Below, piece after piece: positions 1 to 64,000 of a DNA stretch of 64,000 nucleotides. Made by a program: the position numbers and the translations under genes. The notes beneath the pieces were generated by a model that was not told where the DNA came from, did no database searches, and saw nothing but the letters and a program-made list of their open reading frames with translations. The stretch comes from Candidatus Omnitrophota bacterium. Its GTDB lineage: Bacteria; Omnitrophota; Gorgyraeia; Velamenicoccales; JABMQK01. Location of the stretch: the NCBI GenBank assembly GCA_028711115.1, contig JAQTSV010000001.1, positions 1,304,928 to 1,368,927 of the forward strand, given 5' to 3'. Position 1 is the stretch's first letter. Every line of letters starts with the position of its first letter.

Positions 1-25
1 GAACCGACGACCAGCCGTTCTATTT

Positions 26-3271
<3,246 letters not shown>

Positions 3272-3277
3272 CTATAT

Positions 3278-3553
3278 TCAAAACCTTATCTGAAAATCGC
3301 TGAATTTGCCGGTTGCCTCTAGAATATCTGTTTCTTCGTCTTGGATATATTTTTGGAAGTATTCTCTTACCTTATCTAAAAAATCATCTACGATCTCTTT
3401 CTCTGATTCAGCCACAACTTCCACGTTGCCATCGGATAGATTCTTAACCCAACCTTTAACTCCCAAGTCTGCGGCAATTCTTTCTGCTGTAAAACGAAAA
3501 CCTATCCCCTGCACGCGGCCTTTGAAAATAACATGGGCTTGAATTTTAGCCAT
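3278..3553 (-). CDS. acyP: Acylphosphatase
   Basis: Motifs [10 protein letters not shown] and GWVKN. Start trimmed to the ATG at 3553 (MAKIQAHV) because the longer ORF runs into the tRNA-Pro gene. Confidence 0.85.
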
Positions 3554-3582
3554 AGTTAATACCGGAATGATAAAATGATTTT

Positions 3583-3661
3583 TGGTCGGGGAGGTGGGAT
3601 TTGAACCCACGGCCTCAACGTCCCGAACGTTGCGCGCTAAACCAAACTGCGCTACTCCCCG
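3583..3661 (-). tRNA. tRNA-Pro (anticodon CGG), CCA encoded
   Basis: The reverse complement CGGGGAGTAGCGCAG...CAACGTTCGGGACGTTG...GTGGGTTCAAATCCCACCTCCCCGACCA folds as a cloverleaf. The anticodon loop is TTCGGGA. Confidence 0.9.
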
Positions 3662-3752
3662 TCAATTCTATCGAGATAGTATAACAAAAATCAGTAGGTT
3701 AATCAATTAGAGATAAAGGAAACTGAGATTGGATTTTACAGCGTCAAATTTC

Positions 3753-4340
3753 TTATTTTTTAACGGGATTTGAAGCGTATTTGGCAAGGATATCGAACTC
3801 AATATTAACTTTATTGCTCACACCCTTTTTATCAAGAACGGTATTGTTAAGTGTATGGCTAATTATATAAACTGTAAAAGAATCTTTGAAAACATCCACC
3901 ACAGTAAGGCTTATGCCGTCTATGGCCACAGCGCCTTTGGGCCTTAATAAATTCATAAAATTCCTGGCAACGGTTATTTCAAAGAAATGATTATTGTTGA
4001 TGAATCCCTTCTTTTTTATTATACCCATGCAATCGATGTGGCCTGTAACAAAGTGGCCTGATATTTTATCATTGACTTTAAGGCTTTCCTCTAAGTTAAC
4101 GGCCTCGCCGCTCTTTAACAATCCCAGATTAGTCAACTCCATTGTTTCTGCGAGCAAATCAAAGGTCAGAATATCGCCTTTTATTTTTGTGGCCGTAAGA
4201 CAAACGCCGTTTACGCTGATGCTGTCCCCTGTCTTTGTCCGGGAAGAAATAATCTTGGAGCGGATACTCAAATTCTCGGTCTTTTTATACCGAGAGAAAC
4301 TAACCACCCTGCCTATCTCTTGAATTATTCCCGTAAACAT
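3753..4340 (-). CDS. ribE: Riboflavin synthase alpha chain
   Basis: N-terminal MFTGII and the duplicated lumazine-binding repeat. Confidence 0.95.
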   Translation of the reverse strand: MFTGIIQEIGRVVSFSRYKKTENLSIRSKIISSRTKTGDSISVNGVCLTATKIKGDILTFDLLAETMELTNLGLLKSGEAVNLEESLKVNDKISGHFVTGHIDCMGIIKKKGFINNNHFFEITVARNFMNLLRPKGAVAIDGISLTVVDVFKDSFTVYIISHTLNNTVLDKKGVSNKVNIEFDILAKYASNPVKK

Positions 4341-4343
4341 AAA

Positions 4344-5456
4344 TTAATATTCGCGGACTGCGCCCTCGACCAACAAATCCTGATTTAATTGCCTTAAATT
4401 GATTTTTTTTATCTCTCTGGCTTGTTTTATCCAGCGGATACCACTGCCTCGTATGCTGGCAATAGATTTATCACCACCAATTATATTCGGTGCAATAAAA
4501 AATAACACATAATCTACTAAATTCTCATCCAATAATGCACCGGCTATTTTTCCGCCGCCTTCTGCCAAAATATTGGCGATTTCCAACTGCGCTAATTTTC
4601 TAAACAAATCTTCCAAATCCAAGAGTCCGTTTTTTTCTTCTACGCCTAAAATAATGGCGTTTTTATTAATCAACGATTTTATTTTATTGTGATTTTTGAT
4701 TATATTCTTTTTAGAAGTAGCTATAATTACCAAAAATTTATCAGCGTCATCAAATATACGCATATTTTCTTTAATTTTAAGATGCGTATCCAGAATAATC
4801 TTATAAAATTTCTTGCCTTGTGTTCTGCCTTGCGGATTAAGCCGGGGGTTATCCTTTAATACTGTATTTATTCCCACCATTATGGCATCAAAGTCACTGC
4901 GTATTCTGTGGGCGAATTTACGGGATTCTTCTGAAGTAATCCATCGGGAATCGCCGGTCTTTGTAGCGATTTTACCGTCCAAGCTCTGGGCTATCTTCAG
5001 AGTCAGATAAGGCATATTTTTGGTAATATATTTGATAAACGGCTGATTTGTCTGCCTTATCTGTTTCTCCAAAATTCCGGAAATTACTTCTATATTATGT
5101 TTTCTTAAAATCTTTATGCCCTGACCGCGATGCCTGGGATTAGGATCAATCATTCCAACCACTACTTTTTTTATACCGCTTTTAATGATTGCATCTGTGC
5201 AAGGCGGCATCCTGCCGAATGAACTACAGGGCTCTAAAGTAACATACAAAGTTGCCCCTTTTGCCTTTGTGCCTGCTTTTTCCAAAGCAATTATTTCCGC
5301 ATGCTTTAAGCCGGCTCTTCTATGAAAACCTGTCGATAAGACTTTATCATTTTTAACAATGACAGCGCCGACTAACGGATTAGGCGAAGTAAAACCTTTT
5401 GATTTCAGGCTTAATTTCAAAGCCAAATCAATATATTTCTCTATTTTATCGGCCAC
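4344..5456 (-). CDS. ribD: Bifunctional diaminohydroxyphosphoribosylaminopyrimidine deaminase / 5-amino-6-(5-phosphoribosylamino)uracil reductase
   Basis: Deaminase zinc motifs HAEIIAL and PCSSFGRMPPC, followed by a C-terminal reductase domain. Confidence 0.95.
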   Translation of the reverse strand: MADKIEKYIDLALKLSLKSKGFTSPNPLVGAVIVKNDKVLSTGFHRRAGLKHAEIIALEKAGTKAKGATLYVTLEPCSSFGRMPPCTDAIIKSGIKKVVVGMIDPNPRHRGQGIKILRKHNIEVISGILEKQIRQTNQPFIKYITKNMPYLTLKIAQSLDGKIATKTGDSRWITSEESRKFAHRIRSDFDAIMVGINTVLKDNPRLNPQGRTQGKKFYKIILDTHLKIKENMRIFDDADKFLVIIATSKKNIIKNHNKIKSLINKNAIILGVEEKNGLLDLEDLFRKLAQLEIANILAEGGGKIAGALLDENLVDYVLFFIAPNIIGGDKSIASIRGSGIRWIKQAREIKKINLRQLNQDLLVEGAVREY

Positions 5457-6264
5457 GCTTTTCTTCCTTAAGTTTTTCTACTAATTCATAAGGAATGCTT
5501 ACTTTGCCTACGCCTACATCGGGCTTTGCTGTGCCGTGGCAATCAGAACCGCCGGTAACCAAAAGGCCGTATTTATCTGCTATGCGCAAGTAGTGGTTTG
5601 TTACAATTTCGGAATGCTCGGGATAATACGCCTCAAGGCCTCGTAATCCCGCTTTGACAAAACTGGGTATCAGTTCATCGCATTTGGTAGCATAAGGATG
5701 CGCTAATACAGGTATGCCCCCTGCTTCTTTAATCAGTTTAATCGCATCCATGGGATTTAAAGAAAACTTTCCTACATATGCCGGCTTTTTATTGCCGATA
5801 TAGCGGGAAAATGCCTCGTAGATATTCGTTATCTTTCCTTTGGCAAGCATTGCCATGGCAATGTGAAGCCTGCTGGCAGTAGCTTTACCGGATATGTCGA
5901 AAACTTCCTGAGGTTCCAAATCTATGTTTAATTTTTTCAGCTTCTCACACATATCATAGACTCTCTGCCGACGTATCTCGTATATTTTTTTAAGTTCTGT
6001 CTGCAGCCTTGGATAATTCGGATTAATAAAATAACCTAAAATATGTACCTCGTTGGAAATTATCTCTGCGCTCAGCTCAATCCCTTCGATGACTTCCAGC
6101 GAATCGGCCGCTTCTTTTTTAACTTCATCAATCGCGGCTACGCTATCATGATCCGTAACAGAGATACAAAAAAGTCCTGCCTTTTTTGCCTCCTCTACCA
6201 ACTCTGCGGGAGAGAATGTGCCATCAGAAAAATTAGTGTGAAGATGTAAATCGGCGAGTTTCAT
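5446..6264 (-). CDS. PHP-domain phosphoesterase (TrpH/YciV-like)
   Basis: N-terminal DLHLHTNFSDG and the later histidine motifs of the PHP fold. Embedded in the rib operon. Confidence 0.85.
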   Translation of the reverse strand: MKLADLHLHTNFSDGTFSPAELVEEAKKAGLFCISVTDHDSVAAIDEVKKEAADSLEVIEGIELSAEIISNEVHILGYFINPNYPRLQTELKKIYEIRRQRVYDMCEKLKKLNIDLEPQEVFDISGKATASRLHIAMAMLAKGKITNIYEAFSRYIGNKKPAYVGKFSLNPMDAIKLIKEAGGIPVLAHPYATKCDELIPSFVKAGLRGLEAYYPEHSEIVTNHYLRIADKYGLLVTGGSDCHGTAKPDVGVGKVSIPYELVEKLKEEKRGR

Positions 6265-6681
6265 TTAAGATTTCTTTATGTCAGTTTTATTTATTTTATC
6301 GAGGATACCATTGACGAATTTTCCGGAATCAATGCCGCCATATTTTTTTGCCAAATCCACTGCTTCATTTATGGTTACCTTAGACGGTATGTCCGCCAAA
6401 AACATAAGCTCAAAACAAGCCAGCCTTAAAACATTGCGGTCCACTACAGCCATACGGTCCAATTCCCAATTAGCGGCGAATTCGGCTATTTTTTTATCCA
6501 AAGTTTCCAAAGAATCCAACGTCCCTGAAATAAGTTTGTTGGCAAATTCTTTTATTTCACTGTCACTATCCTGATCGTAGCTGAAGAAATCTTCGGCTGC
6601 TTTCTTGGCATCCTGAGGGACAACATCAATCTGATAAAGAATCTTTAGGGCTATTTCCCGTGCCTGGGTTCTTTTTCTCAT
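6265..6681 (-). CDS. nusB: Transcription antitermination factor NusB
   Basis: Typical NusB length and sequence (REIALKILYQ...). Adjacent to ribH, as in many bacteria. Confidence 0.9.
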   Translation of the reverse strand: MRKRTQAREIALKILYQIDVVPQDAKKAAEDFFSYDQDSDSEIKEFANKLISGTLDSLETLDKKIAEFAANWELDRMAVVDRNVLRLACFELMFLADIPSKVTINEAVDLAKKYGGIDSGKFVNGILDKINKTDIKKS

Positions 6682-6688
6682 TGTTTGA

Positions 6689-7156
6689 TTATTTAACCTC
6701 TTCTAATAAATTCACCATCTCTATGGCGGAAAGAGCAGCGTCTCTTCCTTTATTGCCATCTTTTGTGCCGGCGCGTTCTATGGCCTGCTCAATCGTATCT
6801 GCCGTAATGACGCCGAAAATTGTGGGAACTCCTGTCTCCATAGAAATACTGGCTATGCCTTTGGAAACTTCCGAAGCAATAAAATCAAAATGCGGCGTAG
6901 CGCCCCTTATTATCGTACCCAGACAAATTACCGCGTCGTATTTTTTCTTCTTTGCCAACACATTTGCCAAAGTGGGAATTTCAAATGCACCCGGCACCCA
7001 GAAAGTTTCCACTTCGTTATCCTTTACGCCGTGCCTTATCAATGTATCCAGGCAGCCACCAAGCAGTTCCTTGGTCACAAAATCATTAAAACGCGATGCC
7101 ACCACGGCAAATTTCTTGCCGGAACAAACCAATTTCGCTTCATACTGCTTACTCAT
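6689..7156 (-). CDS. ribH: 6,7-dimethyl-8-ribityllumazine synthase
   Basis: A 155-aa protein with the conserved VPGAFEIP and GVITADT regions. Confidence 0.95.
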
Positions 7157-7169
7157 TGTAAACCTCCTT

Positions 7170-8399
7170 TTATTTTAGGTAATGGCCTAATTTGGTTTTT
7201 TTTGTCTCAAGGTATTTCTTATTTATCTTATTTGCGGGAATATCCAAAGGTATGCGCTCGGAAATATGCAAGCCATAGCCTTCCAATCCCACAACTTTTT
7301 TAGGATTATTGGTAAGTAACCTAATATTTTTTATTCCTAAATCCGCCAATATCTGGGCGCCGATGCCATAATCCCTTAAATCAGCCTCAAAACCCAACGC
7401 CTCATTCGCCTCGACGGTATCAAGGCCTTTGTCCTGCAAATTATAAGCGCGTATTTTATTGATAAGTCCTATCCCTCTTCCTTCCTGGCTCATATATAGA
7501 ATAACTCCCTTGCCTTCCTTACCGATTAATTCCAAAGCCTTTTTTAACTGCGTGCCGCAATCGCATCTCAATGAACCAAAAACATCTCCGGTCAAACACT
7601 CCGAATGCACCCTTACCATAACGGGTTTCTGTTCTTTTCTTATCTCCTCTTCATTTCCTAAAACTAAAGCGATATGATTAAGTTTATCTATGGAAGATTC
7701 ATAAACCAGCATCTGGAATTCGCCGAATTCAGTGGGAAGCGATGCCCTGGTAATCCTTTTTACAAGCATTTCTTTTTTGCGGCGGAATTCAATCAAATCC
7801 TCTATGGAACAAATCTTTAAATTGTGATTTTGGGAAAATTCCAGTAATTGCGGCAACCTAGACATCGAACCATCTTCATTCATAATTTCACAAATTACGC
7901 CAGCAGGATAAAGCCCTGCCAGTTTCATAAAGTCTACCGCCGCCTCTGTATGGCCTGCCCTGACTAAAACTCCGCCGTTTCTTGATTTTAACGGAAAGAT
8001 GTGCCCGGGGCGGATTAAATCATCGGGCTTTGTCTGCGGATTTATCAAAACTTCCACTGTGCGAGCCCGGTCAAAAGCGGAAATTCCCGTGGTAATGCCG
8101 CTGCGCGCATCTACGGAAATCATCCAGGCAGTTGCGTAGGGGTCATAACTGTTGGCGCTCTCCTGAAAATATGGCGACACCATGGGGAAAAGGTTCAATT
8201 CCTTTAATCTTTCTTCCTCCATAGGCACGCATATAAGGCCTCTGGCGTATTTTGCCATAAAATTTATATGCTCCGGCGTGGCGGATGACGCGGGTATAAT
8301 TAAATCACCTTCGTTTTCGCGGTCTTCGTCATCGACTACGATAACCATTTTACCGGCTTTAAGCTCATCTATTATTTCCTGAATGCTGCTAAATTTCAT
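7170..8399 (-). CDS. ribBA: Bifunctional 3,4-dihydroxy-2-butanone-4-phosphate synthase / GTP cyclohydrolase II
   Basis: [11 protein letters not shown] (DHBP synthase) and [21 protein letters not shown] (GCH II zinc site). AAGGAGA Shine-Dalgarno upstream. Confidence 0.95.
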
Positions 8400-8412
8400 A
8401 ACCAGTCTCCTT

Positions 8413-8447
8413 AAAATAAAAAATCCCGAAGATAACCATCGGGATTA
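8413..8447 (-). terminator. Riboswitch expression-platform intrinsic terminator
   Basis: AAUCCCGA-UGGUUAUC-UUCGGGAUU followed by UUUUAUUUU, located between the aptamer and the ribBA Shine-Dalgarno. Confidence 0.8.
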
Positions 8448-8467
8448 AATTTCTCCTGCTAAAAATT

Positions 8468-8632
8468 CTTTCTGCCCTCTCCCATCTAGACTTTTCGCCA
8501 AGTAAACTTAGCGACTCCGTTTTTCACGGAGACTATTGGCCCAAGAATTACACTTGGTCAATCCGCCGTTACAACTTTGGCGGACTCGTAGGCTTTCACT
8601 ACCAGTCAGGAATCACACCTGATCCCGAAGGT
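8468..8632 (-). promoter_or_regulatory. FMN riboswitch (RFN element) aptamer
   Basis: The minus strand reads CUUCGGGAUCAGGUGUGAUUCCUGACUGGUAGU...AGCCUACGAGUC...GGAUUGACCAAGUGUAAUUCUUGGGCCAAUAGU...AGUCUAGAUGGGAGAGG. This matches the conserved RFN core blocks and lies upstream of ribBA. Confidence 0.9.
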
Positions 8633-8660
8633 TATTTTAATTTATACCAAAAGATTATAT

Positions 8661-8689
8661 TTGTCAAGGCATTTTACTTACAGTATAAT
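8661..8689 (+). promoter_or_regulatory. Sigma70-like promoter for cinA-thpR
   Basis: TTGTCA (8661-8666), a 17-nt spacer, then TATAAT (8684-8689), about 47 nt upstream of the cinA ATG. Confidence 0.6.
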
Positions 8690-8736
8690 TGACTTATATA
8701 ATAATGGCGGAATAACCATAATCTACCCAAAAATTT

Positions 8737-9207
8737 ATGCTGCTAAAAAAAGTTGCTGAACTTTTGCTAAAAAAGAAACTGACGATTGCCGTCGCTGAAT
8801 CCTGTACTGGCGGCCTCACATCACACTCCCTAACAAACATAAACGGCAGTTCCAAATACTTTAAATTAGGCCTCGTCCTTTATTCCAACCAGGCAAAATC
8901 CGGAATCCTTAAGATTAAGACCAGTGAAATAAAAAAACATGGCGCTGTTTCAGAAAGAATCGCCTTCCTTATGGCAAAAAAAGTAAGAGAACTGGCAAAG
9001 ACCGATATAGGAATTTCTTCGACCGGCATAGCCGGGCCAAGCGGCGGCAGCAGAAAAAAACCTGTGGGCACTGTGTTTATCGGCATAGCCTGCAAAAATT
9101 GCGTGGTTGTCAGAAAATTCAACTTCAAAGGAACGCGCCTCCAGATAAAAAATAAAACCAAAAACAAAACCCTCCTTCTAATCAAAACATGCCTGGCGAA
9201 TCAATAA
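8737..9207 (+). CDS. pncC: CinA C-terminal domain / nicotinamide-nucleotide amidohydrolase PncC
   Basis: AVAESCTGG motif; 156 aa; only the CinA C-terminal domain is present. Confidence 0.85.
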   Translation: MLLKKVAELLLKKKLTIAVAESCTGGLTSHSLTNINGSSKYFKLGLVLYSNQAKSGILKIKTSEIKKHGAVSERIAFLMAKKVRELAKTDIGISSTGIAGPSGGSRKKPVGTVFIGIACKNCVVVRKFNFKGTRLQIKNKTKNKTLLLIKTCLANQ

Positions 9208-9767
9208 GAACTTTCATAGCATTAGAAATCGAAGATAAAATAAAAGACAAGATTTCCGAAATTCAGGAGACGATTAAGCGCGCCAATTTAATAAAGGCAA
9301 GCTGGGTGGCAAAAAACAACCTGCATCTTACTTTAAAGTTTTTAGGAGACACTAAATTAAAAGACGTGGAAAAAATAAAAGAAAAGATTAAAAATTCCTC
9401 CCAAGGCGAACAATCCATAAAATGTAACCTAAACAAAATAGGTGTATTCCCTAACGAAAGATCTCCCAGGGTTATATGGGCGGGCATTGAAGGCGGCTAT
9501 GAGCAAATTGCAGGATTGGTTAATAAACTCGAGACAAACATTTCTGAACTTGGTTTCAAGAAGGAAAAAAGGGATTTTAAGACTCATATCACCATATGCA
9601 GGCCCAGGCAAATATTAAATCCCCAGCAATTCGGTTTATTGTTGGAAGAAATCAATAAAAATTTCGAACCTCAGGAATTTGTTATAAATGAACTGGTTTT
9701 CTTCGAAAGCAAACTCACGCCGCAAGGCTCTATCTATACGCCTTTAGCCAGTTACCACCTGGAATAA
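9189..9767 (+). CDS. thpR: RNA 2',3'-cyclic phosphodiesterase (2'-5' RNA ligase family, ThpR/LigT)
   Basis: Two HxT motifs (HLTLKF and HITICR) at the expected spacing for the 2H phosphoesterase fold. Confidence 0.85.
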   Translation: MPGESIRTFIALEIEDKIKDKISEIQETIKRANLIKASWVAKNNLHLTLKFLGDTKLKDVEKIKEKIKNSSQGEQSIKCNLNKIGVFPNERSPRVIWAGIEGGYEQIAGLVNKLETNISELGFKKEKRDFKTHITICRPRQILNPQQFGLLLEEINKNFEPQEFVINELVFFESKLTPQGSIYTPLASYHLE

Positions 9768-9807
9768 CTCTTTTTCTGAAAATAATTAAGAATATTTTGG
9801 CGGGATT

Positions 9808-10395
9808 TTATTCTAAGAGGGACTGGATTTCTTTCTTGGAAGTCAATACTAATTTAATATGCATCCCGGAAATAAAACTCAAATCCGAAACTGCCAGGAT
9901 ATCCTCCGGGTCAGATGTCGCCACTACAAGAAATCCGTCTTTAACATCTATGGGAATAACATTGTAGTGTTTGAGAATATCTACGGGGACTTTGGAGAAA
10001 GCATCTGCATTAATATCATAGCTAGCCAAACTGATTATTTCCAAATTATATTGTTTAGCCTGTGCTGCGATTAAATCCTCCTGGCTGACGTAACCCAACT
10101 CCAATAAAATATCCCCCAGGGTACGTACTTCTGATTTCTGGATATTTAAGGCGTGCTGTAACTGATTAAAATTTATCAGCTTGGCATTAATTAAAATCTC
10201 TCCTAATTTTGAACCGTATTGTTTGGCTAATGCCGCATCTAACTTTTCCTGCGCAATATAGCCCTGCCCCACCAGTATTTCACCTAATGGTTTTTTATTT
10301 GTCTCCTGCAGGGCAAGGGCAGCCAACAGCTGCTGTTCTGAAACCAAGCCAGCTTCAACTAATATGTCACCTAATCTCTTGGGAATCTTCTGCAT
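9808..10395 (-). CDS. Stand-alone GspE/PilB N-terminal module: four MshEN-type repeats plus a T2SSE_N domain
   Basis: Four ~24-aa repeats fit RLGxxLVxxG(L/Y)(V/I)xxxxLxxALxxQ: RLGDILVEAGLVSEQQLLAALALQ, PLGEILVGQGYIAQEKLDAALAKQ, KLGEILINAKLINFNQLQHALNIQ and TLGDILLELGYVSQEDLIAAQAKQ. A T2SSE_N-like C-terminus follows (VIPIDVKDGFLVVATSDPED). Confidence 0.7.
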   Translation of the reverse strand: MQKIPKRLGDILVEAGLVSEQQLLAALALQETNKKPLGEILVGQGYIAQEKLDAALAKQYGSKLGEILINAKLINFNQLQHALNIQKSEVRTLGDILLELGYVSQEDLIAAQAKQYNLEIISLASYDINADAFSKVPVDILKHYNVIPIDVKDGFLVVATSDPEDILAVSDLSFISGMHIKLVLTSKKEIQSLLE

Positions 10396-10413
10396 AGGAT
10401 TATTTCTAAAATT

Positions 10414-11535
10414 TTATTCTATGGCAAATACCCTGTCTATCTCCTGCTGGGTAGTAAGATTTTCCTTCAGCAGCTTATCTATAGAACCCTGAAATGGCAC
10501 AATATTATTCCCGGCTGCTGCCCTTAATTCATCTGCGGAGGCCTTATGCAAAATCAGGTCTCTCATTTTATCATTAATGACAACTAATTCAAATATTCCC
10601 GTTCTTTTCTTAAATCCTGTATTCATACACTGAGAACAACCCTTGCCTTTGCATATCTTACAAATTAATCTTATTAACCTCTGTGCCAAAACGCCTGTAA
10701 GGGCCGAGGAAATAAAATACGGTTCTACCTCCATATCCAACAATCTTATAATTGTATGAATAGCGTCTCTTCCGTGAAGAGTGGAAAATACCATAGAACC
10801 CGCTAATGCCGCCTGCAAAGCCGTGCGCGCTGTCTCGCCGTCCCTGATTTCTCCTACGGCGATTATGTCGGGGTCCTGGCGCATAATTGCGCGTAGGCCA
10901 CTGACAAAAGTCATGCCAAATTCATGCTCAACCTGAATCTGATTTATGCCTACGAATTTGCATTCTACAGGATCTTCTATTGTGCAGATATTTTCCTGAC
11001 GGGAATATACCTGCTGCAGAGTGGAATAAAGAGTCGTGGTCTTACCTGAACCGGTAGGACCGGAAATAATAACAAAACCCTCGGGCCTGGTGAATACGCT
11101 CCTGTAAACTTCTACGAATTCTTTATCCATGCCCAGCTCTTCCAAACTTAAGCAATAACGGCTCCTGTCCATAATACGCATAACTATCTTTTCGCCAATA
11201 ATTGTAGGCATGCTTGCCACACGCACATCCACATCGGCTCCGCTTAAGGTGGTAAAGGTAAAGCGGCCGTCCTGCTCTCTTCTTTTCTTGGTAGGATCCA
11301 ATCCGCTCATTATCTTTATGGCATTTGTCAAACTATCCATCTGGGGATCGCTCTTTACCACTTTATCTACGTCTCTAAGCACGCCGTCAATGCGGAATCT
11401 TACCACAAATTCTTTCTGACCTTCAGTGATAAAAGGCTCCCAATGGATATCAGTGGCGCGTTCACGGATGGCCTTGTTGGTTATTTCGTTAATAAAATGC
11501 AGGGACTGGTCTTTAAATTCGGGCTTTTTCTCCAC
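10414..11535 (-). CDS. Type II secretion / type IV pilus assembly ATPase core (GspE/PilB family) lacking the N-terminal domain
   Basis: Walker A GPTGSGKTTT, Asp box, Walker B, His box and the tetracysteine motif CKICKGKGCSQC. Confidence 0.85.
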   Translation of the reverse strand: MEKKPEFKDQSLHFINEITNKAIRERATDIHWEPFITEGQKEFVVRFRIDGVLRDVDKVVKSDPQMDSLTNAIKIMSGLDPTKKRREQDGRFTFTTLSGADVDVRVASMPTIIGEKIVMRIMDRSRYCLSLEELGMDKEFVEVYRSVFTRPEGFVIISGPTGSGKTTTLYSTLQQVYSRQENICTIEDPVECKFVGINQIQVEHEFGMTFVSGLRAIMRQDPDIIAVGEIRDGETARTALQAALAGSMVFSTLHGRDAIHTIIRLLDMEVEPYFISSALTGVLAQRLIRLICKICKGKGCSQCMNTGFKKRTGIFELVVINDKMRDLILHKASADELRAAAGNNIVPFQGSIDKLLKENLTTQQEIDRVFAIE

Positions 11536-11537
11536 AT

Positions 11538-11990
11538 CTACCTCCTAATAAACATATTTACTAAAAATATAATAATCCAGGAATAAAAACAAGCAATAAT
11601 ATCATCAAGCATTATACCCCAACTGCCAGGAAAATGCTCTATTTTTTTTATGGGATAAGGCTTTATAACATCGAAAATGCGGAAAAGCAAAAAGGCTAAG
11701 AGCAAAAAGAATAAATTCTCAGGAACGAATATTAACAAAATTAAAATTGCCGCCACTTCATCTATGACGATAAATGGCGCGTCCTTCTTATTGAACTTCT
11801 CCTCGGCCTTTGCGCAAATTAAAATACCAACCAAAAAACTCAAAATAGCTACGGCTAAATAAATAATAAAATTATTATGTAATAAAAGATATATGCCTAC
11901 CCCTGCCAAGCTTGCCCATGTGCCGGGACAATACGGCAGATAACCTATGCCAAAGAACGTAGAGAATATTTTAACCGCATCCAACTTCAT
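11538..11990 (-). CDS. pgpA: Phosphatidylglycerophosphatase A
   Basis: The PgpA family sequence (FGIGYLPYCPGTWASL...FRIFDVIKPYP). The start is probably the ATG at 11990 (MKLDAVK), giving a 4-nt overlap with the pgsA stop. Confidence 0.85.
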   Translation of the reverse strand: MKLDAVKIFSTFFGIGYLPYCPGTWASLAGVGIYLLLHNNFIIYLAVAILSFLVGILICAKAEEKFNKKDAPFIVIDEVAAILILLIFVPENLFFLLLAFLLFRIFDVIKPYPIKKIEHFPGSWGIMLDDIIACFYSWIIIFLVNMFIRR

Positions 11991-12565
11991 AAGCTTATAA
12001 TAATCTGGCGGTTGCGCCACAAATAAGAAAACCCGGAACTTACGGTAAGTGATAAGGTTATAAACATTAAAATAATTATACCATAATTCACTGTATTTTC
12101 AACTGCAGGTGTCCAGAAATTTTGCTTCACACCAATCTCGCGGACAATAAGCACTATAAGTATAAAAAATATTGTAAGCATCTGTGAAACGGTTTTGTGT
12201 TTTCCCGATATCCCAGCCTCTAAAACCTTTCCTTTGGTGATAGCCAGAATACGTAATCCCGTAATCAGCATTTCCCGTATTATAATAATAACCACCATCC
12301 AAGCCCAAATCAAATGCATCTCTACGAATGACAGAAATGCGGATAAGACCAGGACTTTATCCGCTATGGGATCCATAAGTTTACCCAAATCCGTAATCTC
12401 GTTTCTGCGGCGCGCTAACCAGCCGTCGAGGAAATCGGTAAAACAAGCAAAACTGAAAATCAAAAAAGCTATTATCTTAAAATTAAGCCCTTCTATAAAC
12501 AAAAACGCCATAAACACAAAAGCCAGAAGCAGTCTTAAAATAGTCAGCTTATTGGAAATATTCAC
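11987..12565 (-). CDS. pgsA: CDP-diacylglycerol--glycerol-3-phosphate 3-phosphatidyltransferase
   Basis: CDP-alcohol phosphatidyltransferase motif DFLDGWLARR...G..MDPIADK. Confidence 0.9.
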   Translation of the reverse strand: MNISNKLTILRLLLAFVFMAFLFIEGLNFKIIAFLIFSFACFTDFLDGWLARRRNEITDLGKLMDPIADKVLVLSAFLSFVEMHLIWAWMVVIIIIREMLITGLRILAITKGKVLEAGISGKHKTVSQMLTIFFILIVLIVREIGVKQNFWTPAVENTVNYGIIILMFITLSLTVSSGFSYLWRNRQIIISL

Positions 12566-12586
12566 CTTATCGCCTCCTTTATATAA

Positions 12587-13843
12587 TTACAATAATTCTC
12601 CCACCAAATCGTATTCTAAGGTATCTATAATCTTTACTTTGCGGAATTCTCCGGGTAAAAGTTTTGTTTTGCTTTTTAGATAAACCGTGCCATCAACCTC
12701 CGGGGCATCCTGTTCTAATCTGGCCAAATATAAATCTTTTTCTGCCTCGTCTTTTTCATCAATCATAACTTCTTTTACTTTGCCTAAAAGAGATTCATTC
12801 AGCTTTGAGGCGATTTCTCTCTGAACAGACATTATTCTGCCAAACCTTGCCCTTTTAGTCCTGGAATGAATTTGATTCTTGAAAGAATAAGCTTTCGTGT
12901 CTTCTTCCCTGGAATAGACAAACGCCCCCAGGCGCTCGAATTTTACTTCTTTCAAGAAATTTATCAGCTCCTGGAATTCTTTTTCTGTTTCCGTGGGAAA
13001 ACCTGCAATAATTGATGTGCGCAGATAGACATTATCAATTCTTTTTCTTATCTTCTTTATCAAAGACATGATCTGCGATTTTGTGGTGTTTCTGTTCATA
13101 AGCTTTAGAATCCTATTGTTTATGTGCTGAATGGGAATATCTATATATTTACAGATTCTTTCTTCTTTGGCTATCAAATCAATCAGTTCATCACTGATAC
13201 GGCCCGGATTAAGATATAACAATCTAATCCAACGGATATTATGAGTATTCTTTAAGATATCTTTTATAAGTTCGGCCAGCTGCGGTTTGCTACAACAATC
13301 CACGCCATACAAAGTAATATCTTGGCCGACGAGATTAATCTCCTTGGTGTTATTTTTGTCTAACAGTTTGACCTGTTCGATAATTGATTCTCTGGTTCTG
13401 CTGTGCAGCTTGCCTTTAATCTTGGGAATCACGCAATAGCTACAGAGATTTCCGCATCCCTCGGAAATTTTCACATAGGCAAAGTGCTGCGGCGTAAGCG
13501 AATGTTTAACAATAAATCTGCCGTTCAACTCAAGCCTGCCTACAAATGCATCGATATCGCCAAGATGTTTTACCAATTCATCTTTATATCTTTCCACCAG
13601 GCAGCCGTGGACTATTATCTTTTTAACAAGCCCCTTCTTTTTTAATTCGATAAGGCCAAGTATCGTATCTATGGATTCTTCTTTTGCCTCCTGGATAAAG
13701 GCGCATGTATTGACGATAACTACATCTGCTTTTTCTAATTCAGTGATTTGAAAATTCTTTTCTTTGAGGCGGGATACTATGGATTCGGAATCAACGAGGT
13801 TGCGCGGACAGCCCAAGGAAACTATGCCGATACGCAGGCTCAT
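12587..13843 (-). CDS. rimO: Ribosomal protein S12 methylthiotransferase RimO
   Basis: UPF0004 N-domain (IVSLGCPRNLVDSE), radical SAM motif CGNLCSYC and a C-terminal TRAM domain. Confidence 0.85.
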   Translation of the reverse strand: MSLRIGIVSLGCPRNLVDSESIVSRLKEKNFQITELEKADVVIVNTCAFIQEAKEESIDTILGLIELKKKGLVKKIIVHGCLVERYKDELVKHLGDIDAFVGRLELNGRFIVKHSLTPQHFAYVKISEGCGNLCSYCVIPKIKGKLHSRTRESIIEQVKLLDKNNTKEINLVGQDITLYGVDCCSKPQLAELIKDILKNTHNIRWIRLLYLNPGRISDELIDLIAKEERICKYIDIPIQHINNRILKLMNRNTTKSQIMSLIKKIRKRIDNVYLRTSIIAGFPTETEKEFQELINFLKEVKFERLGAFVYSREEDTKAYSFKNQIHSRTKRARFGRIMSVQREIASKLNESLLGKVKEVMIDEKDEAEKDLYLARLEQDAPEVDGTVYLKSKTKLLPGEFRKVKIIDTLEYDLVGELL

Positions 13844-14643
13844 TTATTTATATTTATGCCTTCCCTGGTAATCAATACGCTCTTTAAAAGCTGACCTCTT
13901 CTTCCTATAGGCGGTAAGATTTTCCCGTTCAGTTCCAATTTAACTATACCTGCATTGGCAAGCCAGAGCTCAATGCTTTCTTTGGCCTGCCAGGTTTCAG
14001 AACTAGATTTCTTAAGTATGCGCTTAAACACAACTTTGCCGTCTACTTTTACCTGCATCCACGTATCTCCTTCGGCAAAAATAGTAAGCCTTAAGATATC
14101 GTTTATTTTGGGAAAGGATTCTTTTAATATGCCCTTTTCTTTGGGTTTGGTATTTGCAGCCTCAGTGCGCGGGACAGAAATCAATGATTTTTTCGCAGTA
14201 ACTTTTTCTGCCGGCGTAATTATCCTTCTATGAAAACATTGTGCAATGCTAACCAGCAGCAAAAAGATAATCAAAAATATCATAATATTCTTAAGGTATT
14301 TAAACGGAAAATGAAAATTAGATAAAATCTCCAGCCTGGACGGGCTTTGTATTTTTTCTCCTTTGGCTGTAAAGGAAGCATCCAGTGGTATCCTTTTTTC
14401 CTTGGGCATTGCCGGATACAAGTATTTATTCAGTTCCTGACGGTTAATCCCCAAAAATTTTGCGTAAATCTTTATATAACTTTTTACATAGACATGGCTA
14501 AGCCCCAGGGTCGTACCTTCTTCCAGCGCATGTAATATCTTGGGATGAATCTTGGTAGCCTTATAGGCCTCTTCCAGAGAAATGCCTTTTCCTTCACGGG
14601 CTTCCTTCAATACTATGCTGATGGGTTTAACAGGTGAACTCAT
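13840..14643 (-). CDS. rodZ: RodZ-like cytoskeleton protein (HTH domain, one TM helix, DUF4115)
   Basis: N-terminal Xre-type HTH, a central TM helix and a C-terminal DUF4115-like beta domain. Confidence 0.7.
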   Translation of the reverse strand: MSSPVKPISIVLKEAREGKGISLEEAYKATKIHPKILHALEEGTTLGLSHVYVKSYIKIYAKFLGINRQELNKYLYPAMPKEKRIPLDASFTAKGEKIQSPSRLEILSNFHFPFKYLKNIMIFLIIFLLLVSIAQCFHRRIITPAEKVTAKKSLISVPRTEAANTKPKEKGILKESFPKINDILRLTIFAEGDTWMQVKVDGKVVFKRILKKSSSETWQAKESIELWLANAGIVKLELNGKILPPIGRRGQLLKSVLITREGININK

Positions 14644-16868
14644 TGCGTTTCCTCTTTCTTATTATCTTTGAGATAAGTTTCTTTATCTACAATTATTTCC
14701 CTGGGCTTGCTTCCCCGGTAAGGGCCTACTATGCCTTCTTCTTCCATCATATCTATCAATCGCGCTGCACGCGTATACCCCAGGCGCAATCTTCTCTGTA
14801 AAATTGATACTGATGCATGCTGAGATTCCAGTATTAATTTAACTGCCGTATCAAACAACTCATCTTTCTCAAAGTTGCCGACGATAGCACTCTTCTCCTG
14901 GCCTTTGAGTATTTCCTCATCATATATGGGCTCTGCCTGTTTGCAGATGAATTCTATCACTCTTTCTATTTCGCTGTCCTGCAGATAACTGCCTTGCGCC
15001 CTGATTAACTTTTCCTCTCCGGGCTTTAAGAATAGCATATCACCTCTTCCTAAAAGTTTATCTGCGCCATTCATATCCAGGACTGTGCGGGAATCGACTT
15101 TTGAAGCTACCTTAAAGGAAATCCGTGCGGGAAAGTTTGCCTTGATTACGCCCGTAATCACATCTACCGACGGACGCTGTGTGGCCAGAATCAAATGAAT
15201 ACCTACGGCGCGGGACAACTGGGCCAGGCGCGTAATTGCCTCTTCGATTTGATTCTGGGCAACCACCATAAGGTCGGCCAATTCATCAATTATTATAACT
15301 ATATAAGGAAGCCTCTGTTTCTTCTGATTATAATTATCTATATTGCGCACGCCTTCTTTGGCCAAAAGCTGATACCTTGATTCCATTTCCCCGACTACCC
15401 AATTAAGCGCGCTGGAGACTTTTTTGGCGTCTGTCACCACCGGGCATAATAAATGCGGCAGGCCATTAAAAGGGGCGAGCTCGACCATCTTGGGATCAAC
15501 CATTAAAAATTTTACTTCCGAAGGAGTGGCATTAAATAACATAGAGATAATTATACTGTTGACGCAAACAGTCTTGCCGGAACCTGTGGTTCCTGCAATC
15601 AATAAATGTGGCATCTCGCCCAAATCAGAGATAACCGGTTTTCCGGCAATATCCTTGCCCAAAGCCAGCGTTAATTTTGATTTATTCTTCTGGAAGTCCG
15701 GAGACGTCAATACCTCTTTAAGATATACTATGCTGCTGTGGCTATTGGGAACTTCTACGCCCACAGCTGACTTGCCGGGAATAGGAGCTACAATCCTCAC
15801 GGAAGTTGCCTTAAGCGCCAGAGAAATATCATCTGACAATGTGACGATTTTCTGTATTTTTACCCCTGGTGCCGGCTCTAATTCATAACGCGTGATAACC
15901 GGGCCTCTCTCTACGTTGGCAACCCTTACGCTGATACCGAAATCAGAAAGCGTATCCGCCAGTATATTTGCATTTGCCTGCAAGTCATCTTTTATCTGAC
16001 GCATGGATAACGGCGGCGGAGAATCCAATAAATCCAGAGTAGGCAGAACATAATTTTCATCTTCTATCTGCCTGAGAGGTTCTTTCTCGGAAATTTTTTC
16101 TTTGGAAGCTGAATCCGGTTTTGCTATCTGAATCTTGGGTTTTGCAATACCTGGAATTTCAATTTTTGGTATAATGGGTTTTTTATCGGTTTTAACGAGC
16201 GGCTCTTCAAATTTTGGCTTAGGCTGAGGCATTTCTGTTTTTATGGCAGTTGACTTTATTTTTTCTGCCGGCCTTGGGGAAATGCGGCTAAGTTCTGCCT
16301 TATTGACCTGAGAAGAAATCAAATCGCTGACAAAAAAAGTGAATTGTTTGATCAAAGTAAATAAAGGAATGACGGATATCTCAACCACCAAAGGCAGAGA
16401 CAATAACCCCAGGCTTATAATAATAACGTATGCACCCACTATGCCAAAATAATTAATCAGAAAGTCAGAAAATATCAAACCCAGCATTCCGCCGCGGTGG
16501 AATCTTATTGTGCTCGTGGGTGCCAAAAATATAGCAAAGAATGAGCTGAAAGATAAAAATGCAACTATAAGGCCAATGATGCGGCTCACACCTATAGATA
16601 CCTCCATCCGCTTAAACCACTTCATGCTGAAAATGAATAAAATGAAAGGAATCAAATATGAGGCATGGCCGAAAATAAAATATAAAACCCCTGATAAATA
16701 TACGCCGAAAGTATTAGTCAGGTTTCTTGCGGGAACGTTGGGAGAAGAGGTGTACCACTGGAGATCTTGCGGAGTGTAAGAGATAAGACTTAAGAAAACT
16801 AAAAAAGCTAAGGATAGAAAGATTATGCCTATTACTTCTTCAAGGTATTTATTCTTTATCACAGCCAT
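14640..16868 (-). CDS. ftsK: DNA translocase FtsK
   Basis: N-terminal TM helices, a proline- and lysine-rich linker, a motor domain with Walker A GTTGSGKTV and a C-terminal gamma winged helix. Confidence 0.95.
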   Translation of the reverse strand: MAVIKNKYLEEVIGIIFLSLAFLVFLSLISYTPQDLQWYTSSPNVPARNLTNTFGVYLSGVLYFIFGHASYLIPFILFIFSMKWFKRMEVSIGVSRIIGLIVAFLSFSSFFAIFLAPTSTIRFHRGGMLGLIFSDFLINYFGIVGAYVIIISLGLLSLPLVVEISVIPLFTLIKQFTFFVSDLISSQVNKAELSRISPRPAEKIKSTAIKTEMPQPKPKFEEPLVKTDKKPIIPKIEIPGIAKPKIQIAKPDSASKEKISEKEPLRQIEDENYVLPTLDLLDSPPPLSMRQIKDDLQANANILADTLSDFGISVRVANVERGPVITRYELEPAPGVKIQKIVTLSDDISLALKATSVRIVAPIPGKSAVGVEVPNSHSSIVYLKEVLTSPDFQKNKSKLTLALGKDIAGKPVISDLGEMPHLLIAGTTGSGKTVCVNSIIISMLFNATPSEVKFLMVDPKMVELAPFNGLPHLLCPVVTDAKKVSSALNWVVGEMESRYQLLAKEGVRNIDNYNQKKQRLPYIVIIIDELADLMVVAQNQIEEAITRLAQLSRAVGIHLILATQRPSVDVITGVIKANFPARISFKVASKVDSRTVLDMNGADKLLGRGDMLFLKPGEEKLIRAQGSYLQDSEIERVIEFICKQAEPIYDEEILKGQEKSAIVGNFEKDELFDTAVKLILESQHASVSILQRRLRLGYTRAARLIDMMEEEGIVGPYRGSKPREIIVDKETYLKDNKKEETQ

Positions 16869-16880
16869 ACTGTGCCAAAG

Positions 16881-18959
16881 CTATTCCGCTTGTTTCTTGC
16901 TTAAATTTATCCTGCCAAGCTCGTCTATCTCAATGACCTTTACTTTAAATTCATCACCTAATTTTACTTCATTATCTAAGGATTTGATAAATTTATTTGA
17001 AAATTCGGAAATATGAACCAAACCTTCCTTGCCGGAAGGCAGCTCGCAAAAAGCGCCGAAGTTAGTAATACGTTTTACCTTGGCTGTAAAAACCTGGCCC
17101 ACCTCTAATTCCTGGACTATGGCATTGATCATCTCGATGGCTTTGTTTGATTTTTCTGCTTCTGTAGAAGCCACCAGCACCGTGCCGTCTTCCTCGATGT
17201 CTATGGTAGCTCCCGTAGAATCGATGATTTTACGGATGGTCTTTCCGCCAGGGCCAATGAGCTCTCCGATTTTCTCCTGCTTTATCTTTAAACTTGTAAT
17301 TCTTGGCGCATAGTCAGAGAGATTTTGCCGCGGAGCAGAAATTACCTGATACATTTTGTCTAAAATCTGCAAACGCGCCTTATGTGACTGCTCCAACGCC
17401 TTCTTTAATAAATCCAAATTCACACATTCTATTTTTAAATCTAATTGTATAGCAGTGACTCCTGCTTTGGTACCAGCTACTTTAAAATCCATATCTCCGT
17501 GATGGTCTTCCAGGCCGTTAATATCCGTAAGCAGAACATATTTATCATTCTCTTTGACTAAACCTAAAGCCACACCGGCAACCGGATCGCTTATAGGCAC
17601 GCCTGCGTCCATCAGAGATAAAGTAGCTGCGCACACAGTAGCCATACTGGAAGAACCATTGGATTCCAATATCTCGGAGACAACCCTCACAGTATAAGGG
17701 AATTTATCCTTTGCCGGCATTACCACGCTAAGCGACTTTTCTGCCAGGGCGCCGTGGCCGATTTCTCTTCTTCCCGGACCTCTCACAGGTTTAATTTCGC
17801 CTACGCTAAAAGGCGGAAAACTATAATGCAACATAAATGATTTGAAGGTTTCTCCCTCCAATGCATCAATCATCTGCTCATCAGAACGCGTGCCTAAAGT
17901 AGTAATGGATAGACTCTGTGTCTGTCCGCGCGTGAATAATCCTGAGCCATGGGTACGAGGCAACACTCCAACTTCACAAGTTATGGGCCGGATATCCTCT
18001 AGTGTCCTGGAATCCACGCGTATATTTTTTTCTAAAATAGATGCACGGACTTGTTTATTCACAATTTTCTCTATGGCTAAAATTATATCCTCTTTGGTAA
18101 TCTCGCTTCCCTCGGTAACCAGCTCTGTCTCCAGCTCTTTCTTTATAATAAGTTCTGCCTCTTCTCTCTGCTCTTTGTTGCCTATTTGGCATATCTTCTT
18201 TATTCTATCCAAAGAAGAATCTTCTATCTTGGAAATTAACTCTTCGGAGACCAAGAGAGGATCAAATTGCATTTTCTTCTTTGCACATTTGGCTGCCAGA
18301 GATTCCTGCAAGTCAATTGTTGCCTGAAGATTTTTAAAACCGAAATCAATCGCTTTTAAAATCACCTCTTCGCTGATCTGTCTGGCATTGCCTTCAAGCA
18401 TTACTATGCCTTTTCTTGTGCCTACAATCACTAAATCCAAATCGCTTTCTTGTCTTTGTTTATAGCTGGGATTGATTAAGAATCCGTCATTGGACCTTAT
18501 CACGCGGATTACGCCGATGGGGCCATGAAAAGGAATGTCGGAAATTGTCAGCGCCGCTGAAGCACCGATTACTGCCAAAACATCAGGATCATACTCTCCG
18601 TCACTGGAAAGTACTATGCTCATAACCTGGACATCATAATAAAAACCTTTGGGGAATAACGGCCTTATGGGACGGTCGATTAAACGGGCTGTGAGTATTT
18701 CATTTTCCGAAGGCCTTCCCTCGCGCTTGAAGAAACCACCGGGAATCCTTCCTGCAGCATAAGTCTTCTCCTGATATTCCACGGTCAGAGGGAAAAAACT
18801 CATGTCTTCACGGGGCTCTTTGGAAACACAGGCAGTCACCAAAACCACAGTGCCTCCGTATCGGACCGTAACTGCACCGTCTGCCTGGTTGGCAAATTTA
18901 CCCGTCTCTAAAATAATATTCTGTCCTCCGAAAAGGACTTCTACTCGCTCTTGAGTCAT
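16881..18959 (-). CDS. pnp: Polyribonucleotide nucleotidyltransferase (PNPase)
   Basis: Two RNase PH domains plus KH and S1 domains. Lies immediately downstream of rpsO. Confidence 0.97.
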
Positions 18960-18969
18960 AAATTTCTCC

Positions 18970-19239
18970 TTACTTCTTTAAGCCCAGTTTATCCAAGAGC
19001 TCTTCGTATTGCTTCGTATCTGTTTGTTTTAAATAATCAAGAAGGGCTCTACGCCTTCCAACCAGACGCAGCAACCCACGGCGGGAATGATGGTCTTTTA
19101 CATGATGCTTAAAGTGTTCTGAAAGTTGATTAATCCTTTCAGTAAGGATTGCGATTTGCACACTGGCAGAACCGGTATCCTTCTCGTGTTTCCTGTAATT
19201 CTCGATCAGCCGTTGTTTTTTTTCCTTTACCAATACCAA
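18970..19239 (-). CDS. rpsO: 30S ribosomal protein S15
   Basis: Typical S15 sequence. TTG start with a GGAGG Shine-Dalgarno 6 nt upstream. Confidence 0.95.
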
Positions 19240-19300
19240 CCCAAACCTCCTGCTTAAAATAACCAGTTAAATTGCAAATATTTAAATCAGAGTGATAATT

Positions 19301-19329
19301 AGTATAACCTTTCGGATTATTTAAGTCAA
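19301..19329 (-). promoter_or_regulatory. Sigma70-like promoter for rpsO-pnp
   Basis: On the minus strand, TTGACT (19329-19324), a 17-nt spacer, then TATACT (19306-19301). Confidence 0.55.
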
Positions 19330-19402
19330 GATAAAATACCGAGATACGCATACTAACTTGTTTTTATTCAGAAATCTATCTATTAAATGACCCGGCTATT
19401 TA

Positions 19403-19449
19403 CTAAAAATAAATAAGGCCTGATATATCACTATTTTACACCAGGCCTT
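19403..19449 (-). terminator. Intrinsic terminator downstream of cspA
   Basis: AAGGCCUG stem (19442-19449 pairs with 19415-19422), a 19-nt loop, then a U-rich tract on the minus strand. Confidence 0.65.
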
Positions 19450-19464
19450 ATTTATAACTTAGGG

Positions 19465-19665
19465 TTATAACTTCACTACATTCTTAGCTTGTTCGCCTTT
19501 AGGACCTTTTTCGATCTCGAATTCTACTTCTTGACCTTCTTCCAAAGACTTATAGCCAGAACCCTGTATGGCTGTATGATGTACGAATACATCCTTGCCA
19601 TTTTCAGGAGTGATGAAACCATAACCTTTTTGACTGTTGAACCATTTTACTTTTCCTCTTGCCAT
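19465..19665 (-). CDS. cspA: Cold-shock protein (CspA family)
   Basis: RNP1 KGYGFI and RNP2 VFVHH; 66 aa. Confidence 0.95.
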
Positions 19666-19842
19666 TATCTACTATCCTCCTTTCTTCTTGAGATTAATAG
19701 TAAATAATGGCTGAAACAAAAAAGCCGAAAGGCGAAATGTTTCTTCTGCCTTACGGCTTAAGACTTCCACTCCCTTATTTACTACTACTGAACTTAACAA
19801 ATTATTGCTATACAACTAAATCTTCCTTAATAATTTAAGCTA

Positions 19843-19871
19843 AATATATACTAAGTTATGGGGATTGTCAA
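19843..19871 (-). promoter_or_regulatory. Sigma70-like promoter giving a ~170-nt cspA 5' UTR
   Basis: On the minus strand, TTGACA (19871-19866), a 17-nt spacer, then TATATT (19848-19843). Confidence 0.55.
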
Positions 19872-19892
19872 GGAAAATTATGTTTTAGGTAA

Positions 19893-20399
19893 TTATTGCA
19901 CGCTCAATATGGTAATTTCAAATTTTAACTCTTTTCCCGCCAGAATATGATTAAAATTAAGCACAACCGAATTCTCTTTTATCTCCGAAACCACAGCATT
20001 AAACGCCTGGCCCTCTGCGTTTCTGACCTGCAGTATTTGCCCCACGCTGGGAACTAACTCTTTAGGAAGTTCTGACTTGGAAACTTCCTTAAATGCCTTG
20101 GGATCCACATTGCCATAAGCCTCATCCGGAGAAACAATAATTGTGCGCTTATCTCCTGCCTTGAGCCCGTCTAACTGCCTTTCCAATCCTTTAATGATAC
20201 TGCCGTCTCCCTGTACATATTCAAGGGGACCGCCGGTTTTCTCGGAACTGTCAAATACTTTCCCATCAACGGTAAGAATATAATTGAACTTGACCTTCTT
20301 GCCTTTTGTTATCACTTCCTCTGCTCCTTTGGCTGTGGTAATGTAAGTCGATAAACTAAAAACCAGTGCCAAAAATAAAACTCCGCACAAACGCTTCAT
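19893..20399 (-). CDS. FKBP-type peptidyl-prolyl cis-trans isomerase with a signal peptide
   Basis: An N-terminal signal peptide followed by an FKBP/SlyD-like domain (KFNYILTVDGKVFDSS...IVSPDEAYG). Confidence 0.85.
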   Translation of the reverse strand: MKRLCGVLFLALVFSLSTYITTAKGAEEVITKGKKVKFNYILTVDGKVFDSSEKTGGPLEYVQGDGSIIKGLERQLDGLKAGDKRTIIVSPDEAYGNVDPKAFKEVSKSELPKELVPSVGQILQVRNAEGQAFNAVVSEIKENSVVLNFNHILAGKELKFEITILSVQ

Positions 20400-20458
20400 A
20401 TAAATATCCTCCTCTTCATTTTATAAATATATTTTAAAAAGACATGGGCATTTATCTC

Positions 20459-20499
20459 TAAAAGAAAAACGAGGTAGACTTTCCCGTCAGAACCTCGTT
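20459..20499 (-). terminator. Intrinsic terminator
   Basis: ACGAGGU/ACCUCGU stem followed by UUUUUCUUUU on the minus strand, upstream of the FKBP gene. Confidence 0.6.
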
Positions 20500-20692
20500 C
20501 CTGACTATGCTAATATTATTTGCGCTTATAGCTTAGAACTTGACTGAATTAAGCTACTTTGCACTCCTGTCTTGCCTGGGAATATCACCAGACGCTTCCC
20601 GCTGCTAAGAAAATCTATTTTCACAGGACAGTATTTATTCCTTTGCCGTCCTGCTCATTCTCTGATTTTAAAAGTGATCAAGCTAAAGCTAA

Positions 20693-20878
20693 TTAGCCTC
20701 TGCCGGATTTTACCAGTCTCTCAGCCTCAAACCAATCAGACCAATCATTGCCGTGACTATAGCCTCTCTTTACATAAAGTTCGTAGGCCTTTTTCTGAAT
20801 TCTGGCTGTGAGATCTTCCGATTTTCCAGAGCTTTTCGAGAACATGTTCTGTTTCGTATTTTTGTTTTGCTTCATCAT
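20693..20878 (-). CDS. DUF2934-like small protein
   Basis: ARIQKKAYELYVKRGYSHGNDWSDWFEAERLV fits the DUF2934 signature (AYxxW/YxxRG..G.dxxDWxxAE). Confidence 0.6.
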   Translation of the reverse strand: MMKQNKNTKQNMFSKSSGKSEDLTARIQKKAYELYVKRGYSHGNDWSDWFEAERLVKSGRG

Positions 20879-20929
20879 CTTTACTTCCTTTCTTTTAATG
20901 ATATTTCAGAAGCTGTCTGCCTTTTGCTG

Positions 20930-21322
20930 CTATTCGCATTTTTTTACGGGATCGCCCTGCCCTTCTTGGGCGGCTTCCTCTGCATCTAAACCTATGACCT
21001 TGGCTATCTTCTCGTCATTTTCTACTACATATTCAATTTCCACATTAGTGCCGGCAGTGATTTCTGCCAATGAACCGATGCTGTCCAATTCGACTCCGGG
21101 GTTTAATTTATAAGCGACTTCTACTTCCTGGCCGGTCTCAGCATCCTGTTCTGTCAATACAATTTGCTCATCGGATATGCTTTTTACAGTTCCGCCGGAA
21201 TATTCCAGCTCTTCTTGCGGCGCCTGCTCTGCCTGTTGTTCTTGTGCAAAAGTTACAGCCAGCAAAGAAACCGTAAAAACTCCCGCCAACAAAATCACGG
21301 CTGTCCATAGAAACTTCTTCAA
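20930..21322 (-). CDS. Hypothetical secreted acidic protein (130 aa)
   Basis: A clear signal peptide and an E/Q-rich mature region. No recognised family. Confidence 0.5.
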   Translation of the reverse strand: MKKFLWTAVILLAGVFTVSLLAVTFAQEQQAEQAPQEELEYSGGTVKSISDEQIVLTEQDAETGQEVEVAYKLNPGVELDSIGSLAEITAGTNVEIEYVVENDEKIAKVIGLDAEEAAQEGQGDPVKKCE

Positions 21323-21588
21323 CTATCTCACCCCCTCCCTAAGATCTTTGATTCTTTGACATTGTTTGCTTGATTTATATTAATGGCTTGCTGCTGTAGG
21401 TGAATATCATACATAACTATAAGCCATCTTGTCAAGTATTTTTAGAACTTAGAGAAATGGTCATATCAATAATTACGAATTGCATAAAAACAGAAGATAA
21501 CCAAGGCATAATTCTTAACTTGTTATATGCCAAATGGTTAATGCTCTATTAATATCAAAGATCGTTGAAATTATCTGCCGGCATTTCC

Positions 21589-21972
21589 TCAGCCCTTGCC
21601 TTTCTGCTGTTTACTCAAGAAAAAGGTTATTGTCCGGGTGAATTCTTTTTTCTTTTGCTCATCCATCCCTAAAAAACATACAGCTATGCCGTATATGTTT
21701 GACTTTTTCTCTACGCTAGATTCGCAGCGCTTGACTTCCCCTGTAAATTGCATGGGCTCCGTCAATGAAGGAAACTGCACCCTGATTTCCAGAATCTGGC
21801 CCGGCTGATATTTTGTGCTGCTGTAAAAAAAACAGCCCCCCTCGCTTATGTCTTTGATGGTGGACGCTTCCCATTCTGCGCTTGTCTTGTCTTGGGGGCG
21901 GAACTTTACTATGAAACCCCAGGATATACGGGGATGGCGTCTTAAACTAATCCATTTGCTTTCATCATTCAT
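21589..21972 (-). CDS. PilZ domain protein (putative c-di-GMP receptor)
   Basis: RxxxR (RRHPR) and DxSxxG (DISEGG) motifs at the correct spacing. Confidence 0.75.
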   Translation of the reverse strand: MNDESKWISLRRHPRISWGFIVKFRPQDKTSAEWEASTIKDISEGGCFFYSSTKYQPGQILEIRVQFPSLTEPMQFTGEVKRCESSVEKKSNIYGIAVCFLGMDEQKKKEFTRTITFFLSKQQKGKG

Positions 21973-21982
21973 AGTTAAATAA

Positions 21983-22963
21983 TTATTTCAGGATTAAATT
22001 GAATAAATATCCGGTAAAAATAATCCCTGTTCCCACAATACCGCCAAAGATTGCCAGCAATTTTATCTTCATTATTTTCTTTAAAATCATAAATTCCGGC
22101 AGAGATAATCCGGTTACCGCCATCATAAATGCCAGGGTTGTGCCCATGCTCACACCCTTCTCGGTCAGAACGCTCACCAGCGGGATAATGCCTGCAGCAT
22201 TAGAATACAAAGGAATACCTATAATAGTAGCCAAAGGCACGGCATACCAAATGTTACCGCCCGCATATTTTGCCAGAAAATCACTAGGCACATATCCGTG
22301 TATCCAGGCGCCCACGCCTATACCGATAATAATATACGGCCACACCCCTTTGATCACAAAAAGCGTATATTCCCTGGCGAATCGGATTCTGTCTTTCGCC
22401 GTCATTTGGAAATTGGTTATGGCAGAATCCGCCGAAGGCTTAAATTTGATGTTCTCTACAAGATTTTCCACTTTCAGCCGTCCTATAATTATTCCTGAAA
22501 TAATGGCGATAATAAGCCCGCTGGCAGTATAAATCAGGGCGATTTTTAAGCCGAACATCCCCAGAAGCAAGATGAGTGCAACCTCGTTAATCATCGGAGA
22601 GGAAACCAGAAAGGAAAATGTAACGCCCAGCGGCACGCCTGCCTCGATAAATCCCAGAAAAAGCGGAATTGCGCTGCAGGTGCAAAACGGCGTAATAATT
22701 CCGAATACCGCTGCCAGCACATTTCCTGTATATTGATTCTTATGAGAAAGCATCTGTCTGATTTTCTGAGGTGGCAGGAACGAACGGATTATGGAAACGC
22801 CAAAAATTATTACCGCAAGCAATATAAAAATCTTTATGGTGTCGTAAATAAAGAAATTTACTGCCTGCGCAAACAGCGTTTCCGGAGGAATTGAGAAAAT
22901 TCGGTAGGTCAGCCAATCCGCAAATAATTTTATGGGGTAAAATATATCCATCATAGTCCCCAT
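21983..22963 (-). CDS. Polytopic permease (COG0701/UPF0718, ArsP/YraQ-like)
   Basis: About 8-10 TM helices and the FCTCS cysteine pair typical of this family. The real start may be the ATG at 22954 or 22951, because a -10-like hexamer sits at 22965-22970. Confidence 0.75.
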   Translation of the reverse strand: MGTMMDIFYPIKLFADWLTYRIFSIPPETLFAQAVNFFIYDTIKIFILLAVIIFGVSIIRSFLPPQKIRQMLSHKNQYTGNVLAAVFGIITPFCTCSAIPLFLGFIEAGVPLGVTFSFLVSSPMINEVALILLLGMFGLKIALIYTASGLIIAIISGIIIGRLKVENLVENIKFKPSADSAITNFQMTAKDRIRFAREYTLFVIKGVWPYIIIGIGVGAWIHGYVPSDFLAKYAGGNIWYAVPLATIIGIPLYSNAAGIIPLVSVLTEKGVSMGTTLAFMMAVTGLSLPEFMILKKIMKIKLLAIFGGIVGTGIIFTGYLFNLILK

Positions 22964-22964
22964 T

Positions 22965-23012
22965 ATGATATCTCAAACAAAAACCCTCTGCAAGCATTTT
23001 GCTCACAGAGGG
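22965..23012 (-). promoter_or_regulatory. Hairpin-plus-promoter cassette, copy 1
   Basis: Minus strand: CCCTCTG..CAGAGGG hairpin, T-run, with TTGCAG (22993-22988), a 17-nt spacer, then TATCAT (22970-22965). Confidence 0.55.
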
Positions 23013-23122
23013 CGATAACTTCCGGTTTTCCCTATCGCACGAGTTTTTGAGTATCTTAATCTTTTACCTAACGAAATCCCGCTGTTTTTTAGCGAGACGC
23101 CGCTGGCCAATATCAGAAAAAA

Positions 23123-23500
23123 CTATTTCTGCTGCGATGCTGTTGTAGCTTTTTGCTGCTGCATTTCTTGCTGCCGCTGTGCCTTGCGTTCCTGGAGCAT
23201 TTGCTGGCGATGCCCCATCTTTTCTTCGCTTAAACCGCCTAAACTGCGGAGCTTTTCGCGGTTAGCTTTTATTTTCTCATTTATCGAACGCAGCTGCTCT
23301 TTTAATTTCTCCGCCTGCTTACGCAACGCCTGAATTTCCTTCTGCAATGCCTGAATCTGACGCTCAGTATTCTCCTGCTTTACCACCTTCTGGCCTTTGG
23401 AACTGCTGGCAGACACCGCTGTCTGTTCAGCATTGGCTCTCATGGTAAAAACCAATACCATCAGCAAACCCACAACCACAACTCCTATTTTTCGCATCAT
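23123..23500 (-). CDS. Hypothetical secreted coiled-coil, Q-rich protein (125 aa)
   Basis: A signal peptide (…MRANA-EQ), heptad-like Q/K/E repeats and a strong GGAAGGAGG Shine-Dalgarno. Confidence 0.5.
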   Translation of the reverse strand: MMRKIGVVVVGLLMVLVFTMRANAEQTAVSASSSKGQKVVKQENTERQIQALQKEIQALRKQAEKLKEQLRSINEKIKANREKLRSLGGLSEEKMGHRQQMLQERKAQRQQEMQQQKATTASQQK

Positions 23501-23532
23501 ATCCCCCTCCTTCCTCTATCTGAAGCTGAATT

Positions 23533-23579
23533 ATTCTACTCCAAATAAAAACCCTCTGCAACTTTTAATTTGCAGAGGG
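23533..23579 (-). promoter_or_regulatory. Hairpin-plus-promoter cassette, copy 2
   Basis: Minus strand: CCCTCTGCA-AATTAAAAGT-TGCAGAGGG, TTTTTATTT, with TTGCAG (23561-23556), a 17-nt spacer, then TAGAAT (23538-23533). Confidence 0.6.
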
Positions 23580-23643
23580 CTTAAATATTATTGCGACTTT
23601 TCCGAGGAATAATTCTCGGCTCAAACTCAGAAACGGCTCAGGA

Positions 23644-23817
23644 TTAGTTGCCGCTATTCTTACGCTTGGTAAAACATTCTTTGCAGTAAATCGGACGATC
23701 TCCGCTGGGCTTGAAGGGAACTTCGCATTCCTTCTTGCATTCCGCGCAGATTGCCTTGTGCATTTCTCTCGGCGGCCTGCCGCCAAATCCACCGCCACCA
23801 CCTTGATCAAAACCCAT
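23644..23817 (-). CDS. Small CxxC-x17-CxxC zinc-ribbon protein (57 aa), absent from the ORF track
   Basis: Translation is MGFDQGGGGGFGGRPPREMHKAICAECKKECEVPFKPSGDRPIYCKECFTKRKNSGN. AAGGAGG Shine-Dalgarno 5 nt upstream, and terminator copy 2 follows downstream. Confidence 0.7.
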   Translation of the reverse strand: MGFDQGGGGGFGGRPPREMHKAICAECKKECEVPFKPSGDRPIYCKECFTKRKNSGN

Positions 23818-23891
23818 AACTCCTCCTTGTTCTTTGTATTATTGTACCTCAAATAATAATTTTTCGCAACAATTCTTGTTAAAATTGCGGA

Positions 23892-24833
23892 TTATTTTAA
23901 TTTCTGGGAAATTTCGTAGAGTACTCCGTTGGCTATCTCCGGTTTGGGAAATAAATACTTCCTCGCTGAAATAATAACTTTTGTTTTATTGGCAGATATC
24001 TTTTTGAGTCTGAGAGAGACCGCCGCCGAACTTACATCTGCGCTTAAAGTCCCGCCTGCCTTATCTTCTTTTGTGACTTTGCCTAATTTCTTTACGGCTT
24101 CGGAACTCACCTCATACATTTTCTCAAATGCTACGTTAAAATCTTTTTCCACATAATCTTTTCCCACAAGTGTAGCAGCTATGGCAACAGGCAGAATACC
24201 CGCGCCTGCCAGCATGCTCAGGCCGTAAATTTTTGCGCCCTGAATTCCGGCTGCCTTCATTGGTTCCGACAATATCAGCGCGGCTAAAATCTGCACGCTG
24301 GTTATATTCTTGTAAGTTTTACTGATATTCAGATCGTATACCTGGATAGCCGGCTCTTTTCCGGCGGAATAATCTTTCATCACAATCCTGCCTATACTAA
24401 GTTTTAAAGTATCAATCTGTATGGCTAGTTGCGGCGCAGGTTTTGCTTTATCCTGCTGCTGAACCACCTTTAATGAGTCCACGCTTAACTGTCCTTGCGC
24501 ATTCTTTTCCAGGCCCATTTCCTTTAATTCGATTTCCGCGTTTACCAAGTGTATCTTCTGTTTCAATAAAGCAAATAAATTATATTTAACTTTTATTTTG
24601 GGCAAATCTATGAGTACGCCTCTTGAGAAACCTTTGGGATTGTATATTCTAAAACCTGATATTCTCACGGATTGAGTAAGTATTCCCAATGAAAATCCGT
24701 CGATGTGCACAGGCGCGCCGAGAATATTCGTTGCCACAACCGTGATTGTGGATTTAATAACCTGATCTTTGATAATACCAACAGCAAAAAGGACAACTAA
24801 AACCGTCACAGCTACGATAACAATCTTTTTCAT
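23892..24833 (-). CDS. Hypothetical membrane-anchored protein (313 aa)
   Basis: A single N-terminal TM helix and a beta-rich periplasmic body. Vague AsmA/DUF748-like N-terminus; not assignable. Confidence 0.5.
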   Translation of the reverse strand: MKKIVIVAVTVLVVLFAVGIIKDQVIKSTITVVATNILGAPVHIDGFSLGILTQSVRISGFRIYNPKGFSRGVLIDLPKIKVKYNLFALLKQKIHLVNAEIELKEMGLEKNAQGQLSVDSLKVVQQQDKAKPAPQLAIQIDTLKLSIGRIVMKDYSAGKEPAIQVYDLNISKTYKNITSVQILAALILSEPMKAAGIQGAKIYGLSMLAGAGILPVAIAATLVGKDYVEKDFNVAFEKMYEVSSEAVKKLGKVTKEDKAGGTLSADVSSAAVSLRLKKISANKTKVIISARKYLFPKPEIANGVLYEISQKLK

Positions 24834-24853
24834 AGCCTCACCTCTTTTTGATT

Positions 24854-24900
24854 ATTCTATCCCAAACAAAAACCCTCTGCAACTTTTAATTTGCAAATGA
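24854..24900 (-). promoter_or_regulatory. Hairpin-plus-promoter cassette, copy 3 (hairpin decayed)
   Basis: TTGCAG (24882-24877), a 17-nt spacer, then TAGAAT (24859-24854) are retained. The 5' arm of the hairpin has mutated from CCCTCTGCA to TCATTTGCA. Confidence 0.55.
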
Positions 24901-24914
24901 AAATTTATCTGGCT

Positions 24915-25718
24915 TTAACTTAAACTCTCAGCGCTGTAGCGGGCGATTAAGCCTGTGCGCAGAGCGTTTTGATAAATCCTGGTAAAAAATAAGTACGCTA
25001 AAAATATATATCCTAAGGCAAGGCAGGCAGCCCAGGCAAGCGTAGCCATTGAGGCTTGGCCGCCGGAAACTATTGTTCTCAATCCTTCAAATACATACGA
25101 CGGCGGCAACAGGCGCGAAACAAACTGCATCCAGGCAGGCAGCGTGGAAATGGGATACAAAACTCCCACAAACGGCGAGATTAACGCCGGTATCGGCCAG
25201 ATAAACCATTCTGCCGCCGGCCCCAAATGCAGGACCAGTGCGCTTCCAAAAATCCCGATTGATATTCCAAAAAGAAAAAGAACCAGAATAAACGGAAATA
25301 CCGTCAATCCATATACCAAAATCGATAATTTAAAAAATAACCCCACAATCAAAAGCATAACCGTCAATCCAATCGTGCTTGTGGCGATGCTTGAAAAAAT
25401 CAACCCCGATACGTATTCCGATATCAAAATCGGCGTGGCAAAAATGTTTAAGAAATTTCGCGACCAGACATCTTCGAAAAACGCCATAGTCACGCCCTGC
25501 ATAATGCGGATAAAAAAATCCCACAAAAGAACAGCCCCCAGAAGCGCCGTGACAAAATTAAATCCCGAGGGAACAAAACTGTTCAGATATTTTGTAAGAA
25601 ACCCCCATAAAACCATATCCACCGCTGCCCAGACAAATAAAGGGAATAACCGCGAGAAGCTTCCGCGGATAAGGTAGAATTGGCGCAGCACAATCGCAAA
25701 TATGCGATAAATTGACAT
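24915..25718 (-). CDS. ABC-2 type transporter permease
   Basis: A six-TM ABC-2 family profile, downstream of the ATPase gene. Confidence 0.8.
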   Translation of the reverse strand: MSIYRIFAIVLRQFYLIRGSFSRLFPLFVWAAVDMVLWGFLTKYLNSFVPSGFNFVTALLGAVLLWDFFIRIMQGVTMAFFEDVWSRNFLNIFATPILISEYVSGLIFSSIATSTIGLTVMLLIVGLFFKLSILVYGLTVFPFILVLFLFGISIGIFGSALVLHLGPAAEWFIWPIPALISPFVGVLYPISTLPAWMQFVSRLLPPSYVFEGLRTIVSGGQASMATLAWAACLALGYIFLAYLFFTRIYQNALRTGLIARYSAESLS

Positions 25719-25721
25719 AAT

Positions 25722-26462
25722 TTATTCTCTCCCCAAAGTAAGCGGTTCACGCGCAACTGTAATAAAAAGCTCTTCCAGTGTTTTTTTGCCGTGTTGCTGC
25801 GGCAGCGCTTTAGGATTTCCTTCCAACAAAATTTTCCCGTGTGAAAGAAATAACACACGGTCGCAGACTTCTTCGACTTCGTACATATTGTGCGACGTCC
25901 AGAGCACTCCGCCCTCGCCCTGCGTGGCGAAGTTGCGGATTTTGGCGCGGATTTCGCGCGCAGTAGCCGGATCTAAAGATGCTGTGGGCTCGTCGAGCAG
26001 AAGAAGGTGCGGGCTGTTGAGCATTGCCTTGGCAAGGCCGACGCGCGTCTGTTCTCCCGAAGAAAGCACGCCGCACTTTTTATCCCGGAAATTCTCCAGG
26101 TCAAATTGTTTAAGAAGCTCGTCTATGCGCTGAGGGAGGTTTTTAACTCCATACAGGCGTCCGAAGATGTTTAAATTCTGAGATACGGTTAAATTTCCCG
26201 GTAAAGGCGTATACACCGCAGAGAAATTCGCGCGCAACATCGCCTCAGAGCGCCGCGTTGCAATATTCAAACCTTCGATATGAATTGAGCCTGCGTTCGG
26301 CTCCAGAACGCCTAAAACCATATTGATTGTTGTGGTTTTTCCGGCGCCGTTCGGGCCTAATAGCCCCACAATCTCATTGCGATTTACTTCAAAAGAAATA
26401 TTGTCTACGGCAGTAAGTTTAGCGTATGCCTTGCGTAGCGCTGTGACTGAAAGTATGTTCAT
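25722..26462 (-). CDS. ABC transporter ATP-binding protein
   Basis: Walker A GPNGAGKTT, signature LSSGEQ and Walker B LLLLDEP. Confidence 0.92.
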   Translation of the reverse strand: MNILSVTALRKAYAKLTAVDNISFEVNRNEIVGLLGPNGAGKTTTINMVLGVLEPNAGSIHIEGLNIATRRSEAMLRANFSAVYTPLPGNLTVSQNLNIFGRLYGVKNLPQRIDELLKQFDLENFRDKKCGVLSSGEQTRVGLAKAMLNSPHLLLLDEPTASLDPATAREIRAKIRNFATQGEGGVLWTSHNMYEVEEVCDRVLFLSHGKILLEGNPKALPQQHGKKTLEELFITVAREPLTLGRE

Positions 26463-26878
26463 GTTTTGAATTTAGTGAGCAAATGAAGAATTTCCCGCAC
26501 ACCCTGTTTCATCTGGTCCATATCAGCATGGAGTTGCTTGTTAATAATTCTTTCTACTGCTGCCTGTGTAGCAGTAAGTTTGATAACCTCTTCCTGTTCT
26601 TTCATGCGTTCAGCTGTCTCCTTTTTTAACTCCAGCCATCTGCGCCAAGAAAAAACAGCAAGGCCGATACTTAAAGTCAAAAGTAAGGTGATAATCTCAT
26701 CTAGATAAATTATTCTGCGGGGATGTTTCTCGAGAAACCTTACAATAAAAACAAATACATCGAAGAAATAAGAAAGGATAAATACACACACGGAAACAAC
26801 AGCAATTATGACCAAATCTTTGGATGAGTTTGCAAGCTGGGATTTGGTATTCTTTTTGATTTCCTGCGTATCAGCCAT
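26459..26878 (-). CDS. Hypothetical two-TM membrane protein with a cytoplasmic coiled coil (139 aa)
   Basis: Two TM helices then FSWRRWLELKKE and a coiled coil, resembling the membrane stub of sensor proteins. It overlaps the ABC ATPase gene by 4 nt. Confidence 0.5.
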   Translation of the reverse strand: MADTQEIKKNTKSQLANSSKDLVIIAVVSVCVFILSYFFDVFVFIVRFLEKHPRRIIYLDEIITLLLTLSIGLAVFSWRRWLELKKETAERMKEQEEVIKLTATQAAVERIINKQLHADMDQMKQGVREILHLLTKFKT

Positions 26879-27081
26879 TTTTAGCTCCTCTTATTCTAAT
26901 TCTGTTTATAGGACTGTTTCTGATTTTATTTGAAAACTTATCCCTTTCCTTATAACGCTCAACTCTGAGTTTGTCAACCATAAATTCCCGATAACAAAAA
27001 ACCCTTCGGGAAATTGCAGGCAATACACACCTACGGGTATATAGGCAAAAACCTGGAATATCTATCATATAAAGAATTAAT

Positions 27082-27109
27082 TTGACTGTAATCCGATTTA
27101 ATGTAAAAT
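27082..27109 (+). promoter_or_regulatory. Sigma70-like promoter for tRNA-Asn
   Basis: TTGACT (27082-27087), a 16-nt spacer, then TAAAAT (27104-27109). The tRNA starts 13 nt later. Confidence 0.55.
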
Positions 27110-27121
27110 AATTCATACAAT

Positions 27122-27197
27122 TCCCCCGTAGCTCAGCTGGTAGAGCGAGTGGCTGTTAACCACCAGGTCCGAGGTTCGAGTCCTCGCGGGGGAGCCA
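27122..27197 (+). tRNA. tRNA-Asn (anticodon GTT), CCA encoded
   Basis: TCCCCCGTAGCTCAGCTGGTAGAGCG...GGCTGTTAACC...GGTTCGAGTCCTCGCGGGGGAGCCA. Confidence 0.92.
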
Positions 27198-27204
27198 AAT
27201 TTAA

Positions 27205-27237
27205 TAAAAAACCCCAAATTTTTTCTTGGGGTTTTTT
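27205..27237. terminator. Bidirectional intrinsic terminator between tRNA-Asn and recR
   Basis: AAAAAACCCCAA-loop-TTGGGGTTTTTT. The A-run and T-run flank the stem on both sides. Confidence 0.75.
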
Positions 27238-27253
27238 ATTTTCTTAGATTATT

Positions 27254-27853
27254 TTAAATTTCGCGGCGGGATTCCAGGGCACGCGCTAAAGTCAAAGAAT
27301 CGGAATATTCGATATTAGAGCCGACGGGGATTCCGAAACCAATGCGGCTGACTTTAACGCCTGACGGCTTGATTAGCTTTGTTAAGTACAGGGCAGTTGT
27401 TTCTCCCTCTGTATCAGAATCAGTAGCAATAATTACTTCTTTTATATTATCGTCCTTTATTCTTTTAATTAAGCCATTGATTTTTAAATCAGACGGGGCT
27501 TTACCTTCTAAAGGAGCAATCGCGCCCAAGAGCACATGGTAGACTCCCTTGAAACCGCCGGTCCTCTCGATGACGCCCACATCCTTGGGAGTTTCCACAA
27601 TGCAAAGGACATCTCTTTGTCTTGTAGTGTCGCGGCAAATCGAGCAGATATCGCTTTCGCCCAGATTATTGCAGATGCGGCAGAAATGAATGTGCGATTT
27701 CAATTTCAGGATATCCTGCGACAATAAATTTATTTCCTCCTGAGATGCCTCCAAAAGATAAAACACAATCCTCTCGGCGCTCCTCCTGCCTATGCCGGGG
27801 AATTTTATGAGCCGCTCAAATAAATTTTCTATGACAGCCGGATAACCAGCCAT
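27254..27853 (-). CDS. recR: Recombination protein RecR
   Basis: HhH domain, Cys4 zinc finger (CRICNN...CSIC) and Toprim domain. Confidence 0.95.
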   Translation of the reverse strand: MAGYPAVIENLFERLIKFPGIGRRSAERIVFYLLEASQEEINLLSQDILKLKSHIHFCRICNNLGESDICSICRDTTRQRDVLCIVETPKDVGVIERTGGFKGVYHVLLGAIAPLEGKAPSDLKINGLIKRIKDDNIKEVIIATDSDTEGETTALYLTKLIKPSGVKVSRIGFGIPVGSNIEYSDSLTLARALESRREI

Positions 27854-27855
27854 TT

Positions 27856-29571
27856 TTAATCCTTCCTGAATAATCTTCCGTTAAATGTATTTAAAACAGA
27901 TTTTACGAATTCGCTGTCCTGATTATTCTGCGCATCCTTGATATCCTGCTTGCCTAAATTGTCTATGTCTTCGAAAAGTTCGAATTTTAAGCTAAGCATG
28001 GTATTAAATAAATCATTTATTCTGTCTACGATAATCTTCTGATTGTGCCTCTGCTCAACTGCCTCTTTATAAAAAACCGCTCTTTTGGCAAAACCAATAG
28101 TTAACACGCCGTTCTCCAACCTTAAAGGCCTGGAATCCTTAAGATAGGTAGCCACGGACATTTTTTTCTCCGAGACAGCGTCTATTACCTGCGGCCAGAC
28201 ATTAATCATCTTATCAAAATCGATGTGCGGCGCGGGTTTATCTGCCGCTTTATCTTCTTCTTTCGTGCTTACCGTGGAATTATCTTTATTTTTATCTGTA
28301 AGCGGCTCTTTATCGGGTTCTTTGGCGTTATCTGTTTTGGGATTAGCTACCGGTTTGGTTAATTCCTGTTTGGTTGCTCCGGAAAATAAAGAACCCACAT
28401 TATTTAATTTTATTTTACTGGCGACTATCTTGGCGCCTGAACTTACAATAGACTCTCTGGCTACAGGCTTTTCCTCGGATTCCTTGCAGGTCAGTTTTAT
28501 CACCATAACCTCCAAAGGTATCCTGAAAGAATTTATCTTCTTGGCCATCTCCTGTGTATTTACCACTGCCGTAAACATATTAATCACTTCCTGCAAGGAC
28601 AGCTTTTTGGCCTGCTCGATAACTTTTTCCGTGATATTCTGCGGCAGATCCAACAGCTCCTCTAAATTATCCGCTTTCATTATTTTTGATACCATAATAT
28701 TCCTTAAATGCCACATTAATCCCGTTAAAAACTTTGATATGTTTTTGCCGCGCGTAAATAGTTTAGCGATGAAATCAATGCAGAATTGCGTATCTTTATT
28801 TTTAAGCGCATCCACAAATTCAAAGAACGCATCCTGCTCGATAAGCCCCATTACGGCTATAACGTCGCCGGGCTTTATCTCATTCTTGGAAAAAGAAACC
28901 AGCTGGTCCAGTACGGATTCTGCGTCGCGCATACTTCCGTCGGAAATGTTGGCGATATCGAAAAATACGTCTTTATTTATGGAGATACCTTCTGACTTGC
29001 TGATTTCGTCCAGCTTGGCAATAATCTTCAATATAGGAATGCGGTTGAATTCAAACCTCTGGCAGCGCGAAAGTATCGTGGGTAAAATCTTGGCTGGCTG
29101 AGTGGTGGCAAAGATAAATTTGACGTGCTCCGGAGGCTCCTCCAAAGTCTTAAGCAGGGCGTTGAATGCCTCCTGCGTCAGCATATGCACTTCGTCGATA
29201 ATATAAATTTTATATTTACCCGATACCGGGGAAAATTTTACGTTTTCGCGCAATGTCCTTATTTCGTCGATACCCCTGTTTGATGCGCCGTCGATTTCAA
29301 TTACATCCAGGCTTCTTCCTTCTGAAATTTCACGGCAGGCGCTGCATTCACCGCAAGGGGTTACGGTCGGCGCATCTTTACAATTCAAGGATTTGGCTAA
29401 TATGCGCGCACAGGAAGTCTTACCTACTCCGCGCGGGCCGACAAACAGATAGGCGTGAGCCAGTTTGCCGCTGAGGATGGAATTTTTCAGGGTTTGCGTA
29501 ATGTGTTCCTGACCGATTACATCATCGAATTTCTGCGGACGCCATCTTCTTGCAAGGACAATATAAGACAT
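27856..29571 (-). CDS. dnaX: DNA polymerase III subunit gamma/tau
   Basis: Walker A GPRGVGKTS, zinc module CGECSAC, SRC motif and a tau C-terminal region. No ybaB lies between dnaX and recR. Confidence 0.95.
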   Translation of the reverse strand: MSYIVLARRWRPQKFDDVIGQEHITQTLKNSILSGKLAHAYLFVGPRGVGKTSCARILAKSLNCKDAPTVTPCGECSACREISEGRSLDVIEIDGASNRGIDEIRTLRENVKFSPVSGKYKIYIIDEVHMLTQEAFNALLKTLEEPPEHVKFIFATTQPAKILPTILSRCQRFEFNRIPILKIIAKLDEISKSEGISINKDVFFDIANISDGSMRDAESVLDQLVSFSKNEIKPGDVIAVMGLIEQDAFFEFVDALKNKDTQFCIDFIAKLFTRGKNISKFLTGLMWHLRNIMVSKIMKADNLEELLDLPQNITEKVIEQAKKLSLQEVINMFTAVVNTQEMAKKINSFRIPLEVMVIKLTCKESEEKPVARESIVSSGAKIVASKIKLNNVGSLFSGATKQELTKPVANPKTDNAKEPDKEPLTDKNKDNSTVSTKEEDKAADKPAPHIDFDKMINVWPQVIDAVSEKKMSVATYLKDSRPLRLENGVLTIGFAKRAVFYKEAVEQRHNQKIIVDRINDLFNTMLSLKFELFEDIDNLGKQDIKDAQNNQDSEFVKSVLNTFNGRLFRKD

Positions 29572-29618
29572 AAAGAATCTCTATGATAATTAACTTAAGA
29601 TAAATTGTTCATTTGTTG

Positions 29619-29742
29619 TGGCGCCGAATTACATTAATTCGGCATCCGCCATTGAATTTATTAATGAAATTCTTAAGGTTACGGCGCTGGGCTACGCTAG
29701 CCCAGCATCCGTTAAAACTTTCATTAATGAAAGTTTTAACGG
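29619..29742 (-). repeat. tRNA-trailer hairpin array R1 (four REP-like hairpins, 3' of tRNA-Ser GCT)
   Basis: Four hairpins are present. (1) GCGCCGAATTA-CAT-TAATTCGGCATCCGC. (2) A degenerate CCGCCATTGAATT..AATGAAATTC unit. (3) GCTGGGCTA-CGC-TAGCCCAGC. (4) CCGTTAAAACTTTCATTAATGAAAGTTTTAACGG, which overlaps the tRNA 3' end. Confidence 0.8.
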
Positions 29743-29828
29743 AGAGGTCGGGATTCGAACCCGAGAGTCCAGTTGCCCAGACTAACTGCTTAGCAGGCAG
29801 CTGCTATCAGCCACTCAGCCACCTCTCC
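29740..29828 (-). tRNA. tRNA-Ser (anticodon GCT), no encoded CCA
   Basis: GGAGAGGTGGCTGAGTGGCTGATAGCAGCTGCCTGCTAAGCAGT..., a long variable arm, then GGGTTCGAATCCCGACCTCTCCG. Confidence 0.9.
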
Positions 29829-29850
29829 AAAATTTACTGAGTGATTTTTG

Positions 29851-29890
29851 GATCTCGAGTCCCGCCACTTATCTTGGCGGACGAAAGATC
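29851..29890 (-). repeat. Solo CCGCCA/TGGCGG hairpin between tadA and tRNA-Ser(GCT)
   Basis: GTCCCGCCA-CTTATCT-TGGCGGAC (29859-29882) nested in a GATCT...AGATC outer stem. The stem family is the same as hairpin B of the tRNA 5' cassettes. Confidence 0.7.
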
Positions 29891-29901
29891 TTAAACGCGA
29901 A

Positions 29902-30381
29902 TTAATTATGGGTAGCTACCTTCTGCCGTTTTCTCAGAAAAAACTCTTTTATCAACAAAGAACACTCTTTTTCCAAAACGCCTGTTTTTACCTGCAGGCG
30001 ATGATTAAGTTTTTTATTATTTATCAAATTTATAACAGAACCACAGGCGCCGGTTTTAGGATCAACTGCGCCGTATACAATCTTTTTTATGCGGGAGAGC
30101 ACCAATGCGCCCGCACACATACTACACGGCTCAATTGTAACATAAATTGTACAGTCTAACAACCATTTATTACGTAAAAAGTTGCAGGCCTCTGTCAAAA
30201 CTAACATCTCTGCGTGCGCCGTGGGATCTTTAAGCATCTCTACCTGATTATACGCCCTGGCAATGATTTTATTTTTATGCACAACCACTGCCCCGACGGG
30301 AACTTCATCCAGGCTAAATGCCTTTTGGGCCTCTCTCATCGCTTCCTTCATGAAAAATGAATCGTTTTTGAGTCCTAGCAT
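29902..30381 (-). CDS. tadA: tRNA-specific adenosine deaminase TadA
   Basis: HAEMLVL and PCSMCAGAL zinc motifs; 159 aa. Confidence 0.9.
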   Translation of the reverse strand: MLGLKNDSFFMKEAMREAQKAFSLDEVPVGAVVVHKNKIIARAYNQVEMLKDPTAHAEMLVLTEACNFLRNKWLLDCTIYVTIEPCSMCAGALVLSRIKKIVYGAVDPKTGACGSVINLINNKKLNHRLQVKTGVLEKECSLLIKEFFLRKRQKVATHN

Positions 30382-30432
30382 TGCATATTTACCTTATCTA
30401 AACTTATTTTTTGTCTGTTTCTAAATTAAAAA

Positions 30433-30506
30433 TGCGCCTGGCTGGACTCGAACCAGCAACAACTAGTTCCGTAGACTAGTGCTCTATCCAATTGAGCCAC
30501 AGGCGC
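30433..30506 (-). tRNA. tRNA-Arg (anticodon ACG), no encoded CCA
   Basis: GCGCCTGTGGCTCAATTGGATAGAGCACTAGTCTACGGAACTAG...GGTTCGAGTCCAGCCAGGCGCA. Confidence 0.9.
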
Positions 30507-30553
30507 ATCTATTAAATCAACTTTTATTCTATTTTTATCTTTAATCAAAATAA

Positions 30554-30820
30554 TTATAGAAAAATCAGGCTCTTAATATTGTGTAACGAAAGTAAAACAA
30601 ACAATATCCCGCATGCCAATCTATGTTTAAAAATCCAATCATTTAAGAAATTGATCTTTTCTTCCAGCACAGTAAGGAATACAGCGGTAAGCCCTAATTC
30701 TGTATTCGCTATCTCCTCCAGGCGCAGATACAGCTCCAAAGATAACAAAAAGATTAAACTGAAAATAAGAGCCACAAAGGAACTGCCCAAACAAATAAAT
30801 TTGATGATAATTATTTCCAT
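30554..30820 (-). CDS. Hypothetical small membrane protein (88 aa)
   Basis: Two to three predicted TM helices. There is no Shine-Dalgarno, so the call rests on ORF length and hydrophobicity alone. Confidence 0.35.
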   Translation of the reverse strand: MEIIIIKFICLGSSFVALIFSLIFLLSLELYLRLEEIANTELGLTAVFLTVLEEKINFLNDWIFKHRLACGILFVLLSLHNIKSLIFL

Positions 30821-30885
30821 AATTGCAGAGAGTAAATTAGCATACTTTAGTGATTAAAACAAGGAAGAAAACAAAAAAAGCAATA

Positions 30886-30970
30886 ACTGCGCTAGGCTAC
30901 ATTAGCCCAGTATCCGAACGGTCCCGAAACACATTGTTTCGGCATCCGTCATTAATTTTATTTTTGAATG
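30886..30970 (-). repeat. Orphan tRNA-trailer hairpin array R2 (no adjacent tRNA)
   Basis: GCGCTAGGCTA-CAT-TAGCCCAGTATCCG, then CCCGAAACA-CAT-TGTTTCGGCATCCG, then a decayed TCATTAAT unit. The module order matches R3, but no tRNA follows. Confidence 0.75.
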
Positions 30971-30998
30971 AACTACGTACAACATTTGAATAACCATT

Positions 30999-31388
30999 TT
31001 AAGGCTGTACGTATCTTCTGGCATTTTTTTTAATACACGCTATAAGCTCTCCTACAGTTACTGTCTTTGCTAAAAGCGAATATCCCCTAGTAAAACTTGC
31101 TTGGGAGCTGGCCTCTTCTTCTCTTACTATTGCAGTCAAAAATACAACAGGGGTATCTTTTATGCTCTTATCATCCCTTATTAGAGAAATAACGTCGCTA
31201 CCATCCATCCCCGGCATTACTATATCGAGTAATATCAAATCTGGTTTTATCTCTATAGCTAACCTGATACCGTCTTCCCCATTTGTTGCTATATATACCT
31301 CAAACTCACCTGTCTGTTCTATATTTTTCTTAACCAGCTTACAAAAATTCTCCTCGTCATCAATAATTAATACTTTCTTTTTATACAT
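30999..31388 (-). CDS. Stand-alone response regulator receiver domain (CheY-like)
   Basis: DD pair (IIDDEE), phospho-acceptor Asp in LILLDIVMPGMDG, and conserved T and K positions; 129 aa. Confidence 0.9.
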   Translation of the reverse strand: MYKKKVLIIDDEENFCKLVKKNIEQTGEFEVYIATNGEDGIRLAIEIKPDLILLDIVMPGMDGSDVISLIRDDKSIKDTPVVFLTAIVREEEASSQASFTRGYSLLAKTVTVGELIACIKKNARRYVQP

Positions 31389-31402
31389 TTACTCCCTCCT
31401 TA

Positions 31403-32851
31403 TTACTCGGGAATTTTTAAAGTAATAATTACCTTAGTTCCTTTTTTCACCTGGCTTTTTACCTCAATTAGCCCTTTGTGCATAATAATAATATTTCGGC
31501 TTACAGATAACCCCAGCCCAGTCCCTTTGCCTGGTTCTTTTGTGGTAAAGAAAGGATCGAATATCCTTTTAAGGTTTTCTTCAGAAATACCCATGCCTGT
31601 ATCCTCAATTTCAATAACAACGACATTCTCTCCAGCCTTAAAAGAATCATCTGGCCTTCCATCTATGCCTTTTCTTGTTTCTTCCAGTTGCTTAACAAAG
31701 CTGCGAATAGTAAGTTTTCCTGACTCAGGCATTGCATGTATTGCATTCATAAACAGATTAATAAATACCTGCGTTAGTTTATTTTTATCTACTAAAACCT
31801 TTGGCAGATCTTTTTGAATTTCCTTGACTACCTTGATATTCTTTAATTCTGTTTTTATCAAATTCAAAGAATTCTCAATAATAGGGTCAATATATTCTGG
31901 GTGCAATTCAAGCTTCGTAGCTCTAGAAAAATCTAGAAGCGAGATTACAATCTTGTCTGCCCTTTGCGCGTTCTCCTTAACTATAGATAAAGCCTCATGC
32001 GGCTCTTTTGCCTCCGGAGATATTATTTGCTCCAAATAAGCAACTCCCTGCATTATGGTTCCTAGAGGATTCCTCATCTCATGGGCTACGCTGCTTGCCA
32101 ATTGACCGATGGCCTTGAGCTTCTCCGATTGAATTAACTTATCTTGCATCTCCTTTAATTCATCGTAGGCTATTTTTAATTCTACTGCCCTCTTAGAAAC
32201 CTCCTCGTAAAGTCGGGCGTTCTGCAGAGCAATCGCACCCATACGGCCAATATTCATAGCTACTGAGACTTCTCGCTGCGTGAAAGTCCCGGGTGTTTTT
32301 TTATCGCATATGTGCAATACGCCTAGAACTTCATCCTTGTATATAAGCGGAACACTGATAAATGCTTTTTGCAAAAAATACTCTTCTTTTTTTAACTTGC
32401 TCAAATAATAATCCTGCGCCAAATCGGACACCACTAATTTTTCTCTGTTACGCATCACAAGTCCAGATATGCTATCTTTACCTATGATCAAAGGTCCCTT
32501 GTTGCGATCGTAATACCACCCGATTGCGCAGGCCAACGTAAACTTTTCTGTACTTTTATTCCAAGCAAGAAACACAGTGCGCTCAATCGGCAAGAAATTA
32601 TTAGCAGCCTCGGTAATACACTGCGCTACACCTTGAAGACTAAAAGCCGAAACCAGCTTCTCATTGAACTTAAACAGAAAATCTAATTCTGCCTCATACC
32701 ACATTTTATCTTCTAAATATGACGGAACCTGCGGCGGGAATTTGTGAAACGGATCCCGTGGAAATTTTTTAAGAAGAGACTTCTTCCGTTGATACACAAT
32801 GGCTATCGCGTAAACAAACACGAAACCAATCAAAGTAAATACAATAATCAT
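31403..32851 (-). CDS. Sensor histidine kinase with an N-terminal TM helix and a GAF domain
   Basis: H-box SSVAHEMRNPLGTI, N-box NLFMNAIHAM, G1 DTGMGI and G2 GTGLGLSV. A GAF-like region precedes DHp. Confidence 0.9.
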   Translation of the reverse strand: MIIVFTLIGFVFVYAIAIVYQRKKSLLKKFPRDPFHKFPPQVPSYLEDKMWYEAELDFLFKFNEKLVSAFSLQGVAQCITEAANNFLPIERTVFLAWNKSTEKFTLACAIGWYYDRNKGPLIIGKDSISGLVMRNREKLVVSDLAQDYYLSKLKKEEYFLQKAFISVPLIYKDEVLGVLHICDKKTPGTFTQREVSVAMNIGRMGAIALQNARLYEEVSKRAVELKIAYDELKEMQDKLIQSEKLKAIGQLASSVAHEMRNPLGTIMQGVAYLEQIISPEAKEPHEALSIVKENAQRADKIVISLLDFSRATKLELHPEYIDPIIENSLNLIKTELKNIKVVKEIQKDLPKVLVDKNKLTQVFINLFMNAIHAMPESGKLTIRSFVKQLEETRKGIDGRPDDSFKAGENVVVIEIEDTGMGISEENLKRIFDPFFTTKEPGKGTGLGLSVSRNIIIMHKGLIEVKSQVKKGTKVIITLKIPE

Positions 32852-32863
32852 AAGAATAAGATT

Positions 32864-32958
32864 AACGGCGCTGGGCTACATTAGCCCGGCATCCGAACGG
32901 CGCCGAAACACATTGTTTCGGCATCCGTTAAGTTTTTCATTAATGAAAAACTTAACGG
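32864..32958 (-). repeat. tRNA-trailer hairpin array R3 (3' of tRNA-Ser GGA)
   Basis: The minus strand reads CCGTTAAGTTTTTCATTAATGAAAAACTTAACGG, then ATGCCGAAACA-ATG-TGTTTCGGCGCCG, then TTCGGATGCCGGGCTA-ATG-TAGCCCAGCGCCG. It ends 12 nt before the kinase ATG. Confidence 0.8.
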
Positions 32959-33042
32959 AGAGGCAGGGATTCGAACCCTGGGTAGCCTTACGACTACACA
33001 TGCTCTCCAGGCATGCCGATTAAACCGCTCTCGCACCTCTCC
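32956..33042 (-). tRNA. tRNA-Ser (anticodon GGA), no encoded CCA
   Basis: GGAGAGGTGCGAGAGCGGTTTAATCGGCATGCCTGGAGAGCATG..., a long variable arm, then GGGTTCGAATCCCTGCCTCTCCG. Confidence 0.9.
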
Positions 33043-33137
33043 AAAAATTCAATTACACAGAACAACCGACCGCCATTAAAGATTCGGCGGTCGTCCGCCA
33101 ACTTATTAGTGGCGGACGCTCTCGCACCTCTCCAAAA
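33026..33137 (-). repeat. tRNA 5' cassette E1: a 70-nt two-hairpin element flanked by a 21-nt direct duplication of the tRNA-Ser(GGA) 5' end
   Basis: 33026-33046 and 33117-33137 are both cgctctcgcacctctccaaaa, which is tRNA positions +17 to -4. The interior 33047-33116 carries the hairpins GACCGCC..GGCGGTC and GTCCGCCA..TGGCGGAC. Confidence 0.85.
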
Positions 33138-33179
33138 TTTCTCGCTCTTACTAATCAAAAACAAAGAACAATTTATATG

Positions 33180-34541
33180 TCAATCTCCCAAAAGATGTTC
33201 TTTGGTCAGATTTAATTTATTCAAAGCCGCCTCTCTATCTCTGTGATAAAGACGGCAGAAACTGGAAACGTCGTCTATCTTATTCATTTCTTTTTCTTTC
33301 AATATCTTTAGCAGCTTGACTCTGATTTTAAACTCGTCTATAAAATTCTTGGCCGGAAAACCTCCCAGCTTACAAACCTTATCCCTGAACACACTGCTGG
33401 GCTGGCGCTCTATAAAATTTTCTTTCTCGCAGTTGTAGCTCCATACCGGCGAAAGCAAAACCACTTTCTGTTCCAAGCCGGCTGTCTCGGCTATTTCATC
33501 GACAACTCTGAAAAAACTATTTCTTATCTGATACTTCTTGACAGTAACGAATACGTCTATCAAATTAACCAGTGTCTCGGGTATGTTCATCGGCTCATTC
33601 TGAAGACGAATGATGGCCTCTCTGGCTGAATTAGCATGAATCGTACCCATACAATATTTTCCGATATTCATAGCTGTCATCATATCCTGGGCCTCACTGC
33701 CTCTTACCTCTCCCACAATAATGCGCTCCGGACGCATCCTTAAACTATTCTTCACTAAATCTGCCAGGGTGATACCTTCGTCGCATTCTAATCTTGACCA
33801 GCTATCTTCCAATTTTGTATTGAGTTCCAATGTGTCTTCGATTACAACCAGCCGTTCATTATCGGGGATAAAACTAATAAGAGCATTCATCAGCGTGGTC
33901 TTTCCGGAACCAGGCGCACCCAATATCAACATATTTGCAGGCCTGACGCCCATTCCTTCCACATACAACCACAGCTGCGCTGCTAACTCATAAGATAAAG
34001 ACCTAAAGTTCACCAAATCAATTATGCTCAGCGGGCTCTCTTTTATTTTTGTAATGGTAATCTGCGGACCAAACGGAGACTGCACAATATTCACCCTGCC
34101 TGATATATTGGGCAGCTCTAAATTATTGACCATCTTAACGTGTTTGCGCCCGGAGAAAACCAATAATTTCTTCACAAAAACATCGAGCTCTTTCTGCGTA
34201 TTGAATTTTTTATCTGTTTTCACCAATCCGCGGTATGTATGATGGACATAAATAGGATTAAGTGCATTTATAATAATATCTTCCGTGTTGGGATCGACTA
34301 AAAGTTCATCCACAGTGCCAAAGGAAAAAAATTCCTTTAAAAAACTTTTTCTGCCTTCGTCTGTATTCAATTCACTTACGGTCTTACCTTGAAAGAAATT
34401 ATCTTTGGTAGTATTACCGTAAGTATCGGCGAGAACATTTATGACAATATTATCTTTTTCTTCCTGGGTCTGCATTATATTAATTTTGCCAAATAACTGT
34501 TCAAGAACTTTGGCCTGAATATCCAATTGGAATTTATTCAT
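33180..34541 (-). CDS. Type II/IV secretion-family ATPase (FlaI/TadA/VirB11-like), orphan
   Basis: Walker A GAPGSGKTT, VIEDTLEL, GEVRGSEA and GTIHANS (His box). The N-terminal domain has the LVDPNTEDIIIN motif typical of FlaI/TadA-type ATPases. Confidence 0.85.
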   Translation of the reverse strand: MNKFQLDIQAKVLEQLFGKINIMQTQEEKDNIVINVLADTYGNTTKDNFFQGKTVSELNTDEGRKSFLKEFFSFGTVDELLVDPNTEDIIINALNPIYVHHTYRGLVKTDKKFNTQKELDVFVKKLLVFSGRKHVKMVNNLELPNISGRVNIVQSPFGPQITITKIKESPLSIIDLVNFRSLSYELAAQLWLYVEGMGVRPANMLILGAPGSGKTTLMNALISFIPDNERLVVIEDTLELNTKLEDSWSRLECDEGITLADLVKNSLRMRPERIIVGEVRGSEAQDMMTAMNIGKYCMGTIHANSAREAIIRLQNEPMNIPETLVNLIDVFVTVKKYQIRNSFFRVVDEIAETAGLEQKVVLLSPVWSYNCEKENFIERQPSSVFRDKVCKLGGFPAKNFIDEFKIRVKLLKILKEKEMNKIDDVSSFCRLYHRDREAALNKLNLTKEHLLGD

Positions 34542-34583
34542 AAACTCTCCTTTTGTATTATTCTGAAATTGTTAAACTGATCA

Positions 34584-34646
34584 GCGGATGCCGAATTACA
34601 TTAATTCGGCATCCGCCATTGAATTCATTAATGAATTCAATGGCGG
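34584..34646 (-). repeat. tRNA-trailer hairpin array R4 (3' of tRNA-Ser CGA)
   Basis: GCGGATGCCGAATT-ACATT-AATTCGGCATCCGC (34584-34616) overlaps the perfect 34-nt palindrome CCGCCATTGAATTCATTAATGAATTCAATGGCGG (34613-34646) by 4 nt. The palindrome includes the tRNA CCGCCA 3' end. Confidence 0.85.
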
Positions 34647-34728
34647 AAGGAGCAGGATTCGAACCTGCGAGGCCTTGCGACCTGGACGCTTTCGAGGCGT
34701 CTGGATTCAACCGCTCTCCCATCCTTCC
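34641..34728 (-). tRNA. tRNA-Ser (anticodon CGA), CCA encoded
   Basis: GGAAGGATGGGAGAGCGGTTGAATCCAGACGCCTCGAAAGCGTC..., a long variable arm, then GGTTCGAATCCTGCTCCTTCCGCCA. Confidence 0.9.
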
Positions 34729-34748
34729 CTAATAAATATATATAATTC

Positions 34749-34838
34749 TGGCGGAGGCGGAAGGATTCGAACCCTCGGTGAACTTACGCCCACAACGGTT
34801 TTCAAGACCGCCGCATTCAACCGCTCTGCCACGCCTCC
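34749..34838 (-). tRNA. tRNA-Ser (anticodon TGA), CCA encoded
   Basis: GGAGGCGTGGCAGAGCGGTTGAATGCGGCGGTCTTGAAAACCGT..., a long variable arm, then GGGTTCGAATCCTTCCGCCTCCGCCA. Confidence 0.9.
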
Positions 34839-34931
34839 AATAATTCAATTTTACAGAACAACCGACCGCCATTAAAAATTCGGCGGTCGTCCGCCAACTT
34901 ATTAGTGGCGGACGCTCTGCCACGCCTCCAA
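34822..34931 (-). repeat. tRNA 5' cassette E2: a 72-nt two-hairpin element flanked by a 19-nt direct duplication of the tRNA-Ser(TGA) 5' end
   Basis: 34822-34840 and 34913-34931 are both cgctctgccacgcctccaa. The interior matches E1 at 67 of 70 positions. Confidence 0.85.
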
Positions 34932-34937
34932 AATTTC

Positions 34938-35612
34938 TTATTTCATAACAAACAGCTGCTTAAAAATAGCTGTATGGGTATCGATAAAGAATTTACCGCC
35001 GCTTTTAATAATATTTACAAAAGAAAAATCCTTTAGCATTACATTAAAGAAAACAGAAATTAAGACAATCTCAAACATATAAACTAAAAACAGCGTAAAG
35101 AAATAATTTCCTTTCAGGGTGTCTGTGGTCTCCTCCTTCATATAGGCCGCAGTTAAAATCAAATGCATTACAGCAGTAAAAGAAATCCAAAATATAAAAT
35201 ATCCGATAATAACTTCATAGGCGAAATTTGCCTTAAAAATAAAATAGAGACCAAAAGTTAATACTGTGTAGAACGGTACGGCACAGGATAATAAATCCCT
35301 GAGAGGCGCGATAAAACCAAACATGCCACTGATAAGCCTCTGGCCAAATTTATAAATGGTATTCGGCTCATAAATAAACATATGCAGAATTAAATAGGCG
35401 GCTATGGCTAAGACAAAATTATTTATAATATCCTGGCTTTGGTTGGAAAATTCCTGTGAGAAACTGACCGTCAAACCCCAGACTAACGGCAATAATAAAA
35501 TACTTAAGGTGAATTTAACTACTGATATTACCGTCTCAAATAAACTCCCCCTGGCCCTGCCTCCGGAACCGCTATTAATTTCTAACCCTTCATCCAATTC
35601 TTGTTTTGCCAT
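34938..35612 (-). CDS. Hypothetical polytopic membrane protein (224 aa)
   Basis: About 6 TM helices. It overlaps the serS 3' end by 23 nt. No recognised family. Confidence 0.5.
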   Translation of the reverse strand: MAKQELDEGLEINSGSGGRARGSLFETVISVVKFTLSILLLPLVWGLTVSFSQEFSNQSQDIINNFVLAIAAYLILHMFIYEPNTIYKFGQRLISGMFGFIAPLRDLLSCAVPFYTVLTFGLYFIFKANFAYEVIIGYFIFWISFTAVMHLILTAAYMKEETTDTLKGNYFFTLFLVYMFEIVLISVFFNVMLKDFSFVNIIKSGGKFFIDTHTAIFKQLFVMK

Positions 35613-36858
35613 CGAAATACCCCCTTAAAACTTCCGGTATCTGAATTGTTCCGTCTTTATCCTGATAATTTTCGATTATGGCAATGACCGTGCGCGCAAG
35701 CGCAACGCCCGAGCCATTCAACGTGTGCACATAATTTAATTTTTTTGTATCTTTCGTTCTGTAGCGGATATTCGCCCGCCTTGCCTGAAAATCGCAGAAG
35801 TTCGAACAGCTGGAAACTTCCAGCCACTTGTCCAGCCCCGGCGCGTATGCCTCCAAATCATAGCATTTGCTCGCCGAGAAACTCAAATCTCCCGTAGAAA
35901 GCATATTCACACGGTAAGGCAGATTCAATAATTGTAAAACTTCCTCCGCGTTAGCCACCAATTTTTCCAATTCATCATAGGAAGTCTCGGGCTTTACAAA
36001 TTTAACCATTTCCACTTTATCGAACTGATGCACGCGCATAAGGCCTTTTGTGTCTTTTCCGTAAGAGCCCGCTTCCCGCCTAAAACACGGCGTATAAGCG
36101 GTGTAATAAACCGGAAGATTTTCTTCTTCCAATACGTCGTCGCGGTGAATATTGGTAACCGGAACTTCCGCCGTGGGAATCAAGAATAAATCGTCATCTT
36201 TTAATTTATACATATCCTCTTCTAATTTAGGCAATTGACCGGTACCAGTCATACTCTGACGGTTAACCAAAGCAGGCGCCCAGATTTCCCTGTATCCGTG
36301 TTTTTTGGTGTGCAAATCCAGCATAAAATCAATCAATGCGCGTTGGAGTTTGGCGCCGTCGCCTTTAAAAATGACAAAATTCGAACCGGTTATCTTTGCC
36401 GCGCGCGGCAAATCCATAATATCTAAATGCTCGCAAATTTCCATATGAGATTTGGGCTTAAAATCAAATTCGCGGGCTTTTCCCCAGCTGCGCACAATTT
36501 TATTCGCCGTGGCATCGCCGACAGGAATACTTTCATGCGGAATATTTGGTATATTTAACAAAATTTTATCAAGTTCTGTATCGATTTCTTTTTCGCCTTT
36601 TTCCAATTCGTCGATTTCTTCGGCGATGCTCTTCATTTCTTTTATTTTTTTCTTGGGATCTTTTTTTGCTTTTAGAAGCGCGGTAATTTCGTCATTGGCT
36701 AAATTTTTCTGCCTTCTTAATTCTTCAAGTTTTAGCAAAATTTCCCTGCGCTTTCTGTCGAGCGATGTGAATCCACCTAAATCCAATTTTATCCCACGGT
36801 TTTTTATTGCGGCTTTTACTAAATCAAAATTTTCTCTTATAAATTTTATGTCTAACAT
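35590..36858 (-). CDS. serS: Seryl-tRNA synthetase
   Basis: An N-terminal coiled-coil tRNA-binding arm and a class II catalytic core (motif 2 region FRREAGSYGKDTKGLMRVHQFDKVE). Confidence 0.97.
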   Translation of the reverse strand: MLDIKFIRENFDLVKAAIKNRGIKLDLGGFTSLDRKRREILLKLEELRRQKNLANDEITALLKAKKDPKKKIKEMKSIAEEIDELEKGEKEIDTELDKILLNIPNIPHESIPVGDATANKIVRSWGKAREFDFKPKSHMEICEHLDIMDLPRAAKITGSNFVIFKGDGAKLQRALIDFMLDLHTKKHGYREIWAPALVNRQSMTGTGQLPKLEEDMYKLKDDDLFLIPTAEVPVTNIHRDDVLEEENLPVYYTAYTPCFRREAGSYGKDTKGLMRVHQFDKVEMVKFVKPETSYDELEKLVANAEEVLQLLNLPYRVNMLSTGDLSFSASKCYDLEAYAPGLDKWLEVSSCSNFCDFQARRANIRYRTKDTKKLNYVHTLNGSGVALARTVIAIIENYQDKDGTIQIPEVLRGYFDGKTRIG

Positions 36859-36872
36859 AAATTATTCCTTTC

Positions 36873-38330
36873 CTAGCCTTTTATCACTCCGAGCGGCCTC
36901 ATCTTGCAGACCTTCCTGGAAATTCCGGCGCGCTCAACCACATTTACCACATCATTTATATTCTTGTAAGCAGCAGGCGCTTCTTCTACAAGCGTTTCCC
37001 TGCTTGAGGCTTTAACTGTTATTCCTTTTGATTCTAATTCCTCTAATAAACTTATGGCGTTAAACGACCTTGTGGCTGCGGAACGCGATTTTAATCTGCC
37101 TGCGCCATGGCATGTGGAATAAAAAGTTTCTTTTGCCTTCTCTGTTCCGACAAGTAAATATGAATTCCTTCCCATATCTCCGGGAATTATTACCGGCTGT
37201 CCGTAATTTTTATATTTTTCTGGCAAAGCCGGATGATTCGGGCCCAGCGCCCTGGTCGCGCCTTTTCTATGAACGCAAACTTTCTTTTTCTTTCCGTTTA
37301 CTTCACAAGTCTCAATTTTGGCAATGTTATGGGCTACGTCATAAACCAAAGACATCCCCATATTCTGCCAGGATTTGTTAAACACGCGCTCAAAAGCCAG
37401 GCGCGTCAAATGCATAAGGCACTGGCGGTTTGCCCAGGCGTAATTTGCCGCCGCGCGCATGGCAGAAAGATACTCTTTTCCTTCTTCTGATTCTACAGGA
37501 GCGCAAGCCAATTGTCTATCAGGAACATTAATATTGTATTTGGATAAACAATGAATCATCTTCTTTACGTAATCCTCGCAAACCTGATAACCCAAGCCGC
37601 GCGAACCTGAGTGAATCATTACAGTAATCTGTCCTTCTGCCACGCCGAAAACATTCGCTGTTTCTTTATCGTAAATTTCTTCTACAACCTGGACTTCTAA
37701 AAAATGATTTCCCGAACCCAAAGTGCCGGATTGCGCCTTGCCGCGCTCATACGCCCTGTCTGAAACAGCGTCCGTAGCCGCGCCGCTGATTGCGCCTTCT
37801 TCTTCGCAATAAGTCAAATCATCCTGCGTGCCATAACCTTGCTCCACTGCCCAACGCGCGCCTTTTATTAAGATTTCTTTCTCTTCTCTTGCAGAAACTT
37901 TTATGTCGCCTTTGGAACCTAATCCCGAAGGAACATCATTAAATAAAACATAAACCAAATCTTTTATCTTATTTTTTATTTCGCTAAATAAAAGGTTCGT
38001 GCGCACCAAACGCACGCCGCAATTTATGTCAAAACCAACCCCGCCGGGAGAAATCACACCATTGTTTTCAATGTCTGTCGCCGCCACGCCGCCGATGGGA
38101 AAACCATATCCCCAGTGTATGTCCGGCATGGCCAAAGAATTAGAAACAATCCCCGGAAGAAACGCGACATTGGCAACCTGCTCCGCGGCTTTGTCGTGGC
38201 GAATATCAGCCAGGAGTTTTTCGTCGGCGTAAATTACGCCGTCGGTGCGCATGCCCGGTTTATAACTTTTTGGTATACGCCACCTGACATCATCTATTCT
38301 TTCCAACGGGCCTTGCCAAAGATCTGCCAT
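36873..38330 (-). CDS. rtcB: RNA-splicing ligase RtcB
   Basis: Conserved GVGFDINCGVR, GSGNHF, HSGSRGLG and HGAGR motifs; 485 aa. Confidence 0.95.
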   Translation of the reverse strand: MADLWQGPLERIDDVRWRIPKSYKPGMRTDGVIYADEKLLADIRHDKAAEQVANVAFLPGIVSNSLAMPDIHWGYGFPIGGVAATDIENNGVISPGGVGFDINCGVRLVRTNLLFSEIKNKIKDLVYVLFNDVPSGLGSKGDIKVSAREEKEILIKGARWAVEQGYGTQDDLTYCEEEGAISGAATDAVSDRAYERGKAQSGTLGSGNHFLEVQVVEEIYDKETANVFGVAEGQITVMIHSGSRGLGYQVCEDYVKKMIHCLSKYNINVPDRQLACAPVESEEGKEYLSAMRAAANYAWANRQCLMHLTRLAFERVFNKSWQNMGMSLVYDVAHNIAKIETCEVNGKKKKVCVHRKGATRALGPNHPALPEKYKNYGQPVIIPGDMGRNSYLLVGTEKAKETFYSTCHGAGRLKSRSAATRSFNAISLLEELESKGITVKASSRETLVEEAPAAYKNINDVVNVVERAGISRKVCKMRPLGVIKG

Positions 38331-38338
38331 ATAAAATC

Positions 38339-38755
38339 CTATGTGTCAAAAATAATTCTTGCCTCTAAGCCATCCTGAGTCTCTTTAATTTCCAGCTCGT
38401 GATAAGTTGCGGCTTTTACCTCGGATAAAATTTTATGCTTTGCCGAATCCAGGTTTTCTCCGTGGACTTCGGCGTTTAATTCTTTATCGCTAATTTTATT
38501 TATCTTAAATTCTTTGGGAATGAAATTGCGGGCTGAAAATTGGAATATCAGTTCGTTTAACCAGGAAATCAAAAGCTCTTCCCTGTTATCGTCTTCTAAA
38601 TTAACGCTTATTTTATCGCTTGCCTGGACCTTATTTAAATCCGTGATTAAACTAAACAAACCTTTTGCGGCATTTATAAAAAGTTCTTTTGAGTCTTTGG
38701 CGTAAATCTTAAGGCCTATGTCCGCCGTGTGCTCAAAGGTCTCGAACTTTTTCAT
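38339..38755 (-). CDS. Archease (RtcB activator)
   Basis: N-terminal FEHTADIGLKIYA and the correct length (138 aa). Lies directly upstream of rtcB. Confidence 0.85.
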   Translation of the reverse strand: MKKFETFEHTADIGLKIYAKDSKELFINAAKGLFSLITDLNKVQASDKISVNLEDDNREELLISWLNELIFQFSARNFIPKEFKINKISDKELNAEVHGENLDSAKHKILSEVKAATYHELEIKETQDGLEARIIFDT

Positions 38756-38767
38756 ATAAGGAATTTA

Positions 38768-38840
38768 TGGGCCATGTAGGAGTCGAACCTACGACCTTGA
38801 CATTAAGAGTGTCCTGCTCTACCGATTGAGCTAATGGCCC
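38768..38840 (-). tRNA. tRNA-Lys (anticodon CTT), no encoded CCA
   Basis: GGGCCATTAGCTCAATCGGTAGAGCAGGACACTCTTAATGTCAAGGTCGTAGGTTCGACTCCTACATGGCCCA. Confidence 0.9.
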
Positions 38841-38912
38841 GATTTTTATCTATACGCCATAAGCGAATCCGCCGATGTTTAGTGGCGGAGAGCTAATGAC
38901 ACGGAATTTTTA
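38828..38912 (-). repeat. tRNA 5' cassette E3 (decayed): a single CCGCC hairpin flanked by a diverged duplication of the tRNA-Lys 5' end
   Basis: Proximal gagctaatggcccgattttta (38828-38848) compared with distal gagctaatgacacggaattttta (38890-38912). The interior holds TCCGCC-ACTAAACATC-GGCGGA. Confidence 0.7.
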
Positions 38913-38921
38913 AGTTTGATT

Positions 38922-38950
38922 ATTCTACCGTAAAAATGTGGAATTTGCAA
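38922..38950 (-). promoter_or_regulatory. Sigma70-like promoter upstream of the E3 / tRNA-Lys / archease-rtcB unit
   Basis: On the minus strand, TTGCAA (38950-38945), a 17-nt spacer, then TAGAAT (38927-38922). Confidence 0.55.
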
Positions 38951-39011
38951 TATGCAAAATATTACCCACGTAAGAACTATCTTCCAGAAGAGAACGATCC
39001 CCATCTTTCTA

Positions 39012-39947
39012 TTATTCAAGATTTAGAGGAAAAAATAATTCTGTCTTTTGTAGACTCGCTTTTCCTGTGGCATCGGTAATCTTTTCCCAGCGCAAGATTT
39101 TTAAATTTACGCTTTTCTTATTCTTTGCTAAAGTAGTTAATTCATTAGGATCTTTTACAGACTGGCCGTCTACTTCCAAAATTATATCCAGAAAACGCAA
39201 ACCAATCTTCTCTGCAGGGCTACCTACATATACATCATAAATCAAAAGACCGGTTCCCGACTGGAGCGCAAGCTCTGCTGACTGCTCCTGCTTTAGCGGA
39301 AAAACTGTAAAACCGTATACCATAGAACTTATGATGCGGCCTTGCTCTTTACTCAAGGTAGCAATAGCATTACCCAATAGTTTGGCTGTTTTCTCATTAG
39401 TAACACGCAGGTCAACAGTATTGCCATCATCCAGACGAACCATTAGTTGCCATGGAAATGGACAACTCGGATCAGCCAAAGGATAATTAAAAAGTCCTAA
39501 CGAGGCAACCATGGCAAAAGGAATCACAAATGCCCCTTCATACTGACTAGTATCAGTGTGTGTCTGATAAGACCCACCGTAATAAGGCACATAATTCAAA
39601 CCGACGAAATATCCTCCGCTGTTCGGAACGTATTGGGAATGCTGCACGGCCTCGGTCCACTCCCATTTTGCACGCAAGCCATATTTATCCAGATCAAATG
39701 TCTTAAAATGCTTTCCAAATGTCCCCTTACTAGCCCCAACAAAACTCTCTTGGAGATTTTTTAAGGTTCCCATTGCCTCTTCCGCGCTTGATAGTATCCC
39801 CGGACGATACCAATACCCTTTTGTATAATAGTTTGGGCTCGGCCAAACAGATTTAGCCGGTTGCGTTTGTTCCGTAAATAGGTAATCTAACGTAGCGCAC
39901 CCACTGACAAATACCGCCATAAATAATAAAACGACTATTTTTCTCAT
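39012..39947 (-). CDS. Lipoprotein with a C-terminal PDZ domain
   Basis: Lipobox FVSGC at residues 13-17 and a PDZ-like GSPAEKIGLRFLDIILEVDGQSV. The N-terminal ~200 aa are unassignable. Confidence 0.6.
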   Translation of the reverse strand: MRKIVVLLFMAVFVSGCATLDYLFTEQTQPAKSVWPSPNYYTKGYWYRPGILSSAEEAMGTLKNLQESFVGASKGTFGKHFKTFDLDKYGLRAKWEWTEAVQHSQYVPNSGGYFVGLNYVPYYGGSYQTHTDTSQYEGAFVIPFAMVASLGLFNYPLADPSCPFPWQLMVRLDDGNTVDLRVTNEKTAKLLGNAIATLSKEQGRIISSMVYGFTVFPLKQEQSAELALQSGTGLLIYDVYVGSPAEKIGLRFLDIILEVDGQSVKDPNELTTLAKNKKSVNLKILRWEKITDATGKASLQKTELFFPLNLE

Positions 39948-40058
39948 TTATCACCTCGCACTATTGTTATTTCTTATATGCCTTAAAACCAACTAAAAAA
40001 CTATGCAACTATTATTATACCGCTCCCTGTTAACAAATCAAACAATAGAAAAGTTAGG

Positions 40059-41816
40059 TCATTCTCTATACGGCCTAAGCGATTCCAAAAGCATAGAATC
40101 ATTATACCCCAATTCTTTTGCCTTATCAGCATATTCAAGGGCCAATTGATATTGCCCCTTTTCTTTATAAGCTGTGGCTAAATTATAGTAGGCGCCTGCA
40201 TAAGCCGGATATATCTCTATGGCTTTCTCATACAGGATTATGGCTGAATCGACATTTCCTTTTTTCTGGAATACCGCTCCCAGATTATTGTATGCCTGGG
40301 AAAAACTAGGAAGAAGCTCTATGGCCTTTTTATAAGCGGCTATCTGTTCTTTGATATTGCCGGTCTGGCCATACATTACACCCAAATTATAATATGCCAG
40401 GGTATCATTGGGATCAACCTCCGTGGCCTTCTTATAAAAATAGATGGCCTTGTCGTATTTGCCGATATCCACGTATCCTCCGCCGAGATTATTATAAACT
40501 AACCTGGCATCAGGATAGTACCTCATTATTTCCAGCCATAATGTGACGTCATGCTTCCATACTAAAGTCCCTATCACCGTAAACATCGAATAAAATATTA
40601 AAATTATTATAACAGCGTCTTTCTTGATTTCTTTAAAAATGTTTGATGAAGGCAGCTTCAATAATAATACTGCCACCAGAAGACAAAAACCCACTAAGGG
40701 AATATATAAATAACGGCTGGCCATTATATTGCCTATGGGAAAAATATTTAACACAGGAATAAGAGTCACAAAAAACCAGAATATGGCGAAGGAGGCAAGT
40801 TTTGATGTTTTGCGTATTTTAAAAGCAATGCCCAAGGAAAATACTATCAAAAGAATTGAAAGTATGGCCTCTGGCCTGGATAACGAATCCACAACAAAAG
40901 GAAAATAAGGAATGGGCAGAGTAGCGTGTATGTTTATGGGTATAAAAAGCCATCTTATATAGACGGCCAAGACTTTAAACATCGTAAGGATATTGGTATA
41001 AAAACTATTGCCGGGATATGCCATCAATATTTCACCTGTATTAGACATCGGGAAGAAGAAAACCCACAGATAAAATAAAGTGGCAGCGATATATCCTGCA
41101 TAACGAGACTTAAAATTAATCAATACTTGTTTAAAACTTCTTTCGCAGACAAAATAATAATCGTATAACACCAAAATCAAAGGCAGCGTTATGGCCATCT
41201 CCTTAGAAAATAAAGCCAATAAATACAGGACAACCGACATAGCATAATAATATATTCTCCTTAGTCTGTCATAATTGCTTAACTTGATATACAGAATAAA
41301 AGCACAGATATAGAATAAAAACGCCAATAAATCTTCGCGGAATGCAATACAAGCCACCACTTCAGTAGTGGCAGGATGAACTGCAAATAATGCAGAACCC
41401 AACAAAGAGATTTTTTTGTCTTTGGCTATCAGATTAAATAAAAAATAAAGCAATATCACATTGAAAATGTGCAGGATGAGATTTGTCAGGTGATATCCGA
41501 AGGGATTAAGCTTATAGAGAGAGTAATCTGCAAAATAAGTCAGAGTGCATACAGGCCTGTAGCTTGATTCGCCGGAGCCGACGAGATTTATTACGCCGAA
41601 TTTATTTATTTTCGAGGAAGAGAACAAATAATCTTTGCTAAACATCAAGGAAATATTTTTCCACGATCTTACAAAATTATTGTTTACTATAACCAGATAG
41701 TCGTCCCAGACAAATAAATTCGTGAGCGAATTGGCATATACCAATAATGTCAGCGCTACCAACAGCAGGACTGCGTAATTATTTTTTTCTATAAAATATC
41801 TGTAATTAAACTTCAT
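40059..41816 (-). CDS. Polytopic membrane protein with C-terminal TPR repeats (TMTC/PMT-like putative glycosyltransferase)
   Basis: About 10 TM helices followed by 4-5 TPR units (AYYNLG...). Confidence 0.7.
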   Translation of the reverse strand: MKFNYRYFIEKNNYAVLLLVALTLLVYANSLTNLFVWDDYLVIVNNNFVRSWKNISLMFSKDYLFSSSKINKFGVINLVGSGESSYRPVCTLTYFADYSLYKLNPFGYHLTNLILHIFNVILLYFLFNLIAKDKKISLLGSALFAVHPATTEVVACIAFREDLLAFLFYICAFILYIKLSNYDRLRRIYYYAMSVVLYLLALFSKEMAITLPLILVLYDYYFVCERSFKQVLINFKSRYAGYIAATLFYLWVFFFPMSNTGEILMAYPGNSFYTNILTMFKVLAVYIRWLFIPINIHATLPIPYFPFVVDSLSRPEAILSILLIVFSLGIAFKIRKTSKLASFAIFWFFVTLIPVLNIFPIGNIMASRYLYIPLVGFCLLVAVLLLKLPSSNIFKEIKKDAVIIILIFYSMFTVIGTLVWKHDVTLWLEIMRYYPDARLVYNNLGGGYVDIGKYDKAIYFYKKATEVDPNDTLAYYNLGVMYGQTGNIKEQIAAYKKAIELLPSFSQAYNNLGAVFQKKGNVDSAIILYEKAIEIYPAYAGAYYNLATAYKEKGQYQLALEYADKAKELGYNDSMLLESLRPYRE

Positions 41817-41830
41817 CTGCGGATTTATTC

Positions 41831-42415
41831 TTAAATTTTTCTTATATTATTTATTTTAGACACAAGTTCTTCCTTTATTTCCGCATACTGCGGTTTTAAA
41901 ACAGCTACAGCTTTATAAAGCGCATCCAAAGCGGACCTGTCATCGCCAGTCTGCAAATACGCGTCGGCCAAGTTCTCGTAAGTAACAGCCCTGTTATTAT
42001 CTAATTCCAGGGCCTTGCGAAAACAATCTATCGCCTCGCTGTGCCTGCCGATTTTGTTAAGCAGCCATCCTTTATTATGATGAATTGTAGCAAAGTCCGG
42101 TTCGGCTTTTATGCCTGCATCAAAATATTTTAATGCCTCATCTATTATGCCTGTTTCTACCATGCAAAGGGCTCTATCATTATAGGAGGCGCCGTCATGG
42201 GGATTATATTTTATCGCCATATCAAAATGTTCTATGGCTTTGGGATAATTCTCGTCGATAATCTCCAGCTGTCCTTTAAAATATTCTACTTCGCCTAACG
42301 CTCCTTTATCTTTAGAAAAAGACAGCCCCAAATGTGCAAGTTGTTTAGCCATATCAAAGTCTGCGTAAGTAATTGCTTCATCCAAATCTAGACGGATTTT
42401 TAATATGTCGTCCAT
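41831..42415 (-). CDS. TPR repeat protein
   Basis: Repeated TPR consensus (A..Y...A.......A......A....P). Confidence 0.75.
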   Translation of the reverse strand: MDDILKIRLDLDEAITYADFDMAKQLAHLGLSFSKDKGALGEVEYFKGQLEIIDENYPKAIEHFDMAIKYNPHDGASYNDRALCMVETGIIDEALKYFDAGIKAEPDFATIHHNKGWLLNKIGRHSEAIDCFRKALELDNNRAVTYENLADAYLQTGDDRSALDALYKAVAVLKPQYAEIKEELVSKINNIRKI

Positions 42416-42453
42416 AAATTAATAATTTTATTTATAAAAATAACAATCATTTT

Positions 42454-42527
42454 CGCGCTCGGGGAGAGTTGAACTCCCAACATCCAGTTCCGAAGACTGG
42501 CGCTCTGTCCAATTGAGCTACGAGCGC
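42454..42527 (-). tRNA. tRNA-Arg (anticodon TCG), no encoded CCA
   Basis: GCGCTCGTAGCTCAATTGGACAGAGCGCCAGTCTTCGGAACTGG...GAGTTCAACTCTCCCCGAGCGCG. Confidence 0.9.
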
Positions 42528-42537
42528 AATAAACTTA

Positions 42538-42984
42538 TTACTTATAAATATCTATGAGCTGCAGCCTCGTCGCCTCAAGACGCTCAGTAAAAACACTCAT
42601 TAGCCTCTTTAATAATTCATAACCCAAATCTGAATTCTTTTCGCATTTTTCCCTCAAACATTTTCCGTCCAATGCCAGCGCGCGCGTATTCTCCACGGCT
42701 TTAGCAGTAAAACGATAACGATACGGCGGGATAAGCCATGACCATCCTAAAATATTACCTTCGCGAATAGTCTGTATGGAAATCTGACGGGGCTGGTCTA
42801 TATAGATGAGTACCTGACCGCTACGAATAATATAAAATTTATCCGCAGACTCACCTTCTTTGATGATAACCTCCCCTGCTTTAAATACAACATGAGAAGT
42901 ACAACCTATAAGAAAATCAATGTATTTTGACGACAGGTCTTTGAAGAATGGATGTTCTGTGAGAATTGGCTCAAGGGTTGCCAT
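42538..42984 (-). CDS. Stand-alone cyclic-nucleotide-binding domain protein
   Basis: cNMP-binding beta-roll (FKAGEVIIKEGESADKFYIIRSGQV...GNILGWSWL) with no output domain. Confidence 0.8.
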   Translation of the reverse strand: MATLEPILTEHPFFKDLSSKYIDFLIGCTSHVVFKAGEVIIKEGESADKFYIIRSGQVLIYIDQPRQISIQTIREGNILGWSWLIPPYRYRFTAKAVENTRALALDGKCLREKCEKNSDLGYELLKRLMSVFTERLEATRLQLIDIYK

Positions 42985-43099
42985 TTTTCCTCCTTTTTTA
43001 CAATTATATCGTTACAAAGACTAGCACTCTATATGGACGCAGAATATCTATGAATTCTTATAAAACGAATTGTCCAAAGACAAGGATATTTTATCAGAT

Positions 43100-43819
43100 T
43101 TATATCAATTCGCAATCTTTTCCCAGAATTGATTGGATCTTTCTTAATCTCTGGATTAGAGGGGTTTTGACCCAAGATTCGGATGGCGGTCGGCTGGGTG
43201 TATTTAGCTGGATTTTGTCAGGATTGATTTTTTTAATTACCTCTTTAAATTTCTTTATATACTCTAAATCATCATTAATTCCCTTTACCAACATTATCTC
43301 AAGCCAAATCTTTCCTTTAAATTCCCGGCGCAGCGCTATGAGACCGTTAATTATGTCTTCTACTTTTATTTTGGTGCCTGCGGGCCTGTCTATTTTTTCA
43401 AATATGTCCTGGGTAATTGCATCCAGGGAAGGCAATATTAAATCAAAATTCAAAACATCTCTTCTCACTCGGACGTCGGAAAATAAAGCAGAATTGGTTA
43501 TCAGGGCAACCGGAATACTGGTAAGTTTCTTTATCCCGGAGATTATATCTTTTATCTTGGAGTTTAACAACGGCTCACCGGAGCCGGCGACAGTGATATA
43601 ATCTATTTTCTTACAATCGGGGTAAGCTTTCAAAAATTGGCCGAGTTCTGAAAGTACGGCTTTGGCTTTAACATATTCCCTTCTGTCTAAAGTGAGTCTT
43701 GTCGTATTCTTAAGCTGACAGTATACGCAATTAAATGCGCAATACTTGTAAGGCGTCACACTCAGCCCCAAAGACATGCCCAATCTTCTGGATTTAACCG
43801 GACCGTAAATATGATTCAT
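43100..43819 (-). CDS. Radical SAM protein (COG0731-like)
   Basis: CxxxCxxC motif (CAFNCVYC) after the conserved N-terminal GPVKSRRLGMSLG. Confidence 0.8.
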   Translation of the reverse strand: MNHIYGPVKSRRLGMSLGLSVTPYKYCAFNCVYCQLKNTTRLTLDRREYVKAKAVLSELGQFLKAYPDCKKIDYITVAGSGEPLLNSKIKDIISGIKKLTSIPVALITNSALFSDVRVRRDVLNFDLILPSLDAITQDIFEKIDRPAGTKIKVEDIINGLIALRREFKGKIWLEIMLVKGINDDLEYIKKFKEVIKKINPDKIQLNTPSRPPSESWVKTPLIQRLRKIQSILGKDCELI

Positions 43820-43826
43820 AAAAAAT

Positions 43827-43850
43827 GGAGGGGGCTTTTTCTTCCCCTCC
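43827..43850 (-). terminator. Hairpin and U-run between lpxI and the radical SAM gene
   Basis: GGAGGGG-AAGAAAAAGC-CCCCTCC followed by ATTTTTT, abutting the radical SAM ATG. Confidence 0.55.
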
Positions 43851-43899
43851 TTATTATATCATAGCCAAAAACTAAATTTGGCGTAAAATTACAGCATTA

Positions 43900-44712
43900 T
43901 CAAATAGCTACAATAGCTAAATTATGTTTTTTGGCTTTTTTAATGCACTTCTCTTTGTCGATAAGAAGCGTCTTTTTTGCCTCAAAAGCCAGACACTTTG
44001 CCTTTATTTTTACCAGATTATCTATGGTCTGCAAACCTATTACAGGTATATCGAATCGCATATCCTGATTGGGTTTGGAGACTTTTACTACCACGCATCC
44101 TCTGCTGGCAATAGTTCCGGCGCGCCTTATGGTGGCATCAGTACCTTCCATCGATTCTACAGCCACAATGGCTTTATTCTTTACGACCACAGTCTGGCCT
44201 ATATCCAGACGCGCTATTTCCTTTGCTATGCGAAATCCGAAATTAATATCATCCCAAACCTCTTTGGGGAGCTCTTCTGCTGTGAGCACTCCTTTTTTGG
44301 GCAGGTAATCCTCCAAAAACATCGTGGAATCTAATATTTTTATGCCGGATTCTAATATTTTTTGCGCGATAGCACCAAAAATTGAATCTGCGCGCCTGTC
44401 TTCTAAATCTACGATTAATTTTCTCAGATCTTCATCACGAAAGATTTCTTTATGAAATAATGTGCGTGGCTGAATCTGTCCTGCCATAATCACACTTTCA
44501 ATGTGCACATTCTTTAAGAATTCAAAAATTTTGCGGAATTCGCTTATCTTAAACCACTTTATACCGTCGACAAAATTCTTGAGACGCGGATCGGCGTTGC
44601 CGGTTATGGCAATAGCCAAAACACAAAAACCCTTGGCCTTTGCAGCTTTGGCAAACAGAAAAGGAAACTTGCCACTGCCAGCTATCAAACCAATTTTTTG
44701 CTGAACGGTCAT
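43900..44712 (-). CDS. lpxI: UDP-2,3-diacylglucosamine pyrophosphatase LpxI
   Basis: DUF1009-type sequence (IGLIAGSGKFP...) in an lpx cluster that lacks lpxH. Confidence 0.8.
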   Translation of the reverse strand: MTVQQKIGLIAGSGKFPFLFAKAAKAKGFCVLAIAITGNADPRLKNFVDGIKWFKISEFRKIFEFLKNVHIESVIMAGQIQPRTLFHKEIFRDEDLRKLIVDLEDRRADSIFGAIAQKILESGIKILDSTMFLEDYLPKKGVLTAEELPKEVWDDINFGFRIAKEIARLDIGQTVVVKNKAIVAVESMEGTDATIRRAGTIASRGCVVVKVSKPNQDMRFDIPVIGLQTIDNLVKIKAKCLAFEAKKTLLIDKEKCIKKAKKHNLAIVAI

Positions 44713-44725
44713 ATGAAACCTTAGC

Positions 44726-45514
44726 CTAACGGCTTATACCTCTTTTAGAGTTTTTAACAAAAGAAATTAGGTGTGAAAGTTCGGGTGAAAAATCTTTAAA
44801 TTCTTCTTCTAGCTTTTTCGCGGCATGTGTAAAAGAAAGACCGGAATGGAATAAAATCTTAAAAGCGGTTTTTAGCTGGTGAATCGTATTTTTTGCGATA
44901 TTCGCTCGTTTCAGTCCGACGGAATTAATGCTGTAGACTTTGGCGGGATGGCCATCGCAGGTAGAATACGGAGGAACATCCTGCACCACCTTTGAGCAAC
45001 CGCCTATTATAGCCAGCTTACCTATATTTACAAATTGATGCACAGCTGAAAGCCCGCCGATTACCACTTCGTCTTCTACACTAACATGGCCGGCCAAGGT
45101 GGCATTATTGGCAAATATACATCTATTGCCTACTTCACAATCATGCGCAATATGGCTATAGGCCATTATCAGATTGCCGTCGGCGATTTTCGTGGTATTG
45201 CCTTTGGTACCGGTATTTATGGTAACGTATTCTCTGATAATATTGTTATTGCCTATAACAAGAAAACTCTCTTCACCTTTATATTTTAAATCCTGCGGCG
45301 GACTGCCGATAACTGCCCCGGAAAATATTTTGTTATTTTCGCCGATATCAACACAGCCCTCTATAGTGACATTATTCAATATCTTGGTCGCCTTGCCAAT
45401 CTTTACGTTATCGCCGATAACACTGTAAGGGCCGACTTCCACATCTTTGCCTAAATGTGCTTTCTTGGAGATAACTGCTGTAGAGTGAATCTTTGCCATA
45501 TTTTTACTCATCAA
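44726..45514 (-). CDS. lpxA: Acyl-ACP--UDP-N-acetylglucosamine O-acyltransferase
   Basis: Left-handed beta-helix hexapeptide repeats plus the LpxA C-terminal helical domain. Confidence 0.92.
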
Positions 45515-46826
45515 CTAAGGCAAACATTAATTCTGCCTCGGCTACAATATTGCCATCAACGCTGGCCTGTCCCAGTAACTGGCCGACCTTGGAACGAATT
45601 TTACCAACCTGAACTTCAATGACAAGCTGATCCCCAGGAACAACTGTCTTTCTGAATTTTGCATTATTTATAGACATAAAAAATGCCAATTTGCCTTTGT
45701 TTTCCGATAGGCTGAGCATCAACACGCCGCCAACCTGGGCCATTGCCTCTACGATTAAAACTCCCGGCATAACCGGCTTACCCGGAAAGTGCCCGTTAAA
45801 AAACAGCTCATTCACCGTAACATTCTTTATGCCGACGGCGCGCTTGCCTTCTTCCAGCTCAGTAATCTTATCTACAAGAAGAAACGGATAACGATGAGGC
45901 AATATGCGCATTATATCCTGGATATCCAATTCTGTTCCTTTAATTTCCAGAGGAGATTGCGCCTTAAGCGCTGCCAGATTCTGTTTTTCTATAGACTTAT
46001 AAATCTTTTTCACTACCTGATGATTAAGAAAGTGCCCGCTTCTTACTGCGACAAAATGCGCACTGACCGGCCTGCCCAAAAGATACAAATCGCCTATAAG
46101 GTCCAGAATCTTATGGCGTAAAAACTCGTCTTCAAAACGCAATTTATTTTTTACCACTCCCTTATCGGAGACAACCAGCGTATTGTCGTAGTTGGCACCT
46201 CTGCCGAATCCCTGCCCCAACAGTTTATTCGCCTCACTTTCAATAACAAAAGTTCTGCTGGATGCAATCTCTTTTTCAAACACATCACGATCCAAATCTA
46301 TATTCAAATACTGAGTCTTTAGAAATGCAGAGTTGTAGTGGTGCAGCGTATAAGAAATCCTGAATTTCGGCGACGGCAGGGCGCAAAGATATGATTCCCC
46401 TTCCTCCGCCCAGACCGGTTCTTTCAAAACAAGTACTCTTCGCTTTGCAGCCAATTCTTCAATTCCGGCCTGCTTTAACAATTTGCTAAAGTCTGCGGAA
46501 CTTCCGTCTAATGCAGGAACTTCGCAATTATCCATCTCGATTATAACATTGTCTATATTTAAACCCGACAAAGCAGCCATAAGATGCTCAATAGTATGAA
46601 TCTGAACATCCTTGAAACCTATGGACGTCTGCCTTAAATTCGTGTGTCCATCTAAAACAGAATCCGGCTCTGCCTTAATCACCGGAGAATTTGGCAAATC
46701 CACTCTTTTAAATATAATCCCTGCATCTATACCGGCAGGTATAAATTTTAAAGTAACAGGATTGCCTGTATGAATACCTTTACCTTTAACTTCTATTGCT
46801 TTTTTTACTGTTCTTTGATTTTCCAT
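45504..46826 (-). CDS. lpxC/fabZ: Bifunctional UDP-3-O-acyl-GlcNAc deacetylase / 3-hydroxyacyl-ACP dehydratase (LpxC-FabZ fusion)
   Basis: N-terminal LpxC ([17 protein letters not shown]...) and C-terminal FabZ hotdog domain ([13 protein letters not shown]...[13 protein letters not shown]). Confidence 0.92.
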
Positions 46827-47862
46827 GTTTTGTATTTTTCTTCGGCTCTATCTTATCCAGACGCGCCTTAAGCTCTGCTACCGTCTCATTTAGACGCGGC
46901 AGGCGCTGAATGTAGGCGTTAATTTTAGTCGCCTCTTTATGCGGCTTAGCAGGATAACCGGAAACAAAATTATTGGCAGGCACAGATTTTGTCACTCCTG
47001 CCTGTCCGCCGATAATAACATTATCGCCGATTGTTATATGCCCTGACAGACCTGCCTGGCCGGCAATGGTAACATTATTGCCGATACTAACGCTTCCTGA
47101 AATACCGACCTGTGCCACGATAATGCAATTTTCTCCGGTAACAACATTGTGGGCAATGTGAACTAAATTATCTATCTTGGTTCCTTTGCCGATACGCGTC
47201 TTATCGAAACGCGCTCTATCAATGGCAACATTTGCACCAATCTCCACATCATCGTCTATCACAACACAGCCTAATTGCGGTATCTTATGGTGAACTTTAT
47301 CTATCGTATCGTAGCCAAATCCATCTGAACCAATAACCGTGCCGTTATGTATAATTACCCTGTTGCCGATAGATGTCTTTTCTCTTATCGAGACATTGGA
47401 ATAGACAAAGCAATCTTCTCCTATAGAAGTATCATAACCAATGTATACGCCGGAATTAATAATACTTCTGTCGCCTATACTTACCCCGTCCTCAATCACA
47501 GCATAAGGACCTATAGCTATATCCTTACCCAGTTTTACATCCTTGCCTAAAACAGCACTGGGATGCACGCCTTTATTACAAATATTTTTGGGAGGATTGA
47601 ATAAAGATACTACTTTGGCAAACGCCAGCGAGGGATTATTGGTTTTTACTACGGGCCTGGAAAATCCTTCAATCTTAGCTGAAGCTATAACTGCTGACGC
47701 CTTAGTTTCGTTAATAAAAGGTAGGTATTTGGGATTGCTTATAAAGGTGATGTCACCTTTTTTTGCCTCTTTAACTGAAGCTACGCCCGTAATTACCACA
47801 TCGGGATCGCCTATTACCTCGGCCCCTAACAGGTCGGCGATCTCTCTTAAAAGTTTCTTCAT
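46786..47862 (-). CDS. lpxD: UDP-3-O-acylglucosamine N-acyltransferase
   Basis: LpxD N-domain plus hexapeptide repeats. Its lysine-rich C-terminal tail overlaps the lpxC start by 41 nt. Confidence 0.92.
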
Positions 47863-48386
47863 TAGCTCTTTTTGTAATTACCATTAAGTATCTTTACTAT
47901 TCCCTCGGTAATATCCATAGCGTTGTTGCCGTATAAAAGCGTCCTGCCGTTGAGAATCAGGTCGTAACCTTTATCTTTCGCCATCTTCTCGACAACTGCC
48001 TGTATATCTTTTAATACTTCTTTCAATTTCTCATCTCTATCTTTTCTCAAACTTGCCTCTGCCTTGCTCTGATATTCCTGTAGCTCTTTCGCCATGCCAT
48101 CGATTTCTGCTTCTTTCTTCTTCTTTTCTTCGTCGGAAAGCAAAGGTAATTTATCCTGTATTGCTTTTATAGCTTCCACCTTCTTGTCAATCTTTACCTG
48201 CTCTGCCTTCTGGGCTTCTTCAAGCTTTGCATCAAAATCTTTTGTCTTGTTATAACCATCAAAAACTACGGCTAAATCCACATAAGCTATCTTATTATCT
48301 GCAGCAAAACTATTGCTCAATAAGAAAACACCGAGCATAAATACTGCTAAAGTTAAGATCGCTATTAATCTACCGTGTCCTCTCAT
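47862..48386 (-). CDS. skp: Periplasmic chaperone Skp (OmpH)
   Basis: A signal peptide and a long coiled-coil, positioned between bamA and lpxD. Confidence 0.8.
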   Translation of the reverse strand: MRGHGRLIAILTLAVFMLGVFLLSNSFAADNKIAYVDLAVVFDGYNKTKDFDAKLEEAQKAEQVKIDKKVEAIKAIQDKLPLLSDEEKKKKEAEIDGMAKELQEYQSKAEASLRKDRDEKLKEVLKDIQAVVEKMAKDKGYDLILNGRTLLYGNNAMDITEGIVKILNGNYKKS

Positions 48387-48444
48387 ACTATTCCTCCTTG
48401 TTTATAGACAATAATTTTAAAACTTCTGGTTGATAAAAACTAAC

Positions 48445-50856
48445 CTAAAATGTTCGGCCTAAGCTAAAATGAAATCTGCCTTGTTTGGTCTCTTCTCCGG
48501 GTTCCTTATTCAGAGGAAAGCCGTAATCCAACTTCATAGGCCCGAGAGGAGTTTTTATCCTCACACCGAAACCAATGCCTGATTTATAATCGCCTGAACC
48601 AAAATCCCCCACCTTGGACCAGACATTTCCCGTATCAAAGAAAGTGGCTAATTTAATAAATTCTATCAAAGAATAGTCATATTCTATGGTGGACAATAAA
48701 ACTGATTCTCCGCCTATATTATTTCCATAGGCATCAATAGGGCTGACCTTTCGTTCACCGTATCCGCGGATAGTATCTGCGCCTCCGGCGTAAAACCTTT
48801 CATATATCGGTACATCATTGGTATTGCCGTAGGTAAATAATAAACCACCCTGCAATTTCATCTCTATTACAGATTTCTGCCCCACGCTTAAATATGTATC
48901 GCCTATACCGTATAACTTCATAAAATCTTTATCGCCGCCCAATGGCCCGCCAAAAGGTTCGACATAGCCGCTTAAAACAGTTCCCTTGGTAGGATTGAAT
49001 ATATTATCACGGGTGTCTCTGGTCAGGCTGAACTCTATGCTGCTTAAATCAGTGGTGCCGACTTCATTCTTTAAATCTGCTGTCTCCTCGTCCGGGACAT
49101 CGGAAATAGTAATTTGTTCTAATCTGTAGGTCACGCCTCCTTTGAGATACTCGGAGAATTCTCTGCCCAAACGTAAATCTCCGCCGGTGCGCTTTTCGCT
49201 ATAGCTATAACCTACATTCTTTTCGCGGTCATGTACTTTTCTATAAGCATCAAAACCAAAAGACAACGGCTGGTCAAATAAATATGGTTCTGTGAAACTC
49301 AACAGAAAATCTTCCATTACCGAACCCAATTCAGAACGCAAAACCAAATCCTGCCCGCCGCCGGTAAAGTAGGGAAAATTAAATAAATCAAAGTTCCTCT
49401 GTTCTATCTCTACAAAGCCTACGAGCTGATCCACTGTGGAGTATCCGCCGCCAAAACTGAAACTGCCGGTCTGTGCTTCCTTCACATCCACAACGAGATT
49501 CTCGGTATTCGGCTTTGAGCCTTCCTCGGTATCAAAAACAACCTCTTCAAAATAATTTAAATTATCCAGCCTCTCTTTGCTGCGTTTTAGCTTTTCTCCG
49601 TCAAACTTATCTCCGGGCTTAAGACGAATCTCCCTGCGTATAACCTTATCCTTGGTTTTGGTATTGCCTCTTATATCTATGCGGTCTACATATCCTATTT
49701 CATTTTCTACTATATTATAAGAAACAGAGACTTTACCTGTCTGCAGATCCGCAGAAGCAGATTCACTAATCTGTGCGAATATATACCCTTTGCTTAAGTA
49801 AAATTCGCGCAGATTATATACATCTGTCTGCAATGCTATCTCGCTGTAATATTTACCCGGCGTAGCTTCCTTTAATTTGCTCATTAATTCTTCTTTGCTG
49901 AAATCTTTGTTGCCTCTGATGTCTACGCTTCCTACCGTATATCTTTTACCCTCATTTATTATAATATGAAGATAAATAAAACCCTTCTTGCCGTATTCTA
50001 TTTTTGAATCCACTGTGGCATCGGCAAAACCCTCGGTGTTATACAGGATTTTTATGCGTTCCAAATCATCCTGTAACTCGCCTTCCTTCAGGAATCCCGC
50101 ATGGAATATCTTGGCCTGCCGCGTCTTCATTACCTTTATAATTTTATCTCTTTTTATATGGTCGTTACCTTGTATATAGACCCTCTTGATTCTTTGTCTG
50201 GTATTTTCTTTAACATCAAAAGTGACTGTGGCTTTGCCGGTTGTTTTATCTGTTGTCACATTATAATTTATCTCTGTATCGGCATAGCCTTTCTTCTGGT
50301 ATTCACTTTTAATGCTGGCTACGTCTTCCTTGATCAGATTGTAATCCAGGTATTGATTGGCCTTGGTCTTTAGCGTCTTTCTTTCCGTCAAATCTGGCCT
50401 TAAAATACGCATGCCTTTTATAACAACCTTTTCCACGACAGGTTTTTCCACGACGCTGATTATGACTTTTAATCCGTCCGCCTCTTCCTGCGTATCGATA
50501 CTGACATCGCTAAAAAATCCGGTTTCATATAAGCGCTTTATATCATCTTTGGAAACGCGGGGATAATAAGGCTGATTAGTCCGTGTCTTTATCTTGGAAA
50601 GGATTGTGGAGACGCTTATTACTTTGTTGCCTTTAATTTCGATATTCTTGATTAATTTCTGGCTCTGGGCTTCCTGAGTCTCAGCTTTATTCGCTTTCGT
50701 ATCGGAATCTGACTTTGGGGAAGAAACTTTCTCTGACTGCAAATTGGAAAGTTTATCCGGAGATTTCTCATCCAGCGGATAAGCAAAAGTAGTGAAATTA
50801 AAAATTAGTACTGCGGATAAAAAAAATAAAGTCTTCTTCATTGTTAGTTGTTTCAT
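48445..50856 (-). CDS. bamA: Outer membrane protein assembly factor BamA
   Basis: POTRA repeats plus an Omp85 beta-barrel with a C-terminal aromatic residue (…FSLGRTF). The start is set at the ATG at 50856, which has an AAGGA Shine-Dalgarno. Confidence 0.9.
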   Translation of the reverse strand: MKQLTMKKTLFFLSAVLIFNFTTFAYPLDEKSPDKLSNLQSEKVSSPKSDSDTKANKAETQEAQSQKLIKNIEIKGNKVISVSTILSKIKTRTNQPYYPRVSKDDIKRLYETGFFSDVSIDTQEEADGLKVIISVVEKPVVEKVVIKGMRILRPDLTERKTLKTKANQYLDYNLIKEDVASIKSEYQKKGYADTEINYNVTTDKTTGKATVTFDVKENTRQRIKRVYIQGNDHIKRDKIIKVMKTRQAKIFHAGFLKEGELQDDLERIKILYNTEGFADATVDSKIEYGKKGFIYLHIIINEGKRYTVGSVDIRGNKDFSKEELMSKLKEATPGKYYSEIALQTDVYNLREFYLSKGYIFAQISESASADLQTGKVSVSYNIVENEIGYVDRIDIRGNTKTKDKVIRREIRLKPGDKFDGEKLKRSKERLDNLNYFEEVVFDTEEGSKPNTENLVVDVKEAQTGSFSFGGGYSTVDQLVGFVEIEQRNFDLFNFPYFTGGGQDLVLRSELGSVMEDFLLSFTEPYLFDQPLSFGFDAYRKVHDREKNVGYSYSEKRTGGDLRLGREFSEYLKGGVTYRLEQITISDVPDEETADLKNEVGTTDLSSIEFSLTRDTRDNIFNPTKGTVLSGYVEPFGGPLGGDKDFMKLYGIGDTYLSVGQKSVIEMKLQGGLLFTYGNTNDVPIYERFYAGGADTIRGYGERKVSPIDAYGNNIGGESVLLSTIEYDYSLIEFIKLATFFDTGNVWSKVGDFGSGDYKSGIGFGVRIKTPLGPMKLDYGFPLNKEPGEETKQGRFHFSLGRTF

Positions 50857-50898
50857 TATAATCCTTATTTTGTGAAAAGTAAATATCAAATTTTATTT

Positions 50899-52257
50899 TT
50901 ATTCTTCCATCGCCTGAGTTAAATTCTCAAAGCGGGTATATTCCTTGATAAAAGAAAGCTTGAGCGAACCCACAGGGCCGTTTCTCTGCTTGGCGATTAT
51001 TACTTCTGCCTGGCCTTTATTTTCTATTGTGGGATTATAATATTCTTCCCGCAAGAGCAATATAACCACATCCGCATCCTGCTCAATGGCGCCGGATTCA
51101 CGCAGGTCGGACAGCTGCGGACGATGGTCGGTGCGAGACTCCACTGCTCTGGATAACTGGCTTACAGCAACAATGGGAACATTCAGCTCTCTGGCCAAGG
51201 CTTTTAACGAACGGGAGATTTCAGAAATTTCCTGCTGGCGGTTCTCCCCTTCTCTGGGAGTACGCATAAGCTGTAAATAATCAACAAACAAAAGTTTGAT
51301 ATCGTGATGGGCTTTTAATCTTCTTGCCTTTGCGCGTAATTCCATGATGGATATGGCTGCGGTATCGTCTATAAATATGGGGGCTTCGGATAATTTTCCT
51401 GCTGCGGCGGTAAGATTCGGCCAGTCAGAAGTGGAAAGATAACCGCTCCTTACCTTATGTACGTCGACTTTTGCATGCGAACAGAGCAGGCGCTGGACCA
51501 ATTGTTCCTTTGACATTTCCAAACTAAAAAATGCCAGCGGTATATGCTCTACCACGCCTGCGTATTCGGCGATACTTAGCGCCAAGGCGCTTTTACCCAT
51601 AGACGGCCTTCCGGCAATTACAATCAAATCCGACATCTGCAGGCCAGCCGTCTTCAGGTCGAAATCGATAAAGCCCGTGGGCACGCCTGTCACGTGCGCC
51701 TTCTGCTGATAGAGCTTGTCTATTGTCTCGATACTGTCTTTTATTATATCCTTAAGAGAAATAAGGTTACCTTCAATTCTGCTGTCTGCAATTTTAAAGA
51801 TTGTCCTCTCTGCCTTATCCAAAACCTCGTCGACATTGGCCTCTGCCTCATAAGAATCCGCAACAATCTGTGTGGCGTTATTTATTAAAGACCTCAGTAT
51901 GCTTTTTTCCTTAACTATTCTGGCGTAGTGCTGGACATTTGCGGCTGTGGGCACGGCGTTGGTAAGCATGGTAAGATAACTGACGCCGCCTATCTCTGCC
52001 AAATCGCCGTTCTTGGTCAGCTCCTCAGTCAATGTAATCAAATCCACTACTTTATTTTTATTGAACAGATTTACCATACTGGAAAAAATCTTTTTATGGA
52101 TATTTTTATAGAAACAACTCTCATCTATCATTTCTATGGCGTAGTTTATGGCCTCTTCCTCAATAAGCATCGAACCCAAAACTGCCATCTCTGCGTCGGT
52201 GTTTTGAGGCGGTACGCGCTCGATAGATTTTTCTTTGATTTGTTCTTTCAGTTCCAT
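50899..52257 (-). CDS. dnaB: Replicative DNA helicase DnaB
   Basis: An N-terminal DnaB domain and a RecA-like domain with Walker A GRPSMGKSA. Confidence 0.97.
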   Translation of the reverse strand: MELKEQIKEKSIERVPPQNTDAEMAVLGSMLIEEEAINYAIEMIDESCFYKNIHKKIFSSMVNLFNKNKVVDLITLTEELTKNGDLAEIGGVSYLTMLTNAVPTAANVQHYARIVKEKSILRSLINNATQIVADSYEAEANVDEVLDKAERTIFKIADSRIEGNLISLKDIIKDSIETIDKLYQQKAHVTGVPTGFIDFDLKTAGLQMSDLIVIAGRPSMGKSALALSIAEYAGVVEHIPLAFFSLEMSKEQLVQRLLCSHAKVDVHKVRSGYLSTSDWPNLTAAAGKLSEAPIFIDDTAAISIMELRAKARRLKAHHDIKLLFVDYLQLMRTPREGENRQQEISEISRSLKALARELNVPIVAVSQLSRAVESRTDHRPQLSDLRESGAIEQDADVVILLLREEYYNPTIENKGQAEVIIAKQRNGPVGSLKLSFIKEYTRFENLTQAMEE

Positions 52258-52305
52258 TTTATTCTATGCGGAATTTTTATGAATGCGGCTAAATAAAAAT
52301 ATAAT

Positions 52306-52746
52306 TTATTTCTTCACAATCCAGATTTTAATTTTTGTGCTTACCTCGGGATGCAGCTTGGTTTCCACTTCGTATATGCCTAATTTCTTAATTGGCTGCT
52401 CCAGCAAAATATCGCTCTTATTTACAGGAATATTCTCCTCTTCCAATGCCTTGGCAATTTCTAGGGCAGTCACCGAACCATAGAGGTTGTCGTCATTGGC
52501 CTCAGCGGCAATGGTACAAGAAAAATTCTTAAGCTTTTCCGCCAATTCCTGGGCTTTGCCTTTCTCCGTCTTTTTATCCTGCTCAATTTTTTTCTTTTCC
52601 TGCTCAATCTTGACAACGTTATCCTTTGTGGCCGCTAAAGCAAAACCATTGGGCAGGAGAAAATTTCTGGCAAAGCCGTCCTTTATGGAAATTATATCTC
52701 CGCGCTTTCCTAATTTTTCTATATCTTTTCTAAGAATTACTTTCAT
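52306..52746 (-). CDS. rplI: 50S ribosomal protein L9
   Basis: [19 protein letters not shown]...; typical L9. Confidence 0.95.
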
Positions 52747-53039
52747 ATATATCTTGTGTATGGCATAAGCGAAAGAAATCTAGCGCGCTTAATCACAGCG
52801 GCTATTATTCTCTGGTGCCTTGCGCATGTGCCTGTATTACGCCTGGAGAGAATTTTCCCTCTCTCACTAATCAGTTTTTCCAGCACATTTAAATTCTTAT
52901 AATCTATGTCCTTGACTTTGTCTTTACAAAAACGACAATACTTCTTCCTCATTATGATAAAAGAGCCTTTCTCTTCTATCTTTTTGCCAAACCGGTCGTA
53001 TCGCTTTTTGGTTTTTTCCTTTTTCTTCATCCTCATCAT
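52743..53039 (-). CDS. rpsR: 30S ribosomal protein S18 with a basic N-terminal extension
   Basis: The S18 core (KKYCRFCKD...[21 protein letters not shown]). An alternative start at 52952 would remove the 29-aa extension. Confidence 0.9.
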
Positions 53040-53053
53040 AATTTATATCCCCT

Positions 53054-53518
53054 TTAACTTGGTTGTTCGTCCATTTCCTGAGGCCACGAAACCTCACTGA
53101 GCTCGTCTGGCACTGCGCCTGGCTTGCCAGAATTGATTTCCTCTACTGCCTCTACATTATTATCTTTTACCTCGGACTTTTTCTGATTGGCGTTATCCAA
53201 AAATACCACACGGTCGGCCCTGACTTCTATGACGCTCCTGTTCTTGCCTTCATTATCCTTCCATGAACGCGACTGCAATCTTCCTTCTATCAGAACAGAA
53301 CGGCCTTTCTGCAGATATTGATTGCAGGTCTCTGCCTGTTTATCCCAGACTACTATATTTACAAAACAAGCATCCTGTTTCAGTTCGCCTGAACGGTCCT
53401 TAAAACGATGGTTCACTGCCAGCCTTAAATTTGCCACAGCCATGCCGCTGGGCGTGTAACGCAGTTCCGGATCACGCGTTAAATTACCTATCAAAAATAC
53501 CTTATTTAAATTCGCCAT
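53054..53518 (-). CDS. ssb: Single-stranded DNA-binding protein
   Basis: OB fold (NKVFLIGNLTRDPELRYT) and an acidic C-terminal tip. Confidence 0.95.
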   Translation of the reverse strand: MANLNKVFLIGNLTRDPELRYTPSGMAVANLRLAVNHRFKDRSGELKQDACFVNIVVWDKQAETCNQYLQKGRSVLIEGRLQSRSWKDNEGKNRSVIEVRADRVVFLDNANQKKSEVKDNNVEAVEEINSGKPGAVPDELSEVSWPQEMDEQPS

Positions 53519-53520
53519 GC

Positions 53521-53844
53521 TCAGACTCCTCCTTTAACTTCTTCCTTTGCTGTAATTAAAAATCTTAAAATATTTTCATTCAAGCGAAGGGCAGCGTTGA
53601 TATTCTTTATCTCTTCGGTTGGTGAATCAAAATCGATTAAATAATAGAGGCCCTCATTAAATTTTACTCCCTTTCCTTTTAAGGAAAGTTCAAAACATAA
53701 TTTACGTTTTTCCATCCATATATCAGCGCTGTTAATCTTGACTTTGAATTTATTCAAAGTGTCTTTTAGCTGAGTAAACATACTTGTTTTCTCAGCATCG
53801 TTTAAATCCGGCCTTAAGATAAACATTACTTCATATTTACGCAT
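53521..53844 (-). CDS. rpsF: 30S ribosomal protein S6
   Basis: MRKYEVMFILRPDL...; the conserved rpsF-ssb-rpsR-rplI order. Confidence 0.9.
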   Translation of the reverse strand: MRKYEVMFILRPDLNDAEKTSMFTQLKDTLNKFKVKINSADIWMEKRKLCFELSLKGKGVKFNEGLYYLIDFDSPTEEIKNINAALRLNENILRFLITAKEEVKGGV

Positions 53845-53901
53845 TACTTTTAGCCTCCTTAATTAATATTGCAAACGTTACGCTGTTTTAGCAATCTGAT
53901 T

Positions 53902-54462
53902 TTAATTGAATTCATTCATCGCCCTATCTATGCCAAACTCAACCCAAACTTCACAAGCACTGGCTATTTTTTTCAATAAAGACATTATAATTTTTGCTTC
54001 CTGTTTAGAAAAACTGGATAATACGTGATCTTTTGTTTCCTGCCTGCGGGAACTTCTGCCGATGCCTAATTTCAGACGATTGAAGTCCTGACTATTCAAT
54101 GCCTTTATTATGGATGCGATTCCTTTGTGACCGCCGGAGCTGCCTTTTTTCTTGAATCTCATCTCACCTAAATCTAAATCCACATCATCATGAACCACCA
54201 GTAAATCTGCAGGGTTTATCTTTTTGGCGCGCAGCAACAAACTTACCGCTTCTCCGGAAAAATTCATATAAGTATTGGGCATAGCCAACAGACATTCATT
54301 ATTCAGAATATCTATATGTGCCAGGCGACTTTTTAAAGAACGGTCTAATTTTAATTTTACTTTATATATCTTGGCAATTGACTTTACGCTCTTTGCTCCT
54401 AAATTATGCCTGGTATTTTCATAACTTAATCCGGGATTGCCCAGACCAACAATTAATTTCAT
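53902..54462 (-). CDS. pth: Peptidyl-tRNA hydrolase
   Basis: MKLIVGLGNPG...TRHN signature. Confidence 0.95.
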   Translation of the reverse strand: MKLIVGLGNPGLSYENTRHNLGAKSVKSIAKIYKVKLKLDRSLKSRLAHIDILNNECLLAMPNTYMNFSGEAVSLLLRAKKINPADLLVVHDDVDLDLGEMRFKKKGSSGGHKGIASIIKALNSQDFNRLKLGIGRSSRRQETKDHVLSSFSKQEAKIIMSLLKKIASACEVWVEFGIDRAMNEFN

Positions 54463-55217
54463 TTCTTGCCGGGAGCCCCTTCCTGAGGTTTCTTTTCCTG
54501 CTTCTTCTCTTCTTTCTTTTCTTCTTCCTTTCCTTCTTTTTCTTCGCCTTCTTCTGCTTCTGCTTTTTCTTTCTTGATTACTTCGGGTTCAGTAGGAGCT
54601 GCACCTTCCGGAACCTCTGTTACAATTTCTTCTTTCTTAGGTGCCATCAATGTAAACACAATCGTATCTTGAGTAGTTAGTACCTTTGCGCCCTCTGGCA
54701 CTGTTAAATCTTTGACCTGGATAGTATCGCCTATCTTCATATTGCTAATATCTACTTCTACCTTCTCGGGAATCGCCGTAGGCAGACACTCAACTTCCAA
54801 TTCCCAGAGAACATGCGTCAATACGCCGCCCTCCTGCTTTACGCCTATTGCCTCGCCTTTGGGCCGCACAGGAACCTTGATTACTATTGCCTTGGTCAGA
54901 GATATTTCGTTAAAATCCACGTGCAGAATATTTTCCTGCACAGGATGGAATTGCATCTCTTTTATCAAAACAGATTTCTCTTCCTGGTGATCCTTGCTTT
55001 TTTCTTTCCCGGCAAACCTTAAGGTAATTATCATATTCTCTACGCCGTGATGCGTATGTATGAACTTAATTAATTGACTACGATCTATTTTTATGGCAAT
55101 TGATTTTGCGCCTTCGCCATAAACAACCGCTGGCACAAAGCCGGTTCTTCTTAAGGCATTTACTTTATTTTTTCCCACTTCTTCTCTGGGCAGGCAATCC
55201 AAATATACCTTTTCCAT
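54459..55217 (-). CDS. rplY: 50S ribosomal protein L25/Ctc with an E/K-rich tail
   Basis: L25 N-domain plus Ctc C-domain, followed by a ~50-aa low-complexity E/K tail. Confidence 0.9.
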   Translation of the reverse strand: MEKVYLDCLPREEVGKNKVNALRRTGFVPAVVYGEGAKSIAIKIDRSQLIKFIHTHHGVENMIITLRFAGKEKSKDHQEEKSVLIKEMQFHPVQENILHVDFNEISLTKAIVIKVPVRPKGEAIGVKQEGGVLTHVLWELEVECLPTAIPEKVEVDISNMKIGDTIQVKDLTVPEGAKVLTTQDTIVFTLMAPKKEEIVTEVPEGAAPTEPEVIKKEKAEAEEGEEKEGKEEEKKEEKKQEKKPQEGAPGKK

Positions 55218-55285
55218 AACTTTATTTTCTCCTTTGCATCTAAGAATTTATCATTGCAGATTTCACCGTACTAAAAATAAATTAC

Positions 55286-56227
55286 CTATTCCTCAAATAA
55301 ACAGCTTATAGATTGTTCAGTGCGTATTCTCTTTATCGCTTCTGCTAACAATTCTGCCACTGATAACACTTTAATCTTCTTTATTTTCGCGGAAGAAGGA
55401 AGTGGTATTGTATCAGTTATCAATAATTCTTTCAAGAAAGATTTTTCTATTTTGCTTATTGCATCTCCGGACAAAACTCCGTGCGTAATTGCGGCATATA
55501 TTTCCTTTACGCCCCGGCTGTGTAAAGCAGCGGCCGCCTCAATTAAAGAACCGCCTGTAGCAACTAGGTCATCTACGATAATTGCTGTTTTAGCGTCGAC
55601 ATCACCCAACAGATGCATGACTTCAGTGCTTTCCGGAGAAATTCTGCGCTTATCCAAAATAGCCAATGTTGCCCCTAACCTCTTGGCATAAGCACGGGCC
55701 ATCTTTATACCGCCCACATCAGGAGCGACTACGACTATATTTTTCAATTTCTTTTTATTCTCGAAATAATCTACGAATACATTTACGGCAAAAAGATGGT
55801 CCAGCGGAATATCGAAAAAACCCTGGATTTGACCGGCGTGTAAATCCATAGTAAGGATTCTATTTGCGCCGCTAACTGTAAGCAGATTGGCCACAAGTTT
55901 TGCGGTGATGGGGACGCGCGGCTGATCTTTACGATCCTGCCTAGCATATCCATAATAAGGCATTACAGCTGTAATTCTCCAGGCAGAAGCCCTTTTCAAG
56001 GCATCTATCATTATCAGAAGTTCCATCAGATTATCATTAACCGGCGGGCAGGTCGGCTGAATTATAAACACATCTTTGCCTCTTACGTTGTCATTAACTT
56101 TTACACGAACTTCCCCCTCGCTGAAACGACTTACAAAGATGCTCGCTAATTTAGTCTTGAGCTTGGCTGCAATATCTTTAGCTAGTTTAGGATTTGCATT
56201 TCCGCTGAATATCATTACCTTGTCCAT
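55286..56227 (-). CDS. prs: Ribose-phosphate pyrophosphokinase
   Basis: DLHAGQIQGFF and the PRPP-binding loop VVDDLVATGGS. Confidence 0.97.
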   Translation of the reverse strand: MDKVMIFSGNANPKLAKDIAAKLKTKLASIFVSRFSEGEVRVKVNDNVRGKDVFIIQPTCPPVNDNLMELLIMIDALKRASAWRITAVMPYYGYARQDRKDQPRVPITAKLVANLLTVSGANRILTMDLHAGQIQGFFDIPLDHLFAVNVFVDYFENKKKLKNIVVVAPDVGGIKMARAYAKRLGATLAILDKRRISPESTEVMHLLGDVDAKTAIIVDDLVATGGSLIEAAAALHSRGVKEIYAAITHGVLSGDAISKIEKSFLKELLITDTIPLPSSAKIKKIKVLSVAELLAEAIKRIRTEQSISCLFEE

Positions 56228-56323
56228 AAAAACTCCTTCAATGAGCCCCGCCTGATATGCCGAGGCGAATTGAACCCCGCAGCTTTGTTTCGCAAATCGA
56301 AACAGGCAGGGTCAGGTTTAAAA

Positions 56324-57640
56324 TTATTTTTTCTTTTTTGTTTTTTTGGCTTTTGATTTTTTAATAACTTTAACAACAGCCTTAACCAATGGTTTTGCAG
56401 GCACTCCCACGACAACACTGTTGTTTTTTATATTGCTTCCTTTGGTTATCACAGCGCCCGCGCCAGTCACGGCCGATTTGCCAATCTTGGCAGGAGCGAC
56501 TATTACTGTATCACAACCGATAAATGCCTTGTCACCAATAACGGTGCGATTTTTATTCTTGCCGTCGAAATTTGCGATTGTCATGCCTGCCCCGATATTA
56601 ACACCTTTGCCGACAGATGTATCCCCTAAATAACCAAGGTGTTTAAAATATGTGCCTTCACCCAATTGGCTGCGCACAATCTCCGTGAAATTCCCCACTA
56701 CACTATTATCTTTTATAACCGTGCCTTCTCGTAAATGACAGAACGGGCCGATAGAGCATTTGCTGCCAATCTTTACGCCGGATTGGATAACTGTAAACGG
56801 ATAGATAGCCGTTTCCTTGCCGATGGAAACTCCGTAATTTATAAAAGTGGTCTTGGGGTCTAATACTGATACGCCATTTTTGAGAAATTCTTCAATAATA
56901 CGCATGCGCATTATTTCATTGGCATGGCTTAATTCCAGGCGGGAATTTATGCCTAAGGCCTCCTCTGGATTAGAGGAGACGCAGGTTTCAATCCTCTTAT
57001 TATTTTTATATAAAATTTCTATCACATCCGTAAGATAATATTCTTTCTTTTTAGCGTTTAACCCTACTTCGTTTAATGCCTGCAATAAATCCACGGAATT
57101 AAAACAATATATTCCGGAATTGATTTCTCTAATCTGTTTCTGAGAAAAACTCGCATCCATTTCTTCGATAATACAGCGCACCTTGCTGTATTCGTCTCTT
57201 ACAATGCGACCGAATCCCGACGGATTATCCAAGAAGGAAGTAAGCATTGTGCAGCTTGCGTTTCTGTCTTTGTGGTGATTTACTAACTGCTGGAGGGTCT
57301 GTGTCTTTATCAAAGGGGTGTCCGCGCAAAGAATCAAGACATTTGCTTTGGCCTTAGATAAAAATTTATTGGCTGACATTACGGCGTCAGCCGTGCCTTG
57401 CGGTTTTTTCTGAAAAACGGCTTTTATATATTTATTCTTCCTGGCATTGATATAATCCAATACCGCAGTATGTTCTTTATTTAAGACTACGCAGATTTTC
57501 TTCAGGCGGGCATTGGCTACAGAATCAATCACATAGTCTATCATCGGCCTGCCGCAAATTTCGTGCAATACCTTGGGTACGTCGGAATTCATGCGCGTGC
57601 CTTCACCTGCAGCCAGAATTATGGTTATGAAATCTTTCAT
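56324..57640 (-). CDS. glmU: Bifunctional GlcNAc-1-phosphate uridyltransferase / glucosamine-1-phosphate acetyltransferase
   Basis: LAAGEGTRM motif, a hexapeptide-repeat C-domain and a lysine-rich tail. Confidence 0.95.
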   Translation of the reverse strand: MKDFITIILAAGEGTRMNSDVPKVLHEICGRPMIDYVIDSVANARLKKICVVLNKEHTAVLDYINARKNKYIKAVFQKKPQGTADAVMSANKFLSKAKANVLILCADTPLIKTQTLQQLVNHHKDRNASCTMLTSFLDNPSGFGRIVRDEYSKVRCIIEEMDASFSQKQIREINSGIYCFNSVDLLQALNEVGLNAKKKEYYLTDVIEILYKNNKRIETCVSSNPEEALGINSRLELSHANEIMRMRIIEEFLKNGVSVLDPKTTFINYGVSIGKETAIYPFTVIQSGVKIGSKCSIGPFCHLREGTVIKDNSVVGNFTEIVRSQLGEGTYFKHLGYLGDTSVGKGVNIGAGMTIANFDGKNKNRTVIGDKAFIGCDTVIVAPAKIGKSAVTGAGAVITKGSNIKNNSVVVGVPAKPLVKAVVKVIKKSKAKKTKKKK

Positions 57641-57662
57641 GGTTTTACCTCTCTTATAACAG

Positions 57663-57734
57663 CTGCCCAGCCAGGGCTCGAACCTGGAAACCGAGATCCA
57701 AATTCTCGTGTGTTACCAATTACACTACCGGGCA
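57663..57734 (-). tRNA. tRNA-Gln (anticodon TTG), no encoded CCA
   Basis: TGCCCGGTAGTGTAATTGGTAACACACGAGAATTTGGATCTCG...GGTTCGAGCCCTGGCTGGGCAG, with a U1-A72 pair. Confidence 0.9.
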
Positions 57735-57862
57735 AGATATCTATCTTTTAAACGGGTTTCTACCAACAGAATGAAACACCAAACATCACATAAGCAAATT
57801 TTGTGTGATTTTCAATAAATGGTTATTTATAATGCAAAATTTGGACTTGGATCAAATGCCTT

Positions 57863-58273
57863 TTAAAAATCCTGGAGATCGGATTTTGGTTCAGGCGCTT
57901 TATTTTTTTCTGCTTCATAAGCTTCCAGGACCTTCTTCTGCAGATATTCCCTAAAGGTCTGTGTAATAGGATGCGCTATATCGCGATGCTCTGATTGTGC
58001 GTCTTTGCTGCCTTGTTCCATCGGCGCAGAAACAGCGGGAAGCTGTGCTGCACACTGATTGCAATATTTGCTGCGCATTTCATTACGGAAGCCGCATTTT
58101 GGGCAAGACGTTTTTAGCCTTCTGGAAGGCATAGCTATAAATAAACCGCTACCGCCTTCTATAACTTTGATGTTGCGGACTACAAAAGCATTATCAAAAG
58201 TCACAGTTGCATAAGCCTTAAGTTTCTTATCAGGGCTTTCCTTTAAGAAAATTCTTACCTCAGTAATCTCCAT
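57863..58273 (-). CDS. spoVG: SpoVG-family protein with an internal zinc-ribbon insertion
   Basis: The SpoVG core (MEITEVRIF...LFIAMPSRR and RDIAHPIT...) is interrupted by ~44 aa containing CPKCG-x10-CNQC. Confidence 0.85.
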   Translation of the reverse strand: MEITEVRIFLKESPDKKLKAYATVTFDNAFVVRNIKVIEGGSGLFIAMPSRRLKTSCPKCGFRNEMRSKYCNQCAAQLPAVSAPMEQGSKDAQSEHRDIAHPITQTFREYLQKKVLEAYEAEKNKAPEPKSDLQDF

Positions 58274-58322
58274 TGGCTAGTACCTCCTTTAAACATCCAC
58301 TATTGAAGCCACATTATACTAA

Positions 58323-59249
58323 TTACAAAGTGCTAACTAGAAAGTAACGACATACCTTGGGTAACCCCCTCATTTTTCTTATCAGATACTCCGCCCCCTT
58401 TCTGTTAGAAAATGTCATAAATAATGCCGAGCCACTTCCTGACATATGAACAAAATCGTGGGCTATATCTTCAAGAACACCCTTAAGTCTAGCCAGTTTA
58501 GGAAACTGCTTTATTACCAAATTCTCAAAACTATTGTAACTATAGTAATTTAAAAGAGAAACATCTCTCTTTAACAAAGCGCAAGTTACAATATTAGCAC
58601 CATAAGGAGGTATTGTCAATCTCAATCTTTTTGATAAACTGCTGCCTCTAAATTCGCCTTCCCCCCTGACATAATGCTTATCAAACAAAGAATAGGCATA
58701 AGGTGTGGATACTTTAATACCGGAAGCAATCAAAATATGCCATAATTTGAGATTATCGGTCTTTGATATTTTGGAGACCTTATTGCCTCTTTCGCTGCCC
58801 AATAAAAAACTGCCTTCTGCCATAAACAAAGGGACATCGCTGCCTATACCCCGGGAAAGATTCAAGAGCTCTTTTTTGCTTAATCCTAAATTCCAAAGTT
58901 TATTTAATCCCTTGATAGTGGCTGCAGCATCGCTGGAACCTCCGCCCAAACCTGCAGCTATGGGAATATTCTTTTCTATATATACATAAAGCCCTCTTTT
59001 TATCCTGAATTTATTTTTTATAAGACAAATTGCCTTGTAGACAGTGTTATTTTTCTGCGCAAGAAGAATATCTTTGCAGTTGGATTCAATAACCACCTTG
59101 TCCGTCGGGATATCCTTCAAAATAACCTTATCAAAAAGAGAGATTTTCTCAAACACAGTCTCAATATTATGATAACCGTCTTCTCTTTTGTTCAGGATTT
59201 TAAGAAAAAGATTGATTTTGGCTGGGGCAAGAACTTTAACTTGCTTCAT
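58323..59249 (-). CDS. ispE: 4-diphosphocytidyl-2-C-methyl-D-erythritol kinase
   Basis: GHMP kinase motif PIAAGLGGGSSDAA. Confidence 0.9.
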   Translation of the reverse strand: MKQVKVLAPAKINLFLKILNKREDGYHNIETVFEKISLFDKVILKDIPTDKVVIESNCKDILLAQKNNTVYKAICLIKNKFRIKRGLYVYIEKNIPIAAGLGGGSSDAAATIKGLNKLWNLGLSKKELLNLSRGIGSDVPLFMAEGSFLLGSERGNKVSKISKTDNLKLWHILIASGIKVSTPYAYSLFDKHYVRGEGEFRGSSLSKRLRLTIPPYGANIVTCALLKRDVSLLNYYSYNSFENLVIKQFPKLARLKGVLEDIAHDFVHMSGSGSALFMTFSNRKGAEYLIRKMRGLPKVCRYFLVSTL

Positions 59250-59291
59250 TATTTAGATGGAACCTCATGGGCAAACTCATGGTACCCATAT

Positions 59292-60233
59292 TTATCCGCC
59301 TTTGGCGGATAAAACTTTTTTTGCGGCAATAACTATGTCTGAGCCGGTCAAATTGTACTCTTTTAGCAATTCGGCAGGGCTGCCTGATTGTCCAAATCTA
59401 TTTCTTATACCTACGCGTATCACCTTGGTAGGTATATTTTCGCATACAACTTCATCAATCGCAGAGGCAAGGCCGCCCACGACTGTGTGCTCCTCGCAAA
59501 CAACCAAACCTTTTGTCTCTTTGACACATTTTATAATCATCTCTTCATCTAAAGGCCTTAAGGTATGCATATTGATTACTCTTGCGGATATGCCTTCTTT
59601 TTTTAATATTTCTTCTGCTTTGATGGCCTGCTCTACCATTATACCGCAGGCAAAAATAGAAACATCATTGCCTTCTTTGATTACGCAGGATTTTCCTAAT
59701 TTAAAAGGCTTTTTCTCCTCGATGGTAGGTACTTTTGCCCTGCTTAATCTGATATAAAAAGGACCAGGCGTGTTCAAAGCAGCAATAACTGCGTCTTTTG
59801 TTTCAGGGCCATCACACGGAACAATGATTTTCATATTGGGGATACTGCGCATCAAAGCAATATCTTCAATTGCCTGATGGCTGGCCCCATCTTCACCCAC
59901 GCTAACGCCTGCATGCGTCGCCACGAGCTTAACATTAAAATTATTATAACAAACGGAATTGCGCAGCTGATCCCATGCCCGGCCAGTAGCAAACATAGCA
60001 AAAGTAGAAGCAAAAACTACTTTACCGCAGCTTGCCAGACCAGCAGCCGTTGCCATCATATTTTGTTCAGCCACGCCAAAATTAAAAAATCTCTCCGGAT
60101 AGGCCTTGCCAAAAAGTTTTGTCTTGGTGGAACTCGATAAATCTGCGTCCAAGACAATTATGTTCTGATGGTCTTTGCCTAATTCTACCAGAGTTTTTCC
60201 GTATACTTCCCGTTGATAAAGTGCTTCTGCCAA
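59292..60233 (-). CDS. Transketolase, C-terminal (pyrimidine-binding) subunit
   Basis: Split-type transketolase B subunit; the conserved GVAEQNM and EDGASHQ motifs. Confidence 0.92.
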   Translation of the reverse strand: MAEALYQREVYGKTLVELGKDHQNIIVLDADLSSSTKTKLFGKAYPERFFNFGVAEQNMMATAAGLASCGKVVFASTFAMFATGRAWDQLRNSVCYNNFNVKLVATHAGVSVGEDGASHQAIEDIALMRSIPNMKIIVPCDGPETKDAVIAALNTPGPFYIRLSRAKVPTIEEKKPFKLGKSCVIKEGNDVSIFACGIMVEQAIKAEEILKKEGISARVINMHTLRPLDEEMIIKCVKETKGLVVCEEHTVVGGLASAIDEVVCENIPTKVIRVGIRNRFGQSGSPAELLKEYNLTGSDIVIAAKKVLSAKGG

Positions 60234-60250
60234 ATCCTGGCTCCTTATTA

Positions 60251-61084
60251 TTACAAACTTTTTTTCTTTTTTAAATCTTCTAAGGCCTGTTTTGTTTCTG
60301 TTTCATTAGGCGCCCGGCCATGAAAATCCACTACATTCTCCATACAGGAAACACCTTTGCCTTTTGTTGTCTTGGCAATGATTATGGTGGGTTTGCCTTT
60401 TATTGTTTTTGCCTCTTCAAAGGCTTTGATTATTTCGGCGATATTATGCCCGTTGATTTCAACCGCATGCCAGCCAAATGCCTGCCATTTATCTTTCAAT
60501 GGTTCCAAAGCCATAATTTCGGAGATTTTACCGTCGATCTGGAATCCATTATAATCCAGGACAGCGCATAAATTATCGCATTTATAATGCGCACAAGCCA
60601 TGGCTGCTTCCCAGATATTCCCTTCCTGGATTTCACCATCGCCCATAAGGCAATAAACCCTGTAATCTTTTTTGTCAATTCTTCCGGCCAAACTCATTCC
60701 CAAAGCCACAGACAAACCCTGGCCCAAAGAACCACTGGCCACTTCTATCCCGGGAGTCCTTCTGTCAGGATGCCCCTGCAATAAAGCTCCTAAGCGGCGC
60801 AGATTGGATAATTCTTTTTTGTCGAAATATCCTCTTTCTGCCAAAGCAGCATATAACACAGGACAGCTATGGCCTTTGGAAAGATGGAATCTGTCTCTGT
60901 CCGGCCAATTGGGATCCTGCGGTTTAATTCTTAAGACATGAAAAAATAAAACCGTTATCACTTCTGCACAGGACAAAGATCCCCCGGGATGGCCCGAGCC
61001 CGCTTTAGACAGCATCTCGATAATCGATATGCGTATATTACATGCCTGTTCTTCTAATTTTTTAATATCTGGCTGCGGGTTCAT
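60251..61084 (-). CDS. Transketolase, N-terminal (TPP-binding) subunit
   Basis: GHPGGSLS and GDGEIQEGNIWEA motifs. Confidence 0.92.
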   Translation of the reverse strand: MNPQPDIKKLEEQACNIRISIIEMLSKAGSGHPGGSLSCAEVITVLFFHVLRIKPQDPNWPDRDRFHLSKGHSCPVLYAALAERGYFDKKELSNLRRLGALLQGHPDRRTPGIEVASGSLGQGLSVALGMSLAGRIDKKDYRVYCLMGDGEIQEGNIWEAAMACAHYKCDNLCAVLDYNGFQIDGKISEIMALEPLKDKWQAFGWHAVEINGHNIAEIIKAFEEAKTIKGKPTIIIAKTTKGKGVSCMENVVDFHGRAPNETETKQALEDLKKKKSL

Positions 61085-62052
61085 TTTTTATTCAATGTTT
61101 TAATCTTTTCTTGAATTTGTTTTTTGCCTGGCTCTATGGCCAATGACTTTTGCCAGCTTTTTACCGCTTCCTTATTTTTTCCCATTTTATAATAAACTTC
61201 TCCCAGATGGTCGAATACCTCCGCATCATTACTCAATGCCGAAGCACTCTCTAAATATTTTAAGGCATTATTCAAATCGCCTCTTTTAAAATAAACCCAG
61301 CCCATGGTATCTAAAAACGAACCATTGGAAGGATCAATCTCCAGGGCCTTTTGCGCCAAAGACAAGGCATCGTCTAAATTCTCCCCTTGTTCTGCATAAA
61401 CATAACTTAAGGAATTCAAGGCCAAGACATTGTCCGGATTAATCTCTAAGGCCTTCCTTAATTCACTTACAGCCATCTCTTTTGTAGAAAATTCGCTATA
61501 AATAAAACCCAGGTAGAAGTGAGTATTCGAATCGTTGGGATTGTTTTTCAGAATTGCCTTACATTCTACTTCTGCATTAACCCAATCTTTTTTCGTCACA
61601 TATAACTGCACCAGCGAATAACGGACATCGCTTTCATTTAAAATTAACAAAGGCCTTTCCAGTAATTTGCGGCATTCCTTTATAGCTTCATCTGGCTGTG
61701 AGGAATATGCATAAATACAAGCCAGCAAAAAACGGCTTTCCTCGTCGTAGGGTTTTAATTTTAAGGCAGATTGCAATTCTTTTGTGGCATTTTTAAAATC
61801 CTTTAGTCTTATGTAATCCAGAGCTAAACGATAATGGGCATCCCAAGCCCCGGTATCAGATTCTACAGCCTTCTTATATGCCCTCTTGGCGTCCTGGTAT
61901 TCGCCTGATACATCTGAAAGGAGTCCCTGTATGTAATTTTGGTAGGAACGTGAATCCTGAGAAATATTAGCAGCTTCTGCAAAATCAGAAAAAAGAGGCA
62001 ACATTGTGCAGATACACAAAAAGCAAAGTAAGTAAATACCCGGACTGCGCAT
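61081..62052 (-). CDS. Secreted TPR repeat protein
   Basis: A signal peptide and about 7 TPR units. Confidence 0.75.
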   Translation of the reverse strand: MRSPGIYLLCFLCICTMLPLFSDFAEAANISQDSRSYQNYIQGLLSDVSGEYQDAKRAYKKAVESDTGAWDAHYRLALDYIRLKDFKNATKELQSALKLKPYDEESRFLLACIYAYSSQPDEAIKECRKLLERPLLILNESDVRYSLVQLYVTKKDWVNAEVECKAILKNNPNDSNTHFYLGFIYSEFSTKEMAVSELRKALEINPDNVLALNSLSYVYAEQGENLDDALSLAQKALEIDPSNGSFLDTMGWVYFKRGDLNNALKYLESASALSNDAEVFDHLGEVYYKMGKNKEAVKSWQKSLAIEPGKKQIQEKIKTLNKK

Positions 62053-62092
62053 TTATGTCTTTATAAGTATTTTTTAATAATTAGTTAGCGGA

Positions 62093-62194
62093 TCAACCCC
62101 AGGCGCGTTTCTTCAAATGTCTCAACTTGCGACGCATCTTTTTCCTTTTATGCGTCCTGATCTTCCTGCGTTTTCTCTTTCTGCCACAAGGCAT
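62093..62194 (-). CDS. 33-aa hyper-basic peptide (bS22-like ribosomal protein candidate), absent from the ORF track
   Basis: Translation is MPCGRKRKRRKIRTHKRKKMRRKLRHLKKRAWG. A GGAGAGG Shine-Dalgarno lies upstream of the ATG at 62194, and the ORF sits between hisG and the TPR gene on the coding strand. Confidence 0.6.
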   Translation of the reverse strand: MPCGRKRKRRKIRTHKRKKMRRKLRHLKKRAWG

Positions 62195-62218
62195 ACGCCT
62201 CTCCTTTTGAGTACGCTT

Positions 62219-63094
62219 TTAATAAATCAATTTATTCAAAGGATATTCCACAATACCCTGAGCACCGGCTGACTTAAGCCGGGGTATCATCTCTCTGACT
62301 TCTTTCTCGTCTATAACCGTCTCCAAAGCCACCCAGCCTTTTTGCGTCAGGTTTGAAATGGTGGGATTTTTTAAAGCCGGCAATAACTTCACTATTCTAT
62401 TTAAATTTTTTACCGCCAGATTCATCTTAAGGCCGACTTTGCCTTCTGCGTCAATAGCGCCTTTTAAAAGCAGGCAGATTTCGTTAATCTTTTTCTTCTT
62501 CCAGGCATCTTTGATTGAAGATTTATTGGCGATAAACTGAGTCGTGGAAAAACAGACCACGCCTATTTCCTTTAATTTGTGTGCCCTAAGGCTTCTGCCT
62601 GTCTCCGTAAGTTCGACGATGGCGTCTACAAGGCCTGCGCTTACCTTTACCTCTGTGGCGCCCCAGCTGAATTCGACTTTTGCCTTTATCTTATTTTTCT
62701 TCAGGAAGTTAGTCGTGGCATTTACCAATTCCGTGGCTATGCGTTTTCCCTGAAGATTTTTTATATTCTTTATATCGGAGTTTTCCGGAACGGCGATAAC
62801 CCAGCGCACAGGGCTCATGCTCTGCTTGGCATACTGCAAATCCAGGATTTTTTCCACCTTGGATTCATTTTCCAGAATCCAGTCATTGCCGGTAATGCCG
62901 CAATCCAATACGCCCTGTTCTACATAACGCGACATCTCCTGGGCGCGCAGCAAAACCACCTCGATCTCAGCGTCGTCAATAGAAGGCAGATAAGAACGCT
63001 CGGAGACAGAAATATTAAATCCTGCTTTCTGGAAGACGCGCAGAGTCGCCTCCTGCAGGCTCCCTTTGGGTAAACCTAACTTTATTCTTTTCAT
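62219..63094 (-). CDS. hisG: ATP phosphoribosyltransferase (long form)
   Basis: The HisG catalytic domains plus the C-terminal regulatory domain; 291 aa. Confidence 0.92.
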   Translation of the reverse strand: MKRIKLGLPKGSLQEATLRVFQKAGFNISVSERSYLPSIDDAEIEVVLLRAQEMSRYVEQGVLDCGITGNDWILENESKVEKILDLQYAKQSMSPVRWVIAVPENSDIKNIKNLQGKRIATELVNATTNFLKKNKIKAKVEFSWGATEVKVSAGLVDAIVELTETGRSLRAHKLKEIGVVCFSTTQFIANKSSIKDAWKKKKINEICLLLKGAIDAEGKVGLKMNLAVKNLNRIVKLLPALKNPTISNLTQKGWVALETVIDEKEVREMIPRLKSAGAQGIVEYPLNKLIY

Positions 63095-63113
63095 GATATT
63101 TTCTCTTTTTCGC

Positions 63114-63142
63114 TTGACTTTCGAAACTTGCGGGATTATTAT
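63114..63142 (+). promoter_or_regulatory. Sigma70-like promoter for the ppiD-like gene
   Basis: TTGACT (63114-63119), a 17-nt spacer, then TATTAT (63137-63142). Confidence 0.55.
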
Positions 63143-63218
63143 AACTGCTAAATAAATTCTTGTAAAGAAAAAACATCTAAAGTTACTTTCCAGTTTTAAT
63201 TTAAAATAAAACTAACAA

Positions 63219-64000
63219 ATGTTAAAATTTCTGCGTAAACAAAAAGTTGCCAAGAGAATATTCTACGCGCTCGCCATAATTATCGTACCCTCCTTTATAC
63301 TTTGGGGTTCGGCTACTGTTATCAGAGACAGAAATGCAAAAGGCTACGCCGGTATAGTATTCGGAAAGAAAATTTCCTATGATGAATACCGCAGCACCCT
63401 GCAAACCTGGCGCAACCAGTTGAAGATAAAATTCGGCGATAAGGCCAACCAGATAGAGAAAATACTCGACGGAAATCAGGCCGTATGGGACAGATTAATC
63501 ATGCGCTACGGGATAAAAAGAATGAATATAAGAATAAGCAACGATGAATTAACCAATTACATAACTTCCCTACCCTTCCTGCAAAAAGACGGCGTATTCG
63601 ACCCGCAGCTGTACGAATTATTCCTCAGGTATTCTTTAAACACGCCTGCCCGCATCTTCGAGGAAGAGGTCCGCGAAAACCTGAAATTTCAGAAATTATT
63701 CAACCAAGTCACTCAAGATATCCAAGTGACTGAAGAAGAAATAAAAAATCGCTACATAGAAGACAACGAACAAATAAAGGTAAAGTATGTCTGCGTATTA
63801 TATAAAGATGTGGCCCGGGAAGTCAATTTAACTGAAGATGAGCTAAAGGGCTATTATGATAAAAATAAAACAGAATTCACCATTCCTATCCAGGCCGACC
63901 TAAACTGTATCGGTATTGACCTGCCGCAAGACGCAACTGAGGCACAGAAAAAAGAAGCTAGCGAGAAAATGGAAGCCGCGCGCCTGTTTTTGGGAGAAGG
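63219..64000 (+). CDS. PpiD/SurA-N-domain periplasmic chaperone (partial; runs off the window)
   Basis: The ATG at 63219 opens a frame that stays open to the window end. Translation begins MLKFLRKQKVAKRIFYALAIIIVPSFILWG (TM anchor), followed by a SurA_N-like region. It is missing from the ORF track because no stop falls inside the window. Confidence 0.7.
   Translation, partial: MLKFLRKQKVAKRIFYALAIIIVPSFILWGSATVIRDRNAKGYAGIVFGKKISYDEYRSTLQTWRNQLKIKFGDKANQIEKILDGNQAVWDRLIMRYGIKRMNIRISNDELTNYITSLPFLQKDGVFDPQLYELFLRYSLNTPARIFEEEVRENLKFQKLFNQVTQDIQVTEEEIKNRYIEDNEQIKVKYVCVLYKDVAREVNLTEDELKGYYDKNKTEFTIPIQADLNCIGIDLPQDATEAQKKEASEKMEAARLFLGE

Follow-up and report, generated by a model that had tools for sequence, protein, structure and literature searches.

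On the minus strand of the 64-kb stretch of Omnitrophota DNA that was analysed here (the window), a secretion-type ATPase gene is followed, 46 nt after its stop codon, by a short segment composed of TTTT and GGAGAGGTGCGAGAGCG, then by a 70-nt cassette (33047-33116) and finally by TTTT and the whole of tRNA-Ser(GGA). The features and their coordinates are collected in Table 1. The 21-nt sequence TTTTGGAGAGGTGCGAGAGCG, which spans positions -4 to +17 of tRNA-Ser(GGA), is present without a mismatch on both sides of the cassette. The copy next to the ATPase gene is a dead 5′ stub of the tRNA gene and the other copy is the start of the intact gene. No further match to this sequence was found in the window with up to three mismatches allowed, and 100 shuffles gave an expectation of 0. 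The original prediction, made from the letters of this DNA, had described two identical 21-nt blocks separated by 70 nt, and both statements are borne out. The same sequence is found in assembly GCA_028716625.1 (L126; 100% over 7362 nt), and the junction between the stub and the first hairpin is also spanned by an independent Logan unitig (L127). The junction is therefore not an assembly artefact, a possibility that had been raised for the 21-nt identity and is ruled out by these two records.

The cassette consists of three parts: two hairpins, H1 and H2, and an AT-rich tail of 20 nt. Each hairpin had been given as 8 bp; this stands for H2, and the stem of H1 (TCCGCCA/TGGCGGA) has 7 bp. H2 is approximately the reverse complement of H1 (38/49), so that H1 and H2 together make a 50-nt quasi-palindrome, although the stems are self-complementary in any case; the tail lies outside it. 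An alternative hairpin in the middle of the cassette, followed by the U-rich AUCUUUAAU, scores as terminator-like in both copies of the cassette. The first four nucleotides of the tail, GTTG, are also positions 18-21 of tRNA-Ser(UGA), and their location directly behind H1-H2 is compatible with plain insertion into a target resembling tRNA-Ser.

Derivations of the tail or stub from nearby sequence were tried and rejected. Copying of the tail from the native leader upstream of the stub gave p = 0.023 at the GGA locus and was not significant at the UGA locus. Continuation of the stub to the anticodon loop beyond the insert has only GTTG, or TTGAAT (p = 0.044), in its favour. Several similarities linking the cassette to trailers, native leaders or the D-loop are only marginal (p 0.02-0.05) and were not used as evidence.

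Table 1. Features of the three tRNA loci in the window that carry a 5′ stub and a hairpin insert.
Feature	Coordinates	Strand	Evidence or remark
ATPase gene, secretion-type	33180-34541	minus	Stop codon, then 46-nt spacer before stub
tRNA-Ser(GGA), intact, regenerated 3′ of the insert	32956..33042	(-)	Rfam tRNA, 51.8 bits; ARAGORN
21-nt direct repeat, gene-side copy (leader TTTT + tRNA positions 1-17)	33026..33046	(-)	Exact repeat
Cassette tail GTTGTTCTGTGTAATTGAAT	33047..33066	(-)	Sequence reading
Hairpin H2 (CGACCGCC-GAATCTTTAAT-GGCGGTCG)	33067..33093	(-)	20/26 identical to hairpin B of L257
Hairpin H1 (TCCGCCA-CTAATAAGT-TGGCGGA)	33094..33116	(-)	
Dead 5′ stub ("decoy") of tRNA-Ser(GGA), TTTT + positions 1-17	33117..33137	(-)	
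tRNA-Ser(UGA), intact	34752..34838	(-)	20 nt before tRNA-Ser(CGA), 34644-34728
Second 70-nt cassette	34843..34912	(-)	H1 34890-34912, H2 34863-34889, tail 34843-34862; blastn
Dead 5′ stub of tRNA-Ser(UGA), TT + GGAGGCGTGGCAGAGCG	34913..34931	(-)	Identical to 34822-34840
tRNA-Lys(CUU) gene	38768-38840	(-)	
Degenerate remainder after the Lys hairpin	38841-38867	(-)	Ends in TAAAAATC, like insert 1 of L257
H1-like hairpin TCCGCCACTAAACATCGGCGGA upstream of tRNA-Lys(CUU)	38868..38889	(-)	
Diverged 5′ stub of tRNA-Lys(CUU)	38890..38912	(-)	TAAAAATTCC + GTGTCATTAGCTC, compared with TAAAAATC + GGGCCATTAGCTC at the gene

Using blastn of the cassette against the window, a second copy, identical at 67 of 70 positions (96%), was located at tRNA-Ser(UGA), 1.8 kb from the first, and none elsewhere in the 64 kb. 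Directly before this second cassette sits GGAGGCGTGGCAGAGCG (34913-34929), the first 17 nt of tRNA-Ser(UGA) itself. The two serine stubs differ from one another at positions 5, 6, 10 and 11, and each is identical to its own gene. As the repeats are locus-specific while the inserts are 96% identical, the source of the duplicated DNA is the target rather than the insert. A more diverged instance lies upstream of tRNA-Lys(CUU). Here the stub comprises leader and positions 1-13 (local alignment score 25; none of 100 shuffles scored as high), and the adjoining hairpin shares the 11-mer TCCGCCACTAA with H1; judged on these likenesses, it is a decayed, older third copy. The arrangement is thus found at three of the ten tRNA genes in the window, with repeats of 21 nt (GGA), 19-21 nt (UGA) and about 13-23 nt (Lys). 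The original prediction had proposed that further copies be sought at tRNA 5′ ends, each with a locus-specific duplication, and the tRNA-Ser(UGA) copy and the decayed tRNA-Lys(CUU) copy are of this kind.

On either side, the 70 nt common to the two serine loci adjoin blocks that the two tRNAs share without a difference (AGAGCG at the left, TTTTGGAG at the right), an arrangement that would fit copying between paralogous tRNA-Ser loci. Some specific forms of exchange were considered and rejected. Site-specific recombination of one mini-element between the two tRNA-Ser genes, Campbell-type integration, gene conversion by strand annealing after breakage within the repeat, and an IS200-like unit with its end at the second GAGCG would all leave one copy of the repeat with donor-type bases at positions 5, 6, 10 or 11; such bases were not observed.

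Syntenic loci in relatives were located through homologues of the ATPase. The tRNA-Ser genes have neither stub nor cassette in L001 and L128 (both 81% ATPase identity), L125 (84%), L131 (78%) and L004 (72%), which provides the empty sites whose existence the original prediction had left to be checked. In L001, 6 nt separate the stop codon of the upstream gene from the start of tRNA-Ser(UGA), which lies exactly where the window has the stub. Because relatives with 81-85% identity in the ATPase have empty sites, the arrangement is a derived, lineage-specific insertion and not a conserved leader. This bears on the proposal that the stub is a selected leader that pairs with the 3′ acceptor strand in rivalry with the genuine 5′ strand, and thereby tunes maturation or serves as a decoy. 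The minimum-free-energy fold of the RNA from the GGA locus does show the stub replacing the genuine 5′ strand and pairing with the 3′ acceptor strand, and both serine stubs are still identical to their genes. However, with three differences in 70 nt between the cassettes, zero differences in 17-21 nt is the neutral expectation. The lysine stub has decayed, the arrangement is absent from all relatives examined, no leader-RNA family was matched in Rfam, and in the RNA folds the two tRNA-Ser loci have no stub-cassette pairing in common. A selected decoy leader, one of the explanations offered originally, can accordingly be given very little credence, and the stub is probably without a function of its own.

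Tandem copies of tRNA-Ser at these sites were seen in none of the relatives examined, so the two full tandem genes that the original prediction had set against an insertion are absent there. Decay of such a tandem pair would account for the stub and the TCCGCCA of H1 as the two ends of an upstream tRNA-Ser copy that has lost positions 18-69, and for the hairpins as its former trailer. H1 does start with TCCGCCA, which matches the tRNA-Ser 3′ end UCC-G-CCA, and in native tRNA-Ser trailers TCCGCCA is paired with a TGGCGGA further downstream. In addition, tRNA-Ser(UGA) lacks the trailer hairpins present in other tRNA-Ser genes, and tandem tRNA copies do occur in the viral contig L257 described below. 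Yet neither tRNA-Ser(GGA) nor tRNA-Lys ends in TCCGCCA, and the lysine locus carries a TCCGCCA hairpin too. A derivation of H1-H2 from a tRNA-Ser 3′ end and trailer was rejected: the resemblance to trailers is weak (p 0.03-0.04), and a profile of the trailer hairpins matches neither H1 nor H2. With the GGA and Lys loci counting against it, tandem decay is largely refuted and we regard it as highly improbable.

In other Omnitrophota, 5′ tRNA fragments upstream of intact genes recur with other inserts. They derive from tRNA-Ser in L124, L002/L003, L148 and L155 and from tRNA-Arg in L004, L131 and L156. Stub positions 17-21 hold a cluster of GC-rich hairpins (TCC...GGA) in L124, L002 and L003, and the stub sequence resumes past the hairpins, for example with AACGGGCA, which corresponds to positions 22-29. 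As the stub sequence continues after the insert, these inserts are without a long flanking repeat. The D-arm allele of the stub differs from that of the gene in L124 and L002.

A homologue of the cassette was located outside this genome. An H1-derived pattern gave 20 matches in viral contigs, 19 of them chance, and with five cassette-derived patterns the unrelated contig L257 was the sole real match in the viral collection; the remaining matches were chance occurrences away from tRNAs. A scan of genome contigs with CCGCCN{9,13}GGCGGACGACCGCCG returned chance matches only, in high-GC genomes. L257 encodes an intact tRNA-Pro(UGG) and, 47 nt downstream, a second copy interrupted twice, at positions 10/11 and 26/27, with the layout CGGGGCGTGG / TCCGCCACTAAAGCGTTGGCGGACTAAAAAT(CG) / CTCAGCTTGGTAGAGCG / 59-61-nt two-hairpin unit / TCTGC.... 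The first insert is an H1-type hairpin. In the second, hairpin B is identical to H2 at 20 of 26 positions, loop included, and ends in TGGCGGTCG; this likeness to H2 lies outside what the search pattern imposed. The second insert follows GAGCG and has CG on both sides, as does H1-H2 in the window (GAG-CG-[...GGCGGT]-CG-GTTG). Only 0-2 nt are repeated at the L257 inserts. On the strength of this homologue, H1-H2 is a discrete unit that is present beyond this genome too, again in tRNA-gene DNA. We note that L257 is the only homologue found outside this genome.

When the exons of the interrupted L257 copy are joined in silico a perfect tRNA-Pro(UGG) results, with an anticodon stem better than that of copy 1. 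The intact exons could be read as a sign of splicing, the hairpins being removed from the RNA by an endonuclease with RtcB/archease; in the window the stub, cassette and repeat could then be a 91-nt intervening sequence. RtcB and archease are indeed encoded beside the tRNA-Lys locus, and the RNA fold in which the stub replaces the genuine 5′ acceptor strand is compatible with such a precursor. RtcB is, however, common in bacteria as a repair enzyme. A complete, uninterrupted tRNA lies downstream in the window, making splicing unnecessary, and L257 has its intact copy 1, so that copy 2 may be a young pseudogene. No bulge-helix-bulge could be drawn by eye, and Rfam gave no match to a group I core at the window locus or in L257. 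Splicing of this kind is very improbable. A broader version is also very improbable: H1/H2 would be a mobile intron-like family that homes into D-arm DNA, and its inserts would be cut out of the RNA or else be survived thanks to a duplication that regenerates the gene. The non-canonical tRNA introns of archaea are short structured inserts at D-arm positions that have spread among tRNA genes. They resemble the present family in that kindred inserts are found in more than one tRNA and at more than one position (10/11 and 26/27 in L257), and differ in that the hosts here are bacterial or phage, no bulge-helix-bulge was recognised and the gene in the window is regenerated and not interrupted.

The tRNA sequence resumes at different points relative to the insertion point: -21 at both tRNA-Ser loci and -13 to -23 at tRNA-Lys in the window, as against 0 to -2 in L257, 0 to -1 in L124 and L003, and +4 in L002. 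Since members in dispensable copies repeat only 0-2 nt and the resumption point ranges from -21 to +4, the long duplication is probably not a fixed target-site duplication. A miniature element that targets the tRNA D-arm, the first of the original explanations, is thus the best-surviving reading in view of the extra copies, the empty sites and L257, though probably without the long repeat as its fixed target-site duplication.

Such a fixed duplication would be expected of a miniature transposon of 66-70 nt mobilised by an enzyme encoded elsewhere that cuts the two strands of the D-arm about 21 bp (two helical turns) apart, fill-in then making the repeat a true target-site duplication. Both tRNA-Ser loci carry perfect locus-specific repeats around the same insert, as this would require, and repeats of similar length cover different parts of the tRNA (17 nt and 4 nt of leader for Ser, 13 nt and about 10 nt for Lys). 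The rough reverse complementarity of H2 and H1 also gives the unit ends that are inverted-repeat-like. On the other hand, the 20-nt tail lies outside the inverted hairpins, the homologous inserts of L257 repeat only 0-2 nt and the hairpin inserts in the stubs of relatives repeat none. Among window ORFs of at least 90 aa, searches for a transposase, integrase, reverse transcriptase or Cas1 gave nothing (Pfam; for integrase also tblastn), in agreement with the original statement that no transposase or integrase is visible, and no HUH/RAYT domain was found in the window ORFs scanned. We know of no bacterial transposase family with a constant duplication of about 21 bp; casposases make duplications of 14-15 bp, and those of the IS1634 group are long but variable. 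A transposase with a fixed stagger would not produce the differing resumption points of the family members, and one-step transposition of this kind is unlikely.

Casposons are Cas1-encoding elements of several kb with terminal inverted repeats and duplications of 14-15 bp at tRNA 3′ ends; some use tRNA genes. The unusually long target duplication is a shared feature, whereas neither the 14-15 bp length nor Cas1 was seen in the window. Nothing points to Cas1, which is absent from the window ORFs, and the Cas1/casposase-like event suggested originally is thus left without a foothold.

We tentatively favour a composite reading, the leading one though short of an even chance, in which H1-H2 is a small palindromic element of the REP/MITE type that seeks tRNA genes, and the survivors at single-copy genes are those in which the 5′ part was copied again. 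On this view H1-H2 would be an insertion element that is small, palindromic and without coding capacity, akin in general type to REP/REPIN or MITEs. Its target would be tRNA-gene DNA, as a rule the position directly behind GAGCG in the part encoding the D-arm, with CG on both sides. In a dispensable tRNA copy, such as a stub or the second tRNA-Pro, a plain insert could stay inside the gene. In a single-copy essential tRNA gene the insertion would destroy the gene, and the only survivors would be those with a new copy, downstream of the insert, of the 5′ part of the gene, beginning with 4-10 nt of leader and reaching to the insertion point. This selection filter is a logical argument. The predicted outcome is the order dead 5′ stub, hairpin cassette, new leader and complete tRNA, and the transcript would still hold a whole tRNA that RNase P could release. 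The re-copying would reflect a restart, or a switch of template, while the element was inserted or the DNA repaired, and not a fixed staggered cut. The second tRNA-Ser copy may have spread between the paralogous loci by short-homology copying. Directly behind the upstream genes, the hairpins may act as a terminator or as a 3′-end protector.

Some observations sit awkwardly with this composite reading. The three repeats of the window do not differ much in length (21, 19-21 and about 22-23 nt), as a fixed-stagger enzyme would give, and the tail of 16-20 nt between H2 and the new leader has no explanation. At the left junction no microhomology was found that would support copy-choice from the native tRNA 3′ end.

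REP/REPIN (BIME) sequences and MITEs of the IS200/IS605 palindrome type are short non-coding imperfect palindromes with conserved stems and variable loops. The present unit likewise has two inverted imperfect palindromes that can form one long hairpin, and insertion beside a short specific sequence (GAGCG), with 0 or 2 nt duplicated in L257, is a further likeness to REP/REPIN; both may act as terminators or mRNA stabilisers. In contrast to REP/REPIN, the known copies here are all within tRNA-gene DNA and not scattered between genes, there are only three in 64 kb, all three are flanked by target repeats of 13-21 nt, and no RAYT/TnpA gene was seen in the window. With MITE/IS-type elements the family shares the presence of several copies and of empty sites in relatives. 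As to duplication length, the repeats measure 21, 19-21 and about 13-23 nt at the three loci of the window and 0-2 nt at the L257 inserts.

Displaced 5′ tRNA fragments are also produced by integrases in this phylum. In L001/L163 the 3′ end of a tyrosine-integrase gene overlaps the 5′ end of the tRNA-Lys orthologous to that of the window, and in L163 an exact copy of the leader and positions 1-38 lies 9.8 kb upstream of tRNA-Lys, with terminase and other element genes in between. The same arrangement occurs at tRNA-Thr in L164, the displaced 5′ fragments of L163 and L164 lying 8-10 kb upstream; in L166 the integrase is 24 nt upstream of tRNA-Ala. These enzymes belong to an Omnitrophota tyrosine-integrase family (the P0121 family; 7602 matches at E<1e-20) whose genes are upstream of, or overlap, tRNA 5′ ends on the same strand, and whose elements carry a 21-nt motif (ATGGACACTWTTTGGACACCA) on both att arms at fixed distances. 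A search of viral contigs with a single integrase found no relative; with an integrase alignment the viral collection yielded distant prophage integrases only, in the classical arrangement (tRNA on the opposite strand with its 3′ end facing the element). We note that this abundant Omnitrophota family, in using the 5′ side of tRNA genes, is a mirror image of the classical rule.

The stubs of the window might accordingly be att scars, the stub being attL and the gene-side repeat attR with a crossover in the D-loop, the 70 nt an eroded element, and the tRNA-Ser loci homogenised later by gene conversion. Integrase origin is plausible in principle because Omnitrophota integrases do displace 5′ tRNA fragments, including at the locus orthologous to the lysine locus of the window. 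Precedent exists in the arg2 islands of Klebsiella (K. pneumoniae), which are reported to integrate upstream with a repeat made of the acceptor 5′ strand, D-stem and D-loop (10.1101/2020.11.02.365908), and in the Islander method, which accepts 5′ fragments upstream of tRNA genes (PMC4383910) and by whose criteria the fragment in the window has the same orientation as the gene and lies on the correct side, upstream. The stub D-arm alleles of L124 and L002, different from those of their genes, are what an element-borne 5′ half would give.

The window nevertheless failed the specific tests. One fixed arm cannot produce locus-specific repeats on both sides at tRNAs that differ at 4 of 17 positions, and extra conversions would be needed. 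The arm motif is absent from the window, the lysine leaders there are unlike the att leaders of L163, and intact integrase elements lack an H1-like hairpin. A derivation of the tail from integrase 3′ ends was rejected as not significant (p 0.1-0.9). The interval is only 70 nt, with no integrase or cargo, and no integrase was detected in the window by tblastn or Pfam. The P0121-family elements (L163, L164, L166) share with the window the phylum, the tRNA-Lys locus and a 5′ fragment upstream of a regenerated gene; however, their repeats reach position 38, in the anticodon loop, and they span 8-10 kb and have arm motifs, none of which is seen in the window, where the repeats end at positions 13-21. 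The arg2 and Islander islands (10.1101/2020.11.02.365908; PMC4383910) are alike in the repeat of acceptor 5′ strand, D-stem and D-loop and in the upstream fragment, but they measure kilobases and encode an integrase, as opposed to 41-70 nt without a gene and locus-specific repeats at different tRNAs. With att geometry and arm motif missing, the integrase-like event of the original prediction keeps circumstantial support only, and we consider att scars a quite unlikely origin of the cassettes.

The original prediction had also not recognised the arrangement as a described element. This stands for the 70-nt hairpin insert, of which a literature search found no description, and does not stand for 5′ fragments and D-loop repeats as such, which are known for integrase islands (PMC4383910; 10.1101/2020.11.02.365908). 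Judging from its copies and where they lie, from the empty sites and from the tRNA-Pro homologue, the hairpin insert looks like a small tRNA-gene-seeking insertion element, so far undescribed.

Eukaryotes are well known to have small non-coding elements that invade tRNA genes specifically, and in archaea such elements are known as introns. To our knowledge there is no bacterial example, and a literature search found none. An intron-like family, if real, would be a bacterial counterpart of the archaeal mobile non-canonical tRNA introns. Integrases that use the 5′ side matter for island-finding software and for the annotation of Omnitrophota genomes, and 5′ stubs can mislead the annotation of tRNAs and promoters and also break short-read assemblies. 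If the hairpin family is mobile, it would account for the isolated 5′ tRNA stubs seen repeatedly upstream of Omnitrophota tRNA genes, and it would show an essential single-copy gene surviving insertion by re-copying its front part.

A family of tyrosine integrases is abundant in Omnitrophota (7602 hits). The integrase gene lies on the same strand as a tRNA gene and is either directly upstream of its 5′ end or overlaps it. The loci L163, L164 and L166 carry such integrases at tRNA-Lys, tRNA-Thr and tRNA-Ala, respectively. At the far end of the 8-10 kb integrase elements sits an exact duplicate of the leader and tRNA positions 1-38 (attL). The family is the mirror image of classical 3′-side tRNA integration; the classical layout is seen in distant prophage integrases from the viral collection, unlike the Omnitrophota enzymes. 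A 21-nt motif, ATGGACACTWTTTGGACACCA, is found 121 nt past attL and again within the integrase 3′ end, 75-95 nt ahead of the tRNA, where it codes for MDT(F/I)WTP. The motif is a candidate arm-type binding site and is at the same time coding sequence.

Interrupted or split tRNA genes were located at two further loci. On the viral contig L257 two tRNA-Pro(UGG) genes stand in tandem, and the downstream one has hairpin inserts at 10/11 and 26/27 that are homologous to H1 and H1-H2 (H1 and H2 being the two hairpins of the 70-nt cassette). Its exons are intact and when joined give a perfect tRNA. In sequence L148 a gene of the tRNA-Ser(GGA) type is split: between its positions 1-21 and its remaining part (variable arm, T-arm and 3′ side of the acceptor) lie around 300 nt, in which there are a hairpin and an entire tRNA-Ser(UGA) gene. 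It looks as if one tRNA gene has been replaced by another.

Motifs are also observed on the 5′ side of tRNA genes. Units of AATGCGCCCG plus hairpin are arrayed upstream of tRNA-Arg(ACG) in two of the compared sequences, L004 and L131; within these minihelix-like units GCGCCCG pairs with CTGGCGC further downstream, and the stem differences between L004 and L131 are compensatory. Upstream of tRNA-Ser(GCU), the window and L004 have both kept a GC hairpin with CTCGRGATCCAAA after it; in L128 this motif is upstream of tRNA-Ser(UGA). The intact tRNA-Ser(UGA) of the window has the 7-mer GAATTAT on either side: one copy is a little upstream, around -10 to -4, and the other begins immediately behind CCA. 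This may be chance (p about 0.03, a rough estimate).

All four tRNA-Ser genes of the window are within 6 kb of serS and share its strand. In the relative L001, tRNA-Ser(UGA) starts 6 nt past the stop codon of the gene after serS. The genes for RtcB and archease are located between serS and tRNA-Lys(CUU). We note that the window also holds a gene for a LigT-type 2′,5′ RNA ligase and an ordinary FMN riboswitch (72.8 bits) upstream of ribBA. Rfam, run over the whole window at the gathering threshold, returned nine tRNAs; tRNA-Ser(GGA) was not among them and scored 51.8 bits in a local run, the omission being a filter effect of the tool and not a property of the gene.

Coordinates of the features in the window and in the compared sequences
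Feature	Sequence	Position
Integrase and 5′ copy	L163	10001-11152 and 1281-1323
Integrase and 5′ copy	L164	10001-11158 and 2816-2879
Integrase	L166	3496-4654
ATGGACACTWTTTGGACACCA	L163	1444-1464 and 10985-11005
ATGGACACTWTTTGGACACCA	L164	3000-3020
ATGGACACTWTTTGGACACCA	L166	4486-4506
Tandem tRNA-Pro(UGG)	L257	63-352, minus strand
Split tRNA-Ser(GGA)-type gene	L148	1019-1373
AATGCGCCCG units, tRNA-Arg(ACG)	L004	9895-10080
AATGCGCCCG units, tRNA-Arg(ACG)	L131	2290-2408
GC hairpin and CTCGRGATCCAAA	window	29862-29880
GC hairpin and CTCGRGATCCAAA	L004	about 10640-10670
GC hairpin and CTCGRGATCCAAA	L128	about 1550-1585
GAATTAT flanking tRNA-Ser(UGA)	window	34830-34850 and 34740-34751
tRNA-Ser(GGA)	window	32956-33042
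serS and four tRNA-Ser genes	window	29740-36858
RtcB, archease and tRNA-Lys(CUU)	window	36873-38840
LigT-type ligase	window	9189-9767
FMN riboswitch	window	8470-8636
ribBA	window	7170-8399
CGGATGCC hairpins	window	32864-32927, 29619-29711, 34587-34615
CGGATGCC hairpin, no adjoining tRNA	window	30886-30948
CGGATGCC hairpins	L001, L002, L125, L145, L146, L156, L166	
tRNA-Ser 3′-end palindromes	window	32924-32959, 34612-34647, about 29705-29743

Mostly downstream of tRNA genes we observed a family of hairpins of around 30 nt, with the layout CGGATGCC-stem-AATG-stem-GGCGCCG and frequent tandem copies. The majority are on the tRNA strand at most about 150 nt downstream of a tRNA gene. Loop and flanks are kept and the stems change in a compensatory manner, across relatives whose ATPase identity falls as low as about 52%. 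Each tRNA-Ser 3′ end belongs to a long perfect palindrome, of which it forms the 5′ arm (one such pair of arms is TCCGTTAAGTTTTTCATT/AATGAAAAACTTAACGGA), so that the trailer of a tRNA can sequester that tRNA's 3′ terminus.

Follow-up and report, generated by a model that had tools for sequence, protein, structure and literature searches.

Why does the 5' end of a serine tRNA gene occur twice, on either side of a short insert, with only one of the copies leading into a complete tRNA? In the 64,000-nt stretch of a Candidatus Omnitrophota genome analysed here (the window), the exact direct repeat CGCTCTGCCACGCCTCCAA, 19 nt in length, lies at 34822–34840 and 34913–34931, coordinates that a first-pass annotation had given correctly, and no extension is possible on either side. 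Read in the sense of the tRNA, on the minus strand, it consists of TT followed by positions 1–17 of tRNA-Ser(TGA). The proximal copy leads into the complete and functional tRNA-Ser(TGA) (34749–34838, minus strand), and the distal copy (34913–34931, minus strand) is a partial tRNA holding positions 1–17 (34913–34929) and the two upstream T. We give about even chances to the reading that this cassette and its counterpart at tRNA-Ser(GGA) belong to a family of selfish elements residing in the 5' part of Omnitrophota tRNA genes, and that both represent its ORF-less form.

Structure of the serine tRNA cassettes

The counterpart, E1, lies 1.8 kb away in the same orientation (family D1). On the minus strand it comprises the complete tRNA-Ser(GGA) (32955–33042), a spacer (33043–33066), a hairpin doublet (33067–33116; hairpin 1 at 33094–33116, hairpin 2 at 33067–33093) and a distal partial tRNA-Ser(GGA) with positions 1–17 and two to four upstream T (33117–33137). 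Its repeat is a 19-mer at 33026–33044 and 33117–33135 that can be extended to 21 nt. Both interiors measure 72 nt and are identical at 68 positions, essentially the 67 of 70 counted earlier; among the four differences are one in the doublet, in the loop of hairpin 2, and an AA-to-GT change in the spacer. The duplicated tRNA blocks of the two loci differ at 4 of 17 positions, as had been reported, and the tRNA bodies agree at 60 of 87 (47 of 70 from position 18 on). Conservation is thus clearly higher in the cassette than in the tRNAs that carry it. The resemblance is not due to chance, since a 35-nt cassette core occurs exactly twice in the window and never in 100 shuffles. On all these points the first-pass annotation was sound. 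Both cassettes recur with 100% identity in an independent assembly (L034; GCA_028716625.1), over a 13.4 kb match to the window, and the E1 distal block is also present on a short Logan contig (L035), which ends within hairpin 1; the cassettes are not an assembly artefact.

Each interior consists of two hairpins of a single family, arranged as an inverted doublet, and a 24-nt AT-rich spacer after them. At tRNA-Ser(TGA), on the minus strand, hairpin 1 (TCCGCCA-CTAATAAGT-TGGCGGA, 34890–34912) is in forward orientation relative to the tRNA and matches the covariance model R1 with E=2.4e-9, and hairpin 2 (CGACCGCC-GAATTTTTAAT-GGCGGTCG, 34863–34889) belongs to the family in reverse orientation (R1 E=6e-9 on the plus strand). 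The spacer GTTGTTCTGTAAAATTGAATTATT (34839–34862, minus strand) takes part in a predicted fold with z of about -3.9. The interior starts with TCCGCCACTAAT (TCCGCCA) and finishes with TTGAATTATT (GAATTATT); its inverted repeats are those of the internal hairpins, and inspection of both interiors found no terminal inverted repeats at the cassette ends. The family hairpin has the form xxxCCGCCA-N9-TGGCGGxxx, with a polar 9-nt loop, and at every locus the order after the tRNA fragment is forward, then reverse. Across the family, covariation is seen at the three outer pairs, where 18 cells had changes on either side of the pair, versus 6.2 in shuffles. We rejected the idea that the doublet inserts in either orientation, as an inverted doublet looks identical when flipped.

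The family is tied to tRNAs. Model R1 has only four strong matches and one weaker match in the 64 kb, all upstream of tRNAs, and six of the seven CCGCC...GGCGG hairpins in the window lie 27–53 nt upstream of a tRNA, with 0.04 expected by chance. A probable older cassette relic lies at 38868–38902 (minus strand), upstream of tRNA-Lys(CTT) (38768–38840). It combines a degenerate tRNA-Lys 5' fragment (gtgtcATTAGCTC, matching at 11/13) with one family hairpin (TCCGCCActaaacatcGGCGGA; R1 E=0.007) 27 nt before the tRNA; taken alone, the 5' fragment match is 10/15 and not significant. The motif AAATTTT precedes both distal copies and also tRNA-Ser(GCT), as had been noted earlier, but the description of that gene as cassette-free did not strictly hold: the related hairpin TCCGCCAagataagTGGCGGGA lies within an outer stem (GATCTTTCG / CTCGAGATC) at 29860–29884 (minus strand), 33 nt upstream of the tRNA and without tRNA duplication. 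This type of leader matches that in the relatives L028 and L029. No cassette is present at the neighbouring tRNA-Ser(CGA) (34641–34728, minus strand), 20 nt downstream of tRNA-Ser(TGA); the TCCGCCA at the 3' end of this tRNA forms a long trailer hairpin with a TGGCGGA further downstream.

Two derivations from the tRNA itself were discarded. A tRNA with an internal deletion, its 5' 17 nt fused to a 3' end TCCGCCA and trailer, is contradicted by the same hairpin at proline and histidine tRNAs, whose 3' ends differ; the interior has no significant similarity to the remainder of the tRNA (p > 0.1). The neighbouring RtcB/archease might have joined a split tRNA or one with an intron, but this idea was dropped because an intact tRNA always follows the cassette.

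Syntenic relatives have tRNA-Ser genes without a cassette, so empty sites exist: both serine sites are empty in L019, L027 and L031. The tRNA start in these relatives corresponds to the position of the distal copy, which at tRNA-Ser(TGA) lies 9 nt past the stop codon of a 224-aa ORF, and the functional tRNA now begins 91 nt downstream of that ancestral start. The earlier proposal that the distal copy keeps the ancestral context is thus supported.

GIY-YIG-bearing elements at other tRNA genes

Six further loci share an architecture in which a partial 5' copy of a tRNA with an embedded doublet is followed by an ORF of about 80 aa encoding a GIY-YIG protein and then by the complete tRNA. They involve four different tRNA genes: tRNA-Pro(TGG) in L007, L023 and L026, tRNA-Pro(CGG) in L025, tRNA-Pro(GGG) in L036, and tRNA-His in L032. 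The last of these is in the window's own source genome, so that an ORF-bearing copy is found in the same genome as the serine cassettes; in the independent assembly GCA_028716625.1 the GIY-YIG protein P0160 (L033) is arranged as in L032. Directly upstream of a tRNA-Pro(CGG) lies one more GIY-YIG locus, the seventh (L016), whose distal fragment is not visible because the contig stops inside the ORF. All seven ORFs match PF01541 with E of about 1e-16 to 1e-17, and residues Y4, Y15, R25, H29 and E61 are invariant. A more distant, degenerate variant, L041, was the sole locus from the IMG/VR scan. The exact junction of the doublet, TGGCGGACGACCGCC, recurs in distant Omnitrophota at tRNA-Pro (L007, L016). 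In L016 and L025 the interrupted tRNA copies have no normal 5' end, and the functional copy is the uninterrupted tRNA, unlike an archaeal-type tRNA intron or split tRNA, where the interrupted gene is the one that works and is spliced at a bulge-helix-bulge motif.

The GIY-YIG loci were gathered via homology to one protein and are not a random sample. Scans of genomes and metagenome contigs relied on the exact 22-base pattern TCCGCCAN{7,11}TGGCGGACGACCGCC, which makes for a small census; most hits were high-GC chance matches, and only L007 and L016 were real. Searches of 50,697 phage records and 72,556 plasmids yielded no GIY-YIG homologue. None of the recovered loci had an ORF-bearing element at a tRNA-Ser gene, and tblastn found no GIY-YIG ORF or pseudogene remnant in either window cassette or at the serine loci of relatives. 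The window cassettes have every part of the full element but the ORF. Their spacer shows weak similarity to the 3' ends of the GIY-YIG elements, with uncorrected p values of 0.007–0.04.

Each duplication matches its own target, as the first-pass annotation had proposed from the serine loci. In the six loci of shared architecture the block agrees with the adjacent tRNA with at most one mismatch (15/15 or 14/15, with reverse-strand controls at 10/15 or less), and a few higher downstream scores (12–14/15) stem from neighbouring paralogous or similar tRNA genes. The duplicated tRNA segment starts at tRNA +1 (within 3 nt) and spans between about 6 and about 34 nt, a figure that rises to about 95 nt where a leader is duplicated too. 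Its length is 17–21 nt at the serine cassettes, 19–20 nt at the four tRNA-Pro(TGG/CGG) loci (L007, L023, L025, L026), 27+11 nt at tRNA-His in L032, where the second figure denotes tRNA sequence after the hairpins, about 60 nt of leader plus 27+7 nt at tRNA-Pro(GGG) in L036, and about 6 nt in L041. In L023, L032 and L036 the tRNA sequence picks up again after the hairpins, which therefore lie within the duplicated segment and not at the end of the element. Every hairpin of the family with a 9-nt loop that was found in the window and at related loci lies within tRNA-derived sequence. Remnants of the tRNA 3' part are present downstream of the complete tRNA in L007, L023, L025 and L036. An extended -10 element (TGTTATAAT or close variants) stands before the distal fragment in L007, L023 and L026, and one directly before the tRNA in the empty L032 site.

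Filled and empty sites alternate among relatives. Within the conserved block YhdP-tRNAPro-tRNAArg-DUF748-tRNAHis, the proline site is empty and the histidine site filled in L032, and the reverse is seen in L023; the window's tRNA-Pro(CGG) (3583–3661) is the empty counterpart of L025. Such presence/absence polymorphism at a conserved target among syntenic genomes is what characterizes a free-standing homing element. Older fragments with three to five differences from the adjacent tRNA occur in L022, L027 and L029.

Alternative explanations

The duplications could also be explained by a MITE-like transposon, a 72-nt unit entering the D-loop of tRNA-Ser genes at position 17/18 through a staggered cut of about 19 nt, with gap repair duplicating the target. 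Exact, locus-specific repeats of 19 and 21 nt around near-identical interiors, together with empty sites in relatives, are what such an event would leave, and it is the simplest way for two paralogous tRNAs each to acquire a distal block identical to the proximal one. We nevertheless regard it as improbable, and the insertion-type events envisaged in the first-pass annotation were not upheld as transposon-like target-site duplications. The interior, which starts with TCCGCCA and ends with GAATTATT, lacks inverted repeats at its termini, and the cassette has no linked transposase. As far as the sequences indicate, a duplication that varies in length across the family, always beginning at tRNA +1, and tRNA sequence that resumes past the hairpins do not fit a fixed target-site duplication. 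Like a MITE, the cassette is small, repeated and free of ORFs, and a direct repeat of target sequence lies on either side of it, but the duplication is 17–21 nt here and up to about 95 nt in relatives.

A similarly low probability attaches to a functional leader RNA, a three-way junction kept by selection and not by recent copying, which would be compatible with a mobile origin. Such an RNA might act as an insulator or terminator for transcription from upstream, shield the 3' end that RNase P cleavage leaves on the upstream mRNA, or help direct tRNA processing. The predicted folds of the two cassettes are stable (-37.1 and -34.6 kcal/mol; z = -3.9 and -3.8). In the predicted structure, GUUCUGU of the spacer pairs with GCAGAGC of the distal tRNA fragment and closes the junction, and the AA-to-GT difference lengthens the outer stem with the E1-specific fragment. 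In leaders of other tRNA-Ser genes of the clade (L028, L029 and the window's GCT gene) the outer stem covaries as GATCTC/GAGATC, GATCCT/AGGATC and GACTTC/GAAGTC; for the serine cassette type itself, only two copies are available for covariation. In a terminator-like alternative, the two hairpins pair with each other through their adjoining arms, 3' of hairpin 1 and 5' of hairpin 2 (TTGGCGG-ACGA-CCGCCGA), with AUUUUUAAU following. However, any two hairpins of one family placed in tandem produce such a pairing automatically, and an attenuator with 1:2, 2:3 and 3:4 pairings was rejected on the same ground. Close relatives (L019, L027) function without the cassette, and a leader role leaves the same doublet before nuclease ORFs at proline and histidine tRNAs unexplained. 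At the gathering threshold Rfam matched only tRNAs, with no T-box, and at E up to 10 over 32800–35100 it returned only noise. The suggestion that the cassette supplies a promoter, which may still hold, found no support in a consensus scan, with no sigma-70-like site on the tRNA strand inside either cassette.

The least likely alternative is local rearrangement, in which slippage or unequal exchange duplicates a leader and tRNA 5' end and gene conversion homogenises the interiors, with no mobile element or nuclease; the window loci are indeed close together in one orientation, and the leader–16-nt degenerate tRNA fragment–leader–tRNA order in L029 and the nested arrays of tRNA-Ser 5' fragments in L022 and L027 resemble tandem duplication products, but no leader copy lies upstream of the window's distal fragments, hairpins within a tRNA fragment go unexplained, and the doublet recurs with its exact junction in distant Omnitrophota at tRNA-Pro and goes together with GIY-YIG ORFs at four further kinds of tRNA.

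Proposed mechanism and significance

The full element, of which the serine cassettes may be the ORF-less form, consists of the original tRNA promoter and upstream context, a partial tRNA 5' copy with the doublet embedded at D-loop G18/G19 or at the 26/27 hinge, the GIY-YIG ORF, an AT-rich leader of about 12–25 nt and the complete tRNA. By analogy with phage SegB, its nuclease would break tRNA genes. Repair by recombination with an element-bearing template, or a microhomology-mediated partial tandem duplication, would then install the element between the promoter and a regenerated tRNA, and the displaced 5' end would be left as the dead fragment that forms the distal block. The element would be transcribed from the tRNA's own promoter, and RNase P would free the downstream tRNA. 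The serine cassettes may owe their likeness to gene conversion, or to copying of an ORF-less unit between the two loci, and the 17-nt blocks would stay locus-specific because the proximal block must pair with its own acceptor 3' strand.

Two points weigh on this mechanism. Simple double-strand break repair from the paralogous serine locus would carry the donor's 5' block into the functional tRNA; this is not seen, so an extra step must be assumed, either prior occupancy of both loci with gene conversion of the interiors or a true duplication upon insertion. In addition, the regenerated tRNA should itself be open to cleavage by a nuclease homing on the tRNA gene. The order of events may also be reversed, with the ORF-less hairpin cassette primary and the GIY-YIG genes secondary invaders.

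Among the closest known systems is SegB, a free-standing GIY-YIG homing endonuclease in the tRNA gene cluster of T-even phages. Its cleavage sites lie within tRNA genes, and it promotes the copying and tandem amplification of a segment made up of tRNA and nuclease genes, a recombination-dependent process that involves microhomology at a tRNA 5' end; among phages, homologues of segB show a statistical association with tRNA genes (PMC2330249; PMC13096335). In both systems a GIY-YIG nuclease gene adjoins tRNA genes. However, SegB is phage-borne and the Omnitrophota elements are located in bacterial chromosomes, their nuclease is a minimal catalytic domain of about 80 aa without the DNA-binding part of SegB, the element is part of the tRNA's transcription unit and follows a dead 5' fragment in which the hairpin doublet is embedded, and the window cassettes lack any ORF. 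In fungal mitochondria (Allomyces atp6), free-standing homing endonuclease ORFs enter a host gene and leave a partial duplicate. There too a selfish nuclease gene lies in a conserved host gene, and a duplication keeps function while the dead fragment stays in the ancestral context; those cases are organellar, concern 3' (C-terminal) duplications of protein-coding genes and have no doublet, in contrast to the 5' duplication of a tRNA in a bacterial chromosome.

The hairpins recall REP/REPIN-RAYT systems in being short GC-rich palindromes with a conserved core and polar loop that form inverted doublets flanking one small nuclease gene. REPINs are generally intergenic and number tens to hundreds per genome, and RAYT is a Y1-HUH transposase; the hairpins described here are few and confined to tRNA-derived sequence, and their associated gene is of the GIY-YIG type. 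tRNA genes are classic landing sites of mobile DNA, almost always at their 3' ends and via integrases, and integrase islands are kilobases long, encode an integrase and use the tRNA 3' part. As in those islands, direct repeats of a tRNA segment flank the insert and the tRNA is regenerated, but the duplicated part is the 5' one, the insert measures 72–330 nt and no integrase is present. Our literature searches turned up no account of GIY-YIG elements in bacterial chromosomes that duplicate tRNA 5' ends, and a tRNA-invading GIY-YIG/hairpin element is apparently undescribed.

A wider proposal, which we hold only tentatively, is that a class of tRNA-gene parasites exists in Omnitrophota, and possibly in other phyla encoding close homologues of about 80 aa. 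It would combine a minimal GIY-YIG nuclease with a REPIN-like doublet, enter at hinge points (D-loop G18/G19, 26/27), regenerate the tRNA by 5' duplication and use the tRNA promoter; the serine cassettes would be non-autonomous miniatures mobilised or maintained in trans by the tRNA-His nuclease. The scar left by the element is a dead tRNA 5' fragment interrupted by the CCGCCA-N9-TGGCGG doublet, and for annotation, 17–30-nt tRNA 5' fragments of this type are scars, not genes. If the proposed origin holds, GIY-YIG 'homing without an intron' would extend from phages and organelles to bacterial chromosomes, and part of the large unannotated GIY-YIG family of about 80 aa (>5,000 database matches) would gain a role. 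It would also account for recurrent assembly breaks and odd pseudo-tRNA fragments beside tRNA genes in metagenome-assembled genomes, and would provide a natural system in which nuclease-induced breaks produce partial gene duplications.

Layout of the tRNA-Ser cassettes and their empty sites

Both cassettes are read on the minus strand. In tRNA sense, the tRNA-Ser(TGA) cassette (34822-34931) comprises a distal block (aaatt TT-GGAGGCGTGGCAGAGCG), hairpin 1 (TCCGCCA-ctaataagt-TGGCGGA), hairpin 2 (CGACCGCC-gaatttttaat-GGCGGTCG) and a 24-nt spacer (gttgttctgtaaaattgaattatt), and the locus ends with the complete tRNA-Ser(TGA) (34838-34749), which begins GGAGGCGTGGCAGAGCG-GTTGAATGCGG. Positions 34822-34840 and 34913-34931 are exact copies of the 19-mer CGCTCTGCCACGCCTCCAA, with no extension possible; in the sister cassette E1, at tRNA-Ser(GGA), the repeat measures 19-21 nt (33026-33046 and 33117-33137). 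The 72-nt interiors are identical at 68/72 positions (four differences), the duplicated blocks differ at 4/17, and the tRNA bodies are 60/87 identical. A 35-nt cassette core occurs twice in the window, compared with 0 in 100 shuffles. An independent assembly (L034, GCA_028716625.1) matches the window at 100% identity across 13.4 kb, while one short-read contig ends within hairpin 1, indicating that the cassette sequence is real and that the repeat acts as an assembly repeat.

The minus-strand gene order is archease/rtcB, serS, a 224-aa ORF, the cassette with tRNA-Ser(TGA), tRNA-Ser(CGA) and cpaF, followed by the cassette with tRNA-Ser(GGA), a histidine kinase, a response regulator, tRNA-Arg, tadA, tRNA-Ser(GCT) and dnaX, with the CpaF-like ATPase gene sitting between both cassettes. 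This ATPase assigns the source to Candidatus Omnitrophota. The cluster archease, rtcB, serS, small membrane ORF, tRNA-Ser(TGA) and tRNA-Ser(CGA) is conserved in the window (36873-38330 and 35590-36858), L034 and the related contigs L019, L029 and L031. No T-box leader was found on serS of this cluster, and rtcB of L029 carries an intein (995 aa, PF14890).

Syntenic relatives, recovered via CpaF homologues, contain the same tRNA-Ser genes without a cassette. In L019 (81% aa identity), tRNA-Ser(TGA) is one base off that of the window and starts 6 nt past the upstream ORF stop, while tRNA-Ser(GGA) starts 10 nt past the cpaF stop, without a cassette. L027 (85%) has a cassette-free tRNA-Ser(TGA), and in L031 both genes are cassette-free. 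The distal block (17 nt) of the window cassette lies 9 nt past the 224-aa ORF stop and thus occupies the ancestral tRNA start, with the functional tRNA-Ser(TGA) shifted by 91 nt. The suggestion of the first-pass annotation that the distal copy keeps the ancestral context is supported by the tRNA start position in the L019, L027 and L031 empty sites. Empty sites by themselves are compatible with insertion or precise deletion, since recombination between the 19-nt repeats would restore an empty site.

The hairpin doublet at other tRNA genes

The interior consists of two hairpins of a single family, with the consensus xxxCCGCCA-YTRNNNCNT-TGGCGGxxx (19 aligned copies, nine loci) and a 9-nt loop of clear polarity. 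Three outer base pairs covary (UA/AU/CG), with 18 cells changed on both sides compared to 6.2 in shuffles; the inner five pairs are invariant, yet the same pairs served as the selection criterion. At all loci the hairpins run from a forward copy beside the tRNA fragment to a reverse copy at the end, which defines the module as an inverted doublet. A covariance model of the family recovered the four cassette hairpins in the 64-kb window (E about 1e-9); the trailer of tRNA-Ser(CGA) and the leader of tRNA-Ser(GCT) matched more weakly. It also picked up a short-loop hairpin at 59292-59312. One helix of an FMN riboswitch (RF00050, 72.8 bits; 8470-8636, minus strand) is a chance match to the model.

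In a pattern search of the window, six of seven CCGCC...GGCGG hairpins lay 27-53 nt upstream of tRNAs, where 0.04 were expected. The sole family-like hairpin away from a tRNA, at 59292-59312 (TCCGCC-ttt-GGCGGA), shares its stem with the tRNA-linked family; its 3-nt loop, T-run on the plus strand and location between two minus-strand ORFs give it the look of an ordinary terminator. Upstream of tRNA-Lys (38768-38840) by 27 nt, a single hairpin TCCGCCActaaacatcGGCGGA (covariance-model E 0.007 in the window) follows a degenerate 5' copy gtgtcATTAGCTC (11/13 match) at 38868-38902 on the minus strand. It is absent from the relatives L019 and L031, and probably represents an older remnant of a cassette-like unit.

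Exact-pattern scans of genome and metagenome collections revealed two true relatives, L007 and L016. L007 contains CGGGGCGTGGCTCAGCT, which corresponds to 17 nt of tRNA-Pro(TGG), then a pair of hairpins, an ORF of 83 aa, 11 nt and a complete tRNA-Pro(TGG) beginning with the same 17-19 nt as the distal fragment. The ORF encodes a GIY-YIG nuclease (PF01541, E 3e-17), and further loci, a small and non-random sample, were reached through homologues of this protein. The same order of fragment, hairpins, GIY-YIG ORF and tRNA was found at tRNA-Pro(TGG) in L023 and L026, tRNA-Pro(CGG) in L025, tRNA-Pro(GGG) in L036 and tRNA-His(GTG) in L032/L033, and a more distant, degenerate version in an IMG/VR contig (L041). 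In L016 the ORF is directly upstream of tRNA-Pro(CGG); the contig ends in the ORF and the upstream part lies beyond it. L033 and L034 belong to one assembly, and L034 matches the window exactly; the genome of the window therefore encodes one ORF-bearing element.

Among all tRNAs in the related loci, partial 5' copies matching at 13-15/15 occur only at element sites and adjacent paralogous tRNA-Ser genes (reverse-strand controls, <=10/15). That each duplication follows its own target, as first proposed from the two cassettes, holds across L007 (GGGGCG..GCTCAGCT), L023 (GGGGAG..G(C/T)TCAG), L025 and L026 (GGGGAG..AGCGCAG) and L032 (27 nt of tRNA-His), although the tRNAs differ. Occupancy is polymorphic within the conserved block YhdP, tRNA-Pro, tRNA-Arg, DUF748 and tRNA-His: in L032 Pro is empty and His occupied, and in L023 Pro is occupied and His empty. 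In the window, the empty site corresponding to L025 is tRNA-Pro(CGG) at 3583-3661, with an acylphosphatase gene after it. The GIY-YIG subfamily has >5,000 database relatives, many from very short contigs, with no homologues in phage or plasmid collections. Gene callers lengthen these ORFs upstream across the hairpins and tRNA fragment (108 aa in L036, 2501-2827, and 93 aa in L025, 4001-4282, versus about 80), so that database proteins often have a spurious N-terminus of translated tRNA/hairpin DNA.

Other structures were observed at tRNA genes. A leader of ~60 nt without tRNA duplication (AGATCTCTCG-GC hairpin-CTCGAGATCC-AAAATTTACTGCGTAAATTT-tRNA) precedes tRNA-Ser(GCT) in the window (29830-29900, minus strand), the TGA, GGA and GCT genes in L028, and TGA and GCT in L029. 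It is found before three different tRNA-Ser genes, at as many loci, with covariation of its outer stem from genome to genome (GATCTC/GAGATC, GATCCT/AGGATC, GACTTC/GAAGTC). Repeated 3' trailer modules follow tRNA-Ser genes (29623-29731, 32852-32947, 34568-34647), with one further copy near 30873-30968, and also occur in L019, L022, L028 and L029. They comprise a long, AT-rich stem-loop, with CATTAATGA in the loop, and then a GC hairpin GATGCCGAATTAATGTAATTCGGCATC; the 3' end of the tRNA itself forms part of the GC clamp of the AT-rich stem-loop (TCCGCCA...TGGCGGA or TCCGTTAA...TTAACGGA), and CCGTTAA and similar short motifs recur between units. In L007 (3712-4437), an insert of ~650 nt splits tRNA-Arg(TCT) in the anticodon loop (...ACTGCCTTC / TAAGCAGT...) and encodes a PD-(D/E)XK endonuclease of 154 aa (PF11645, E 2e-29). 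Its appearance is that of a group I intron with an endonuclease gene; no Rfam intron matched at the gathering threshold and ARAGORN called no tRNA there.

Constraints on formation

In L032, tRNA-His positions 1-27 are followed by the hairpins and CTTGACTATGG (positions 28-38, one mismatch), continuing into the ORF start. L036 has tRNA positions 1-27, hairpins, CTTGAGT and then ATG, and in L023 the hairpins are followed by GCTTAGA versus GCTAGAG of the tRNA. As tRNA sequence resumes past the hairpins, the doublet interrupts a dead tRNA fragment, either at G18/G19 or at the 26/27 hinge, rather than lying at the element terminus. The duplication always starts at tRNA +1 (within 3 nt) and covers about 6 to about 34 nt of tRNA; in L036 a structured leader of about 60 nt is also duplicated (about 95 nt in total). 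This variation across the family does not fit a fixed staggered-cut duplication, and a MITE with true target duplication appears improbable to us.

In L007, L023 and L036, tRNA 3' remnants follow the complete tRNA at a distance of 95-190 nt. After its complete tRNA-Pro(CGG), L025 contains two extra units (4372-4640), each with AGCTCAGTTTG (tRNA positions 9-19), 2-3 hairpins and positions 20-77; both lack positions 1-8, and one has compensatory T-stem changes (GTGGG/CCCAC to GCTGG/CCAGT). The remnants and extra units suggest that the resident tRNA gene was broken up and received a complete copy between its parts. L016 (1060-1240) has a second tRNA-Pro copy interrupted in a comparable way. Upstream of the distal fragment, L007, L023 and L026 have an extended -10 (TGTTATAAT or a near variant), which at the empty L032 site stands in front of the tRNA itself; the ORF thus lies between the tRNA promoter and the tRNA.

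Older or nested fragments with 3-5 mismatches to the adjacent tRNA and other hairpins, at tRNA-Ser(GGA) in L022 and L027 and tRNA-Ser(TGA) in L029, indicate that the process recurs at these genes and that fragments decay. Between cpaF and tRNA-Ser(GGA), L022 (1605-2012) and L027 (1882-2168) contain nested arrays of 3-5 partial tRNA-Ser 5' ends (GGAGAG..., GGAGAGGTGCCGGAGCGG..., GGAGAGGTGCGAGAGTGGTTTCAATA...), inexact relative to the adjacent tRNA and each followed by different GC hairpins. Assemblies L020 and L021 have breaks or N runs in this region.

The cassettes as RNA and as possible mobile elements

Both cassettes are predicted to form a three-way junction, at folding energies of -37.1 and -34.6 kcal/mol (z about -3.9 and -3.8); its closing stem joins GCAGAGC from the tRNA fragment to GUUCUGU in the spacer, with the two hairpins inside. 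Folded as DNA, the sequences give a similar structure. An AA to GT change (2/4 cassette differences) lengthens the outer stem with the E1-specific fragment, an anecdotal observation from two copies only. An alternative middle hairpin pairing followed by AUUUUUAAU is terminator-like, a pairing that two tandem same-family hairpins yield automatically. The cassette had also been proposed as a possible promoter source; a consensus scan of the tRNA strand found no sigma-70-like site in either copy. No Rfam family covers the cassette and no T-box was found. A selected leader RNA, which would be compatible with a mobile origin, is about as doubtful as the MITE.

The best-supported interpretation takes the cassette to be an ORF-less version of a GIY-YIG/hairpin-doublet element that occupies tRNA genes; the distal block would be the displaced original tRNA 5' end. 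The 24-nt spacer weakly resembles the stop-codon/leader ends of GIY-YIG elements (AAxTGAAT, 4-8 nt before +1; p 0.007-0.04, uncorrected), and no GIY-YIG ORF remnant was detectable in the window cassettes. Either the ORF-less or the ORF-bearing form may be the primary unit. SegB, a phage GIY-YIG enzyme, cuts inside tRNA genes and promotes recombination-dependent tandem amplification, with microhomology at a tRNA 5' end (PMC13096335; PMC2330249), and by this precedent the cassette may have formed along a similar route. Near-identical Ser interiors with locus-specific flanks are not expected from simple break repair from the paralogous locus, because the donor's 5' block would enter the functional tRNA; either prior occupancy of both Ser loci with interior gene conversion, or genuine duplication on insertion, is required. 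Purely local duplication with gene conversion is the least probable alternative.

The elements have some features in common with SegB-type free-standing GIY-YIG genes of phage tRNA clusters, mitochondrial free-standing endonuclease ORFs with partial host-gene duplication, REPIN/RAYT doublets, tRNA-integrating islands and MITEs, and differ from each in others. The literature searched contained no account of such an arrangement in bacterial chromosomes.

Follow-up and report, generated by a model that had tools for sequence, protein, structure and literature searches.

Architecture of the tRNA-Lys locus

The window, by which we mean the whole 64-kb stretch of DNA analysed here, carries a series of minus-strand genes in which TPR and PDZ proteins (39012-39947) are followed by tRNA-Lys(CTT), archease, RtcB, SerRS and a 224-aa protein, then by tRNA-Ser(TGA), tRNA-Ser(CGA), a T2SSE ATPase and tRNA-Ser(GGA), and further on by tRNA-Arg(ACG), TadA and tRNA-Ser(GCT). 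The tRNA-Lys(CTT) gene (38768-38840, minus strand; Rfam, 70.5 bits) is the single gene of its kind and is the intact, functional copy. Archease (38339-38755) and RtcB (36873-38330), both on the minus strand and identified with Pfam, served as synteny anchors. Because the archease start lies only 12 nt past the tRNA, the spacing suggests that archease is likely co-transcribed with tRNA-Lys.

Read on the minus strand from the PDZ gene to the tRNA, the upstream region consists of TTGCAA, a 17-nt spacer, TAGAAT, 18 nt, CGTGTCATTAGCTC, a hairpin, TTCGCTTATGGCGTATAGATAAAAATC and then the tRNA itself, GGGCCATTAGCTCAATCGG. The 5′ end of tRNA-Lys and its flank (gagctaatggcccgattttta, 38828-38848) recur as gagctaatgacacggaattttta at 38890-38912, leaving 41 nt between them (38849-38889), at exactly the positions and separation that an earlier note on this DNA had given. 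This partial 5′ copy, which has counterparts in three relatives (L021, L155 and L031), matches tRNA nt 1-13 over its 13-nt tRNA part at 38890-38903, where 9 nt are intact: nt 5-13 (CATTAGCTC) are unchanged, nt 1-4 have become CGTGT, and the flank TAAAAATTC precedes them. Directly adjoining the copy, at a D-loop junction between tRNA positions 13 and 14, is a core hairpin, TCCGCC-ACTAAACATC-GGCGGA, with a loop of 10 nt (38868-38889, minus strand), which makes up the distal 22 nt of the 41-nt spacer. It is followed by TTC and GCTTATGGC (38856-38867, minus strand), recognized in RNA folds as an inverted copy of tRNA nt 3-11, and by an A/T-rich stretch, GTATAGATAAAAATC (38841-38855, minus strand), which is conserved among carriers and forms the new 5′ flank of the functional gene. 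The insert between partial copy and intact gene, hairpin plus 27-nt tail, amounts to 49 nt, and the copy and the gene form a direct repeat that flanks the inserted DNA.

The repeat and the hairpin both stand out statistically. A 21-nt probe (8 nt of flank and tRNA nt 1-13), aligned locally to the 163-nt upstream spacer, scored 14, against a mean of 6.1 (sd 1.06) for shuffles (P ~2e-4). The pattern TCCGCC N8-14 GGCGGA occurs four times in the 64-kb window, where 0.02 occurrences are expected, and three of the four adjoin partial tRNA copies: the tRNA-Lys hairpin and the two that we call E1 (34890-34912) and E2 (33094-33116). We considered whether the fourth (8562-8584) was a hairpin inserted in an FMN riboswitch and rejected this, as it is the riboswitch's own stem P3; every true copy in the window sits at a tRNA gene. 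The hairpin at the distal end of the spacer is therefore shared with E1 and E2, as the earlier note had proposed. Upstream of the partial copy, TTGCAA-17-TAGAAT (38922-38950, minus strand) was identified by a promoter scan and by alignment with relatives as the stranded ancestral tRNA-Lys promoter, which now lies ~75 nt from the mature 5′ end. Promoter-like matches in the region are about as frequent as in shuffled sequence (40 vs 38.7), so the promoter call rests on homology.

Empty and filled sites in relatives

An archease scan of a species-representative genome collection yielded no close relatives, only distant ones at ≤45% identity. Relatives were found by archease protein search (64-72% identity) and their contigs compared with the window; all of them are syntenic with it for tRNA-Lys, archease, RtcB, SerRS, a 222-aa protein and the tRNA-Ser genes. 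Three of these lineages (L024, L027 and L034) have an empty site, in which ttctaTTGAG[AC]-17-TATAATatatt is followed by 33-36 nt and an uninterrupted tRNA-Lys gene, and the gene is likewise uninterrupted in the distant L005. The window, L021, L031 and L155 have a filled site, with a block between promoter and tRNA-Lys. The L021 site is the clearest, with the promoter block followed by a perfect 13/13 copy (GGGCCATTAGCTC), TCCGCTACTAAAACTTTGGCGGA, the 27-nt tail TTCGCTTGTGGCAGATAGATAAAATTA and the gene, and the same arrangement was found in two further metagenome samples (L022 and L023). In L155 the site reads GAGCCATTAGCTC, TCCGCCACTAAAGAGTTGGCGGA and TTCGCTAATAGCAGGTAGATAAAAATA, with one mismatch in the partial copy, and in L031 the partial copy is more decayed than in L155 and the inner hairpin sequence has been replaced.

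Aligned with L021, L024, L027 and L034, the window's TTGCAA and TAGAAT fall on the -35 and -10 boxes of the relatives, which upholds the promoter that the earlier note had called from the sequence. Since the boxes align, the partial copy marks the place where the tRNA 5′ end originally lay, and the sequence from there to the present gene is additional. The insertion model of the earlier note is borne out by this comparison, with empty and filled sites lying behind one promoter block and with the uninterrupted state found at the orthologous tRNA-Lys/archease/rtcB loci of L024, L027, L034 and L005, the kind of locus where the note had suggested looking.

In neighbor-joining trees of archease, SerRS and the 222-aa protein and of archease and RtcB, the window, L155, L021 and L031 form one clade, sister to the empty-site lineages, which is not strongly supported because its internal branch is short. 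Proteins within the carrier clade are 72-89% identical, by pair and protein set, and the surrounding spacer is barely alignable. On these comparisons, the simplest reading is one old insertion common to the carrier clade. A separate arrangement is present at the tRNA-Lys gene of L156, which reads GGGCCATTAGCT (12/13), two TCCCGCC..GGCGGGA hairpins, 67 nt and the gene, and whose second hairpin module is homologous to an insert in the tRNA-Ser(GGA) gene of L021. Because L156 branches outside the carrier clade and carries a different, two-hairpin insert, the tRNA-Lys D-loop junction has been hit at least twice.

Insert structure and expression signals

The leader of the window tRNA folds at -19 kcal/mol (z = -3.15), and the shape of the fold is identical in the window, L021, L031 and the unrelated locus L040. 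Partial-copy nt 3-11 pair with the first 9 tail nucleotides after TTC, which lengthens the core hairpin; the pairing segment of the tail is GCTTATGGC in the window, and its consensus, GCTAATGGC, is the exact complement. In the four-lineage alignment, 91% of cells are paired over the 15 pairs, compared with 26-53% when the partners are slid, and 89% are paired over the 9-pair outer helix. Mismatches occur at two outer-stem positions, as C-A in L155 and U-U in the window, and covariation in the outer stem was not significant among the four sequences. We had considered that the outer stem is under selection, with all substitutions preserving pairing, and rejected this once L155 was added, the formal count giving no significant covariation. 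We take the extended stem to be a real, retained feature of the insert, which was probably an inverted copy of the target originally, and make no claim of selection. The earlier note had regarded the distal copy as free to decay; this holds for the outermost 4-5 nt, which lie outside the stem and are changed in the window, but the 9 nt inside the stem are intact there, and base pairing between the remainder of the copy and the tail is seen in all four lineages.

When the whole 149-nt precursor was folded, the leader hairpin and the tRNA cloverleaf formed separate domains. No U-tract follows the tRNA-Lys hairpin and the terminator scan gave it no score, scoring only an alternative hairpin with a U-run in E1 and E2; between the partial copy and the gene, the scan found no terminator-like site and no other promoter-like site on the minus strand. 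A promoter inside the insert was rejected, as no minus-strand site scored in 38841-38889 and the sequences TATAGA and TAGATA lack the invariant final T. Rfam covariance models searched over 38700-39020 (E < 0.001) matched the tRNA only.

Related inserts at other tRNA genes

E1 and E2 have a comparable layout at two tRNA-Ser genes of the window, both on the minus strand. In E1 (34839-34929), 17 nt copied from tRNA-Ser(TGA) (34913-34929) precede a 74-nt insert with two hairpins; in E2 (33043-33133), the 17 copied nucleotides come from tRNA-Ser(GGA) (33117-33133) and likewise precede a 74-nt insert. The two inserts are ~95% identical over 74 nt and are missing at tRNA-Ser(TGA) in L021 and L031 and at tRNA-Ser(GGA) in L021, and for both reasons we regard E1 and E2 as recent. 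The tRNA-Lys element shares with them the hairpin head, TCCGCCACTAA..GGCGGA; the second hairpin and the spacer are not shared. The tRNA-Lys element is thus kin to E1 and E2 but older than they are, rather than a sibling copy in decay. The earlier note had called it a third copy alongside these two; more precisely, it is not a recent one, the event being old and clade-wide with only the hairpin head in common. Upstream of tRNA-Ser(GCT) the window contains one more hairpin, the extended gatctttcg-TCCGCCA..TGGCGGG-actcgagatc (29851-29890, minus strand).

We scanned metagenome contigs for TCCGCYACTAA-N4-7-GGCGGA and found matches in at least 120 stretches; the hairpin stem is thus shared by the tRNA-Lys insert, E1 and E2, and more than 100 metagenome loci. 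Among the matches listed, a minority are chance matches in coding sequence and the remainder are mostly intergenic, often followed by a second similar hairpin, and 14 of 121 have a tRNA within 400 nt, where ~2% would be expected by an estimate from typical tRNA density. At a tRNA-Thr(CGT) gene (L040), TTGACT-17-TATAAT is followed by 12 nt, a 13-nt copy (GCCGATGTAGCTC), the hairpin, TTCGCTATAAAATATTATT and the gene, with a TTCGCT tail. The window's architecture is also clean at tRNA-Thr(GGT) (L042) and tRNA-Ser(TGA) (L063), and at a tRNA-Gln gene (L046) the insert is on the 3′ side, with a copy that begins in the T-loop. A blind search with 12-mers of tRNA ends near all 98 tRNAs of the loci analysed recovered further partial 5′ copies in L024 (tRNA-Arg), L075 (twice), L095 and L135, each with a hairpin immediately after it; the inner sequences of these hairpins differ, and most have the form TCC..GGA. 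Pseudo-tRNA fragments broken by hairpins in their D-, anticodon- or T-loops were also present in L024, L027, L041, L095 and L097. The phenomenon is not restricted to tRNA-Ser, as the earlier note had put it, and the further cases lie at Thr, Asn, Gln, Arg, Met and Leu tRNAs.

Across events, the duplicated lengths are 12, 13, 15, 17, 20, 21, 38 and ~65 nt, with one boundary always in a loop, and no junction inside a tRNA stem was seen among the junctions examined. A fixed-stagger target duplication is unlikely because the duplicated length varies between events, and we rejected a transposase- or casposase-like target-site duplication of fixed stagger on the range from 12 to ~65 nt. A replacement segment borne by the element, that is, an incoming gene end, fits better. 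The target duplication of the earlier note thus stands as a copy of tRNA nt 1-13, a fixed stagger being unlikely given lengths from 12 to more than 60 nt.

Larger elements at tRNA genes

Two kinds of larger element occupy comparable positions. In L030, tRNA-Lys is interrupted after the promoter block and nt 1-38 by a 5.5-kb element, which ends in a tyrosine integrase gene (with one in-frame stop) directly before a complete tRNA-Lys gene. Because of this integrase element, duplication on the 5′ side with a stranded promoter is an established outcome in the lineage. No homologue of the L030 integrase was found in the 64-kb window by tblastn.

The second kind carries a gene for a GIY-YIG protein. 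At the tRNA-Ser(TGA) gene of L030, a 15-nt copy (GGAGGCGTGGCAGAG) is followed by two hairpins, an 84-aa GIY-YIG ORF, a right-end hairpin and the gene; the right-end hairpin, gagatctctcg-TCCGTCA..TGGCGGA-ctcgagatcc, is the same module as the hairpin at 29851-29890 upstream of the window's tRNA-Ser(GCT). At the tRNA-Asn gene of L135, a 13-nt copy (CCCCGGTAGCTC) is followed by CCGCC..GGCGGA TCCGCC..GGCGGA and a 79-aa GIY-YIG ORF that abuts the gene. L155 has a 93-aa GIY-YIG ORF between tRNA-Lys and archease, flanked by a ~65-nt direct repeat that begins in the T-loop, and L021 and L027 have GIY-YIG ORFs just upstream of tRNA-Ser(GGA). The order of partial copy, hairpin and tRNA is therefore found without an ORF in the window and with a GIY-YIG ORF in L030 and L135, the ORF-less insert and the cassettes sharing architecture and hairpin stems without sequence continuity.

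A profile search of all six-frame ORFs identified nine GIY-YIG ORFs in the loci analysed, of which six have a tRNA no more than 200 nt away, an association that is inflated since the loci had been chosen via a tRNA-adjacent gene or the hairpin itself; the same search of six-frame ORFs found no GIY-YIG gene in the 64-kb window. The proteins tested (L030, L155 and L135) match the PF01541 catalytic domain only, at E-values of 1e-15 to 1e-21, and in a PDB query the L155 protein came out nearest to the UPF0213 structures 1zg2 and 1ywl. In viral contigs, UPF0213-like genes lie next to a tRNA in 1 of 36 (L194, with tRNA fragments truncated in the T-loop), and for this reason tRNA association is not a property of the UPF0213 family overall.

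Alternative explanations

We consider it probable, with clear room for doubt, that the tRNA-Lys feature is an ancient insertion scar, that the gene is expressed via the stranded promoter, and that the insert belongs, as a member or remnant lacking the ORF, to a family of GIY-YIG cassettes. Four other accounts were weighed against this reading. The one that survives best, which we nevertheless judge unlikely, is a tyrosine-integrase element whose attP carried nt 1-13, which integrated in the D-loop and later lost its body, leaving a CIME-like remnant of attL, element ends and attR. The L030 element shows such logic in the same tRNA-Lys gene, and integrase elements with partial tRNA copies at attL and attR were reportedly described by Williams in 2002, a loop-fixed boundary together with a variable outer boundary being said to be typical of integrase identity blocks. 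The junction of the L030 element, however, is in the anticodon loop and lacks a hairpin, the integrase of that element has no homologue in the window, and to our knowledge D-loop sublocations are not among the known integrase classes. The tiny form with hairpin and TTCGCT tail also recurs at the unrelated tRNA-Thr of L040, which would be unexpected from independent deletions.

Somewhat less probable still is a tandem duplication of tRNA-Lys as the first step, after which the upstream copy would have lost nt 14 to ~60 and gained a REP-like hairpin, so that the tail would be the old T-loop and 3′ acceptor strand. The tail does contain TTCG and ATGGC in the order of the tRNA-Lys T-loop and 3′ acceptor strand, but the inverted complement of nt 3-11 (GCTAATGGC, 9/9) fits it better than T-stem plus acceptor strand, and TTCGCT is common to a tRNA-Thr case and for that reason belongs to the element. 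A similar resemblance in E1, where the hairpin arm TCCGCCA equals the tRNA-Ser 3′ end including CCA, is offset by E2, whose hairpin carries CCA although tRNA-Ser(GGA) encodes none. Simple hairpin insertions are indeed scattered through some pseudo-tRNAs (L024, L095, L097 and L041), yet the D-loop position of the junction is constant in independent events at different tRNAs.

That the leader evolved in place for cis-regulation or processing, for instance as an attenuator, RNase site or decoy, and that its tRNA resemblance is functional and not historical, seems to us very improbable. The hairpin is stable, the block has been kept in four lineages with diverged proteins (about 72-83% identity) and a barely alignable spacer, and E1 and E2 can form an alternative hairpin with a U-run that resembles a terminator. 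The block is nonetheless absent in the sister lineages, L031 has replaced the core hairpin sequence, and the same module occurs at unrelated tRNAs and beside nuclease genes; at tRNA-Lys itself there is no Rfam match in the leader, no U-tract after the hairpin and no significant covariation. Chance coincidence of a 9-nt match and a hairpin is practically negligible: a lone 9-mer match in an A/T-rich spacer is not rare, but the shuffle test, the perfect 13-mer at the homologous place in L021, the excess of the hairpin pattern over expectation and the alignment of the promoter block with relatives all refute it.

Two further ideas were rejected. A T-box-like pairing of the arm TGGCGGA with the tRNA-Ser 3′ end TCCGCCA is contradicted by the tRNA-Lys copy, which reads CGGCGGA, and by tRNA-Lys itself, which ends in CCCA with discriminator A; T-box features are also absent. 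An archaeal-type intron spliced by RtcB and archease is contradicted by the uninterrupted functional genes, by the lack of an evident bulge-helix-bulge motif and by the conservation of the rtcB neighborhood with or without the insertion.

Discussion

Our comparison of filled and empty loci identifies an old insertion in tRNA-Lys(CTT) and a small module that recurs at other tRNA genes. The DNA entered between nt 13 and 14, at the D-loop-coding position, and brought with it a TCC..GGA hairpin rich in G+C, a short tail and a second set of tRNA nt 1-13 as replacement; with these 13 nt supplied from outside, the downstream tRNA-Lys gene stayed whole, and the old 5′ segment and its promoter remained upstream. 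Transcripts probably initiate at the stranded promoter, in the vicinity of 38915, and continue through the hairpin, as no U-tract follows it; RNase P would then remove a structured leader of ~75 nt, with archease and rtcB probably on the same transcript as tRNA-Lys. We infer that the extended hairpin holds the leftover 5′ strand and so prevents it from competing for the acceptor 3′ strand, and in the window the first bases of the leftover fragment are also mutated.

The insert may represent a family of compact modules that invade tRNA genes where loops are encoded and whose complete forms carry a UPF0213-type GIY-YIG gene. In a complete cassette the nuclease gene lies between the hairpin(s) and the tRNA, an arrangement that would place it under the tRNA promoter, with the tRNA released from the 3′ part of the transcript; the window copy would be an ORF-less member or a remnant of this family. 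We tentatively raise the possibility, which we hold less likely than its converse, that Omnitrophota and other uncultured bacteria host selfish cassettes of a class not yet described. Such cassettes would combine one or more TCC..GGA hairpins with a GIY-YIG gene for the catalytic domain only and a tRNA segment that serves as replacement. They would insert where the D-, anticodon- or T-loop is encoded and use the tRNA promoter for their own expression, with the tRNA kept functional by the duplicated segment, and 38841-38912 together with E1 and E2 might be MITE-like, ORF-less derivatives of them. Simple homing immunity by disruption of the target site is not obviously applicable, because the functional gene keeps an intact D-arm.

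Partial tRNA copies are classic footprints of mobile DNA, and in known cases the 3′ part is duplicated by kilobase-sized elements with integrases. tRNA gene fragments and partial tRNA copies at insertion sites are well known and have been reviewed for archaea (PMC9897764). As in tRNA-targeting integrase elements, of which the L030 tRNA-Lys gene provides a true example, the window insert is bounded by a partial tRNA copy with its junction in a loop-coding position, and the gene stays intact with the incoming DNA supplying the displaced segment. It differs from them in its size of 49 nt, in lacking an integrase, in its D-loop junction and in the hairpin that adjoins the partial copy. Integrase elements usually duplicate the 3′ side, with crossover in the anticodon loop, T-loop or 3′ end, whereas in the window the 5′ part is duplicated and the host promoter is stranded.

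Free-standing homing-endonuclease genes offer a second comparison, since some are known to come with a duplicate of the displaced host-gene end, as with the GIY-YIG ORF in the mitochondrial atp6 gene of Allomyces, and since T4 SegB is encoded by such a gene in a tRNA gene cluster. L030, L135 and L155 resemble these in that a GIY-YIG gene is inserted, the host gene is preserved by a duplicated end and the displaced fragment lies beside it. The targets here are bacterial chromosomal tRNA genes, however, the predicted proteins are catalytic-domain-only UPF0213 types, and the window copy is ORF-less.

The hairpins can also be compared with REP/BIME and MITE-like palindromic repeats (Di Nocera et al. 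2013, PMC3733652). Like REP sequences, for which a 20-40 nt imperfect palindrome in high copy number is diagnostic, the window hairpin family is a short G+C-rich imperfect palindrome, often paired, mostly intergenic and present in many copies, in at least 120 metagenome stretches. Its head is TCCG and not GTAG or CGTC, and it goes with long partial duplications of variable length in place of none or short fixed ones, and no RAYT is known to accompany it; with respect to MITEs, the window insert also lacks terminal inverted repeats and the duplicated length varies from event to event. The tRNA-Lys hairpin differs from an intrinsic terminator or attenuator in having no U-run. The library of literature that we searched contained no description of such an arrangement in bacteria. 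Several features set the present case apart: it is the 5′ part that is duplicated, the site lies in the D-loop, the inserts are very small and consist of hairpins only, and there is an association with genes for catalytic-domain-only GIY-YIG proteins.

UPF0213 is a widespread family for which we know of no assigned function. If the GIY-YIG link is true, it would give UPF0213 its first proposed role, as the nuclease of a mobile element, and would describe how a selfish gene can reside inside an essential RNA gene without an intron, by means of a spare gene end and a borrowed tRNA promoter. Scars of this kind create long structured tRNA leaders, mislead the annotation of tRNAs and promoters, and mark hot spots of tRNA gene replacement in metagenome-assembled genomes.

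Two-hairpin inserts and palindromes at tRNA-Ser genes

In both E1 (34839-34929) and E2 (33043-33133), on the minus strand of the window, a two-hairpin insert follows a 17-nt partial tRNA-Ser copy and can adopt a further fold. A third hairpin, TTGGCGGACGACCGCCGA, can form when hairpin 1 contributes its 3′ arm and hairpin 2 its 5′ arm, and it is followed by ATTTTTAA. In a terminator scan of the window, this third hairpin together with ATTTTTAA scored as terminator-like, so the two-hairpin insert has alternative, attenuator-like structures to choose from. The arm TCCGCCA on the 5′ side is the same as the 3′ end of tRNA-Ser, CCA included.

Behind each tRNA-Ser gene of the window lies a perfect palindrome of 36 nt, which starts inside the tRNA 3′ end and takes the form TCCG...CGGA or TCCGCCA...TGGCGGA. 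After the palindrome comes a second hairpin belonging to a repeated family, GATGCCGAAnnAATGTnnTTCGGC, one copy of which is located after a protein gene. The regions concerned are 29686-29743, 32902-32959, 34584-34647 and 30873-30968. Of the window's 18 strongest G+C-rich hairpins, 10 are at most 50 nt from a tRNA-Ser gene.

Other structured RNA and neighboring protein genes

An FMN riboswitch on the minus strand of the window (8470-8636) matches the full Rfam model, but its last hairpin ends in a loop of 42 nt, as against 5 nt in the model; the extra bases make two small hairpins, CTCCGTGAAAAACGGAG and TCGCTAAGTTTACTTGGCGA. Precomputed Pfam hits indicate an intein in the RtcB of two relatives (L024, 10691-13384; L032, 10432-13419), with Intein_splicing in both and a faint LAGLIDADG_3 match in L024 only; the RtcB of the window has no intein. 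TadA, a tRNA adenosine deaminase, is encoded (29902-30507) directly downstream of its substrate tRNA-Arg(ACG), a pairing also seen in L032.

tRNA fragments and larger elements in compared loci

Locus L024 contains a graveyard of tRNA-Arg(TCG) fragments (8040-8620), including a pseudogene that hairpins interrupt at three places, namely both ends of the D-loop and the anticodon loop; a 161-nt segment, itself containing a complete, different tRNA-Arg(TCG), splits an older tRNA-Arg(TCG) in the D-loop. In L027, a 3′ fragment of tRNA-Arg(TCG) lies ~80-130 nt downstream of the tRNA-Arg(TCG) at 8683-8758 and carries in its anticodon loop a 45-nt hairpin, TCCTTCGA..TCGAAGGA, with the 5-nt direct repeat CGGAA on both sides.

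A 5.5-kb integrative element in L030 (4325-9989), whose tyrosine integrase gene has one in-frame stop, sits in the anticodon loop of tRNA-Lys(CTT), with tRNA-Lys nucleotides 1-38 and the host promoter remaining at its far end. On the IMG/VR viral contig L194 (1-700), a UPF0213-type GIY-YIG ORF is flanked by a T-loop-truncated tRNA fragment and a complete tRNA-Pro, with several repeated 3′ tRNA fragments close by.

In L021 (14220-14620), two tandem units precede tRNA-Ser(CGA). Each opens with a 17-nt 5′ tRNA-Ser(CGA) fragment, continues with a two-hairpin insert of the E type and a flank of 17 nt, and closes with 21 nt from a different tRNA-Ser(CGA). The 17-nt fragment is of the tRNA-Ser(CGA) type found in the window and in L031, and the downstream tRNA-Ser(CGA) of L021 differs from it. 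Evidently, an incoming allele took the place of the resident tRNA-Ser(CGA) gene at this locus.
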